From positions 1-41,700 of the forward strand of contig JAUQYZ020000001.1 in NCBI GenBank assembly GCA_030587475.2: a stretch of 41,700 nucleotides of DNA, given 5' to 3'. This document shows positions 1 through 41,700 of this stretch, one piece after another (within the stretch, counting starts at the first letter, position 1; every line of letters begins with the position of its first letter). The notes beneath the pieces are model-generated. The model made no database searches. It was not told the DNA's origin and saw only the letters and a list, made by a program, of their open reading frames with translations. Position numbers and translations under genes: made by a program. This DNA is from Candidatus Sigynarchaeum calidifontis (GTDB lineage: Archaea; Asgardarchaeota; Lokiarchaeia; Sigyniarchaeales; Sigyniarchaeaceae).

Positions 1-1
1 G

Positions 2-481
2 TGCAGGGGCAATGCCGCCGGGTTCCGCTTGCCAGATCCCGACGTCGTGAAGGACATCATGGGCGTGCCTCTGACCAAGGAGAACATCGAGAGTGCCGTG
101 TCGGCCATGTTCGGCTCTCAAAGTGTCGAGGCTTTCTTCAACAATTTCTTGCGCACCGTGAAAGCCACGGGCTTGTTTCCGCCCGAATATCCACTCAACG
201 ATCTCCTTCGCCTGGCATCGGGTATGGCGAAACTGGCAGCCATGTCCTGGTACGATGGCGAGAAGTACGCTGCGGCGAGGGACTTGTACTTCGCGAAGCT
301 CATCGATCCCGATCTACAAGCACCGCACCTCACCCCGAGGGGAAGGGCGCTCAGGGACTTGATCTGGCCGCTGGGCCTCCGACAATTGCCGGCTTTTGCG
401 AAGCTCCCTGCCCAGCCCATGGGTCTCGGGATGCGCACGCCGATCTCGGAAATCCAGCAAATCAGTGGGAGAATAAGCTGA
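2..481 (+). CDS. 3' part of a hypothetical protein (open at left edge)
   Basis: Frame is open from base 2 (CRGNAAGFRLPDPDVVKD...) to TGA at 479-481, with GC3-rich codons; no family recognised. Confidence 0.6.
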   Translation, partial: CRGNAAGFRLPDPDVVKDIMGVPLTKENIESAVSAMFGSQSVEAFFNNFLRTVKATGLFPPEYPLNDLLRLASGMAKLAAMSWYDGEKYAAARDLYFAKLIDPDLQAPHLTPRGRALRDLIWPLGLRQLPAFAKLPAQPMGLGMRTPISEIQQISGRIS

Positions 482-540
482 TCAAGAACCTCGATCCGCC
501 TTGTGACACGGGATCGCTTCTCAGCAGGGGAACCTGGTGG

Positions 541-1659
541 TCACAAGTTCAAGTAGGTCTTCACTCCTTTTTCCACTTGCTTGGCGACCACGGAGATGAT
601 ACCTTGTTTTGAATTCGGGCCCGTGAGGATGATGAGGAAAATGTCTCCGAGCGTTGGCACGATGTGGATAATGCCATTCGTCCCGCCGAAGGTTATGTAC
701 TTCAACTCGCCGGACTCGGTGGCGAACATGATATCGCTGCCAACCGTGGTCACGGTCGTGGCGATGATGGCGACGAGCGAGTCGCTGAGGGCCGAGGAGA
801 TCGCTGATGCCAGGATCGTGCCGTCACGCTTGACGAGTGCTGAAGCCTTGATGACGGGGTCGATCTTGATGAGATCGCGCAGCACGTCCCCCAGGTTTTC
901 CGGCTCCTTGAACGGTAACTCGGACTTTGCCGCAGCGGGTTCTTCTTTCTTCGGGATCGTAGGGGTCTTCGGGAGCAATTCCATTTTTCCCTTGAAAGAT
1001 TCAAGCTCCCGCTTCATGGTCTTTTCGAGCGAGTCCTTGCCGCTCGGTGCAGTGGCCGGTTGGGGGGTAACGGGTGCCCGGCCACGGAGGTCGAGCGGGT
1101 TGCTCAATTTTCCAGAAGGGGGCCGCGAAGTCTCGACGGTAAGCACGGGGGCAGGCGATGCCGAGCGCGGCGGTTCGTCGTCGATGGCATCGGGGCTCGG
1201 GATGCTCACGGCGGGAGATGGGCGAACAGGTCTCGACGCCGGGGCGGGCGGTACATCGCTGCCCTTGGCGGCCAGCGCGCTGATCGATGATAGATTTTTC
1301 GGCCGGCTTTGGGCAAGGGATTGAGCGTCGACAGGTTTCGGTTGCGGCACTTGCGCGGGTGATTGCTGCACGAATGGCCTTGCTTGCTGCGGCCCGGCGG
1401 ATGCTGAGAAAGGAATGAACGTCGGCTTCTGGCTGGCTGGCATCTTGCTCTCTCGCGGAGCCGACGTGAACGGGCTGGGTTGGTCCGTGAACTCGCTCAG
1501 GCCCGCCGGCGTCATTGCCGAGGGTTTCTGTCTCGGCGTGGCAGGTTCAGACTTGAACGAAATGGCGGGAATGGGAAATCCACACTTCTGGCAAACGGTC
1601 TCCCGGTTCCCGCGGGCAACGAACTGGGCACCGCATGAAGGGCAGATGACTATAGAAAT
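541..1659 (-). CDS. Zn-ribbon + Pro/Ser-rich linker + C-terminal roadblock/LC7 (MglB-like) protein; start uncertain
   Basis: C-terminal LRDLIKIDPVIKASALVKRDGTILASA...GELKYITFGGTNGIIHI fits the roadblock pattern. The frame stays open upstream of the ATG at 1515 and encodes ICPSCGAQF..x..VCQKCGFP with no in-frame ATG/GTG/TTG; ATT at 1659 is used provisionally. Confidence 0.8.
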   Translation of the reverse strand: MSIVICPSCGAQFVARGNRETVCQKCGFPIPAISFKSEPATPRQKPSAMTPAGLSEFTDQPSPFTSAPRESKMPASQKPTFIPFSASAGPQQARPFVQQSPAQVPQPKPVDAQSLAQSRPKNLSSISALAAKGSDVPPAPASRPVRPSPAVSIPSPDAIDDEPPRSASPAPVLTVETSRPPSGKLSNPLDLRGRAPVTPQPATAPSGKDSLEKTMKRELESFKGKMELLPKTPTIPKKEEPAAAKSELPFKEPENLGDVLRDLIKIDPVIKASALVKRDGTILASAISSALSDSLVAIIATTVTTVGSDIMFATESGELKYITFGGTNGIIHIVPTLGDIFLIILTGPNSKQGIISVVAKQVEKGVKTYLNL

Positions 1660-1721
1660 ATCTATCGCCTGTGCTTTCCTTTTTTCTTGCGTGGATACAT
1701 TGTACTTTAGGCAGTTTTACG

Positions 1722-1728
1722 TATTAAA
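1722..1728 (-). promoter_or_regulatory. Putative TATA box (TTTAATA) for the Zn-ribbon/roadblock gene
   Basis: AT-rich box 22-28 nt upstream of an ATG at 1700, which is typical archaeal spacing. Confidence 0.45.
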
Positions 1729-1755
1729 TCTCTCCTGGCGACGAATACCTAGCTT

Positions 1756-3429
1756 TCATCGATTCTGGACCCGAGACTCGTGGACGCTTGTCCATATCAC
1801 GATGAGATTGCGCAGTAACGCGTTGTTGAAAACGAGCGGAGTCATCATGGCAGTAGCTGGGCTTTTCTTGCCATTACTCGCGTCCGAAGCCAGCTGCCAA
1901 GCCACTGCAGCGTAATCGCGCCCCACGGCAGTTTTCGTGGCTTCCGACTGCAGCAGCGAGAGATATTTCGTCACATCCGCGTCGCGCCCGATTATTAGCC
2001 CGATGACCACGACGGCCAGCATGTCATTGCATGTCGCGGCGTTGCCCCGTGTCCCGCCTGGGTGCGAAGACTTGAGCAAATCCATGGCTTTTTTCAGCAA
2101 GTCGAAGCATCTATTGGTCTCTTTTTCTTGAAACCACACGTGGGCGAGCTCTACCACGTGGCACGCTGCATCATGGTAATTCCCAGATCTCTCCTTGTGC
2201 TCTGCCAGCTTTCCGAGCGCGTCCACCAGCATAGAAACCAGCGCGGGCCGCAGGATGGTCTTTTCTTGCACCAGGTGGTCGTGAACATCGATGGCTCGAT
2301 ATGCATTTGCGACAGCGGTCTCGATGAACCCGGATTGCACGTAGAGGATATTCGCTTTCTGGATGAACTTGATCGTCTCTAGGAACTCGCTGATGCTCTC
2401 CGAGCAATCGCTTGCTTCAATGTAATTGTCAGCCGCTGCTTCCAATTCGCCTGCCGCCTCGTAATGACGTGCCGAGCGCTCGAAGGCGCCACGCGCACCC
2501 TTGTAATCGCGGATCTTCTTCAACACGAGTCCCGCGCTGTGGTAATGGAGCGCACAACCGATATCGTCGTCTTGCCGCTCGTAATCCGCTGCGATATCGA
2601 GGTAGCACTCGGCCTCTTTCCTGGAAAGGTCGGCGAATGCGCCTTCCGAACCACTCGCGTGCTCGAAGAGGTCAAAAAAGCTGGCGAACACGTGGTATAC
2701 CTCGGCAATCTGCAAGTAATTCGCTTTTTTCTCGCGTCCCGTTATTTTCTTGAGAACGTGCTCGAAATAATCACGCGCCTCGTAGAACACCTGGAGCATC
2801 CGTTCCCTCTCGCCGGCCTGGATGGCGATCTGGAGGAGGAGTTTGTATGATGTCGCTACCATATAATACTTTCGGGCCTTCCTGGACGCCTCGATGGCCA
2901 CGCGGGCGACCTGCTCGGCTCGTGGCAAGTTCGAGACCAGAAAATACAATTCGGCGAGGGTGAAGTACTGGTTGTACAGCGCCTCGTTCACGGGTTTCGT
3001 GATATCCTCTGAAAACTTCAGCGCCTTCTCGTTGCATTCGATGACCGCGAGGTAGTGCCGGCGGGCCTCGAGAGCGTCGCCAAGCAAGTCCGCGTGCACG
3101 TCTCCCATTTTCTTGAAGATATCTGCTGCCTGGCGGAAATCCCCCGCGGTTACCGATATCCTGGCCGCCTTCTCGAGCACGTGCAGTGCCCGACGGATCG
3201 CGACAATGGCAGCGTGGAAGTCGATCGGCAGGATTACCTCCGCGCTGGAGATGAACACGTTGGCGGCATCTATGTGCTGGGTGGGATCGGCAAGCATTGC
3301 CTCCCCGATCGAGTTCAGCGCCGAATAGATCTGTCGCGAGAGCACGGTGACGGTCTCAACATCGCTGTAATACTCCGCATCCTCCAACTGCTTGAAGAGG
3401 CTGCCAACCTCGTCCAACGCCGTCTCCAT
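1756..3429 (-). CDS. TPR-like all-helical protein, SNAP/Sec17 (NSF attachment protein)-like, apparently two units
   Basis: Repeats such as HIDAANVF...AAIVAIRRAL...AGDFRQAADIF...EARRHY and GELEAAADNYIEAS...ETIKFIQKANILYVQSGFIETAVAN. Start placed at METALDE (3429); the upstream part of the 808-aa ORF is antisense to the JAMM gene. Confidence 0.7.
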   Translation of the reverse strand: METALDEVGSLFKQLEDAEYYSDVETVTVLSRQIYSALNSIGEAMLADPTQHIDAANVFISSAEVILPIDFHAAIVAIRRALHVLEKAARISVTAGDFRQAADIFKKMGDVHADLLGDALEARRHYLAVIECNEKALKFSEDITKPVNEALYNQYFTLAELYFLVSNLPRAEQVARVAIEASRKARKYYMVATSYKLLLQIAIQAGERERMLQVFYEARDYFEHVLKKITGREKKANYLQIAEVYHVFASFFDLFEHASGSEGAFADLSRKEAECYLDIAADYERQDDDIGCALHYHSAGLVLKKIRDYKGARGAFERSARHYEAAGELEAAADNYIEASDCSESISEFLETIKFIQKANILYVQSGFIETAVANAYRAIDVHDHLVQEKTILRPALVSMLVDALGKLAEHKERSGNYHDAACHVVELAHVWFQEKETNRCFDLLKKAMDLLKSSHPGGTRGNAATCNDMLAVVVIGLIIGRDADVTKYLSLLQSEATKTAVGRDYAAVAWQLASDASNGKKSPATAMMTPLVFNNALLRNLIVIWTSVHESRVQNR

Positions 3430-3579
3430 ATGATGGAAGAGAATGGAGGAACGCAAATAAACACGGCCATGCGGAGTCAAATGGCGAAACGAAAATGAGG
3501 CGTAGGAGAAAACTACTTTATGCCCTAGAACCAAGCTCAACACGTTCTCATTAAACACGAATCTGTTCCGGGAATTCCG

Positions 3580-5073
3580 ATGACTGAACCGCAAAAAGAA
3601 GGCAAGAAGCAGCCGCCCGTGATATTCGAACCGGAGGCATATTTGAAGGCCTTGCTCCACGTATTGCGCTTCGCCTCCAATGGTATGGCAAAGGACTCGT
3701 GGGTAGAAGTCTACGGCTGGTTGGTCGGCAAGCTCGAAGGACCGGACAATAGCGTTGTCCATATCTACGATGCAGTTCCAATTCATCATGGGCGTGATAT
3801 TGAAGTTTCCTGGGATGCAGATGCCTACGTCCGTGCCGCCGAGTTCGACGAGCAACTCTATCAAAAAGCCGAAGAAAACCCGACCATGAAGGGTTTTTTC
3901 GTGGTGGGTTGGTATCATAGTCATCCTGGCCTGGATCTGTTTCTCTCGCAAACAGACGTCACGAATCATCTCGGCTTCCAGGGGCCCAATCCGAACAGCA
4001 TCGCAGTCGTTTTTGACCACACGAAGATCGTCCCTTACAAGCACCTTGGCTTCAAGATATTCAAGTTGAAGGATGCTTCCCCTGACAGCGACTACAGCGA
4101 GGTGGAATTCGACAAGGCCAAGTTCACGAAAGATGTCGTCGACGTGATTTACCTGGCCCAGAACATCGTCGAGCGGATCCAAGGCAACCAGCTATTCTCC
4201 CCGGAGATCAGCGAGGTACCGTCCATCTTCGCCCATCTCATGCTCCCGGGCGCGACACCACAAATCGATAAAACCCCGCCAATCGACCTGGATGCACTTT
4301 TCGAGAAGATGCTAAAATCCACCGATGCACTCATCCAGAAGGTGCTCGGAAACTCGATCATCGGGAAGCTCGCGGCCGAGATGAACCCGGCTCTCGAAGA
4401 ATGGTATTCGGCATTTATTCCCTACGTGGTTTCCTCGCTCAACAAGTGGCTGCTTTCCACCGCCGAGAAACTCATCACGACGAACAAGCTCGTCCTGGGG
4501 AGTATTTACACGATCGCCGGCGGGCTGGAAAAATCCATGAAGAACGTGAACGAGTGGACGAAGGCGCAGCTCGGCGACAGCGAGCGTCACTTGAAGAAGC
4601 TCGTGGAATCGACCCACGCGAAGCTCGTGGCGGGGATGGAATCGAAGCTCGCCGCGCAAGAGAAGAATCTCTCCACGTCGCTCGACGGGCTCGCGCAAGA
4701 CTTCGCCAAGGCCGAGGACAAGCTCGCCAAGGTGGTCGAGAGCGTTGCCTCGCTCGCCGCGCAAGTCGACGTCCTCGCGAAGAAAGTGGAGGGCATGGAA
4801 GCCGGCATCCAGGCCAAGATCCAGGAGCGGCTCGAAGAGGTCAACAAGGGCGTCGACGCGGCGCTCCAGGGGCTCGACGCGCGCATCGCAGAGCAAGTGA
4901 ACAAGCAGATCCAGCAATTCGGGAAGGACATCGTCGCCACGCGCGACGCGATCATGGCCGACTTGAAAGCGATCTCCGATGACATCGCGAAGGAACGGCA
5001 AGCTCTCGACGAATTCGCCGCGTCCAAGGCCCTCAAGAAGATGCAAGAAGACTTGCACAAGCTCGTGAAATGA
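3580..5073 (+). CDS. Rpn11/CSN5-like MPN+ (JAMM) metalloprotease with long C-terminal amphipathic coiled coil
   Basis: YLKALLH...EVYGWLVG and VVGWYHSHPGLDLFLSQTDV give an intact E..HxHx7SxxD motif; the C-terminal ~200 aa is Ala/Glu/Lys/Leu-rich helical repeat. Confidence 0.9.
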   Translation: MTEPQKEGKKQPPVIFEPEAYLKALLHVLRFASNGMAKDSWVEVYGWLVGKLEGPDNSVVHIYDAVPIHHGRDIEVSWDADAYVRAAEFDEQLYQKAEENPTMKGFFVVGWYHSHPGLDLFLSQTDVTNHLGFQGPNPNSIAVVFDHTKIVPYKHLGFKIFKLKDASPDSDYSEVEFDKAKFTKDVVDVIYLAQNIVERIQGNQLFSPEISEVPSIFAHLMLPGATPQIDKTPPIDLDALFEKMLKSTDALIQKVLGNSIIGKLAAEMNPALEEWYSAFIPYVVSSLNKWLLSTAEKLITTNKLVLGSIYTIAGGLEKSMKNVNEWTKAQLGDSERHLKKLVESTHAKLVAGMESKLAAQEKNLSTSLDGLAQDFAKAEDKLAKVVESVASLAAQVDVLAKKVEGMEAGIQAKIQERLEEVNKGVDAALQGLDARIAEQVNKQIQQFGKDIVATRDAIMADLKAISDDIAKERQALDEFAASKALKKMQEDLHKLVK

Positions 5074-5106
5074 AAAGAAAAAAGAAGATCCGTCTCATTT
5101 TTTACT
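5074..5106. terminator. Probable bidirectional U-tract terminator between convergent genes
   Basis: A-run (aaagaaaaaagaag) and T-run (tttttt) in a 33 bp gap between two stop codons. Confidence 0.4.
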
Positions 5107-6435
5107 TTAATAGCTGAAGGTCACGCGCTCGCGATAATAACTGCTATCCGAGTAACCGCTGCTCTTGCGGCGCTTGCGGATCGCATGGATCACGATCACG
5201 ATCGCGATGAGCCCGATGAGGCAATAGAGCACCCACGGGTTTTTCGTGAAAAAATCGAGCAGCTGGTCCCATATCGATGGTGGTGCTTCTTGTTGGAGTA
5301 CCATGAAGTCGTAGTGCACCGCCTGGTTCACCCCAGAGGAAACCCAGAAGGGATACGGGAGCGTCGACACGTTTTCGGACGGTGTCGGGGACAACGGCGG
5401 GGTGAGCCCCTGCCCGATCCACACGCCAACCGTGTATGGCACGTGGATGTTGTCGATGCGGGAAGTAAAATCGATGCTACCCCCGTCGCCCCATGTCGGG
5501 TCCGAAAGCACCCAACCAGCGCCGGGAATGAAATATTCGGCCCACGCGTGCCCGGTCATGTTATCTTGTGTAGTGCTTAGACCAGTGGTCTCGAACGCGA
5601 AGCGCCACTTGGTTCCAACGGCCGCACCATAGTTCGGGCTGACTGCCGAACCTGCTGAATTGGCGATCACGAGGCCACGCAGCACGCGGGCAGGTATGCC
5701 GCACGCGCGCAGCAGCGCGACCATGAGATAGGAATACTCCGTGCAATCGCCGGTGTGGTAGGTTATGGCCCATTCCGCCCCGTGTTCCTCGCTTTGCACC
5801 GAATATGTCAACAAGTTCTTGACATAGTTGTACACGTTTGCTGCAGTCGTCCACGGGTTGGAGGCATTCAATGAAGAAGCAGCGGTGACGATGGGGCCAA
5901 AACTCTTGTTGATGTAGCGCTCTTCTTTCGTGTACAACGAGTAAAGCCCGTCGGTCTTGTTGTAACTCGCCATCGTGACGCCGGCTTGTGATTTCCAGGT
6001 GACATCGCGCAAGGTCAAGTTGCCCTGCACGTTCATTTTCCACGTGGTGCCACTGGGGACGCTTAAATCGAAGTAATGGAATTCATTCCCGAAATCGTCG
6101 ACGTCGAAGACGTGGGACAGGCTCGATCCATAAGTCAAGCTCGTCATGACAAACTCTTGCTGGCGCACCCCGGACTCGCCGAGGATGGTGCGGTTCGTGA
6201 TCATGGGGATCCAGCGCTCCGTGAGAAAAGGCCCAAACCCGGATTTCGAGATGGTGTAGGTGTAATTGTAAAAATACGTCGTGTTGCGATTGTAAGTGAA
6301 TGTACCGGCCGGTGGCGGCCCGTAATATGCAGCCAGAGAGAGCGCCTTTGCAGGCATAACGGGCAAGGCGGCTAGCTGCATCCCGACGAGCGCCAGGGTC
6401 ATCAGCGTGAACGCGATACGATTCGTGCCTTTCAT
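5107..6435 (-). CDS. Secreted, C-terminally membrane-anchored transglutaminase-like cysteine protease
   Basis: N-terminal signal peptide; GDCTEYS...LRACGIPAR, GHAWAEY and DPTW supply the Cys-His-Asp triad; a TM helix is followed by RKRRK. Confidence 0.9.
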   Translation of the reverse strand: MKGTNRIAFTLMTLALVGMQLAALPVMPAKALSLAAYYGPPPAGTFTYNRNTTYFYNYTYTISKSGFGPFLTERWIPMITNRTILGESGVRQQEFVMTSLTYGSSLSHVFDVDDFGNEFHYFDLSVPSGTTWKMNVQGNLTLRDVTWKSQAGVTMASYNKTDGLYSLYTKEERYINKSFGPIVTAASSLNASNPWTTAANVYNYVKNLLTYSVQSEEHGAEWAITYHTGDCTEYSYLMVALLRACGIPARVLRGLVIANSAGSAVSPNYGAAVGTKWRFAFETTGLSTTQDNMTGHAWAEYFIPGAGWVLSDPTWGDGGSIDFTSRIDNIHVPYTVGVWIGQGLTPPLSPTPSENVSTLPYPFWVSSGVNQAVHYDFMVLQQEAPPSIWDQLLDFFTKNPWVLYCLIGLIAIVIVIHAIRKRRKSSGYSDSSYYRERVTFSY

Positions 6436-6627
6436 GATACGGTCAAAAGCGAGTACCGAGTAATAATGGTTATCCTATAACCGGCATAATTTACTTTCGA
6501 CCAAGTGATACCTCGAGGATTGAAAAAGACAAAGCGAAGTCCCCATGATCGATATATTTATTTCACGGTCGGGAATAGGAAAGGTGGAAGGCCGATCACG
6601 CTCGGCAAATCGGCGCTGTTGATGTAC

Positions 6628-8349
6628 ATGACCAGGATCGCATATTTTTCAATGGAAATCGCCCTCGAACCCGACATCCCCACGTATTCCGGGGGTCTCG
6701 GCGTGCTGTCGGGCGACACGCTGCGTTCGGCAGCCGACCTCTCGCTGCCAGTCGTCGGCGTCACGATGCTCTACAGCGGGGGATACTTTTACCAGATGCT
6801 CGCCCCGGATGGAAACCAGATAGAAAAGCCGGTTCGCTGGGATTTCCTCGACTCGTTCGAGGACACGAAAAAGATCGTCCGGGTGCCGCTGCAAGACAAA
6901 GAGATTGCCATCAAGGCATGGCGCTACGTCATCCACGGCATCACGGGCCACGATGTCCCGGTCATCTTGCTGGACACGAACGTGCCCGAGAACGAGCCCT
7001 GGCAGAGATTGCTCACCAGCGCGCTGTACGATGCCCACAAGTTCAACCGCGTCTCCCAGGAGGTCATTCTAGGCATGGGCGGAGTGCGGCTGCTAGACGC
7101 GCTCGGGTACGATAACATCGAGACCTATCACATGAACGAAGGGCACAGTGCTTTCCTCATGATCGAGCTGCTCAAGCGATACAAGACGCTCGATGCCCTC
7201 AAGCAACACTGCGTGTTCACGACCCACACGCCGGTGGAAGCCGGGCACGAGCGCTTCGATCGCGACGTTATCGATAACGTGTTCCGGGGCAGGATCCCGG
7301 CCGAGATCGACGCCATCGCGGGCAAGGCACCGTTCAACATGACCATGCTCGCTCTAAACGGGAGCAGGTACACGAACGGCGTGTCGCAGAAACACGGCCA
7401 GGTCAGCGCGAAGATGTTTCCCGGGCATGATGTCGACGCGATAACGAACGGGATACATGTTAACACCTGGATCTCCCCTTACATGAAAAAAGTATTTGAT
7501 GACGAGCTAGGGATTAAGTGGTGGTTTGATCCTGAAATTATAAAGAATATTATGAATGTAAACAAGCACGAGATAAGTCAAGCGCACGCGAGGGCCAAGG
7601 CAGAACTGCTCGATTACGAGAGGTCTCATTCCAGTGTCCACATGAAGGAACGCTTGCTCACCATCGGTTTCGCCAGGCGCATGACCGAGTACAAGCGCCC
7701 GCTCTTGCTGTTCACGGACCTCGAACGTTTGGGCAAGCTCGCCAAGGGCAAGGTGCAGTTCTTGTTCGCGGGCAAGTCTCACCCCGCTGACAACAATGCC
7801 AAGGTCATGATCCGACGAATCCACGAGTTCTCGGACCAGCTATGGAACTCATACGAAATAAGATTGGCCTTCCTGGAAAATTACGACTGGGACCTGGCAA
7901 AAATGATGGTATCGGGTTGCGACGTGTGGTTGAATACCCCCCGCCGGTACAACGAGGCCAGCGGCACCAGCGGCATGAAAGCCGCGCTGAACGGCGTGCT
8001 GAACTGCTCCACGCTCGACGGGTGGTGGATCGAGGGGTACAAGATGGATCCTCTCGCTGGATGGGCAATCGGCCCCGGCACAGATGATCCAAAGGCCGAA
8101 TCGCTCCCGGACAGCTCCGATGCAGACGCGCTCTATAAACTGCTCGAGGACGAGATCGTTCCCCTCTGGCGGAAGAACGAGGCCGAATGGCTGAACCGCA
8201 TGGTGCACGCGATACGGCTGGCGTCGTATTTCAACACGAACCGCATGATGGCGGAATACGCGGACAAGGCATACCAGCTCGACAAGGGAAACCCCTGGGT
8301 GCCGAAAGCGGCGGGCTGCAAGGCGGGTAAAGCCACCAAGAAAAGCTAG
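6628..8349 (+). CDS. glgP: Alpha-glucan (maltodextrin/glycogen) phosphorylase, GT35
   Basis: IAYFSMEIAL, YSGGLGVLSGD, HMNEGH, FARRMTEYKR, and EASGTSGMKAALNG (PLP lysine). Confidence 0.95.
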   Translation: MTRIAYFSMEIALEPDIPTYSGGLGVLSGDTLRSAADLSLPVVGVTMLYSGGYFYQMLAPDGNQIEKPVRWDFLDSFEDTKKIVRVPLQDKEIAIKAWRYVIHGITGHDVPVILLDTNVPENEPWQRLLTSALYDAHKFNRVSQEVILGMGGVRLLDALGYDNIETYHMNEGHSAFLMIELLKRYKTLDALKQHCVFTTHTPVEAGHERFDRDVIDNVFRGRIPAEIDAIAGKAPFNMTMLALNGSRYTNGVSQKHGQVSAKMFPGHDVDAITNGIHVNTWISPYMKKVFDDELGIKWWFDPEIIKNIMNVNKHEISQAHARAKAELLDYERSHSSVHMKERLLTIGFARRMTEYKRPLLLFTDLERLGKLAKGKVQFLFAGKSHPADNNAKVMIRRIHEFSDQLWNSYEIRLAFLENYDWDLAKMMVSGCDVWLNTPRRYNEASGTSGMKAALNGVLNCSTLDGWWIEGYKMDPLAGWAIGPGTDDPKAESLPDSSDADALYKLLEDEIVPLWRKNEAEWLNRMVHAIRLASYFNTNRMMAEYADKAYQLDKGNPWVPKAAGCKAGKATKKS

Positions 8350-8674
8350 GCCCCGTGCAAGGACGACTTGCCGCGAATTCTCGATATTTTTTTCTGCACC
8401 ACTTTCTTGTTTCCTGACGGTTGATCCAGAAAGTCAATCAAAGCACTAGTGCCATGTTACTCCCCCGTCTGTGTGCCAAGACCAAGCGAGGCGAACAGAT
8501 TGCGGCCCGACGGAAAGAAAGGTTATTACTTATGGCTTGCATATACGAACGCGCGGTAGCCCTTTCAAGCAAATCGACACGAGGCGGGTCGCCCGGCGAG
8601 GATGAAAAAAGCACGTCGATGGAAAATGGTGTATAAGGGTAAATGCTAGAGAAACTGCCTGAAACGGGAGAATA

Positions 8675-9349
8675 ATGATTTATTCCCTTTATTTAATCGA
8701 TGGAGATAGCGCTGTCTTGTTGCTAGAGAAAAATTTCCAACCGCTCAAGCGACCAACATCGCAGCAAGACCTGGGCAGTGCCGTGATTGCACAATTTTTC
8801 GCGGCGGTCAATTCATTCATCGATGAAATCCAGGCAGCTATGCGCAAAGGCCGTGACATATCGAACATGAACCGCACGCTGCTGGCCGAGAACTCGGCCG
8901 TCACGATGCATTACCAGCCAGAAGCTCGCGTTCTTGTCTCCACTATTTCCGATCCAGACGATGACATCGACGTGATCATCGCAGCGTGCAAGAAAATCGC
9001 CGAACGATTCTGGAAAAAGCACCGTGAGAGCTTGGAGGAGGCGAGACTGCATGCCGACAAGGTCGTGTTCAAGGCCTTCTTGCCCGACATTGAAATGGTG
9101 CTACATGATGGAAAGATCGCAGAGATATTCCCGAAGCTCCAGATCCCGATAAAGACGCTACAGCGCATCAACGCGATGGGCGTGATTTCGAACGACGAAT
9201 ATCAAGTCGCGCAACTCATCGATGGCAAGACGATGAGCCCGCTTGCCATTGCCAAGAAGCTGGGCAAGTCGAAAAGCGAGATAATGGACATGCTGAAGAA
9301 ATTCGAAAGCCTTGATATCATCAAGGAGATGAAAATCCCGAAATTCTGA
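8675..9349 (+). CDS. Longin-like domain fused to C-terminal winged helix
   Basis: MIYSLYLIDGDSAVLLLEKNF...FFAAVNSFIDEI...KKIAERFWKKH...FKAF matches the Asgard longin-like pattern; the C-terminal MSPLAIAKKLGKSKSEIMDMLKKFESLDII is wHTH-like. Confidence 0.7.
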   Translation: MIYSLYLIDGDSAVLLLEKNFQPLKRPTSQQDLGSAVIAQFFAAVNSFIDEIQAAMRKGRDISNMNRTLLAENSAVTMHYQPEARVLVSTISDPDDDIDVIIAACKKIAERFWKKHRESLEEARLHADKVVFKAFLPDIEMVLHDGKIAEIFPKLQIPIKTLQRINAMGVISNDEYQVAQLIDGKTMSPLAIAKKLGKSKSEIMDMLKKFESLDIIKEMKIPKF

Positions 9350-9397
9350 AACTCATTCCTCGCAACACTTTATCTCCACCGATTCTTGTTTCCACCC

Positions 9398-10414
9398 ATG
9401 AAACCGAAGCCCAATAGCATGGACGGTACGGTCGTCCCGGCCCTCACCATGTTCACGAGGGAATACAAGGTCGATCTCGAAGCGCAGATGCTGCTCACCA
9501 GGCACGTGCTCGCGAACGGGGCTGACGTGCTATTCTTGTGTGGTTCCACGGGCGAGGGACAATGGCTGCAACGCGAGCGGCCCGCCGAGCGCGCCTGCTT
9601 GTTGAAAGCCACCAAGAAGGCCATAGACAAGGCCAAGCACCGCGTCCCCGTGATTTTCGGCATCTACGGGAACGCGGCCAAGGAGGTCATTGCCCAGTAC
9701 CAGGAGATGCTCCGCATGCAAGATGCGGAGAAGGTTACCATCATCGATGGATACGTGATTTCCCCGCCCTTGTCCAAAAAGCTGCCCGATGAAGAGCTGG
9801 AACGATACCTCGCCGAGATCACGGCGGCGATCCCGGAACCCGTCTTTTACTACAACAATCCTGCCACGTTCGGCGCGAACAGCATTCCCGTGGCGGTCTA
9901 CGAGGCCCTGATCGGCCGTTTCCCGAACGTCACCGGCATCAAGGACAGCTCCGGCTCCATGGATTACCGTTACGGGGTGCTCCAGATGCTCGAGCGGCAT
10001 CCCGCCATCGCGTTCTACACGGGCAGCGAGGGCGATTATTTCAAGTGCCTCGAGAAACGAACGCCCGCCGAATCGTCGAGGATCGGCTCCATACCAAGCA
10101 TCTCGAACGTCTTGAACATCCCGGCCAAGATCCGCACCGCCTACATGAAAGGTGACGTCGACGGCGCGCGGAAGCTGCAAGACGACCTTAACGGCATCCG
10201 CAACCGCATCTACCACGAGCCCGCCACGAGGGGCAAGGCACAACGTGGCACCAAGTTCGCCCTCGCCTGCTTGTACCCTGGCACTGCTCTCGACAAAGAC
10301 ATCGTGGTCATCCCTGACTATGTCAAGGTGATGGATCTGGATGCCAGGAAGGCTATAAAAAATGCTGTAAACGAAGCATTGGCCCGCGGCTTCGTGGAAA
10401 AGTGCAAACCTTGA
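9398..10414 (+). CDS. DHDPS/NAL (DapA-like) class I aldolase family protein
   Basis: CGSTGEG, YYNNP and GIKDSSG (Schiff-base Lys) motifs. Confidence 0.9.
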   Translation: MKPKPNSMDGTVVPALTMFTREYKVDLEAQMLLTRHVLANGADVLFLCGSTGEGQWLQRERPAERACLLKATKKAIDKAKHRVPVIFGIYGNAAKEVIAQYQEMLRMQDAEKVTIIDGYVISPPLSKKLPDEELERYLAEITAAIPEPVFYYNNPATFGANSIPVAVYEALIGRFPNVTGIKDSSGSMDYRYGVLQMLERHPAIAFYTGSEGDYFKCLEKRTPAESSRIGSIPSISNVLNIPAKIRTAYMKGDVDGARKLQDDLNGIRNRIYHEPATRGKAQRGTKFALACLYPGTALDKDIVVIPDYVKVMDLDARKAIKNAVNEALARGFVEKCKP

Positions 10415-10431
10415 ATCGACCGGTGATCTGG

Positions 10432-11604
10432 ATGGCCGAGCCGCAAGCCTTCATAATTGGAAAGACGAGAACTTCGCTGGCGGGCATCGACAAGCTCGTC
10501 GCCCCGGCAAAAGCACGGGCCGGCATCCCCGAGAGCGCCCGCCCAACGCTGTGCATGGGACCGTTCGATGGAAAGATCAACTCGATCTACCGCCTCGTAT
10601 ACGATACAAGCGAGGGCCATGCGACGCTCATTCTCCGGACGCGCATCTCCGAGGCGTTCCGGTACGAATCGATCGTCAAAGAGAAGATCTTGTTCCCTAT
10701 CCTCGATGGAACGATCGACTTGCATTCTGGCAACAAGCTCCGCGTCGCGATCGAGAAATTACTCGAAGCCAAGATGGGCCATCACGTATTTTCCAACGAC
10801 AAGCCACCCGCGATCCCGGTGCAGAACCTGTTCCATTACGACGAGACTTGTAAACAAGTTCCGTACATCTTTTCGGTCATGGATTTCTTGCCCGGGATCT
10901 CGCTGTACGAGTACATGGAAACCCACGGCGTCAAGAACAAGCGGATCAAGGACATTCCCGCGCAGACCACCAAGGTGCTCCAGCAAGCCTTCGCGGATGC
11001 CGGTGATGCCATGGCCCGCCTCCACCAATTCGAGTTCCCCGCGTTCTACAACACCATAACAGACATCGGCGATCCGGGGAAGGCGGTCGACTGGAAACGG
11101 TTGTTTATCAGCCGCACGAGGAAACTGATGGACGAGGCTGCACGGTGGCCTGCGATCAAGCCGTTCCTCCCCGATCTCCAGCAATACTTCGATGAAAGCA
11201 GCGAGATGATTCCGGAACACGATACCCCAGTCTTGTTCCACAACGATTTCCAACCGCAGAACTTCATCATGGACGAGTTATCGGGCAAGGTCACTGGTTA
11301 TATCGACTTCGATAACTGGGCAGTCGGGGTCAAGGAGCAAGAATTTGTCAAGATGCAATACTGGGGGCTCCGGGAGCTCGATCCCGCCTTCGAAAAAGCG
11401 TTCTTGTCCGGGTACCAGAACCATCACCGCGTCGATAAGGACTTTCTCGCCCGCGTGGACATCTACAAGGCGTCATGGTTCCTCTTGGTGTACAACTTCG
11501 AGATGTCGAAGATCGCCATGAACGAGCAGAACATCACGGTTGACAAGCGGTTCCCGGCAGCCGAAAAGTATATCGAGGAGATCATGCGAATCGTCGGTGA
11601 ATAG
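10432..11604 (+). CDS. APH/choline-kinase-like phosphotransferase
   Basis: LFHNDFQPQNFI Brenner motif and YIDFD; a GGTGAT RBS precedes the ATG at 10432. Confidence 0.88.
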   Translation: MAEPQAFIIGKTRTSLAGIDKLVAPAKARAGIPESARPTLCMGPFDGKINSIYRLVYDTSEGHATLILRTRISEAFRYESIVKEKILFPILDGTIDLHSGNKLRVAIEKLLEAKMGHHVFSNDKPPAIPVQNLFHYDETCKQVPYIFSVMDFLPGISLYEYMETHGVKNKRIKDIPAQTTKVLQQAFADAGDAMARLHQFEFPAFYNTITDIGDPGKAVDWKRLFISRTRKLMDEAARWPAIKPFLPDLQQYFDESSEMIPEHDTPVLFHNDFQPQNFIMDELSGKVTGYIDFDNWAVGVKEQEFVKMQYWGLRELDPAFEKAFLSGYQNHHRVDKDFLARVDIYKASWFLLVYNFEMSKIAMNEQNITVDKRFPAAEKYIEEIMRIVGE

Positions 11605-11632
11605 GGGATGGCTTCATCTCGCGAACGCGGCA

Positions 11633-12358
11633 TCATTCCATGTCGTCCTCGTCCCCGTCCGCATCCTCATCAACGCCGACGGTGCTATCATTAGATTTCG
11701 GCTTCTCTTTCAACAAGCCCGTGTAAACGAGGAAATCATCGAAATCACCGTCGGCACCATGCAAGTCGTTCCATTTCTTAACCATGTCCTTGTACTCGTC
11801 GATTTCCTTCCATGATTGGAGAATGATTTTTTTCATGCGCTCTTCATTTGCTGGAGGGAACAGCATGCCGCACTTTACCTTGGACAAGTACGTGATCTCG
11901 TGATCCTCCGTGAGGCTGAACGGGTAGGTCTGGCAGACCATTGGGCTGAAATCGTGGATACCACACAAGCCGAGCGCCGTATGGAAGGGGCAAGTCTTCC
12001 GAGTGCTGTCCTGGATCATGCCGATCACGTGGCCCTTGCCCTTGATCTTGATGATCGGGTAGAAATTGAGGGTCTCGACCGATTCATCGTAGAAGGTAAG
12101 GAACTGGTAGACATGTAACCCGGGAATGTTATCCAGGATGCGCTTGGCATCGATCGCCGTGATAAGCACTGTATATTCAGAGCAACAGAAGCCGGTACAA
12201 TGCTGAACGCAGTAGAACGGATTGTCCGTAAGGGCAGGGGAGCTGGTATGCGCTTCGGGCGGGACTTTTTCAAGAGCGGAATGATCATCACCTTTTCCCG
12301 CATCGGTGGGCTTTGCGGTCTCGCTTGGGGACTTTAAGGTCTCGTCGGCGCCATCCAT
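11633..12358 (-). CDS. YkgJ-family (CxxxCxxxCC) Zn/Fe-S cluster protein with acidic tail
   Basis: CVQHCTGFCC...CPFH...LCGIHDFSPMVCQTYPF; a GGGGAGG RBS precedes the ATG at 12358. Confidence 0.85.
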   Translation of the reverse strand: MDGADETLKSPSETAKPTDAGKGDDHSALEKVPPEAHTSSPALTDNPFYCVQHCTGFCCSEYTVLITAIDAKRILDNIPGLHVYQFLTFYDESVETLNFYPIIKIKGKGHVIGMIQDSTRKTCPFHTALGLCGIHDFSPMVCQTYPFSLTEDHEITYLSKVKCGMLFPPANEERMKKIILQSWKEIDEYKDMVKKWNDLHGADGDFDDFLVYTGLLKEKPKSNDSTVGVDEDADGDEDDME

Positions 12359-12380
12359 GTTTTTACAAACGCCTCCCCGA

Positions 12381-12887
12381 TTAAAATTCCTTTTCATTCG
12401 ACTTGCACATGATGGGGATGTCGCGGATGGTGCCGTTGACGACGACGTAAGCACCGATCTCGAGCTCGCCATTGACGCCATCGCCCGCGATGAGCCAGCA
12501 ATACCGAGCCATCCTCGCCGCGCTCTTCATGTAGCGCACGTCGGTGGCCGAAACGAACTGGTTCCCCGGATGCGTGTGGAGGATTCCTATAAGATCCCGG
12601 CCTTGCTTTTCCTCTTGCAACATGATTTGATACTGGACGACAGGGTCGACCTCGAATGCAACGGGCGAGTGGAGGATGTTTTCTACCTGGCGCATCGTGG
12701 AAATATTGTATTCGATCCAATCCTTTGTATCATTCATTTTTCCGAAGAGGAGAGCGCATGCCTCGTTTGGCCGTGCTTCCTCGCGGATCGAGCCAATTTC
12801 CTCCACGAGATCCCGGGGAATGCATACCGTGATGCTTTTCCACGACTCGCCGGGCGTGGCGTTCATGGTAATCACGTGTTCATGCAA
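12381..12887 (-). CDS. Prokaryotic-type JAB/MPN+ metalloprotease (desampylase-like)
   Basis: EACALLFG...ILHTHPGNQFVSATD JAMM motif; stand-alone domain; start uncertain (TTG 12887 or ATG 12866). Confidence 0.88.
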   Translation of the reverse strand: MHEHVITMNATPGESWKSITVCIPRDLVEEIGSIREEARPNEACALLFGKMNDTKDWIEYNISTMRQVENILHSPVAFEVDPVVQYQIMLQEEKQGRDLIGILHTHPGNQFVSATDVRYMKSAARMARYCWLIAGDGVNGELEIGAYVVVNGTIRDIPIMCKSNEKEF

Positions 12888-12932
12888 TTAAAAGGAGTGC
12901 TTGAGTGACAAGAAAGAAGGACCGGAAGGCGA

Positions 12933-13565
12933 TCATTTCTCGTTGTGGAACTTCACGCCATCCTTCGTGATCACGGCGAGCTGGATCTTCGAGCCCGAGG
13001 CGATGTCACGGTTCCTGGCGGCGCTCACGGCCCTGCGGGCGAGCTCCATAGCTTCCTCGGTGGTCATGCCCTCCTTGAATCCCGCCTCGAGCACCCCGAG
13101 TGCGAACGTGCTCCCGCTGCCGAACGATAGAAAATCTTTTTCCTCGAACAAGCTACCGATCAAATCGATGCCGAAGATCTTCAACTCGCCCTCGTGCACG
13201 TCGTAGCCGGCCACGAGCATCATAGACAAGAAGAACGAGCGGCCCTGGAACAGTAAATTCCGGATGACGTTCGTCACGTACTTCAAGGGGGCCTCTTTGC
13301 CCGTTTCGATCGCCTTGAGGCGCGCGAGCGCCTTGGCCTGGTCGATGACGTATTGACAATCAGCCACGCCACCAGAAATCGTGGCTGCGACGTGATCGGT
13401 TATCTGGAACAGTTTCTGGGCATTTTTGGTTGCCACGAGGTACCCAGCGGTCGCCTGGGATTCCGTCGCGACGATGATGGCATCCTTCGCCCTGAGGGCG
13501 AGCGTTGTCGTGCCGGTCGCGAGCTGCCCCGATTTTATCAAATCATCAAGACCGATCATTTTCAT
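12933..13565 (-). CDS. psmB: 20S proteasome beta subunit
   Basis: Short propeptide then TG|TTT; Thr1, Glu17 and Lys33 are present; also GSGS and RDIASG. Confidence 0.96.
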   Translation of the reverse strand: MKMIGLDDLIKSGQLATGTTTLALRAKDAIIVATESQATAGYLVATKNAQKLFQITDHVAATISGGVADCQYVIDQAKALARLKAIETGKEAPLKYVTNVIRNLLFQGRSFFLSMMLVAGYDVHEGELKIFGIDLIGSLFEEKDFLSFGSGSTFALGVLEAGFKEGMTTEEAMELARRAVSAARNRDIASGSKIQLAVITKDGVKFHNEK

Positions 13566-13753
13566 TGCACCTATTCTAGAACGTGTCTTGGCGGTATATG
13601 AAATTTTGGCCTTGGGGAAAAAAGCGAGCGCCTCTGCAAACGAAAGGAAAACGGGAGGAATTCACGAACGAGATGATGAAACGGAACGAGAATAGTAAAT
13701 TCAAGAGATCAATTGGGCAATTAATTTCAAGTTTAAGACAAACGTGTCAATTA

Positions 13754-14236
13754 TTAAAGCTCTTCTTTCAATATTTTCATAATAAAGCACGTGTCGACGC
13801 TGCGAATCCCTTGAATTGCCCCGATCTCGTTTTCGATGAAATCAGTTAGTGCCTCCACGCTCTCGGCTGAAACCTTTATCAAGATGCCGCACTCGCCTGA
13901 AAGCAAATAGGCCTCATCCACGAGGGGAAGTGACGAGATAATCTTGGCTATCGGTTTCGATGCCTTGAGTTCAGGAATGATCTTGATGGTCGCCTTGACT
14001 TTCTTCTCGCCGATCTTCTTGTCATTCAGCACGATCGTGAATTTCTTGATGAAATCCTCGTCGCGCATGCGTTTCACCCGGCGGCGCACCGTGGCCTCGG
14101 TTTTTCCAACCATGTCAGCGATCTCCTTGAATGACTTGCTAGAATCCTCTTTTAACAAGTTCAAGATCTGCTTGTCGAGGTCGTCGAGTGCGGTCTTGGC
14201 TGTCGGGACCTTTTCCTGGATGGGTTCTTCGGTCAT
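13754..14236 (-). CDS. Lrp/AsnC family transcriptional regulator
   Basis: LDDLDKQILNLLKEDSSKSFKEIADMVGKTEATVRRRVKRM HTH plus a RAM domain (YLLSGECGILIKV). Confidence 0.93.
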   Translation of the reverse strand: MTEEPIQEKVPTAKTALDDLDKQILNLLKEDSSKSFKEIADMVGKTEATVRRRVKRMRDEDFIKKFTIVLNDKKIGEKKVKATIKIIPELKASKPIAKIISSLPLVDEAYLLSGECGILIKVSAESVEALTDFIENEIGAIQGIRSVDTCFIMKILKEEL

Positions 14237-14439
14237 AGCTATCTTGCGATCAAAAAAACAATTCCCTCTCATAAAGATTTTTTTATGTTAAGAAATCCCG
14301 TGACGAATTCGGTCGAGTCATAGTTTTATTCGAAACATTCCATAACCCCAGATGCCATCTCTGACCACGATGTCCACCAACTAAGTGAGCCGGATCAAAA
14401 AAGAACGGAATCGGGTGAATAAATTTGCAAGAGCGATGA

Positions 14440-14628
14440 ATGGTAAACCAGAATGCACGTGGCGACATCCTGGAAGTCATTTCTCCTGAACTCGTCGATC
14501 CATATGGCGTCATGCTCGAGCCCGAGTTCACGGCAACCATCCACGATAAAACCTTCACGGCTGTTGGGCCAGAGATAACAAAGCACGTCCAGAATCGGGA
14601 CGACAAATCCTGGAACATACGGCATTAA
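14440..14628 (+). CDS. Small hypothetical protein (62 aa)
   Basis: ATG start and GC3-rich codon usage inside an AT-richer intergenic region. Confidence 0.4.
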   Translation: MVNQNARGDILEVISPELVDPYGVMLEPEFTATIHDKTFTAVGPEITKHVQNRDDKSWNIRH

Positions 14629-14757
14629 CACGAGCGGTTTGAATTGTTATTTATACACATGCATAAATGGTGCTTTGTCGATTTTTCTTCTATTTGAGCA
14701 CAAAGCATATCTTAGAAGTGGGCGTAATAGTCATCACCGCAACTCGCTGATGGACTT

Positions 14758-16149
14758 ATGGCACCAGGCGACAAGTCCCGCAATGATCCATCTAAGACTG
14801 ACGACTCGTCCACGAATACACCAGTCGGGCTCGAGGAATTGCTCCAAAACATAGAAAGGTCAAAACCGCTGGACGAGCTGCTCAACGAGGTCATGGATCA
14901 AGAACTGCAAAAGCAATTCCAGAAGAAAGAGGAGCGCAAGCAAGCAATCATCCAGGAGCTCGTGAATGCCTCTAAAATATACGAAAAGATGCCATTGGAG
15001 CGCCTTGCGATCAAGCTCAACGAGGATTTGAATGAAATCCTTGATTTACTTGAACAAATCATTTTAAATAACGAGTTCACGGGTATCGTGATTTCTGGCA
15101 AGGAACTCATTTTCAACAAGATCCAGCGTCACGATGAACTCGACCGGAAGCCATTCCTGGCGATCACGAGCCCCGCGGTGAAGCCATTGCTCACGCCCGC
15201 GGGAGCCACGGCCATTCGCGAGCCGCTCAAGCGCAAGAAGGTCGACTTGAAGTTCAAGGTTCTCGGGGAGCAGCCAGTCGTGCAAGTACCTGCCGAGCAA
15301 GAGAACTTTATCGCCAGCGCGGAGACTGCATCGGTCGCGGGCCAGCTGCAGCTCAAGCTCACGCTCGCGAATAACTCGCTCAAACCCTTGGATAACGTGC
15401 TCGTGAAGTTCCTCGTGGAAGGGCAAGTCCGCCTCGTGCGCATAAAACCCCCGTACGCGGGTGCTGACTGGAACGGCGAGATAACGATCCCCAGCATCCC
15501 GGCCGGGTCTAGTCGGCGCGTGTTGTTTTATTTCTCGCCGGTTACATGCGAACCGGTCGGGTTCGACATCCTCGTGCAATACCAGGACGCGACGGGCAAG
15601 TTCATCGACGAAAACTTGAGCGAAAAGATCGACCTGACACCACCTATCTTCGTCCGGAAACAAGTCATCACGAAAGAACATTTTCACGACATCATCACCC
15701 ACCAGCTCAAGATGAAGGGCATCAAGAGTTATGGCATTCCCGCGGGCCTCGCGCCAACAGACGCCTACCTGATCATCAAGGAGATCTTGATCACGAACGA
15801 GTTCGAGTTCGTCGGCGAGAAATTGCTCGAGGACAAGAGCCAGTTTCTTGGTTGGTATTACACGGGCTTCAAATTGGGCGAAAATGAGAGCGATTTCATC
15901 GTGATCGGTCAGGTACTCAATAACAAGATGGAATTCTTCGCCATGGCGGGGGATGGTATGCAGCTGCTTCGCGGCTTGACATACCTCGCGAAAGAATTGC
16001 GCGAGCGGCTGATCGAGCGTGATATAATAAAAAACGAGTCGGAGCTCGTCGAGCTCGTTTGCCCGTCATGCGGCGGCGTCCTGGACATGTCCCCTATCAA
16101 GGGCGAGCTGCACACGTGCAAATTTTGCGGCGCGAAGTTGCAATTCTAA
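14758..16149 (+). CDS. PCI-like winged helix + adaptin-appendage-like (Ig sandwich + platform) + C-terminal Zn ribbon protein
   Basis: SKIYEKMPLERLAIKLNEDLNEILDLLEQIILNNEFTG (PCI-like); LQLKLTLANNS...IPSIPAGSSRRVLFYF...VQYQD then IFVRKQVITKEHFHDII (ear/platform junction); CPSCGG..x..CKFCG. Confidence 0.65.
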   Translation: MAPGDKSRNDPSKTDDSSTNTPVGLEELLQNIERSKPLDELLNEVMDQELQKQFQKKEERKQAIIQELVNASKIYEKMPLERLAIKLNEDLNEILDLLEQIILNNEFTGIVISGKELIFNKIQRHDELDRKPFLAITSPAVKPLLTPAGATAIREPLKRKKVDLKFKVLGEQPVVQVPAEQENFIASAETASVAGQLQLKLTLANNSLKPLDNVLVKFLVEGQVRLVRIKPPYAGADWNGEITIPSIPAGSSRRVLFYFSPVTCEPVGFDILVQYQDATGKFIDENLSEKIDLTPPIFVRKQVITKEHFHDIITHQLKMKGIKSYGIPAGLAPTDAYLIIKEILITNEFEFVGEKLLEDKSQFLGWYYTGFKLGENESDFIVIGQVLNNKMEFFAMAGDGMQLLRGLTYLAKELRERLIERDIIKNESELVELVCPSCGGVLDMSPIKGELHTCKFCGAKLQF

Positions 16150-16230
16150 CCCCGCACGATTTCGATGGCAAGGATCTATTCTTGGGAAACATGAAAATGC
16201 GGTTAAAAAAGGGAAAGAAGAAAATTGGTC

Positions 16231-17982
16231 TTAAAAGAGCAAGCCCGTCGTCAAGATCAAGGTGATCGTGATGAATGCGGCGACCCAGATGATGCCGATG
16301 ATGCTCACGATGCTTGCAGCCTTGTTTGCCCAGTTAATACCTTCGGTCTTTCTCGATTCCCTGGACAGGGCAAGGCCAACGAAGAACCCCGGGAAGAAGA
16401 TCCATCCCGTCATGGTTAATTTAAACGCGAGTTTCGAATCCTTGAGGTTTGCATGGTCGATATCCTTCTCGTCGACGATATTGATCCATTCCGCATCGTG
16501 CAGCGCGCCTTGCGGGTCTAGCCGCTCGGTCTTCCACCACGGGAGCCGGGGTGTGCCTTCCGCCTTTCGTTCACGTCGCTTGGACGGGATGATCAAGCCT
16601 GAAATCTTCGCGATCAGCCATTCCAGGCCAAATGCATAACTTGTTTTCTCCCACAACCACAACACGACCGCCCACGTGACGATGATCAGTGCCAACGCCA
16701 GCCAGATGGTCGTCGTGTAGAAGCTAGGCAGAGGCCAAGCAGGCATCCCCAGAAGGAGAGCCGTTAGCATCACGGGCAATACGTCGAGGAACTGGTAGTT
16801 GTAGATAGAAAAAGCAACGAACCCGAACCTGCGGAAAAGCAACGTTTTTCGTGCAAATGGTGCCGATTTCCCGCGGAACTCGACAAGCCGGAGGAGCAAG
16901 CAAATCGCGCCCCATTGGCCGCCGGTCACCATCAAGAACCACGGTAACCAGACCCCGTATTGCTCGATGTCCGTGACGTCGTACGCTTTTCTCAAGACAT
17001 TCAATAACCCGTCGATCGGATCACCAGGTCGCAAGAGCAAGATGGCCAAAACGACGACGAACATGCCAACCATCAAGGTAAACCCTCCGGCCATGGAGAT
17101 GCGCAGCGTCTTCGTGTTCTTGCCCTCGTCGCCGGTTCTCGGCTTCACGAGGTACAAGCCGATCATGCTGCCGATGAACGACACGGCCAGGAACGGGAAC
17201 AGCGGCTCGACCTGGCCTGCCCATGGCTGCACGAAGACGAGCAAGAAATTCGTGAAGAAATCGAGCTTCCGGAGGTCACCATACTGCCACGGATGGCCTG
17301 TCAAGGGATTCGTGCCATGCGAGAAGTCCCCGTTTGGCACCATCGCGTCGAACCCCCACCACACGAGCTGGGTGACGGCGATCACGGCGATGGCGAGGAT
17401 GGCATAGATCTTGATGTTGCGCGAGAACTTTTTGAACCCCCCCTTCATCGATAGAAGCCCTTGCACGATGCCGTTCAAGATCACGCACCAGGCGACCGTG
17501 TGGATCGTCTCCATGTGATAACCCCGGTACCAGAATGGATTCAACCAATTCGTGCTACCCTTGGCCAATTCCCCGATAGCGCCGTGATAACCCGTGAGGC
17601 TCTCAGTGAGGTACGCGAAGACGAGCAAGAGCATACCGCCGATGACTTGCTTCAGCGCGAGATCGGCTGCGCTTTGCCCGCGCTCCAACCCTCTCGCCAT
17701 GGATATCATGTTTCCAATGGCAGATACCATGAGGAAGAAACCCGCCCACGAGCCAAAAAACAAGCTCACGGCCATCAGCACCACGAGGAACAGCGGTGCC
17801 GTCCCGTTTGTGATATCTGCGACGATCCGGTCTTGATCGAACCACCGCATGAACGTGTGGAGCCACACCATCATGAAAATGGCAAGGCCACGAGCAAAAT
17901 CGATGCTCGAATATCGCTTCATTCGCCTCGTTCCCACTTGCCCCGGAGATTCGAGGGATGTTTTTTCTATTTGTGCAGACAT
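16231..17982 (-). CDS. Multi-pass membrane protein, HGSNAT/DUF1624 (transmembrane acyltransferase-like)
   Basis: RYSSIDFARGLAIFMMVWLH N-terminal motif; more than 12 hydrophobic segments. Confidence 0.75.
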   Translation of the reverse strand: MSAQIEKTSLESPGQVGTRRMKRYSSIDFARGLAIFMMVWLHTFMRWFDQDRIVADITNGTAPLFLVVLMAVSLFFGSWAGFFLMVSAIGNMISMARGLERGQSAADLALKQVIGGMLLLVFAYLTESLTGYHGAIGELAKGSTNWLNPFWYRGYHMETIHTVAWCVILNGIVQGLLSMKGGFKKFSRNIKIYAILAIAVIAVTQLVWWGFDAMVPNGDFSHGTNPLTGHPWQYGDLRKLDFFTNFLLVFVQPWAGQVEPLFPFLAVSFIGSMIGLYLVKPRTGDEGKNTKTLRISMAGGFTLMVGMFVVVLAILLLRPGDPIDGLLNVLRKAYDVTDIEQYGVWLPWFLMVTGGQWGAICLLLRLVEFRGKSAPFARKTLLFRRFGFVAFSIYNYQFLDVLPVMLTALLLGMPAWPLPSFYTTTIWLALALIIVTWAVVLWLWEKTSYAFGLEWLIAKISGLIIPSKRRERKAEGTPRLPWWKTERLDPQGALHDAEWINIVDEKDIDHANLKDSKLAFKLTMTGWIFFPGFFVGLALSRESRKTEGINWANKAASIVSIIGIIWVAAFITITLILTTGLLF

Positions 17983-18324
17983 GATTGAAACCCCGATTCG
18001 TAAATTTCTATTCATTATCGTAGACAAACACGAGTTTATCGACCAGACAAGAAATTTCCGGGCCGATCATGGTGGCCGAATGCATTATCGCCAGATTAAA
18101 AAAAAACAACTTTCTTGCGGCTCGGACAAATTCAGATCTGATCCTCGACCTCTTTCATTCAACTGTGTATTGATTAGTCTTATGGTCGCGTGTTATCGTT
18201 GATTCAAAATCGGCCTTTCTCGAGGGCAATTAAAGGTGCATCCGGGGGGGCAAATGGACGGGTTGGCGAGCATTAAAGAACCACGCGAGGTATAACCAAG
18301 TAATAGATTATTAAACGTGCTAGT

Positions 18325-19116
18325 ATGAAGTTAAAAGGCGACGGTAGCACATTTTCTCGAGAAGCGGAGAAGATCGCTGCACTCTTGCGCCAGGCGAGGC
18401 ATGCGATCGCCCTCACGGGTGCAGGCATCTCAACGGATAGCGGGATCCCCGACTTCAGGTCGCCAAAGACAGGCTTGTGGAACCAGAAGGATGCCAAGAT
18501 GTTAACGGAGCCCGGCGCGTTCGACAAGGCCATGGAATATTTCTGGAAATTCGGTTACAAGATCGGTAAAAAGATCCTCAAGGCGAAACCGAACCCGGGT
18601 CATCAAATCCTCGCCAGGTGGGAGATGGAACTCGGGATCATCAAGGCCATCATCACGCAAAACGTTGACGAGCTGCACCAGCGGGCAGGTTCGAAAAACG
18701 TGATCGAGATCCACGGCACCGCTTTCGAGGGAAAATGCATGTTCTGCCGAGGATCATACACGATGAAGCAGATGATGCGGCTTTACAAGGAATCTCGAAA
18801 GACCTATCCATGCTGCATCGTGTGCAGCGCGCCCGTGCGGCCACAAGTGGTTCTCTTCGGCGAGGAATTGCCGCGAGAGGCAATGGCAAGGGCAAGCGAG
18901 GAGATCAAGCAATGTGACGTGGCGCTATTACTCGGTTCCTCGTCAGTCGTGTATCCCGCCAATTATTTGCCCGTGCTCATCAAGGAAAACGGGGGCAAGG
19001 TCATCATCGTGAACCAGGTAGAGACCGAGCTGGACCGGATCGCGAGCATCGTCGTGCACGGGTCGATATCACACGTGCTAAGGCAAGTTGACATGTTCTT
19101 GACGGAAAAAACGTAA
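18325..19116 (+). CDS. cobB: Sir2-family NAD-dependent protein deacylase
   Basis: TGAGISTDSGIPDFRS, ITQNVDELH, EIHG, two CxxC pairs, RPQVVLFGE and GSSSVVYPA. Confidence 0.95.
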   Translation: MKLKGDGSTFSREAEKIAALLRQARHAIALTGAGISTDSGIPDFRSPKTGLWNQKDAKMLTEPGAFDKAMEYFWKFGYKIGKKILKAKPNPGHQILARWEMELGIIKAIITQNVDELHQRAGSKNVIEIHGTAFEGKCMFCRGSYTMKQMMRLYKESRKTYPCCIVCSAPVRPQVVLFGEELPREAMARASEEIKQCDVALLLGSSSVVYPANYLPVLIKENGGKVIIVNQVETELDRIASIVVHGSISHVLRQVDMFLTEKT

Positions 19117-19122
19117 ACGGGT

Positions 19123-19557
19123 TCAATAGCTCGCCGTGCCGATCGTCGTCCCTTGCAGCAATTCAGCAGCTTTCTTGAATGTTTTTCGCAAGATCTGGAA
19201 GAAATAGCCCAGCTTGTATCCTTTCTTCGAAGTAGAGAGTAACATGAATGGAACAGATGGGCTGACCGTTATGATCGAGTATCCCTTCTGTCCGCGAACC
19301 ACGACCTCGCTCACCTCGCCATACTCCAGCGTCATGGTCACCGTGTTGCCGAGCGACACGAGAGCGGCAGGGCTTGCAGAATATAGATCCGCGTCGATGC
19401 GTGGCCCTATCGAGCTATCCGCGTGGGCGATACGCAAGCCGGTTGTTGAAATGATCGCACAACCCTCGAGTTCCGTCTTCGATTCGAGCTCTTCGAGCAT
19501 CTCGGCTAGCTGGATCTGGATTTTCGGGTCAATCTCTACTTCTTTTTGGCCGGCCAT
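19123..19557 (-). CDS. Stand-alone roadblock/LC7 domain protein
   Basis: LEELESKTELEGCAIISTTGLRIAH...LEYGEVSEVVVRGQKGYSII...KLGYFF. Confidence 0.88.
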   Translation of the reverse strand: MAGQKEVEIDPKIQIQLAEMLEELESKTELEGCAIISTTGLRIAHADSSIGPRIDADLYSASPAALVSLGNTVTMTLEYGEVSEVVVRGQKGYSIITVSPSVPFMLLSTSKKGYKLGYFFQILRKTFKKAAELLQGTTIGTASY

Positions 19558-19663
19558 GTGCAATGATCAAATAGAACTCAAGGTAAAAAAAGCTTGTTTC
19601 GGCGAACGACAAGGGCGCAACGATAGCTCGACCGATGGGAGCGTGCCAAGCGGGTGGTGGCAT

Positions 19664-19987
19664 TCAGACCATTTCCAGCATTTTTACTTCCTTGGCCTTG
19701 TATTCTTCATCCATAATCCCGCCCATATCAAGTACCGCTTTCAACTTCCACAGCGGGTCGAGCAAGTCTACCGAGCGCACGCACCAAGCGACTTTAAAAA
19801 CCAAACCTATGGTGCCTTGCGGGATGCCTCCCCGAGGGAGCAGTTCGTGGAAATATTCAATCAAATTTGCGTCGTGGCCATGTAAATCGTCCACACGCAA
19901 AATGAGCTCCACCGGTTCCATGACAGCGCAGAAGCTATCGCTACAACCAAGTGGCGAATGCACGCGTGATAGAAAGATCAACACCAT
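19664..19987 (-). pseudogene. Possible degraded gene remnant with SHOCT-like C-terminus
   Basis: LDPLWKLKAVLDMGGIMDEEYKAKEVKML resembles SHOCT (LxKLKxLLDxGxITEEEYxxKK), while the N-terminal part looks non-protein-like. Confidence 0.4.
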
Positions 19988-20042
19988 TTACTTGATCCGT
20001 GTACGCGGAATCCACCCGTCGAGTGACGTGCTAACAAATGGT

Positions 20043-20090
20043 ATAAAGAAAGGGATGATATAAAGAAATAAGGGATGATACAAAGAAATA
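20043..20090. repeat. 20 bp tandem repeat (about 2.4 copies) just after the rpl15 stop; U-rich on the minus strand
   Basis: agggatgataTaaagaaata (20051-20070) and agggatgataCaaagaaata (20071-20090), with a partial ataaagaa at 20043-20050. Confidence 0.8.
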
Positions 20091-20098
20091 TAGCGCGT

Positions 20099-20566
20099 CT
20101 ACTCGTCGCTTTCATTGGTAGCAGCAGTGATCTTGACCGAACCGCCGGCCGCGGAGATTTTTTCGATCGCCTTGGCACTGGCCATCTCCACGGTGATGTT
20201 ATACTTGCCGTTGACAGTCCCCGTGCTCAGCAGCTTGTTGTACCCGAGAGCCCCAAGGTCGATGTCGTACTGGCTGCCCTTCTTCGTGGCAGCGCCGGCC
20301 TTCTCGTACTCGGCCAGCCTCGTTTCGATGGTCTTGATGTCAATAGCGTTGACCTTCTTGACGACTTGCGCGGGGCGGTTGAAGCCGTGTTTGCCGAGCC
20401 AGTCCGGCTCGTACCTGATGACCCAGCTCCACATGTGCTTGCACGCGCCCGTCCAGCCGTGGCCGGCATTGCTACCGGAGCCCCGGTGCTGGGCCTGGCG
20501 GCCCCAGCCGTTCGTGCGGGAACCACGAAACTTGCTGCGGTTTTTTTTGTATTTGATCCCTGCCAT
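20099..20566 (-). CDS. rpl15: 50S ribosomal protein uL15
   Basis: RGSRTNGWG...HRGSG...GKHGF...KLLSTG; position in the spc cluster. Confidence 0.96.
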   Translation of the reverse strand: MAGIKYKKNRSKFRGSRTNGWGRQAQHRGSGSNAGHGWTGACKHMWSWVIRYEPDWLGKHGFNRPAQVVKKVNAIDIKTIETRLAEYEKAGAATKKGSQYDIDLGALGYNKLLSTGTVNGKYNITVEMASAKAIEKISAAGGSVKITAATNESDE

Positions 20567-21133
20567 TCAAATCATCCTCACGAGTAACTTGTTGATTTCG
20601 GTACCATGGTACCCCAGGACCCCGCCTTCTGCAAAGGCAATCTTTATCCCCTTGTTGAAGCCGCCGCGGGCAGGGTGAAGCCTGAAGATGGGTACGACTT
20701 GCTTGTCGAGCTCGTGGTATTTCACTTCGCCCTTCAAGAGTGCGTCAGCAAGTGCCTCGTATGACGGATACCCCGTCAGGTTTTTCACGCTCGTCTCGTC
20801 AAACGGACGATTTCCAGTGAGCCTTGCCTTTTTCTTGAGCAAGGTTATCAGCGTTTCCTTATCGATGATACCGTAGGCGATGTTATCCTTGCACTTGAAA
20901 AGTATTCCGTTCATCGCCGGTGATGCCCGCACGAGCGCGGCGTGATGCTTGTGGTGCAGTCGCATTAGTGCCATTGCCCTCTTGACATCGATATTCTTCT
21001 TGACATCGCCTCGTATGCGGATCGCCACGAGCAGCACGTCGTTCAGATCCTTCGCGTGAGTGGCATCCGCTGCTTTTACTGGTTCCGCTGGTTTCTGCCC
21101 TGCAACCACTGCTTGTTCCGATTTCTTGGCCAT
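20567..21133 (-). CDS. rpl30: 50S ribosomal protein uL30 (archaeal long form)
   Basis: AIRIRG...FRLHPARGGF...GYHGTEINKLLVRMI. Confidence 0.95.
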   Translation of the reverse strand: MAKKSEQAVVAGQKPAEPVKAADATHAKDLNDVLLVAIRIRGDVKKNIDVKRAMALMRLHHKHHAALVRASPAMNGILFKCKDNIAYGIIDKETLITLLKKKARLTGNRPFDETSVKNLTGYPSYEALADALLKGEVKYHELDKQVVPIFRLHPARGGFNKGIKIAFAEGGVLGYHGTEINKLLVRMI

Positions 21134-21153
21134 GTTAATTCCGCCTGATTAGG

Positions 21154-21873
21154 TTATTTCGGTATGTCGGGGGAAGAGACTTTCATCGTCTTCTTCAAGG
21201 CTTCAAAGGTGGCTTTAGTCATGTTCGAGGTCGACCGAGTCCTGCCCGATGTCCTAGACCATATGTCCTTGATCCCCGCGAGCTGCAGCACGACCTTCGC
21301 CGTGTCCCCGACCGCGAGCCCGATACCCTTTGGCGCGGGGATTAATTCGATCTCGACCGAGCCAGCCTTGCCGACCACGCGGAACGGGATCGTGTGGGGG
21401 TCGCCACAGCCGCATTCCCAACTGCCGCAACCCCGCTTCACGGGGATGAGGCCAAGCTTGGCCAGATTGATAGCCTTGTGGATCGCCGGGCCGATCTCCT
21501 TGGCCTTGGCCTCGCCGAGACCAATATAGCCATCGGCACCGACCACGACCGTGACCTTGAAGTTGCTGAGCTCGCCAGCGTCTGTCTGTTTCTGGACGAG
21601 CTTGACGTCGCAAACCTCTTCCTTGATACCAGGGACGAGTTTATCGACGATCTCGACCTCTTTAATGGGCATGATGTTCGTAAAGACCTCGTCAATGCTG
21701 GTGATCCTTCCCTCATTCACCATTTTTCCCAGTTTCGTTCTCGGTTCCCACTTGGGCACTTTCGCTTTTATCGTCTCGCGATCCCTGCCTTTGCGGCCTT
21801 TCCTGCCACCACCGCCGCGGCGCTCGCCCCGGCCACTACCGGAACGCTCGGGTCTCCTTGATTCTTCTGCCAT
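21154..21873 (-). CDS. rps5: 30S ribosomal protein uS5
   Basis: WEPRTKLGKMV, KQTDAGE, RGCGSWECGCG, PAPKGIGL. Confidence 0.97.
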   Translation of the reverse strand: MAEESRRPERSGSGRGERRGGGGRKGRKGRDRETIKAKVPKWEPRTKLGKMVNEGRITSIDEVFTNIMPIKEVEIVDKLVPGIKEEVCDVKLVQKQTDAGELSNFKVTVVVGADGYIGLGEAKAKEIGPAIHKAINLAKLGLIPVKRGCGSWECGCGDPHTIPFRVVGKAGSVEIELIPAPKGIGLAVGDTAKVVLQLAGIKDIWSRTSGRTRSTSNMTKATFEALKKTMKVSSPDIPK

Positions 21874-21895
21874 GTGATTATCATTCTCCAATCGT

Positions 21896-22498
21896 TCACG
21901 AGTACTTCTTGTCGATCTGTTTCTTGATATCGGCCACGGCGGCGGATATCTTGGATGAATCCTTGACCTTGCTGAATTGGAACTGCGATGCCGATTTTAT
22001 AACGCCGTCCTTGCCAGCCTCCTTGGCCGCATCTTTTATTTGCTTCGCGTAGGATTCGATATGTTTTCCGTTAAGGCGATCCTCGTCGGGGAAGATGTCC
22101 TCGTCTGCCGGAACCTCGATGCCCGCATCGATGACACCTTTCAACACGGCCCACGTCCGGTTGATATGGGTTCGTAGCCCGATGTCGGCAATGCCGTTCG
22201 TGATGCCGGCCTTGAGCGCCTTTTTACCAAGCAGGTAACCCGTGAGGTACGCACAAGGGAGATTGCCCGTGCCATACTCCCACTTGAATTCCTTCTGGAG
22301 CATCTTGGATGAGGCAGCGGCGCGGATCATGTCCCCTTTCAACTTCGCGTCGGTAACTTGGGCGATCACGTTCTTGCTAGAAGGCCGGATGACGATCCGG
22401 CTGCGACCCGAGGTGAGCAAGCTTTTGCGCGCGTAGTAATTGGTCCTGCCTTCACGCCGGCGACGGAAAGGTACTCGATAATTGGGTCCTTTTGCCAT
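21896..22498 (-). CDS. rpl18: 50S ribosomal protein uL18
   Basis: GPNYRVPFRRRREGRTNYYAR, NLPCAYLTGYL. Confidence 0.97.
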   Translation of the reverse strand: MAKGPNYRVPFRRRREGRTNYYARKSLLTSGRSRIVIRPSSKNVIAQVTDAKLKGDMIRAAASSKMLQKEFKWEYGTGNLPCAYLTGYLLGKKALKAGITNGIADIGLRTHINRTWAVLKGVIDAGIEVPADEDIFPDEDRLNGKHIESYAKQIKDAAKEAGKDGVIKSASQFQFSKVKDSSKISAAVADIKKQIDKKYS

Positions 22499-22520
22499 GT
22501 ACGTTCACTTCACTCCGTTT

Positions 22521-22994
22521 TTACTTCTTGGATTTGCGCGCCTTTTCTTTTTTAAGTACACCTTTATCCTGCATGTATCGCTTGAGCTGGGCTGTGTTCT
22601 TGAAGTTCCCGCCCTTCGCGAGTGCATAGTACTTCTGGTAGGTGACCGTGTCGATGATTTGCTTGTCCCGCAAGTTCTTGAGGAACGCGCGAATGCTGCG
22701 GATATGGGCAACCCAGGAAGATTTCGGGTCGTTGCGCGACGATGCGACGCCCTTGTGCGTGCCTGGGCCCGAACGGCGTCCCTTCTTTTTCTGCTCGTGG
22801 ATTGCCTTGGCACGGGCGCGGCTGACGCCCGTAGAATACCGTTTCTTTATGACGCCGCTGTTAATGAGCCCACGGATGTCACGCATCGTGATGGCTGTTG
22901 AAATATCGCTCGACATGAACGGATCCATGAACACGCGGTTCTCGCCGCATTTCAAGGCCTTTGCCGCGAGCCGGCGTTGTGCAGTGAGATTCAT
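22521..22994 (-). CDS. rpl19e: 50S ribosomal protein eL19
   Basis: QRRLAAKALKCGENRV, GRRSGPGTHKG, KGGNFKN. Confidence 0.97.
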   Translation of the reverse strand: MNLTAQRRLAAKALKCGENRVFMDPFMSSDISTAITMRDIRGLINSGVIKKRYSTGVSRARAKAIHEQKKKGRRSGPGTHKGVASSRNDPKSSWVAHIRSIRAFLKNLRDKQIIDTVTYQKYYALAKGGNFKNTAQLKRYMQDKGVLKKEKARKSKK

Positions 22995-23590
22995 TTCTTG
23001 TCACCAGTCTTCTTCTTTTCGTCGTTCTTGACGACATCCTTCTTGTTGTCGTCCGTCTTGACTTCATCCTTTTTGCTGTCAACATCCACGTCCTTGAGGT
23101 CATCAGCTGTGACTGATGGACCCTCGATCTTGCCAACCGTCGCGTCGACATCTTCGGGGGTAATGATCGCCGTCTCCTCGGCAGCGGTTGAAACTTTGAT
23201 GCCGGGATTGAGCAGTGTAAAACCGCGGGAAAGTATGGCTTCTTTGAGAGTAATGCGCTTGCGCCGGCCGACCGTGGAGCCGATCATGATAGCGTGGTTC
23301 TTAGGTTTCAAAGTCGCGAGTTCGCTTTCGTTGTGCACCACGACGCACTCGTAACCGCTCGGATGCAAGCCACGAACATCGCGAGGCGACCGGTAACCGA
23401 CCGCGGGCATGCGAGGAAGACCTGGCTTGGTACCACGGGCGAAAACCCAGCGCTGTTTGTTATCTTTGCCCATTGGCTTGCGCCAGGATGACCGGCTGAG
23501 GCGTGCATATCGCCAACTCTCGTTGCGAAGAAAACGCTTCTTGGAATGACCCTTGAGAATTTTTTCCTTGATTTTTTCACGCTTTACCAT
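22991..23590 (-). CDS. rpl32e: 50S ribosomal protein eL32 with ~65-aa C-terminal extension
   Basis: WRKPMGKDNKQR, VGYRSPRDVRGLHPSGY, LLNP followed by a D/K-rich tail. Confidence 0.95.
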   Translation of the reverse strand: MVKREKIKEKILKGHSKKRFLRNESWRYARLSRSSWRKPMGKDNKQRWVFARGTKPGLPRMPAVGYRSPRDVRGLHPSGYECVVVHNESELATLKPKNHAIMIGSTVGRRKRITLKEAILSRGFTLLNPGIKVSTAAEETAIITPEDVDATVGKIEGPSVTADDLKDVDVDSKKDEVKTDDNKKDVVKNDEKKKTGDKK

Positions 23591-23609
23591 AAAAAATCAT
23601 CTCGTTTCT

Positions 23610-24182
23610 TCAGGTTTTAACGTGCCAGAGCAGCGCATCACCGGCCCATTTTTCCATGATATAAATCCCGTCCTGGAAAATGCGGCGATCCTTGAACCGA
23701 ATTTTTGCAGCTTGCTGGAATCGGCCAGCATTCAAAGAAACTTCTTCCTTATCGATGCCTTCGATTATCACGTTTTCTTTCGTTGCCGTCACTTTCACGT
23801 TGCCCAGGATTGGCACGAGCCGCTTCCCGCGCTCGCCCGTGTAATTCGTGATCTCCAGGATGTCCTTGTCAACCTTGACAGTGAGGGGAAAATGGGAATA
23901 TGCGATGATCATCTTGTATTTAAATCCGACCGTCACGCCGAGTATCATGTTCTTGATGTGGCCCTCCAGCGTACCGAGCATGGCCAGGTCAGCCTTCCGG
24001 GGGAAACGGGACTCGATCAGGATCTTTCCCTTCGCTGGTGAGCTGAGCTCGACGTTCTTGGCGTGGCTGAAGTCTCGCTTAACAGTGCCTTTGGGGCCCT
24101 TGATCTCGATTTTTTTACCATCCAGCTTGAAGGAAACCGTATCCGGAACAGTAATTTCCCGTTGTGAATATGCATACTTCAT
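23610..24182 (-). CDS. rpl6: 50S ribosomal protein uL6
   Basis: KGPKG, YSHFP, NYTGE, KDRRIFQDGIYI. Confidence 0.97.
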   Translation of the reverse strand: MKYAYSQREITVPDTVSFKLDGKKIEIKGPKGTVKRDFSHAKNVELSSPAKGKILIESRFPRKADLAMLGTLEGHIKNMILGVTVGFKYKMIIAYSHFPLTVKVDKDILEITNYTGERGKRLVPILGNVKVTATKENVIIEGIDKEEVSLNAGRFQQAAKIRFKDRRIFQDGIYIMEKWAGDALLWHVKT

Positions 24183-24234
24183 ATTCTTTCACTCGGTTCT
24201 GTTAATCATTATGATGATTGCCATGTTTTGTGAA

Positions 24235-24627
24235 TCAATACACGTAGGCAAGTAGCCGGCCGCCGATGCCTTTTTGTTTTGCATCGTCATTGGTCATGAT
24301 CCCTTGATTCGTGCTCAAGATGAGAAATCCAAAACCCTTGCTAGGCAAGAATTTAGTCTCCCATTGCTCGATTTCGGTCTTGCGAACGGCATACCGGGGT
24401 TTGATGCTCTGCGCCTTGTTGATATGGCCTAAAAGCTCGACTTTAAATACACCCGCCTTTCCATCATCAATTAATTCAACGATGCCAATGTAACCACGCT
24501 GCATTAACACGTTGAGCACCTTTCCGACAAGTTTTGAAGCGGGATGTAAATATACATAATTTTTCGAACGTGCTTTTTCGGCATTATTGATAACCGCCAA
24601 GGCGTTGGATAATGGGTCTAGGAGCAT
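24235..24627 (-). CDS. rps8: 30S ribosomal protein uS8
   Basis: DPLSNAL, PASKL, IDDGKAG, LSTNQGIMT, GGRLLAYVY. Confidence 0.97.
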   Translation of the reverse strand: MLLDPLSNALAVINNAEKARSKNYVYLHPASKLVGKVLNVLMQRGYIGIVELIDDGKAGVFKVELLGHINKAQSIKPRYAVRKTEIEQWETKFLPSKGFGFLILSTNQGIMTNDDAKQKGIGGRLLAYVY

Positions 24628-24651
24628 TTCTGATTTTCACCTGTCATCGTT

Positions 24652-24798
24652 TTACGTATATTTCTTGAAATGAAGGTCGTTACCGACATCCCGGAAGCAT
24701 CGCCTGCAGATGTCAAGCCCGTAAGACCGGATCACGCCGCGATACGTGCCGCATCGCCTACATTTCACGCCGTTGAGTATGGATGTTTTCTTTACCAT
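24652..24798 (-). CDS. rps14: 30S ribosomal protein uS14 (Zn-binding type), 48 aa, not in ORF track
   Basis: Manual translation MVKKTSILNGVKCRRCGTYRGVIRSYGLDICRRCFRDVGNDLHFKKYT; lies between rpl5 and rps8. Confidence 0.95.
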   Translation of the reverse strand: MVKKTSILNGVKCRRCGTYRGVIRSYGLDICRRCFRDVGNDLHFKKYT

Positions 24799-24815
24799 TT
24801 TTTTGCTTCACCATG

Positions 24816-25400
24816 CTAATACATGCCAACCTCGATCACGTCAACCACTTCGGCATTGAAGTTCTCCTCCATGAAGAGAATGGCTTCTGACTTTGTTACA
24901 TATTGTTTCTTGGCCATGCGCGACGAGCGAACCTTCCGGACGCGAACGCGCTGGCCAGGTCTCACGATCTTGACAGTAATTTCAAAACCGAAAATCCCTA
25001 TATTAGGGTCGTATTTCATACCCGGCACGTTGATGTGTTCCTTCACGCCCCACGAAACGTTCCCCGCGTTGTCGAAAGAACGCCGCAAGATCTTGAAATC
25101 GTGCTCGACCATCGCGCGCTTGATGAACTCCACCGCTTTTTCGCCACGAAGGGTCACCACGGCAGCGATTTTTTCGCCCTTGCGGATGTTGAATTCTTTG
25201 ATCGATTTCTTGGCACCGACGAGGTTTGGTTTTTGCTTGCACATCTCCTCGAGAACCTGTGCTGCCTTCTGCAGCGTCTCGCCGGCTTGTCCAACGGCGA
25301 GGTTCACTACCACCTTCTCGAGCCGGGGCTTGAGGTTGGGATTTTTATCCCACAGAGCCCGGATCTCTTGTTTCTTGATCGCTGCGACTTGTTGTGACAT
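24816..25400 (-). CDS. rpl5: 50S ribosomal protein uL5
   Basis: KVVVNLAVG, VTLRG, SFDNAGNVSWGVKEHI, YDPNIGIFG. Confidence 0.97.
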   Translation of the reverse strand: MSQQVAAIKKQEIRALWDKNPNLKPRLEKVVVNLAVGQAGETLQKAAQVLEEMCKQKPNLVGAKKSIKEFNIRKGEKIAAVVTLRGEKAVEFIKRAMVEHDFKILRRSFDNAGNVSWGVKEHINVPGMKYDPNIGIFGFEITVKIVRPGQRVRVRKVRSSRMAKKQYVTKSEAILFMEENFNAEVVDVIEVGMY

Positions 25401-25422
25401 TATCAGTCATCCTCCGGCGTGA

Positions 25423-26160
25423 TCAACCCAAGGAAACGAGGGGCTTGCTATCACCGAGCACGAACAAGTACTTGAGCTTTGTTTCGAACGATTCACCCTT
25501 GTCCTCGAGCGTGGCCGTGTCGTTCTTCATTATCTTCGTTATCTTCGTGATTTTTCCCATGCGGCCGTCGTTGATGCCGTCCACGACGATCGCGAGCTTG
25601 CCCTCTTCAAGCTTCACGGAGTCGACAATTTCACCCGATCTCAAGTCGATCTTTACAGTGCTTCCAATAGTGTATTCTGCGGCTTCCTTCGGGTTCTTTG
25701 GGTCCTTGACTCTCACCAGGACGCTGCGGCCATCGTGTAGATTCAATTGCACGTTACCGCCTGGCTGCATCGTCTTGCCGATAATTTTACAAAGTTTAAA
25801 GTGCGCGTCCTTGTCGATCTCGACTAGCTTGTAGTAATACAACTTGTCGGTATTTACACGGAAGGTCTTTTTAAGTGCAGGGATCTCGATCACGTCCATC
25901 AAGCCGACGGGGAAGTGTATGTCCTTGCGTGGTTTGCCGTCGACGATCACGTGACCCGCAACAACCACTTTCTTTGCTTCCTTAGCGGTTGTGACGACCT
26001 TGAGCAAGTCCCGAAGCACATACAAGAGCGTGAAACTTTTACCAGCTTTGTGAGGACCCGGAATCGCCTTTGCGGTAAACGCGTATTCCTTCTTGTTGAT
26101 GCGCAAGTACGCCGGCGCAGCGAGACGCCGCACCACCAAGCTTCGTCCTTTTCTTGCCAT
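25423..26160 (-). CDS. rps4e: 30S ribosomal protein eS4
   Basis: RLAAP, PGPH, FPVGLMDVI, QLNLHDGR. Confidence 0.97.
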   Translation of the reverse strand: MARKGRSLVVRRLAAPAYLRINKKEYAFTAKAIPGPHKAGKSFTLLYVLRDLLKVVTTAKEAKKVVVAGHVIVDGKPRKDIHFPVGLMDVIEIPALKKTFRVNTDKLYYYKLVEIDKDAHFKLCKIIGKTMQPGGNVQLNLHDGRSVLVRVKDPKNPKEAAEYTIGSTVKIDLRSGEIVDSVKLEEGKLAIVVDGINDGRMGKITKITKIMKNDTATLEDKGESFETKLKYLFVLGDSKPLVSLG

Positions 26161-26167
26161 GCGTCGT

Positions 26168-26608
26168 TCACTTCCCCCTCTTCTTTCCAGATGCTATTTT
26201 TGGCTCCGCGGCCAGCCTTCTTTCCATCTCGGCCTCCCGAGCGGAAATTTTCCTGCGCTCGATGATTTGCTGGCGACGCTTGTCCAGATCGACCAATTTC
26301 GTGATGATTACCTTGGACGGGTGGATTGGATAGTAATGAAGGGAGCCATCTGATTTTTCCTTCGTGATTTCTTCGACCGTGATCTTGTATGCTTTTCTAT
26401 CGATACCGAGTACCTTCCCTTCGAGATCCTTGAACTGGCCCGCGGTAACGCGTACGTGATCGTTCACGCGAATTGGTAATCGTTTCACGTCATACTGCTT
26501 CGATAAAGCCTTTTCGAGCTTCGCGTTGAACTGGGATCCACGCCGGTTGAGCGGCATGTCCCTGAGCCAATTCCGCTGCTTCCTCGGTTTCTTTGAAGTC
26601 GTTGTCAT
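26168..26608 (-). CDS. rpl24: 50S ribosomal protein uL24
   Basis: SKKPRKQR, LPIRVNDHVRV, PIHPSKVIITKL; start at ATG 26608. Confidence 0.95.
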   Translation of the reverse strand: MTTTSKKPRKQRNWLRDMPLNRRGSQFNAKLEKALSKQYDVKRLPIRVNDHVRVTAGQFKDLEGKVLGIDRKAYKITVEEITKEKSDGSLHYYPIHPSKVIITKLVDLDKRRQQIIERRKISAREAEMERRLAAEPKIASGKKRGK

Positions 26609-26634
26609 TGTAATCGTGCCTTCTGGTGCTACTG

Positions 26635-27060
26635 CTAAACGATCAACGAGGCTATCGTCGCGACCCGCGGCCATAGCACCGCTGCTTCGCGTGCCACGGG
26701 CCCGGAAATCTCCGTTCCTTTCGTCTCGCCGGCCTCGTTCACGATGACCAACGCGTTGTCCTCGAACTCGATGTGCTGCCCGTTCGCCCGCCGGAAATGC
26801 TGGCGCTGCCGGACGATGACCGCGCGTAGGATCTTGCGCCGCGTGTCCGGCGTGCCTTTCTGGACCGCAACAACGACCATTGAACCGATGGTCGCGAGGG
26901 GTACCTGTTGGTAGTGTGCCTTGTACCGGGGAACGGCGATAATCCTAGCGGTCTTCGCGCCTGAATTATCGGCAACCTTCAGGATGGAACCGATCTCTAA
27001 GCCTCGGGTTATCTTCGGGAGAAAAATAATCCCTTTCTTGCCCATTTTACGCTTGCCCAT
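26635..27060 (-). CDS. rpl14: 50S ribosomal protein uL14
   Basis: VADNSGAK, AVIVRQR, FEDNA, GPVARE. Confidence 0.97.
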   Translation of the reverse strand: MGKRKMGKKGIIFLPKITRGLEIGSILKVADNSGAKTARIIAVPRYKAHYQQVPLATIGSMVVVAVQKGTPDTRRKILRAVIVRQRQHFRRANGQHIEFEDNALVIVNEAGETKGTEISGPVAREAAVLWPRVATIASLIV

Positions 27061-27066
27061 AAGTCA

Positions 27067-27447
27067 TCACGCTTGAGGTTCTTGGTCAACTTGGGTTTCC
27101 GTGGACGTTAATTTGACGGCTGACTTGTTTTCGATAATCACCGAAGCCACGGTCTTGGAGATCTTTCTTGTTTCCATAAAGACGACCGTATCGCCTACTG
27201 CCACGTCGATACAAGGGGGGCAATGGACGCTTTGTTTCGAATTCCTGCGTTCATACCGGTTGTATTTCTTTACTTTGAACAGAAAGTCGCGACGAATCGT
27301 GACCGTCCGCTGCATCTTCGTGCTCGTCACGACACCCTCGTAGATCCTGCCACGCAAACTGATCTGACCATGGTACGGGCAATGTTTGTCGTTGCAAGCC
27401 TTGGAGGGCGTGGTCGAGACCGCAACCCCGATGTTACGTGCTGCCAT
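27067..27447 (-). CDS. rps17: 30S ribosomal protein uS17
   Basis: CNDKHCPYHG, KYNRYERR, ETRKISKT. Confidence 0.97.
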   Translation of the reverse strand: MAARNIGVAVSTTPSKACNDKHCPYHGQISLRGRIYEGVVTSTKMQRTVTIRRDFLFKVKKYNRYERRNSKQSVHCPPCIDVAVGDTVVFMETRKISKTVASVIIENKSAVKLTSTETQVDQEPQA

Positions 27448-27453
27448 TATTGT

Positions 27454-27747
27454 TCACGATGAATAGTGTTTTTTTCCGATGTTTTTTATGCGATCCCACG
27501 GCCGGCCAATGATCAAGTCGCCGGGAACCAGCACATTCTTGCCCGAAGGCAACGTGATATTGAACATGTTATGTTTCTTGAGAACGCGCGCGATGCGGCC
27601 ATTTGGGCGCTGCACGAGTACCAAATTCGCAGTCTCGTCCACGATCGTACCTTGCAATCCGATTAGGGATCGGCAAGCTGGCTGGTGTATAGAAACGTGC
27701 AAGCCAATTAGTTCGTGGAACAAGATATTGTTGGGGGTGATGGGCAT
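27454..27747 (-). CDS. rnp1: RNase P protein component 1 (Rpp29/Pop4)
   Basis: HELIGL...GTIVDETAN...GRPWDRIK; conserved position before rps17. Confidence 0.93.
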   Translation of the reverse strand: MPITPNNILFHELIGLHVSIHQPACRSLIGLQGTIVDETANLVLVQRPNGRIARVLKKHNMFNITLPSGKNVLVPGDLIIGRPWDRIKNIGKKHYSS

Positions 27748-27787
27748 TTGCGCTCATCTTGCCGCGTCGTCGCGTCTTTTTTTGCAT

Positions 27788-27997
27788 TTATACTTGTTTT
27801 TTAGTATCGATGTTGATGAAAGTATTCAGCCGGGCGATTATTTTCTTGATGGAGCGGATCTTGCCGGGTGATTCGGACGTGTTTCCCGCGGCGAGCAAGC
27901 TACGTTGATACGCGAGCTCGGTCTTGTATTCAGCGAGCTTCTTCTGCTTTTCCTCGAGGCTCATTTCCTTGATGCGCTTCTTGTTCATCTTTACCAT
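27788..27997 (-). CDS. rpl29: 50S ribosomal protein uL29
   Basis: IKEMSLEE...PGKIRSIKKIIARLNT. Confidence 0.93.
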   Translation of the reverse strand: MVKMNKKRIKEMSLEEKQKKLAEYKTELAYQRSLLAAGNTSESPGKIRSIKKIIARLNTFINIDTKKQV

Positions 27998-28013
27998 GTC
28001 GTTTCACCGCCCG

Positions 28014-28946
28014 TTACTTTTCATTCTCGGCCGGATCCTTGTCCTTATCGACATCTTCATTGCCGGCGGAAATGTCTTCCTTCTCATCCGTTTTCCCATC
28101 ATCTTCAGGAGCTTTATCTTCTTCGAGTTCCTCCTCGAGTTCCTCTTCGAGTGCCTCTGCATTCACGTCGTCTGTCTCAAGAAACTCGTCCGCGCCAGGC
28201 AACTTGCCCTTGATCTTACCGGGTACTATTTCCACGGGGGGTTCCTCGACCTCCTCCACGACCGGTGGCGCTGGACCCTTCGCGATGGGTATGGGCGTTT
28301 CGGGCCCTTCCTTTGGCGTGATGCGATCCTTGAACTCGGGACTTAGCTTGTCAACGCCGAGATACATGACCTCTTTCGGGTTGTCGTAGTTCTTCGGGAG
28401 GATGTTGATCCGGACTCCGAGAATGCCCGACTTGAGCTTCGCGTGCGCACAGCCGTGGCTCACGTGCTTGACGGGGTCCCCGCACCGCTTGATGTTTCCC
28501 TGGCGCATCTTCTGGTACCGGGCGCGCTGGGACGTGATCTTGCCCGTGATGATGATCTCAGCACCCTCGGCACCTGCTCTCATGATCCGGCGAAGCAGCC
28601 CGTATCCCGCCCGGCGGTAGTGTTGCCCCTTCTCCAATGCGCTGGCGAGGCGCTCGGCCATGATCTGGCCATTGAGCTCGGGGTTTCGGACCTCATCAAC
28701 GTCGATCTGCGGGTTCTCGATCTTGAAGTCGCGAGCAAGGACCTCCGTGAGGCCCTTCACGTTGGCACCTTTCTTGCCAATGACCAATCCAGGCCGCGCC
28801 GCCTTGATCGTCACGCGCGTGCCGAGTGGCGTCTTCTGGATATCAAGGCCAGCAAATCCGACGCCGTCGAGGTTCTTCCGAAAGTACTCGTGCAGTTCCA
28901 TCTGCTCCCTGGCTTTCACGGCGAAGAGGCGTTTGACGTTTACCAA
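28014..28946 (-). CDS. rps3: 30S ribosomal protein uS3 with long acidic C-terminal extension
   Basis: KTPLGTRVTI, RPGLVIGKKG, GAEIIITGK, GILGVRINI; TTG start. Confidence 0.97.
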   Translation of the reverse strand: MVNVKRLFAVKAREQMELHEYFRKNLDGVGFAGLDIQKTPLGTRVTIKAARPGLVIGKKGANVKGLTEVLARDFKIENPQIDVDEVRNPELNGQIMAERLASALEKGQHYRRAGYGLLRRIMRAGAEGAEIIITGKITSQRARYQKMRQGNIKRCGDPVKHVSHGCAHAKLKSGILGVRINILPKNYDNPKEVMYLGVDKLSPEFKDRITPKEGPETPIPIAKGPAPPVVEEVEEPPVEIVPGKIKGKLPGADEFLETDDVNAEALEEELEEELEEDKAPEDDGKTDEKEDISAGNEDVDKDKDPAENEK

Positions 28947-28992
28947 GCTGGTTTCATCTTCTTGATGGTGATCGTGAATGATTCCCGCATGT

Positions 28993-29185
28993 CAAGCGAT
29001 CCATGGGTTCTGTTGGCGGTAGCATTCCCGATCGCACCTCGGACTAGCAGCATTTAGCGAAACTCCTCGCTTTCCGATGCGCCAATCCAAAAGGATCGAG
29101 AAAAGCCACCCAGGACGCTCCAAATTACCAGCCGCCGCCACGGCGCCGGATCCGGAGCTTCTCCAAAACCGCGGAGATCGCCTTG
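28993..29185 (-). ncRNA. Candidate ~193 nt structured RNA (rps3 leader or stand-alone ncRNA)
   Basis: Nested helices read by eye on the minus strand: CAAG(G)CGAUC/GAUCGCUUG, GCUCC/GGAGC, GGUGGC/GCUACC, UUCUCGAUC/GAUCGGGAA, CGCA-UCGGA/UCCGA-GG-UGCG, AGCGA/UCGCU. Confidence 0.55.
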
Positions 29186-29211
29186 GGTTGTGTTATTGAA
29201 TCAGTTGCGGG

Positions 29212-29217
29212 TTTAAA
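29212..29217 (-). promoter_or_regulatory. Putative TATA box (TTTAAA) for the structured RNA/rps3 transcript
   Basis: Lies about 27 nt upstream of the 5' strand of the closing helix. Confidence 0.5.
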
Positions 29218-29572
29218 TGATGACGAAAATCAGCAAAGGGGTTTATGAGGATCGCCGCGCTCGCAGTGGTGGCCCCCGGATACAACACGTGGGAGGGTTG
29301 CAAAAAATCGACCCGTCTTGATCGCGAACCAGCCCAGCTTGCCATGATCGACGGGTTTCTGGCGAGAAAGGCCTTTGACGGATGGATCGCGTCGCCGAGA
29401 TCACGCTATTGGTCTAGCATCAAACCGGGCATCCAGAGATGCATCCCCGCGCCTCGGCTAAAATCTTCTTTTATTTCGGCGGAACGGGCACGTTCAACAA
29501 TTCTATCAAGAAGATAGATACTAACCTGCAATTATACGAAAGAAAGAGCCACGTGGAGAAGTATTGCCATGA

Positions 29573-30028
29573 TCACTCTTCAACGATGGCGATCTCGATG
29601 TGCGTGTTCTTGCGGAAGTAGGGAGACGAGCGGCCGTGCGCGCGGGGGATAAATTTCTTGATGACGCGGCCCTGGTTAACCGCACAATGGATGATGCGGC
29701 ACTTGTCCACGTCGAGACCCTTGTATTCCGCGTTGGTCTCGACATCCTTGAGAAGCTCGAGTACCTTCTGCGCAGACTTGATTGGCCAGCGGCCGGGTCC
29801 CACATGCCCCTTGCGATGAGGTACCTTCTTGTTGTACCGCTTGAAGGGGACGGGTTCTGTGAAATTGATCACGCGCTCGCAAAAGTCCTTGGCCTTCTGT
29901 AAAGGCATGCCTTTTATGTGGTGGCATACCTCTCGCGTTTTTTTTAAACTAACGGGGGCATCCCGTTTGGCCGCGATCGCGCTCTTGTCCCGGTTCAACC
30001 CTGTAATTGAATACCCGAAGTTTGGCAT
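29573..30028 (-). CDS. rpl22: 50S ribosomal protein uL22
   Basis: VSLKKTREVC, VPFKRY, GRWPIK, PRAHGR, HIEI. Confidence 0.97.
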   Translation of the reverse strand: MPNFGYSITGLNRDKSAIAAKRDAPVSLKKTREVCHHIKGMPLQKAKDFCERVINFTEPVPFKRYNKKVPHRKGHVGPGRWPIKSAQKVLELLKDVETNAEYKGLDVDKCRIIHCAVNQGRVIKKFIPRAHGRSSPYFRKNTHIEIAIVEE

Positions 30029-30185
30029 GATCGAAATTCACTCGCCGTTTATGCAAAGTGATTAGAATGTGATGTTGAATGCCAAGATTGATTTAAAACT
30101 TGGTTTTACGAGCCGAGGTTGTTGCTAGCCGGGCCGAGATCCACGTTTAAGTGCCCGGCGGGGGATGCGTAGCAGTGACGAACCG

Positions 30186-31013
30186 ATGACGACAGTGGCG
30201 ATGCCCGACCCGGCGGCGCTCGACATCGAGATACACGACTTCCACCGGCACGTGGAGATCGCCGATGCCGGCGACATGAAGGTATACCACGTCACCAGTG
30301 CGTGTATCCTCCCGTCATGGCGCGAGTACAGGGCATCTGCTTTCGATGCCTACCCATCCAACGATTTCACGAATATTTTTTGGTACAAGGCCGATGTCAA
30401 GACGATCCGGCAGAAATTCGCTGGCTGGGCAGGCCAGCTCTTCACGTTCATCCCCGTCGATTTCCAGGGCGGCGTGGACAAGTTCAAGCGGGACCTCGAC
30501 GAGCTCGATCCCGCCGGCGTCAAGCTGCACCCGCTGCAATGCTTTCCCCTCGACAAGGGCTTCCTCGATCCCTTCTTTCGCATCATCCGGGACCGGGATC
30601 TCCTCGTCCACGTGCACACGGACTGGCCATCCAGAACCGAGTTCGGCAAGTTCAAGCCCGTTCTCGGGGCGACGTTCGGCAAGCTGGCACGGTGGTATAC
30701 CGACATCACGTTCATCATGGGCCATGCGGGCAACAACGATTCCTATCTCAACATCTGGAAAATCGTGAAACGGTGCCCTAATTGTATCGTGGAAACATCC
30801 ATGGCCCCGACCCCAGCGGAGCTCGACCGGGTCATCGCCCGGGTGGGTGCCGACCGCATCGTGTTCGGATCCAACTTTCCATACTGCAACACGGCGGTCG
30901 AGATAACGCGGGTTCTCGCGCTCCATCGCGCGTCGGCGGAGGACAAGCGGGGCATCCTTGGTGAAAACGCACGCACGATCTTGAAGGACAAGCCAAGGGT
31001 GGTGGTGCCGTGA
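30186..31013 (+). CDS. Amidohydrolase_2-family TIM-barrel metallohydrolase (copy 1)
   Basis: DFHRH, GVKLHP, VHVHT, MGHAG, FGSNFP (Asn in place of the usual Asp). Confidence 0.88.
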   Translation: MTTVAMPDPAALDIEIHDFHRHVEIADAGDMKVYHVTSACILPSWREYRASAFDAYPSNDFTNIFWYKADVKTIRQKFAGWAGQLFTFIPVDFQGGVDKFKRDLDELDPAGVKLHPLQCFPLDKGFLDPFFRIIRDRDLLVHVHTDWPSRTEFGKFKPVLGATFGKLARWYTDITFIMGHAGNNDSYLNIWKIVKRCPNCIVETSMAPTPAELDRVIARVGADRIVFGSNFPYCNTAVEITRVLALHRASAEDKRGILGENARTILKDKPRVVVP

Positions 31014-31873
31014 TCGAGTTTCGCGGAGTACGGTACAGCGTGTTCGACGTGCACACGCATTGGTCTAACCTGGTCTGCAAAGTTCTCAGGGGCGTGCTCG
31101 AGATGGCCGCGCTGCCTGAGGTACTCGACCTGGTGTTCGCTAGCTGGAGCGACGTGGAATCGCGAACACGCAGCCGGTCCGAGCGCAACATGGAATTCTT
31201 CCCCCTGGTCCTCGACCGGTTCGGCATCGACCGTGCCGTCCTCTTGCCCGTGTTCGGCTTCGATGTCGGGTTCAACATCGAGATCGGCCGGCGCTTCCCG
31301 GGGCGTGTCACGAGCTTCGGGGCGGTGCCGCCGCGGGTGAGGGACGCGGAGCGGCGTTTCGAGCGGATGCGGGAGGCGGGCGTGAAGGGCCTCAAGCTCC
31401 ACGCGAATTACCACAAGTTCAGCCCGCGCTTGCACGCCGCGGAGCTGTCCCGCTTGTTGGGCTGGTGCAACGACGAGGGCATGATCGTGCTGTTCCACTC
31501 GGGGTCGCACTACGAGATCCGGGACCTGGTACCGGTGTTAAAGCCGTTCGACGACTTGCGCGTGATCATCGGCCACTCGGGTCTCGGGAACCAGGTGGAC
31601 CAAGCCGTGGCAGCGGCGAAGGTGCTGCCCAGCGCGTACCTGGAGGTGTCGAGCCAGCCGTACTCGTACATGTTCGAGCGGGCGCTCAAGGACCCGGACA
31701 TCGGGGTCGAGAGGTTCTTGTTCGGCAGCGACTTGCCGGGCATCCACCCGCTCGTCGAGGCCATGAAGGTGCTCCAGTTCCCCATTTCCGAGGCTGACAA
31801 GCAGCTCATCTTCTCGGGGAATGCCGAACGATTGCTCGACATTCGCATTGCAGAAAACCGTCAAGACAGATAA
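31010..31873 (+). CDS. Amidohydrolase_2-family TIM-barrel metallohydrolase (copy 2)
   Basis: DVHTH, GLKLHA, LFHSG, IGHSG, FGSDLP; GTGA overlap with copy 1. Confidence 0.9.
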   Translation: MIEFRGVRYSVFDVHTHWSNLVCKVLRGVLEMAALPEVLDLVFASWSDVESRTRSRSERNMEFFPLVLDRFGIDRAVLLPVFGFDVGFNIEIGRRFPGRVTSFGAVPPRVRDAERRFERMREAGVKGLKLHANYHKFSPRLHAAELSRLLGWCNDEGMIVLFHSGSHYEIRDLVPVLKPFDDLRVIIGHSGLGNQVDQAVAAAKVLPSAYLEVSSQPYSYMFERALKDPDIGVERFLFGSDLPGIHPLVEAMKVLQFPISEADKQLIFSGNAERLLDIRIAENRQDR

Positions 31874-31960
31874 AAATGATGAGTATTATAACCCGAGTGT
31901 TGTTAAATTCAAGATAACGAGCAAATGATGAAGTGAAAAGGAGAAGGAATCCCGTGTCGA

Positions 31961-32419
31961 TTATTTTAGCGGGACAAACTGGCTGCTTTTTGTCGCGCCG
32001 ATGCCTGGCGCGCCGTGGCGAACTGCTTTATTAGTGATCGAGAACTCGCCGAGGTATCTTCCGATCATCTCAGGAACGATGGTAAATTCCAAGAACGTCA
32101 TGCCATTGTACACGCCAACCGTTAAACCGACGAACTCGGGCAAGATGACCATGTCACGCACGTGCGTGCGCACCACGACCGTCTTGCCCTTCTTCAGCGC
32201 CCGCTTTGCAGCCCGCAGTTTTTCTAGCAATTTTTTCTGGCGCTTGGGAATGCCTCGAAGAAGCGAGCGTCTCTTTCGTGCATCGAGCAGCTTGATGAAG
32301 GAATCCATGCTGAGCCGTCGTAATTCGTCCATCTGGAACCCGCGGAACAAAAAGACCCGCTTTTTCAGCTCTTCCTCCGACTGCTGCTTCGGTGCTTCGG
32401 GTGGGGGGATTTCAGCCAT
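31961..32419 (-). CDS. rps19: 30S ribosomal protein uS19
   Basis: RTHVRDMVILPEFVG, PEMIGRYLGEFS, HGAPGIGATKSSQFVPLK. Confidence 0.97.
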   Translation of the reverse strand: MAEIPPPEAPKQQSEEELKKRVFLFRGFQMDELRRLSMDSFIKLLDARKRRSLLRGIPKRQKKLLEKLRAAKRALKKGKTVVVRTHVRDMVILPEFVGLTVGVYNGMTFLEFTIVPEMIGRYLGEFSITNKAVRHGAPGIGATKSSQFVPLK

Positions 32420-32570
32420 GTTCTACGTCCCGCAATAAATGCGTAGGAGATGTGTTGGATAGGCAGCCCCTTAATAAAAGGCTTGCCTGGAATACGATGA
32501 GGCATTTTACAGTAAAATTGATACTGACACATGGTGATGGTATCAAAAACCAAGGCTTTTCCTGGCGAGT

Positions 32571-33272
32571 TCAAGCCTTCACGAGCGTCCCCACGCGCTC
32601 CCCCGCTAAAGCCGCCGCGAGCACCTTGGTTTCGCCCTTGACGAGCCGCACGGGGATCTTGCTGCGGGCGATGATGCCAAGCGACACGGTATCGAGGATC
32701 CTGTATTCGCCAGCTTGCTGGTTCGCGAAGCTTCCGAGATCGAGGATTTTAGCAACCTCGGCTATCGTGACCTCGTCTAACTTCTTGGCGTCCTTGTGCT
32801 TGTCAGGATCTTTCGTGTATATCCCGTCGACATCGGTACCGATCACGAGCGGTCGCTCCAGCACCTCGGCAACCTCGCACGCCACGCTCGTCGTCGACTG
32901 GCCGATTTCAAGCCCGCCCAGGAATACCACCTTCGCCGGCGCCGCGGACTTGACCCGCAATAGCTCCTCGATCGATTCTGGCACGCCCTGGTAGGCCACG
33001 TCCGCCCCCACGAGACCGGCGATGGCCAGCGCGTTCAGCCGCGACACTTTAATACCGAGGAGATCTTGCACGGCATCGTTCGGGTGTACAGCCTTGATGG
33101 CGTTGATGTATAAACGCGCGACCTTTCCCCCGCCGACCACGACGACATCGATTCGCTTCTCGTTAGCCTTGATAAATTCCACGAACTCTTGGATTCTTGC
33201 CGTGTTCACGTTTAGCTTGTCATCGAACAGCAAGGATCCCCCGATTTTCACGACATGCTTGTCCCTTGCCAT
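32571..33272 (-). CDS. pyrH: UMP kinase (archaeal type)
   Basis: VVKIGGS, VVVGGGKVARLYI, DLLGIKVSRLNA, GQSTTSVA, TDVDGIYTKDP. Confidence 0.92.
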   Translation of the reverse strand: MARDKHVVKIGGSLLFDDKLNVNTARIQEFVEFIKANEKRIDVVVVGGGKVARLYINAIKAVHPNDAVQDLLGIKVSRLNALAIAGLVGADVAYQGVPESIEELLRVKSAAPAKVVFLGGLEIGQSTTSVACEVAEVLERPLVIGTDVDGIYTKDPDKHKDAKKLDEVTIAEVAKILDLGSFANQQAGEYRILDTVSLGIIARSKIPVRLVKGETKVLAAALAGERVGTLVKA

Positions 33273-33357
33273 GGTTCATCGTGCCCCGAACCTTGATCAA
33301 CCATTGGTTTCTTGCTTAAAGAATCAATGCCCGGCCGACGCGAGCCATGCCTCGGTA

Positions 33358-34071
33358 TCAATCGCCGCCATCCTCATCGTCCCCATCTTCCTTGTCTCCC
33401 TCGTCGCCATCGAAATCGTCCTCCTCGCCACCCTCATCTTCTTCCAAGTCAGTGTCCCCGTTTTCCTCGTCAATGAAGCTGTCATCATCGTCATCTTCAT
33501 CAGCATCTTCATCGGCAGCATCTTCAGCAGCATCGATTGGCTCGAGGTCACCCAGGGCGTCTCGGGCGACGAACTGTGCCCCAGATTCACTGAACATGTC
33601 GCGTATCCCGTCTATCGCATCGGGATCGTCGGGATCGATGTTGAGCGCGCTCTGGAAACAGAAATTGGCCTCGACCTCGTACCCGTGCTTGAAGAGATAC
33701 TTGCCGATCGTCACCCACGGGGTCGTGTCGAAGAGCGTTTGCATGAACGCGTTCTTGAAGCAGCTCTCCGCGCTCCCCTCGTCGCCTTGCCGCGCCAGCG
33801 CGAACCCCATTCCGATAAATGCCTCCGGGTTCTCCCGCCGCACCTTGAGGGCCGAACCGAACGCGACGATGGCGGCGTTCGTTTCGCCGAGTTGCAGGTT
33901 GACGAGCCCTAGCTGTACCCACGCATCCACGTGACCCGGATCGAGTATAGTAGCTGCTTCAAAAGCGGCTAGCGCCCCCCTGGCATCGCCGTTCATGTCG
34001 AGCTTGACGCCCTCTTGGTACCGGGTTTCTGCGCTGCCACGTGGCGATCCCGCGTCCTTTTCACCAGTCAT
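33358..34071 (-). CDS. TPR protein with ~55-residue Asp/Glu-rich C-terminal tail
   Basis: About four canonical TPRs (AWVQLGLVNLQLG..AIVAFGSALKVRRENPEAF) followed by EDAADEDADEDDDDD... Confidence 0.88.
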   Translation of the reverse strand: MTGEKDAGSPRGSAETRYQEGVKLDMNGDARGALAAFEAATILDPGHVDAWVQLGLVNLQLGETNAAIVAFGSALKVRRENPEAFIGMGFALARQGDEGSAESCFKNAFMQTLFDTTPWVTIGKYLFKHGYEVEANFCFQSALNIDPDDPDAIDGIRDMFSESGAQFVARDALGDLEPIDAAEDAADEDADEDDDDDSFIDEENGDTDLEEDEGGEEDDFDGDEGDKEDGDDEDGGD

Positions 34072-34134
34072 GGTTCTTTCTCCCCATTTAGCGATCGGGC
34101 CTCAACCTATCGTGCGTTTTTTCTCCATACCACG

Positions 34135-34935
34135 TCAATTGGATGAGCCGGGCATCTCAAGGAACACGCCCTTCTCCGCTATCTTGCCGAGGAAGGCCAT
34201 GATTTCCGTGACCGTGCTGGACAACACCTTAGCATTGTCATATTTCGAGATAATGGCCTCCAATTGCTTATTAGTCTTGTTTTTCTTGAATGCGGCCACG
34301 ATATCGACCATTCTCGGTATGGCGCGCATAATATTGTCACATATGGTCACGTGCGCATACTGGGACGTGCGGGACATCGGGTTCAAGTCGATGGCGATGA
34401 TCTTTTTTCCAGCCTTGCGAAGCGCCTCGGTTCTATCCCCGTCCTCTAGCGGGACGAGCACCACGTCGGCGATCGCGATGCCTCGCGGGTCGATGATGCG
34501 TCTGTTGCTTTCGAGATTTGCAAGGGTCGCGGGCGGCACGTCGCCAAGGCCCAGGATTTCGGTCGCGCCGGCCTTCCGGAGCACTTTTTCGATCGCTGCC
34601 TCGCGGCCAGGCTCCCGGTAGAACAAATTGACCTCCAGCTTGGCACCGATAGCAGCGCCCAGCTGCACGATGCTCTCCGGGACGAGAGCCGCCGCGTTCC
34701 CGTTGATCGAGATGACCGGATGCTTGGCGAGCAACAACATCGCCACTGCCGCTTCCATCGCCTCGACGGCGGATGGCAGCGTCTTTTCACCCATAAGGTA
34801 GTCGAATGCCTCCCCGCGACCGTGCGCGAACAACCCGGCCTTGGTCACGACCTTCTGTTCCATACCCTCGATGATCTTCTGGCGCACGCGCAACGATTCT
34901 GCACGCGGGTGGCTAGACGGGATGTGATCGCTCAT
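34135..34935 (-). CDS. 4-phosphopantoate--beta-alanine ligase (archaeal phosphopantothenate synthetase)
   Basis: HPRAESL, AHGRGEAFDYLMGE, SINGNAAAL, EVNLFYR, VPLEDGDR, IDLNPMSRT. Confidence 0.95.
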   Translation of the reverse strand: MSDHIPSSHPRAESLRVRQKIIEGMEQKVVTKAGLFAHGRGEAFDYLMGEKTLPSAVEAMEAAVAMLLLAKHPVISINGNAAALVPESIVQLGAAIGAKLEVNLFYREPGREAAIEKVLRKAGATEILGLGDVPPATLANLESNRRIIDPRGIAIADVVLVPLEDGDRTEALRKAGKKIIAIDLNPMSRTSQYAHVTICDNIMRAIPRMVDIVAAFKKNKTNKQLEAIISKYDNAKVLSSTVTEIMAFLGKIAEKGVFLEMPGSSN

Positions 34936-34986
34936 ATGTTGCAGAAGGAGGACTTAAATTACTACTTATCCTCCCTTGCTACAGCC

Positions 34987-36129
34987 ATGATCCCCGCCGT
35001 TCTTGCGACCATCAAGGAGATCGCCGCGTGCCAAACGTCCATTTCGACATTGGACTTGATCGAAACCAAACTGCGATCCATCCAACAAACAAGCCAGGGA
35101 GTGAATATTTCTCGCGTCGGGGGAGGAAATATCTGTGTATTCGAACAAGAGCCTTATTCCCCCCATGCAGGGCCTGGATCGCTCGTGATCCTCGTGAAGG
35201 TGGCTAACGCGGATCCAGCAATGCACGATGGTGCCGCGGGAGCTCGTGCAAGCACGCTGGAGCGATCGCTGCACGTTCACGAGGAGCGTGCCGGCGGGAA
35301 AGGCATCGCGAAAGCGCTCATGATCGCGGTGTTGCTTGACTGGCTCGGCGATCTCTCGTCCCCGCATCGCGTTGGCACGGTACGTGTTGTTTTTTACGGC
35401 TGGAGCGATGCCAATATCGGTGCCGTCGATAGATTTGCCGCCGTGCTGCCGGTGAATCACGCGTTCTTGTGGTTCATGGAACCAACTAATGCAATGGCGT
35501 GCCCAGCAGAAAAAGGTTTTGGTAAATTGACGATCACGTTTAACACCGATGGTTCAAGCACGGCCAGCGACATGGCGGAAAAGCTGTCGAGAAGCATCAA
35601 TGAAAGATTCAAGCCATCCCACCCCGTGTATCCACTCGACCCGAACAATCGACTCTCCTTCCGGTTCCTGCCGGGCGCGCAACACGCGGTCGCTTCACCC
35701 TCTAGCGAGACATCCCCGCCCTCGATCTACGTTACATTCTCGCACCACCCGCTCGCTCCCGCGTTCAAGCAAGACTTGACAGAACACGTTAATGCCCAAG
35801 GAAAACGGCTCGGGGTGGGGGATGGCTTGCGCATCAAGACGGAACACCATTTTCCCGGAGCCTTGTTCGACACGAGACTGGAAGCCTTTCAGCGTTTCAT
35901 AGCAATCCACCGCCGCATTTTTTTCAAGGAACCATACATGGACTGGCACGTTCACCCGAGCATGGCATCGGCCGTGTTCAAGCATCATCCGGCCGCGCCG
36001 GCCGTGATCTACGGTCTGGGAGATCCATATTTAGTGGAGGACGGTCAAGCCATCGTTTCGGCGACCGATGCATCGGATTTCCGCGACTTGCTCGGTGCGG
36101 TCGGCGAGGAATTCCTTTTCAAGACGTGA
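34987..36129 (+). CDS. Degenerate M20 (ArgE/DapE-like) fold protein, metal ligands apparently lost
   Basis: Retains EPT..x..AEKGFGKLTITF and C-terminal AVIYGLG, but the HxD, DxKG, EE and final His motifs are replaced; start uncertain. Confidence 0.6.
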   Translation: MIPAVLATIKEIAACQTSISTLDLIETKLRSIQQTSQGVNISRVGGGNICVFEQEPYSPHAGPGSLVILVKVANADPAMHDGAAGARASTLERSLHVHEERAGGKGIAKALMIAVLLDWLGDLSSPHRVGTVRVVFYGWSDANIGAVDRFAAVLPVNHAFLWFMEPTNAMACPAEKGFGKLTITFNTDGSSTASDMAEKLSRSINERFKPSHPVYPLDPNNRLSFRFLPGAQHAVASPSSETSPPSIYVTFSHHPLAPAFKQDLTEHVNAQGKRLGVGDGLRIKTEHHFPGALFDTRLEAFQRFIAIHRRIFFKEPYMDWHVHPSMASAVFKHHPAAPAVIYGLGDPYLVEDGQAIVSATDASDFRDLLGAVGEEFLFKT

Positions 36130-36133
36130 GACA

Positions 36134-36931
36134 ATGATGAACCGGCAGACTATCGGCGCCCCCGTCGTGGGCGGCACTTTCAAGATCGAACCAGGCCAGC
36201 CAGGCACTGGCCTCGTTATAAACGGGATCCCGCTTCAGCCCGTGAACATCATCCACGCCGATCACCGGGTAGACATCCGCCAAGGTTACAACGTCGCGCT
36301 CATTGTCGAGCATCCCGTGGCCGCTGCAACCTTGTTCGCCATCCATGACGCGAAGATCACGGGAAACAGGAAATCCTGGGATTTTTACCGGGCGGCCGAT
36401 CGCGAAGCACACGCGAGGGGTCTCAAGCCTGACGCCGTTCTTGGCCTCGCGGACGGCTCCATAGGCAGGGACGTGGCCGAGCAAATGAGACGCACGGCCA
36501 TCGTCGAAAGCGACGTGCCCCTCGTGATCAACACGGTCGCTGAACCTGCTGTCATCGAAAAAGATGACGGGAACTGGATCAGCATCCACCCTGCGATAAA
36601 GGGCGTTCACGTGCTTGATATCTCGGTCTCCATGTTCAACCTCGGCCCATTGCATGCCACGCTCGACCCGGTGAAAGGATTATTGGACGATGCGGGTACA
36701 AGTGACTTGAAGATCGATGTGCTCAACGCGCGATCCTCGGCGGTTATCGGGCTGAAGCAAGAAGGCTTGCTTCACGCGCTGGGTGACATCGTCGCCGACA
36801 TCGCTGGCACGGGTAACATCCGCGCTGGAAAAATCGATGCTCGGCTCAGCATAGGATACCACAAGGCCTCGATCGGCCTTGTCCAGAAACTGATCAGTCA
36901 AAAGCTGATCGTTCCAATTCTTGAGCGATGA
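36134..36931 (+). CDS. LpxC-like Zn-dependent deacetylase homolog
   Basis: RQTI..PV, PGQPGTGL, IVEHPVAA, ADGS, LHALGDIVADI and GYH are collinear with LpxC QRTL, PAPANTG, TVEHLxAA, MDGS, RHKxLDxxGDL and SGH. Confidence 0.75.
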   Translation: MMNRQTIGAPVVGGTFKIEPGQPGTGLVINGIPLQPVNIIHADHRVDIRQGYNVALIVEHPVAAATLFAIHDAKITGNRKSWDFYRAADREAHARGLKPDAVLGLADGSIGRDVAEQMRRTAIVESDVPLVINTVAEPAVIEKDDGNWISIHPAIKGVHVLDISVSMFNLGPLHATLDPVKGLLDDAGTSDLKIDVLNARSSAVIGLKQEGLLHALGDIVADIAGTGNIRAGKIDARLSIGYHKASIGLVQKLISQKLIVPILER

Positions 36932-37156
36932 TTCGGTAACCATGAACATGCAACAGACATACCACGTCATGGTTCGTTCACGACCGTGAAGGATGCCGGC
37001 TGTTTGCTGGAATTAAGTCGATTAATATGGAAATCCCTTGTTACTTTTGGTATATTTTCCACGGATGGGTCTTGCATCTCCTTTTCTTCGGAGGAAAATG
37101 TTATTTCAGATGCGAAATTCCTTCCTTTATCCAGCAAAAGCCGGCGAATATCACCT

Positions 37157-38632
37157 ATGGCCAACCTCCACACGAACACTGCGACGAATCTGCTCCAATT
37201 GATATCGACGGGCGAAACGACGCCCCTGGAGGTCATGGCAACCTATCTCGAGCGGATCGAAAAGATCGAACCAAAACTACACGCGCTCACATTCGTTAAC
37301 AAGGATGCTGCGCTGAAGGCGGCCGAAAAAGCCACAAAGGAGCTGAAAAGTGCCAAGGGCAAGAAGAAGCCACTGTTGGGCATGCCTGTCATCATCAAAG
37401 AATGCATCTCCACGAGCGGGATCCAGACGACTTGTTGCTCCAGGATATTACAAGGTTACATCCCACCATACGACGCGACCGTCGTCACGCGACTGAAACA
37501 AGCTGGTGCCATCATCATCGCCAAGTCAAACATGGACGAATTCGCTATGGGCTCGTCGACCGAGCGCTCGTGTTATGGCCCCACGCTGAACCCGTGGAAC
37601 GTGAAGCGCGTGCCCGGCGGGTCGAGCGGTGGTAGCGGCGCGGCGGTCGCTGCGCGCGAGGCACCCTTGTCCCTCGGTTCCGACACGGGTGGTTCCATCC
37701 GCTGCCCCGCGGCATATTGTGGCGTGTCCGGCATCAAGTCGACCTACGGCCGCGTGTCCCGGTATGGCCTCGTGGCCTACGCCAACAGCTTGGAGCAGAT
37801 CGGCCCCATCACGCTCACGGCTCGCGACAGCGCCTTGCTGCTCGAGATCATCGCAGGCAAGGATCCCGCGGATTCCACGTCCGTGGACATTCCCGTGGAC
37901 AAGTATTCGCAAGGCATCACGTCGCTCAAGGGCTTGAAGGTCGGCATTCCGAAAGAATTTTTCGGCGAGGGGTTGAACGCCGACGTTAAAGCCGCCGTCG
38001 AGAAAGCCATCGATAAGCTGAAAGAGCTCGGTGCCACGACCCAGGAAATTTCCTTGCCATCGATCAAGTACGCCCTCCCCACCTACTACCTCATTGCCAT
38101 GTGCGAAGCGTCGTCGAACCTCGCGCGGTTCGATGGCCTCCGGTACGGCCTCCGCGTCGATGTCCCGAAGGGAAACTACGACGCGATGTTTTCCAAGACG
38201 CGCCAGGAGGGCTTCGGCCCGGAGGTACGCCGACGCATCATTCTCGGCACCTATGCCTTGTCCGCGGGCTACTACGACATGTTTTACGTGAAGGCACTCA
38301 AGGCGCGCACGGTCATTCAAGCCGATTTCAAGAAGGCCCTTGCCAAGGTCGACGTGCTCGTTGGGCCAACCATGCCCACGACCGCGTTCGAGATCGGGAC
38401 GAAAATCGACGACCCGCTCACGATGTATCTCGAGGACATCCTCACGGTGCCCATCAACCTCGCTGGCGTGCCGTCGTTATCCGTACCTGTCGGAACCGAC
38501 AAGGAGGGAATGCCGATCGGCATGCAAATCATGGGGAACTTTTTCAAGGAGCAGCAAGTCCTCGGGGTCGGCATGGCGCTGGAGGACGTGCTGCAGTTTT
38601 ACAAGAAAATTCCACCGCTGGCGGAGGCGTGA
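37157..38632 (+). CDS. gatA: Asp/Glu-tRNA amidotransferase subunit A
   Basis: NMDEFAMGSST, PGGSSGGS, GSDTGGSIRCPA, EASSNLARFDGLRYG. Confidence 0.97.
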   Translation: MANLHTNTATNLLQLISTGETTPLEVMATYLERIEKIEPKLHALTFVNKDAALKAAEKATKELKSAKGKKKPLLGMPVIIKECISTSGIQTTCCSRILQGYIPPYDATVVTRLKQAGAIIIAKSNMDEFAMGSSTERSCYGPTLNPWNVKRVPGGSSGGSGAAVAAREAPLSLGSDTGGSIRCPAAYCGVSGIKSTYGRVSRYGLVAYANSLEQIGPITLTARDSALLLEIIAGKDPADSTSVDIPVDKYSQGITSLKGLKVGIPKEFFGEGLNADVKAAVEKAIDKLKELGATTQEISLPSIKYALPTYYLIAMCEASSNLARFDGLRYGLRVDVPKGNYDAMFSKTRQEGFGPEVRRRIILGTYALSAGYYDMFYVKALKARTVIQADFKKALAKVDVLVGPTMPTTAFEIGTKIDDPLTMYLEDILTVPINLAGVPSLSVPVGTDKEGMPIGMQIMGNFFKEQQVLGVGMALEDVLQFYKKIPPLAEA

Positions 38633-38638
38633 AACGAC

Positions 38639-40081
38639 ATGACGGCCGACGACGAGATGCAAGTGATCATCGGGCTCGAGGTACACATCCAGCTCAACAA
38701 GCTGCGCACGAAACTGTGGTGTTCGTGCACGTCGGAATACCACGGCAAGGAACCGAACACTGTGCTGTGTCCGGTGTGTTTGGCCCTGCCCGGCACGCTC
38801 CCCGTCCTCAACAAGCGCGCGATCGAATTTGCCATCTTGCTTGGCCTCGCGCTCAAGGCCGATGTCCAAAAGGAGACGTTCTTCTATCGAAAAAATTATT
38901 TTTACCCGGACATGTGCAAAAATTTTCAAATTTCGCAGTATGACAAGGCGGGCGGCGTCCCGATCTGCGTGGGTGGCGAGCTCACCTTCCGTGTTGGCAA
39001 GGAATCGCGCACCGTGCATTTCTTACGCGTGCACATAGAAGAAGATCCAGGCCGCATCGCTTATGAGGGATCGATAACGACCTCGCCGGTGGCTTACATC
39101 GACTATAACCGTCACGGCATGGCACTACTCGAGGCGGTCACCGCCCCGGAACTCCGAAGCCCAGAGGAAGCACGAGCATTCCTCAAGAAACTGCGGGCGA
39201 TCGTGGAACACCTTGGTATCGCGGATTTGAGTCTCGAAGGCTCAATGCGCTGCGACGCGAACATCTCGTACAAGGGATATTCCCGCGTGGAAGTCAAGAA
39301 CATCTCTTCCATGAAGGAGGTCGAGAAGGCGCTCACGTTCGAGATGATGCGGCAGAAACAAAAGATCAAGGGTGGTGGGGAGATCGTGCAAGAAACGCGC
39401 CACTGGGACGAGGTGCGCCGGGTCACGATCTCGCTTCGCACGAAGGAGACTGAAAAAGACTACCGGTACTTCCCCGAGCCGGATCTCGTGCCTGTCGCCA
39501 TCGACAAGAAGATGATCGACACCACGCTCAAGGCGATGCCCGAGCTGCCCGACGCCCGCATCCAGCGGTTCGTGAAACAGTACCAGATCCCCGAATACGA
39601 TGCTAGCGTGCTGTGCGACTCCAAGGCCATGGCTGATTTCTACGAGGCATCGGTAAAATTATTTAACGATCCCAAGGACGTTTCCAACTGGCTCATGGGC
39701 GACGTATCCCGCCGGCTCAATGAAAGCTTGCTTGAAATCGAGGAAACCAAGCTCACGCCGAAAGCACTCGCCCAGATGCTCCAGCTGATCAAGGATGGCA
39801 CGATCACGGGCAAGATCGCCAAGGGACTCGTGAAAGACATGCTTTCGGGTGCGATGCCAGCGGACTTGATCAAGAAGCACGATGTCAAGCGCATCGACGA
39901 CGTGGCCACGTTGGAGAAGATAGCCCGAGAAGTTATCGTCGAGAACCCAAAGGTCGTCGAGGAGATCAAGGTAGGCAAGAATCCCCGCACGTTCGAATTC
40001 CTCGTCGGCCAGGTCATGAAGAAGACGAAGGGTCAAGCTGATCCCGAGCTCACGCGGGAGATCCTCAAGAAATTCCTTTAA
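38639..40081 (+). CDS. gatB: Asp/Glu-tRNA amidotransferase subunit B
   Basis: IGLEVHIQL, RKNYFYPD, HIEEDPG, RCDANIS, EVKN, YRYFPEPDL. Confidence 0.97.
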   Translation: MTADDEMQVIIGLEVHIQLNKLRTKLWCSCTSEYHGKEPNTVLCPVCLALPGTLPVLNKRAIEFAILLGLALKADVQKETFFYRKNYFYPDMCKNFQISQYDKAGGVPICVGGELTFRVGKESRTVHFLRVHIEEDPGRIAYEGSITTSPVAYIDYNRHGMALLEAVTAPELRSPEEARAFLKKLRAIVEHLGIADLSLEGSMRCDANISYKGYSRVEVKNISSMKEVEKALTFEMMRQKQKIKGGGEIVQETRHWDEVRRVTISLRTKETEKDYRYFPEPDLVPVAIDKKMIDTTLKAMPELPDARIQRFVKQYQIPEYDASVLCDSKAMADFYEASVKLFNDPKDVSNWLMGDVSRRLNESLLEIEETKLTPKALAQMLQLIKDGTITGKIAKGLVKDMLSGAMPADLIKKHDVKRIDDVATLEKIAREVIVENPKVVEEIKVGKNPRTFEFLVGQVMKKTKGQADPELTREILKKFL

Positions 40082-40196
40082 AAATAGATTCGCAGTACAC
40101 TTGTTGGAATCTTCGCAAGTCTTTGGATGTTTTGGGTAATGTGATCGTTAACCTAAGAAGCATACATGTGAAGTCGCCGTAGAAATGTTCGGCGAT

Positions 40197-41697
40197 GGTC
40201 TCATTTAGAACCCTAAAACGAAACAAATATCTCAGTGAGACCAGTTTTACCGACTAATGATGTTTCACCTCTTCTTGTTTTACCCCGTTTTTAAGCCTTT
40301 GCTTGCACCTCGATGCTGCAATTCGAGTAATCGGCCTTGAAATCAGGTCCAACCATTCGTTTGAAGAAAATACCCGCTCGATATCGTCGTCTTGTTTTCA
40401 TGCACGGTTGCAACATTGGCTCGTTCTGCAAATGCATCACGGCACGTATCCGTCCATCAAGCGCCACCACTGACCGCGACCCGCCTAAATGGACGACCGT
40501 CCGGATGATATCATTCGTCGTTTCCGAGTGATTGTTCTGAATGCACCTTCCAGCAAACAAGTCGAATGCATCTTGCATGCCCTTCACCACTGGCGGGATC
40601 GCGCCATTCGAAAATACCAGCCTGCCTTTATTCGGTCTCTCCTTGACGTATCCCTTCCGACCGGTCTTGAACACGTCGAACAAGCTCGGACGTCCACGTT
40701 TTTTCGGCTTTTTCTTGTCTGGCAACTTCGTCTTCTCCTTGTTCGTTGACCCTTTCGGGCGGCCGCGCGGCTTCGGCGCGGGCGGATTGACCGGTTTCGT
40801 GACTTGCTTGACGTGGTACTGTCGTTTCCTTTGCTTCTTGAAGATAGCCGTGCGCACGCCGATCAATGTCTCGATGCGCACGTCGCCGTCGTACTCGATG
40901 CGCTCGATGATGGCCCTGTCGCATGGTATCTCATGGGGGTGCACGATCAGTGTTAACGGGTATCCGAGATGGCGGGCCATCGCGCGCGTGACCTCGTGGG
41001 CGTCTGCCGTGATGACCTCAATTCGTCGAGGCGAGTTCGCTTGCGCCTCGTCGAAAGCCTTCCGCATATCAGCTTCCGCGCGTGCCGGCGAGACGTTGAT
41101 GCCGAGCACCTTCGATGACCTGTAGCCATGAACGATGATCGCGCAGATGGTTTCCCCGTCGATCGTGAAAAACGTCTCGTCGATGGACACCGCGTGATCC
41201 TTGGTTTTTCGATGCACGAGCTTGTCTCGTCGCTTCCCGCGTGCGATGGTTGCATCCACCGCCGATCGTAGCAGCGACACGAACGCGTCCGAGACGCCAT
41301 GCTGCGCGGCGATGGTCTTGGCCTTCGCACCACGCCGGTAGAGGGCATCGATCATCTCGCCGATCTCCCGTTCCACGAACGTGGCGATCTCGCCGGACGT
41401 GAGCACGGTGAACTGCCGCCCGGTCTTTTTGCCACGCTTGATGCGACACGCCTCGTTCTTGCAGAGGAATGCAGCAACCGGGCCATCTTCTCTTGGGCGG
41501 GAGCCGTCGCGAACGATATCGGTCGAGAAACAATCGGGACAGCAAATCACCAAGCTAGATACGAGGAGGAACGCGCCATACTCGGTCTTGAACATGATGG
41601 ACGCACGAAGTTCCGGCCTTTTCACGTGTTTTCGTTTTACCATGACTATAGAATGGTATAACTCGCTAACGGGCCTTTTATAATCTTCAGTGATGCC
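40197..41697 (-). mobile_element. Putative insertion sequence; ends tentative
   Basis: Transposase flanked by weakly similar GG-starting ends: ggtctcatttagaa at 40197 and ggcatcactgaaga (reverse complement ending at 41697). Confidence 0.45.
40291..41643 (-). CDS. DDE transposase (IS1/IS6-like) with Zn ribbon, HTH and two AT-hooks
   Basis: CPDC..x..CKNEAC; KTIAAQHGVSDAFVS HTH; SIDETF, ITADAH and NNHSE catalytic residues; PRGRPKG and KRGRPS. Confidence 0.85.
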   Translation of the reverse strand: MVKRKHVKRPELRASIMFKTEYGAFLLVSSLVICCPDCFSTDIVRDGSRPREDGPVAAFLCKNEACRIKRGKKTGRQFTVLTSGEIATFVEREIGEMIDALYRRGAKAKTIAAQHGVSDAFVSLLRSAVDATIARGKRRDKLVHRKTKDHAVSIDETFFTIDGETICAIIVHGYRSSKVLGINVSPARAEADMRKAFDEAQANSPRRIEVITADAHEVTRAMARHLGYPLTLIVHPHEIPCDRAIIERIEYDGDVRIETLIGVRTAIFKKQRKRQYHVKQVTKPVNPPAPKPRGRPKGSTNKEKTKLPDKKKPKKRGRPSLFDVFKTGRKGYVKERPNKGRLVFSNGAIPPVVKGMQDAFDLFAGRCIQNNHSETTNDIIRTVVHLGGSRSVVALDGRIRAVMHLQNEPMLQPCMKTRRRYRAGIFFKRMVGPDFKADYSNCSIEVQAKA

Positions 41698-41700
41698 ATT

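Follow-up and report, generated by a model that had tools for sequence, protein, structure and literature searches.

In Escherichia coli, the leader of the S10 operon is bound by L4 and the operator of the spc operon is bound by S8, and in both cases the effect spreads downstream by translational coupling; the S10 leader also acts through transcription attenuation with NusA. To our knowledge, very few cis-regulatory RNAs are known in archaea. Structured leaders are established for the control of ribosomal protein (r-protein) operons, and the archaeal candidates include S15-Halobacteria, S15-Methanomicrobia, eL15-Euryarchaeota and L4-Archaeoglobi, all of which are in Rfam (Eckert and Weinberg 2020, PMC7247131). 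The literature that we searched describes no cis-regulatory RNA from Asgard archaea. Here we analyse the interval between rpl22 and rps3 in an Asgard genome and describe a conserved, structured RNA element that lies there, at the head of the rps3–rpl15 run of genes.

The rps3 locus and the fold of its upstream gap

A sequence-only reading of the window (the whole 41,700-nucleotide stretch of DNA analysed here) had pointed to a gap of about 625 bp with no convincing ORF between rpl22 and rps3, two genes that it described as normally abutting. The gene coordinates confirm the gap, at 626 nt (Table 1). Of 19 order-level relatives from outside the family, 15 do carry rpl22 immediately before rps3; the remaining four have no rpl22 within the fetched flank of rps3. 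In all three other members of the family, rpl22 and rps3 are separated or unlinked. These are G001, a Promethearchaeota (Asgard) MAG of the same genus as the window genome (G000), together with G002 and G003. We rejected a protein-coding identity for the gap, as every frame is disrupted by indels (1, 2 and 3 nt) that distinguish G000 from G001, and the ORFs that overlie the region are not conserved. Two such ORFs overlie the leader region in relatives, a 159-aa gene call in GCA_040960625 (locus L118, 1028–1507, +) and a 117-aa ORF in G001 (locus L002, 1444–1797, −). Given the RNA conservation pattern, both are probably spurious.

The rpl22 gene of the window is an orphan, with no rps19 or rpl2 before it and a divergent Amidohydro_2 gene (30165–31013, +) upstream. 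The S10-like cluster is thus interrupted on both sides of rpl22 in the window genome; at two other loci, L119 and L122, rps19 and rpl22 are still adjacent. On the other side of the gap, rps3 opens an operon that continues in the order rpl29, RNase P p29, rps17, rpl14, rpl24, rps4e, rpl5, (rps14), rps8, rpl6, rpl32e, rpl19e, rpl18, rps5, (rpl30), rpl15. The sequence-only reading had counted 17 genes in this run. Pfam matches support 15 of them, and the two in brackets, rps14 and rpl30, are placed by position only, the ORF in the rpl30 slot having no Pfam match. The S3 protein of the window shares 97% identity with its counterpart in 'Candidatus Sigynarchaeum springense'. At its C terminus it has an acidic, low-complexity extension of about 100 residues (28014–28330, −) whose length varies; whole S3 proteins are 286–435 aa long among close relatives, and many other Asgard S3 proteins are 200–280 aa long.

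Table 1. Coordinates of the rps3 upstream element and its neighbours in the window.
Feature	Position	Strand	Remark
rpl22	29573–30028	−	T-rich stretch CTCTTTCTTTCGT after its stop
TATA-like box TTTAAA	29212–29217	−	Conserved TTTTCGTCA precedes; putative leader promoter
Conserved ACCC	29185–29188	−	Predicted transcription start region, from box spacing
Structured domain, ~190 nt	28994–29183	−	z −4.67; covariance-model matches in 7 lineages; covariation
P1 closing helix	AGGCGAUCU 29183–29175 / GGAUCGCUU 29002–28994	−	
Hairpin A	CUCC 29176–29173 / GGAG 29164–29161	−	
P2	GGUUUUG 29170–29164 (hairpin A loop) / CAGAACC 29012–29006	−	Possible pairing
P3a	29158–29154 / 29121–29117	−	
P3 asymmetric internal loop, 3′ strand UAAUUU	29122–29127	−	Opposite GGAU 29153–29150
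P3b	29149–29141 / 29137–29128	−	
P4a	29110–29098 / 29029–29018	−	
P4b hairpin GAUCC/GGAUU	29097–29093 / 29088–29084	−	
P4c	29081–29076 / 29038–29033	−	
P4c apical region	29040–29075	−	GGMAAGCGAGGA..UUC, then CUAGUNCG; most conserved sequence
Unpaired motif CAUUCACGAUCACC	28967–28980	−	Between domain and start codon
Five-codon uORF AUG AAA CCA GCU UGG UAA (MKPAW)	28940–28957	−	UGG-UAA overlaps rps3 UUG start
rps3 (uS3)	28014–28946	−	TTG start; first gene of rps3–rpl15 operon
Rest of operon	20099–27997	−	Pfam matches, except rps14 and rpl30 slots

The minus strand of the gap had been read as containing a multi-helix RNA, and a comparison with dinucleotide shuffles supports this. The minimum free energy of 28990–29190 (−) is −94.6 kcal/mol, against −73.6 ± 4.5 kcal/mol in 200 shuffles, none of which folds as well (z = −4.67). 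The opposite strand of the element has a z-score of −1.5. For the whole 626-nt gap the z-score is −0.45, and together with the value for the proximal part this indicates that only the rps3-proximal third of the gap is structured. The domain is therefore both structured and strand-specific. Nor was it recognised as a tRNA, SRP RNA or known riboswitch, as the sequence-only reading had already remarked: a search of the window with the covariance models of Rfam 15 returned no family at gathering thresholds, and at E ≤ 10 the sole match, a spurious one to an lncRNA model, scored 15.8 bits where the threshold is 45. The window genome, a 5-Mb assembly, has a single copy of the element, and on this ground we rejected a repeat or mobile element.

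Homologues, architecture and covariation

A BLAST search against 40 relatives returned one match, in G001, with 75% identity over query positions 389–613 of 626. This match covers exactly the structured part, just upstream of rps3, and the rest of the gap is not conserved; the G000 and G001 elements fold alike. Further loci were collected from metagenomes and assemblies by way of S3 homologues, and two covariance models used in succession (R1, then R2) identified seven distinct full-length members: the window, L002 (the rps3 locus of G001), L118, L116 (identical to L117 and counted once), L119, L120 and L121. Their R2 scores are 131–220 bits. An eighth copy, at L074, is truncated at its 5′ end. 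At all eight loci rps3 follows directly 3′ of the element, in the same orientation. What lies upstream varies, being rpl22 in G000 and L119 and unrelated or divergent genes in G001, L116, L118, L120 and L121. Sense-strand z-scores range from −2.5 to −4.4 across all seven members, and the antisense fold is weaker than the sense fold in six of the seven. The S3 proteins of the member lineages are 84–95% identical over residues 1–200, and the flanking spacer is not alignable.

Searches of wider scope found no additional lineage. In 151 genomes of the order, R1 detected only G000 and G001, and in about 150 class-level genomes R2 detected these two plus a marginal match (E 0.065) that we read as noise. 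Order-level relatives in which rpl22 and rps3 abut lack the element, and a 20-mer pattern scan of GTDB species genomes gave only G001 and random bacterial matches. The element had been put forward as an undescribed Asgard RNA; it matches no Rfam family, but it is not Asgard-wide and is confined to one Sigynarchaeota sub-clade.

The rps3 leaders of G002, G003, L122 and L123 are not detected by R1 or R2. These four share the 5′ module only, consisting of ACCC, a short P1 and hairpin A (YUCUC...GAGAA), and after it they carry a small three-way junction in place of P3 and P4. Because these model-undetected relatives share the 5′ module, a promoter and structured leader before rps3 would seem to be a trait of the whole family, which one sub-clade has apparently elaborated into the large domain. 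The small leader of the sister genera, about 75–90 nt long and made up of P1, hairpin A (YUCUC/GAGAA) and a hairpin B, lies at about 2180–2263 (−) in L041 (the G002 locus), about 1250–1335 (+) in L040 (the G003 locus) and about 1205–1300 (+) in L122. It is followed by CGGAGAC, which could pair with UCUCC instead, a switch-like alternative. The z-score of its fold is −3.9 in G002 and −2.5 in G003.

The large domain is closed by helix P1 (Table 1). The sequence-only reading had placed this closing helix at 29185–29176/29001–28993, ending 46 nt before the TTG codon. The helix itself stands, with both strands slightly repositioned and its end now 47 nt from the TTG. As nested helices, hairpin A and P2 exclude each other; P2 may replace hairpin A or form a pseudoknot with it. 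Alternative pairings thus exist between UCUCC/GGAGA and the pairing of the hairpin A loop to the 3′ tail, and GGAUU can likewise pair with either AAUCC or UAGUYC. In the L119 group, the closing helix has two alternative pairings. P3 is built from a lower stem, an invariant asymmetric internal loop and an upper stem that covaries freely. The internal loop is conserved, with GAU facing UAAUU and with GGUAA invariant in all seven members, and inspection of the loop by eye found no tandem sheared G–A signature of a K-turn. Comparison of the members suggests that the long distal hairpin is a three-way junction of P4a, P4b and P4c, not one unbroken stem as in the MFE fold of G000, and the apical region of P4c is a candidate recognition site. 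The 5′ strand of P4a (29098–29105, −) is a conserved U run that begins about 10 nt after P3, with U4 in G000 and U5–U6 in G001, L116 and L119. Oligo-U tracts are termination signals in archaea, and premature termination inside the leader at this run is conceivable.

We examined covariation in the rps3 upstream regions of the relatives, as the sequence-only reading had proposed. In a MAFFT alignment made independently of the structure, 73.9% of cells are paired under the G000-derived structure, compared with 34–50% in slid controls in which the 3′ partners were shifted by 1–3 columns, and 11 of the 52 pairs are altered on both sides. With seven sequences from about three sub-clades the power to detect covariation is limited, and kinship inflates such tests; within these limits, the covariation score of the MAFFT alignment was matched by 2 of 500 shuffles, and the number of pairs changed on both sides by 50 of 500 (43 of 500 on the model-realigned alignment A6). 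Realignment to the model gave the same outcome, and paired cells make up 74–75% over both alignments. Compensatory changes are found in P1, P2, P3, P4a and P4c. When the helices were registered by hand, in a curated table that can flatter the model, 318 of 336 cells were canonical, and P1, P2, P3a, P3b, P4a, P4b and P4c each had at least one position altered on both sides. P2 shifts register between members, from GGUUUUG/CAGAACC in G000 to GUUCCA/UGGAAC in G001, and is represented by shorter complementary pairs in the others. Together, these data show, at the modest power that seven sequences allow, a structure conserved with compensatory changes.

Several known identities were considered and rejected. 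A 5S rRNA was considered because RF00001 finds no 5S in G000, G001 or G003. The element is 190 nt long, compared with about 120 nt for 5S rRNA, and has no 5S signatures and no RF00001 match; moreover, G002 has a separate weak 5S-like locus on another contig yet also a leader before rps3. A minimal RNase P RNA, including type T, was considered since the operon holds the p29 gene and RF00373 has no match in any of the four family genomes. No Rfam RNase P model matched, and the CR-V-like ACAGAAC of G000 is not conserved, reading AUGGAAC in G001 and ACGGAAA in the L119 group. At the sequence level we also rejected rRNA mimicry, as Smith–Waterman comparisons of three leaders with family 16S and order-level 23S gave scores within the shuffle range. 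A 12-mer common to L118 and 23S position ~380 falls in a variable segment whose sequence is not shared by two genera, the 8-mer CUAGUCCG at 23S position ~913 is no more than expected by chance, and no block of the element matches the 3′ (H95–H97) part of related 23S at the sequence level. A regulon signal was rejected as well: the pattern ACCC..TCTCC..GGAGAA occurs at two other sites in the genome, both inside coding genes.

These searches also gave a side observation on the stable RNAs of the family. Searched with Rfam models, G000, G001 and the single-contig G003 yield neither rRNA (5S, 16S or 23S) nor RNase P RNA. In G002 a 16S is present, together with only a weak (28.6-bit) but plausible 5S at C2:11659–11779, and family f4 of the same order has sub-threshold 5S matches only. 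Either the missing RNAs were not assembled, or they diverge from the Rfam models.

Promoter-like boxes and the approach to the rps3 start

The TTTAAA box that the sequence-only reading had placed ahead of the domain is at the position claimed, and it is conserved at promoter spacing. An A/T box starts 28–31 nt before ACC(C/G) in 10 of 11 Sigynarchaeota-like rps3 upstream regions, namely those of the seven members and of G002, G003, L122 and L123. In the eleventh and most divergent of them, L123, the box is about 33–35 nt before ACC(C/G). A distance of 28–31 nt is the expected spacing between an archaeal TATA box and the start site. From this arrangement, we infer that the box is the leader promoter and that transcription starts near 29188. 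The implied leaders are 173–297 nt long across the 11 regions. The stretch from the domain to rps3 contains no run of four or more U in any member, which argues against termination and for co-transcription of the element with rps3.

A second TATA-like box lies just 3′ of P1 in G001 (CUUAAAAUGCGG, at about 1520–1535 (−) of L002), in L118 (CUUAUUAAACGG, about 1405–1420 (+)) and in the L119 group (AUUUAAAUCGG, about 1385–1400 (+) of L119), and UUUAUAUC is found at −99 to −128 in G002, G003, L122 and L123. This second box is absent from two members, being degenerate in G000 (CUUGACAUGCGG) and deleted in L116. As G000 and L116 have no downstream box, rps3 needs the upstream promoter there. The presence of the second box in several relatives could mean that they use dual promoters.

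The stretch of about 47 nt that separates the domain from the rps3 TTG is unpaired and CA/AU-rich. A motif of the CAUUCACGAUCACC type is present in six of the seven members, five times as CAUUCACGAUYACC and in L120 with ACU; L116 has no CAUUCAC motif. CACGAU-type motifs occur in G002 and G003 too. The TTG codon, which had been described as a weak start for rps3, aligns with the ATG-GTA-AAC start of G001, and no Shine–Dalgarno-like sequence precedes rps3 in any member. In the window a five-codon uORF overlaps this start (Table 1), and homologous MK.I.. uORFs overlap the rps3 start in G001, L118, L119, L120 and L121. The uORF of L074 ends earlier, and L116 is without one. The uORFs of G001 and L118 differ by four substitutions, three of which are non-synonymous, and the encoded peptide is therefore probably of no importance in itself. 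The overlap between uORF and rps3 may serve termination–reinitiation coupling. Both the uORF and the CAUUCAC motif are absent from L116, and the proposed coupling is thus not universal.

Possible roles and comparison with known leaders

An autoregulatory leader, a riboswitch and a stand-alone ncRNA had all been offered as identities for the element. That a structured RNA heads the rps3–rpl15 run is borne out, and of the identities proposed we rank the leader first. With moderate confidence, we read the element as a clade-restricted structured 5′ leader of the rps3–rpl15 mRNA, probably bound by a protein that the operon encodes. By analogy with known r-protein leaders, feedback by such a protein would be its most likely role. 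In the mechanism that we propose, the ancestral rpl22–rps3 junction would have opened in Sigynarchaeota, and rps3 would have gained its own promoter. The first ~195 nt of the transcript would fold into the closing stem P1/P2, hairpin P3 and the three-way junction P4, creating a site to which a protein encoded in the operon could bind. Once in excess of free rRNA, this protein would bind the leader and reduce translation of rps3 and of the translationally linked genes downstream. In the window genome, binding could limit the access of ribosomes to the uORF, after which they would otherwise re-initiate at the UUG. A more specific version, in which the element senses an r-protein for which no mRNA operator is known from any organism (for example uS3, uS17 or uL24) and gates the 17-gene operon through uORF termination–reinitiation, a mechanism unusual for archaea, is a speculation that we consider rather unlikely.

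The element might instead be a gene for a stand-alone ncRNA of about 200 nt, transcribed from the box at 29217–29212 and yielding a trans-acting or stable processed product, with rps3 served now or ancestrally by a second, proximal promoter. We regard such a gene as unlikely, though it is the main rival to the leader. It would explain why the element has a conserved promoter-like box of its own and why a helix joins the 5′ and 3′ ends of the domain, as in many stable RNAs. The box 3′ of the domain in G001, L118 and the L119 group could then be the true rps3 promoter, and the conserved CAUUCACGAU sits about where this proximal promoter would start transcription. However, no member has an oligo-U terminator after the domain, and G000 and L116, which belong to different sub-clades, keep the distal box without the proximal one. 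The element occurs in one copy per genome and never away from rps3, despite its changing upstream neighbour. A leader that acts without feedback is a less probable alternative. It would have no specific r-protein ligand, and its stable 5′ structure would protect the very long polycistronic mRNA from 5′-end-dependent decay, guide its processing or, as a structural enhancer, raise translation of the first gene, which has a UUG start and lacks a Shine–Dalgarno sequence. Its position and predicted co-transcription would be the same as in our preferred reading, and it is consistent with our failure to find rRNA mimicry, with the lack of a Shine–Dalgarno-like sequence before rps3 in every member and with the UUG start in the window. 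What speaks against it is that a protective stem needs no ~190 nt with invariant GGUAA, GGCAAGCGAGGAAAUUC and CUAGU amid diverged helices, and that the sister genera manage with a much smaller element.

It is very improbable that the element is a non-functional remnant, for example an insertion in decay or a lineage-specific spacer with a chance fold, conserved only through the closeness of the genomes. A remnant would fit the narrow distribution, the unconserved remainder of the gap and the small number of sequences. Yet the element is conserved where S3 is only 84–95% identical and the flanking spacer cannot be aligned; its helices show compensatory changes, and pairing drops to 34–50% in the slid controls. 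It is also single-copy, with no repeats and no link to a transposase. Slightly more improbable still is control of the r-protein operon by a riboswitch or some other RNA that senses a small molecule or ion. The multi-helix junction has invariant unpaired nucleotides and alternative pairings exist, as might be expected of a sensor, but no Rfam riboswitch matches even at E ≤ 10, the phyletic range is very narrow, and all occurrences of the element precede rps3, none a gene for metabolism or transport. We also know of no reported riboswitch that controls an archaeal r-protein operon, which we count against this reading.

Large and clearly bounded, the element is linked to the main r-protein operon. 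If it is a feedback operator, Asgard lineages would have evolved their own way of balancing r-protein and rRNA synthesis after the ancestral cluster broke up, and the operator and its ligand would be a new RNA–protein recognition pair. Should the version gated by the uORF hold, it would make translational feedback accessible to experiment in the archaea most closely related to eukaryotes. The covariance model of the family can also be used to annotate a region that gene callers now fill with spurious ORFs.

Compared with the known r-leaders, the rps3 element differs in matching no Rfam family in sequence or structure. With about 190 nt and more than seven helices, it is much larger than most of them. 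It also shows no detected rRNA mimicry, a trait that is frequent among r-leaders without being obligatory, and an archaeal leader at rps3 is unreported in the literature that we searched. The differences from E. coli are of another kind. The Sigynarchaeum unit starts at rps3, whereas the E. coli units start at rpsJ or rplN. The E. coli S10 leader is bound by L4, whereas rpl4 is not in the Sigynarchaeum operon. We recognised no motif like the S8 site of the spc operator in the rps3 element, and no equivalent of the S10 attenuation with NusA is evident, though the U4–U6 run is the 5′ strand of P4a. What the element shares with the S10 and spc operators is the same conserved gene block (rpsC...rplO) and a structured mRNA region close to where the transcription unit begins. 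Like the archaeal r-leaders, it is a conserved, lineage-restricted structured RNA located 5′ of an r-protein operon and recognised by covariation and genomic position: its structure is supported by covariation, and at eight loci it lies directly upstream of the operon on the same strand. The rps3 element is thus a new RNA family of a known, r-leader-like kind.

Follow-up and report, generated by a model that had tools for sequence, protein, structure and literature searches.

A distant LpxC homologue in Asgard archaea, its predicted M20-fold partner and a gene context suggestive of coenzyme A metabolism

LpxC, a major antibiotic target, catalyses the committed step of lipid A synthesis in bacteria and is considered to serve that purpose only. 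LPS is absent from archaea. The window analysed here (the whole 41,700-nucleotide stretch of Candidatus Sigynarchaeum calidifontis DNA) contains an open reading frame, translated as 265 aa and a stop, that had been read from its letters alone as an LpxC-like deacetylase. The question raised by this locus is whether the protein is an LpxC and, if not, what it does in an archaeon. In the library searched, no paper connected an LpxC-like protein with the Asgard archaea or with CoA salvage in archaea; the sole match for LpxC together with Asgard concerned bacterial LpxC-FabA fusions.

The protein was compared with Pfam (E≤0.1), NCBIfam (E≤10) and the PDB sequences (phmmer, E≤10) and had no match in any of them. 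Comparison with the LpxC family of Pfam by HMMER, proposed as a check in the sequence-only reading, was negative: PF03331 matched nothing anywhere in the source genome, even at E 10, and precomputed PF03331 matches were found, labelled only 'faint', in two relatives (L008 and L035). An AF2 model (pLDDT 87.4, pTM 0.87) was then used for structural comparison. The best 50 Foldseek matches were all LpxC (top E 5.5e-13). VIA-align superposed the model on LpxC with a Z of 22.4 and an rmsd of 2.9 Å over 220-225 residues, the first non-LpxC fold reaching only Z 6.9, so that the modelling check proposed alongside came out in favour of an LpxC fold. The nearest ESM Atlas clusters were all bacterial PF03331 (TM 0.71-0.73). 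The two-domain fold is common to the model and to LpxC (EC 3.5.1.108; PF03331; P. aeruginosa 6mo4, A. aeolicus 1p42, E. coli 4mdt), at a sequence identity of 14-20%, which is outside the reach of the PF03331 and NCBIfam models.

Close relatives numbered 16 (51-81% identity) and carried the source labels Sigynarchaeota, Lokiarchaeota or Promethearchaeota. In a library of 1.8 billion proteins the family had 39 cluster representatives, the named ones being Promethearchaeota, Njordarchaeum and Odinarchaeota. The family alignment comprised 36 members with identity down to 25%. A profile made from these 36 sequences matched Aquifex aeolicus LpxC at E 1.1e-10 in three collinear stretches (VEH with VEH, HalGDvigD with HKVFDLIGD, and YH with GGH). 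The divergent set was required for a significant match, as a profile from the 16 close relatives alone found LpxC at E 0.16, ranked below some chance matches. When the 36-member profile was aligned to the single E. coli LpxC sequence with hhalign, the N-terminal domain alone was aligned (39.5% probability). Feature coordinates are collected in the table.

Table. Positions of the features discussed, numbered from the first letter of the window.
Feature	Position	Strand	Basis or remark
Phosphopantothenate synthetase (PPS, archaeal CoA pathway)	34135..34935	-	PF02006, E 1.2e-69; divergent from the partner gene
M20 (ArgE/DapE)-fold partner, probably non-catalytic	34987..36129	+	Start uncertain: 34936 or 34987
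LpxC-fold zinc amidohydrolase, presumed catalytic subunit	36134..36931	+	265 aa plus stop; translation, AF2 model, Foldseek, VIA, family profile
E59-H60, equivalent to LpxC E78 (general base) and H79 (Zn ligand)	36308..36313	+	Invariant in 36/36; aligned to VEH of Aquifex and E. coli LpxC
Family-specific insertion, residues 78-103 (WDFYRAADREAHARG...), with no LpxC counterpart; predicted partner-docking surface	36365..36442	+	
S201, equivalent to LpxC T191 (oxyanion-stabilising hydroxyl); Insert II deletion of approximately 33 aa directly after	36734..36736	+	S/T in 36/36
H214-x3-D218-x3-D222, equivalent to LpxC H238, D242 (Zn ligands) and D246; A215 in place of K239	36773..36799	+	Aligned to HKVFDLIGD of Aquifex LpxC
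H243, equivalent to LpxC H265 (general acid)	36860..36862	+	Invariant in 36/36; aligned to GGH of Aquifex LpxC

In LpxC, the zinc is bound by H79, H238 and D242, E78 acts as base, and H265 acts as acid and is tuned by D246; T191 hydrogen-bonds a transition-state mimic (PMC6286764). The sequence-only reading had described LpxC motifs in collinear order with the catalytic and zinc residues retained, and this was borne out across the family. The H/H/D zinc ligands, the base Glu, the acid His with its Asp and the Thr/Ser hydroxyl are common to both proteins and collinear, the H-x3-D-x3-D motif of the window copy being H214-A-L-G-D218-I-V-A-D222. The complete list of columns invariant among the 36 relatives is E59, H60, G104, P153, H214, D218, D222 and H243.

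Two substrate-fitting features of LpxC were lost. K239 of LpxC contacts the UDP pyrophosphate and the GlcN 6'-OH, and kcat is strongly reduced in K239A (PMC6286764). This UDP/GlcN-binding lysine has no equivalent in the LpxC-like protein. The corresponding position, 215, was A in 29 relatives, S in 2, V in 2 and T, C and W in 1 each, with Lys in 0 of 36, as anticipated from the replaced lysine of the HK motif. The insertion in the C-terminal domain of LpxC that forms the hydrophobic acyl-chain channel (Insert II) was also missing, a deletion of approximately 33 aa. The spacing from S/T201 to H214 was 11-14 residues, compared with 46 for T191-H238 in E. coli LpxC, which confirms the earlier impression of a reduced acyl passage. 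ARS of the archaeal protein aligned to ARTF of E. coli LpxC, the next aligned column jumped from Ec 192 to Ec 231, and a beta-alpha-beta element was absent from the AF2 model at this site. The remark that the protein is shorter than LpxC held only in part. The deletion is present, but at 265 aa the protein is barely under Aquifex LpxC (about 270-280 aa), since a family-specific insertion of approximately 21 aa compensates and masks the loss in total length. This extra, conserved insertion, which LpxC does not have, falls in the segment G77-G104 (a constant 26 aa, with W82, D83, R86 and R90 near-invariant), and residues 78-103 were left unaligned by hhalign against E. coli LpxC.

Because the catalytic positions are kept whereas K239 and Insert II are lost, the protein is very probably an active metal-dependent amidase and not a UDP-3-O-acyl-GlcNAc deacetylase. 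On the alignment and the model, the same metal-dependent amide hydrolysis chemistry as that of LpxC is very likely. The family would show a second, ancient branch of the LpxC fold in which the chemistry was kept.

The stop of the gene directly upstream lies 4 nt before the LpxC-like start. This partner gene adjoins the LpxC-like gene in 12 of the 14 loci compared, across partner identities of 14-61%; one ECF gene separates the two in the loci of genome family f6, and at locus L006 they lie 3.5 kb apart. At locus L002 the partner is 385 aa by the gene collection's own call. The window copy of the partner matched nothing in Pfam or NCBIfam, and neither resource has a family that covers the LpxC-like protein or the partner family, one Njord partner member excepted (TIGR01910). 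A Njord-type partner relative matched TIGR01910 (ArgE/DapE) at 2e-12, plus M20_dimer. The partner family profile matched DapE 7uoi at E 7e-4, and the AF2 model (pLDDT 74.7) was superposed on DapE 7t1q with Z 29.1 and rmsd 3.2 over 342 aa. Carnosinases and N-carbamoyl-beta-alanine amidohydrolase are among its structural relatives.

The entire two-domain M20 fold is thus common to the partner and to the ArgE/DapE-type enzymes (PF01546/PF07687, TIGR01910; DapE 7t1q, ArgE 8uw6), and the M20 EPT...KG lid-entry motif is kept in part. The metal site differs. Among 11 partner relatives (14-61% identity) no His, Asp or Glu was invariant, and the M20 di-metal ligands (HxD, bridging D, EE, C-terminal H) were not conserved. 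The column of the DapE C-terminal His ligand was unconserved in the profile alignment, and the loop for HxD and the bridging Asp was modelled with low confidence. The invariant columns of the partner family were T167, Y215, F227, G230, P255, W320 and G343, and its conserved residues map to the predicted interface with the LpxC-like protein and not to the metal site. Judged by these alignments, the partner probably behaves as a pseudoenzyme subunit and not as a hydrolase.

Complex prediction for the two proteins gave an ipSAE of 0.86 (runs 0.87, 0.86 and 0.81), whereas the best-scoring of 3 controls gave 0.01. The mark set for the complex score was reached by 58 of 80 solved complexes and by 2 of 110 mismatched pairs (counts approximate, own alignments used). 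At least 79% of contacts were in common between runs, with a partner pLDDT of at least 81. To our knowledge there is no solved LpxC-M20 complex, so the score is unlikely to reflect a memorised structure. The predicted interface comprises residues 84-96 (the core, within the new insertion), 40-52, 106-108 and 203-204 of the LpxC-like protein, and residues 172-174, 212-231, 254-255, 293-297 and 314-320 of the partner, including invariant Y215, F227, G230, P255, P316 and W320. It coincides with conserved residues of both families. Residues 203-204 stand directly after S201, the site at which Insert II was lost, and the partner may have assumed the pocket-forming role of that insertion. Unlike LpxC, the archaeal protein is predicted to depend on an M20-fold protein as obligate partner. 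If the model is right, the substrate-binding insertion of LpxC has given way to a second protein, a pseudoenzyme subunit, which would show how the scaffold was retooled.

Gene neighbourhoods were compared at approximately 17 loci. LpxC belongs to the lipid A pathway; the LpxC-like genes are found in archaea that lack lipid A genes, and their context is one of CoA or B5. The pair is directly downstream of a divergent PPS gene in the window and at L002, L011 and L033, whereas at L006 the PPS neighbour is the partner alone; this adjacency is maintained over 39-81% identity. Pantoate kinase (NF041122/NF040725, E 1e-52 to 1e-20) and a PLP-dependent decarboxylase lie 2-6 kb away at L002, L006, L012 and L034, in some cases with ApbA (ketopantoate reductase type) at the same distance. 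In f6, whose genomes are 1.3-1.4 Mb, a single strand carries the partner, an ECF S component, the LpxC-like gene, an AsnC-type ligand domain, pantoate kinase, an LbH protein and CoaBC (TIGR00521, 392 bits), and the locus of an Odinarchaeota-labelled relative looks alike. In family f13 the order is partner, LpxC-like gene and pantoate kinase, with overlapping stops and starts. At L010, from another lineage that, like that of L030, does not resemble Asgard, a true panF (TIGR02119, 534 bits against a cut-off of 328) and a yhdT-like gene lie 2 kb from the LpxC-like gene. As a rough estimate, a CoA/B5 locus is expected within 8 kb of approximately 2-3% of random genes and was found in approximately 4 of 7 lineage groups here.

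No CoA gene was found within 8 kb at the f16/Njord loci L009, L023, L024 and L028 (where PPS, PoK and ApbA lie 25 kb off), at L030-L031 or at L032. The neighbourhood common to the Loki-type relatives could be inherited synteny. Other neighbours (OPT transporters, true M20, TldD/PmbA, and Amidohydro_3 with MR_MLE) suggest general peptide or N-acyl-amino-acid breakdown. A functional link to the GatA/GatB genes downstream was rejected, as their adjacency is confined to this window and other loci are without it.

A search of 301 sampled genomes of the phylum found the LpxC-like family in 9 (f6, 4 of 4; f13, 1 of 1; f16, 3 of 3; and the source genome). PPS was present in 261 of the 301 and in none of the f6, f13, f19 and f20 genomes. 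In f6 and f13 the LpxC-like gene and its partner stand alongside a truncated CoA pathway. PanB and PanC were not found in the f6 and f13 genomes examined, so a role for PanC as substitute for PPS in the PPS-less genomes was rejected. ApbA gave only weak partial matches in the two f6 genomes and a clear match in the f13 genome. Each f6 and f13 genome examined has exactly one pantoate-kinase-like gene, which is the operon copy. Some Asgard lineages keep pantoate kinase and CoaBC without a known way to phosphopantothenate. The source genome has PanB, ApbA, PoK (contig C209) and PPS, and consequently has no need of salvage. The pair cannot be a simple replacement for lost biosynthesis, and in the source genome it would be an accessory salvage route.

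The gene neighbourhood suggests an assignment to CoA/B5 metabolism and with it a candidate class of substrates. The explanation to which we give most weight, and which we hold to be evenly balanced between right and wrong, is that the LpxC-like protein and its M20-fold pseudoenzyme form a heterodimeric zinc amidase whose substrate is a small B5-type amide and whose products go into CoA synthesis. H60, H214 and D218 would bind the zinc, E59 would serve as general base and H243, held by D222, as general acid, with S201 supplying the oxyanion hydroxyl. The partner would cover the side of the cleft once occupied by Insert II and help to build the substrate pocket. The compound cleaved would be a soluble, small amide belonging to the B5 vitamers: pantothenate itself or something larger, for example pantetheine. 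The bond cut would be that between pantoyl and beta-alanine or, in a larger vitamer, the bond to cysteamine. The products would enter the archaeal CoA pathway (pantoate kinase, phosphopantothenate synthetase, CoaBC); in the source genome, where de novo genes are also present, this would be a salvage side-route. In f6 and f13, which lack PPS and PanC, cleavage of pantothenate to pantoate and beta-alanine cannot feed CoA unless the kinase accepts pantothenate or another ligase exists, and plain pantothenate cleavage is counted against there because PPS is absent. The two amide bonds of B5 vitamers are cleaved elsewhere by pantothenase (pantothenate amidohydrolase, EC 3.5.1.22) and pantetheinase (vanin, EC 3.5.1.92), the same reaction type as the gene context suggests for the archaeal pair. 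Vanins are members of the nitrilase superfamily and have a fold unrelated to that of the LpxC-like protein. We know of no gene family assigned to pantothenase.

Other readings of the same data were weighed against this one. The idea that a genuine LpxC (EC 3.5.1.108) serves lipid A synthesis here, or that the gene stems from bacterial contamination, can be given practically no probability. Only the fold and the catalytic residues speak for it; PF03331 is blind to the protein, K239 and Insert II are both missing, and all named relatives are Asgard archaea. The source genome (89% complete) was searched for PF13720 (C-terminal domain of LpxA), PF04613 (N-terminal domain of LpxD), PF02684 (lpxB) and PF02606 (lpxK), the genome search that had been suggested earlier, and none was found, whereas control genomes matched. 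The statement that the window holds no other lpx genes can accordingly be extended to this entire genome. The window flanks are archaeal (ribosomal S4e, L24e-type, S3, L22 and S19; archaeal-type UMP kinase PyrH, TIGR02076; PPS; GatA/GatB), on which ground bacterial contamination was rejected, as the sequence-only reading had expected. That reading had proposed a repurposed N-deacetylase for UDP-sugars or glycolipids in an undescribed archaeal envelope or glycan pathway. Its first element stands: sequence and model support a distant, repurposed and catalytically intact LpxC homologue, and its archaeal host has no lipid A pathway. The substrate class and pathway are not supported, given the absent K239, the absent acyl channel and the CoA neighbours, and we consider them very improbable. 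Deacetylases are required for N-glycans and amino-sugar polymers, which archaea do produce, and an LpxC fold with an intact deacetylase-type catalytic centre would suit such a task. The counterpart of K239, which in LpxC holds the UDP pyrophosphate and GlcN 6'-OH (PMC6286764), is never Lys, and the acyl channel is deleted. No glycosyltransferase, flippase, sugar-nucleotide or envelope gene was seen in the approximately 17 neighbourhoods examined. The family is patchy, with members in 9 of the 301 Asgard genomes sampled, as would be expected of an accessory function more than of an envelope pathway.

The strongest rival, in our judgement unlikely, is a general deacylase or peptidase that, together with the M20-fold partner, breaks down peptides or N-acyl amino acids taken up as nutrients; proximity to CoA genes would then be synteny or coincidence. 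M20 relatives are typically N-acyl-amino-acid or dipeptide hydrolases, and several loci point the same way: L030 and L031 carry an SDR, a true M20, a 278-aa protein in the partner position and the LpxC-like gene beside an Opp/Dpp-type peptide ABC transporter; L010 has OPT transporters and a true M20 (ArgE/DapE) deacylase along with the partner; TldD/PmbA lies between PPS and the pair at L033; and Amidohydro_3 and an MR_MLE enzyme are divergent neighbours at L034. Such a role sits poorly with the operon-level linkage to pantoate kinase and CoaBC in two Asgard families, where an ECF vitamin-type S component stands in place of a peptide transporter, and with panF at L010 and the long-maintained PPS adjacency. 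It also overlaps with the B5-amide explanation, because B5 vitamers are themselves peptide-like amides. A further possibility, which we regard as improbable, is that the pair supplies beta-alanine (or cysteine) for CoA by hydrolysing N-carbamoyl- or N-acetyl-beta-alanine or a beta-alanyl peptide. It would account for the CoA gene neighbours, and it can appeal to the carnosinases and N-carbamoyl-beta-alanine amidohydrolase among the partner's structural relatives, but the substrates of those relatives carry little weight since the partner is without metal ligands. Free beta-alanine would be useless in f6 and f13, which have neither PPS nor PanC, and Loki-type loci already have the PLP-dependent decarboxylase beside pantoate kinase.

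The B5-type amidase explanation has a more specific form, which we advance as doubtful. The LpxC-fold subunit and its dead-M20 partner may be the missing enzyme that lets archaea of the pantoate kinase/PPS route, which are without pantothenate kinase, use external B5 compounds by cleavage. If so, the pair would provide a gene for an orphan-type amidase activity and the first functional LpxC-fold chemistry outside lipid A. For PPS-less f6 (Odin-like) and f13, the pair would contribute to a new route from an imported vitamer to 4'-phosphopantothenate. The gene context also suggests that a step of coenzyme A metabolism in archaea has gone unrecognised. As the two proteins are small, soluble and easily expressed, the hypothesis is open to direct testing. 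The open reading frame of the LpxC-like protein may start at its second ATG (36137), because relatives start MNRQ.

Among the sampled Asgard genomes, those of families f6 (G001, G013, G024 and G035) and f13 (G009) retain a single pantoate-kinase-like gene (loci L022 and L027), and CoaBC is additionally present in the f6 loci. Phosphopantothenate synthetase (PPS) was not found in either family (0/4 and 0/1 genomes, respectively), and neither PanC nor PanB was found in the three genomes that were examined further (G001, G035 and G009). PPS was also missing from families f19 and f20 (none of five genomes in each).

At locus L010, a bona fide panF and a yhdT-like DUF997 gene lie 2 kb away from a cluster comprising the LpxC-like gene, its M20-fold partner gene and a true M20 gene. 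Coordinates of this and of the features flanking the LpxC-like gene and its partner in the window are listed in the table.

Locations of panF at L010 and of flanking features in the window
Feature	Location	Strand	Remarks
panF, sodium/pantothenate symporter	L010:4383-6117 (with yhdT-like DUF997 gene)	-	TIGR02119, 534 bits
Ribosomal protein gene L22	window 29573-30028	opposite to Amidohydro_2 pair	
Two tandem Amidohydro_2 (PF04909) genes	window 30165-31873	+	Pfam match
Ribosomal protein gene S19	window 31961-32419	opposite to Amidohydro_2 pair	
TPR-repeat protein	window 33358-34071	-	between UMP kinase and PPS genes
GatA ORF	window 36986-38632	+	548 aa as listed
450-aa ORF adjoining GatB	window 40291-41643	-	

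A divergent branch of the LpxC-like family, represented by loci L030 (5203-8777) and L031, occurs on many metagenome contigs. At both loci an SDR gene comes first, followed by a true M20 peptidase gene, then by a gene for a 278-aa protein that takes the partner's place, and finally by the LpxC-like gene. The cluster is adjoined by an Opp/Dpp-type ABC transporter and neighboured by a DUF7987 gene.

No gatC-sized gene was evident in the window between the LpxC-like gene and gatA. The Amidase domain of the GatA ORF begins only at residue 82, and the real start is probably an internal Met. A Pfam search of the ORF beside GatB returned no match. The TPR-repeat protein ends in a C-terminal tail that is long, rich in D, E and G, and very acidic. 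The ribosomal gene run is broken between L22 and S19 by the Amidohydro_2 pair, neither gene of which received an NCBIfam name.

Other neighbours were observed in two further relatives. At L033 (2817-5633), from one member of the Promethearchaeota, a TldD/PmbA pair sits between PPS and the partner gene; at L034 (108-3026), from another member of that group, one Amidohydro_3 and one MR_MLE (enolase superfamily) gene are the divergent neighbours.
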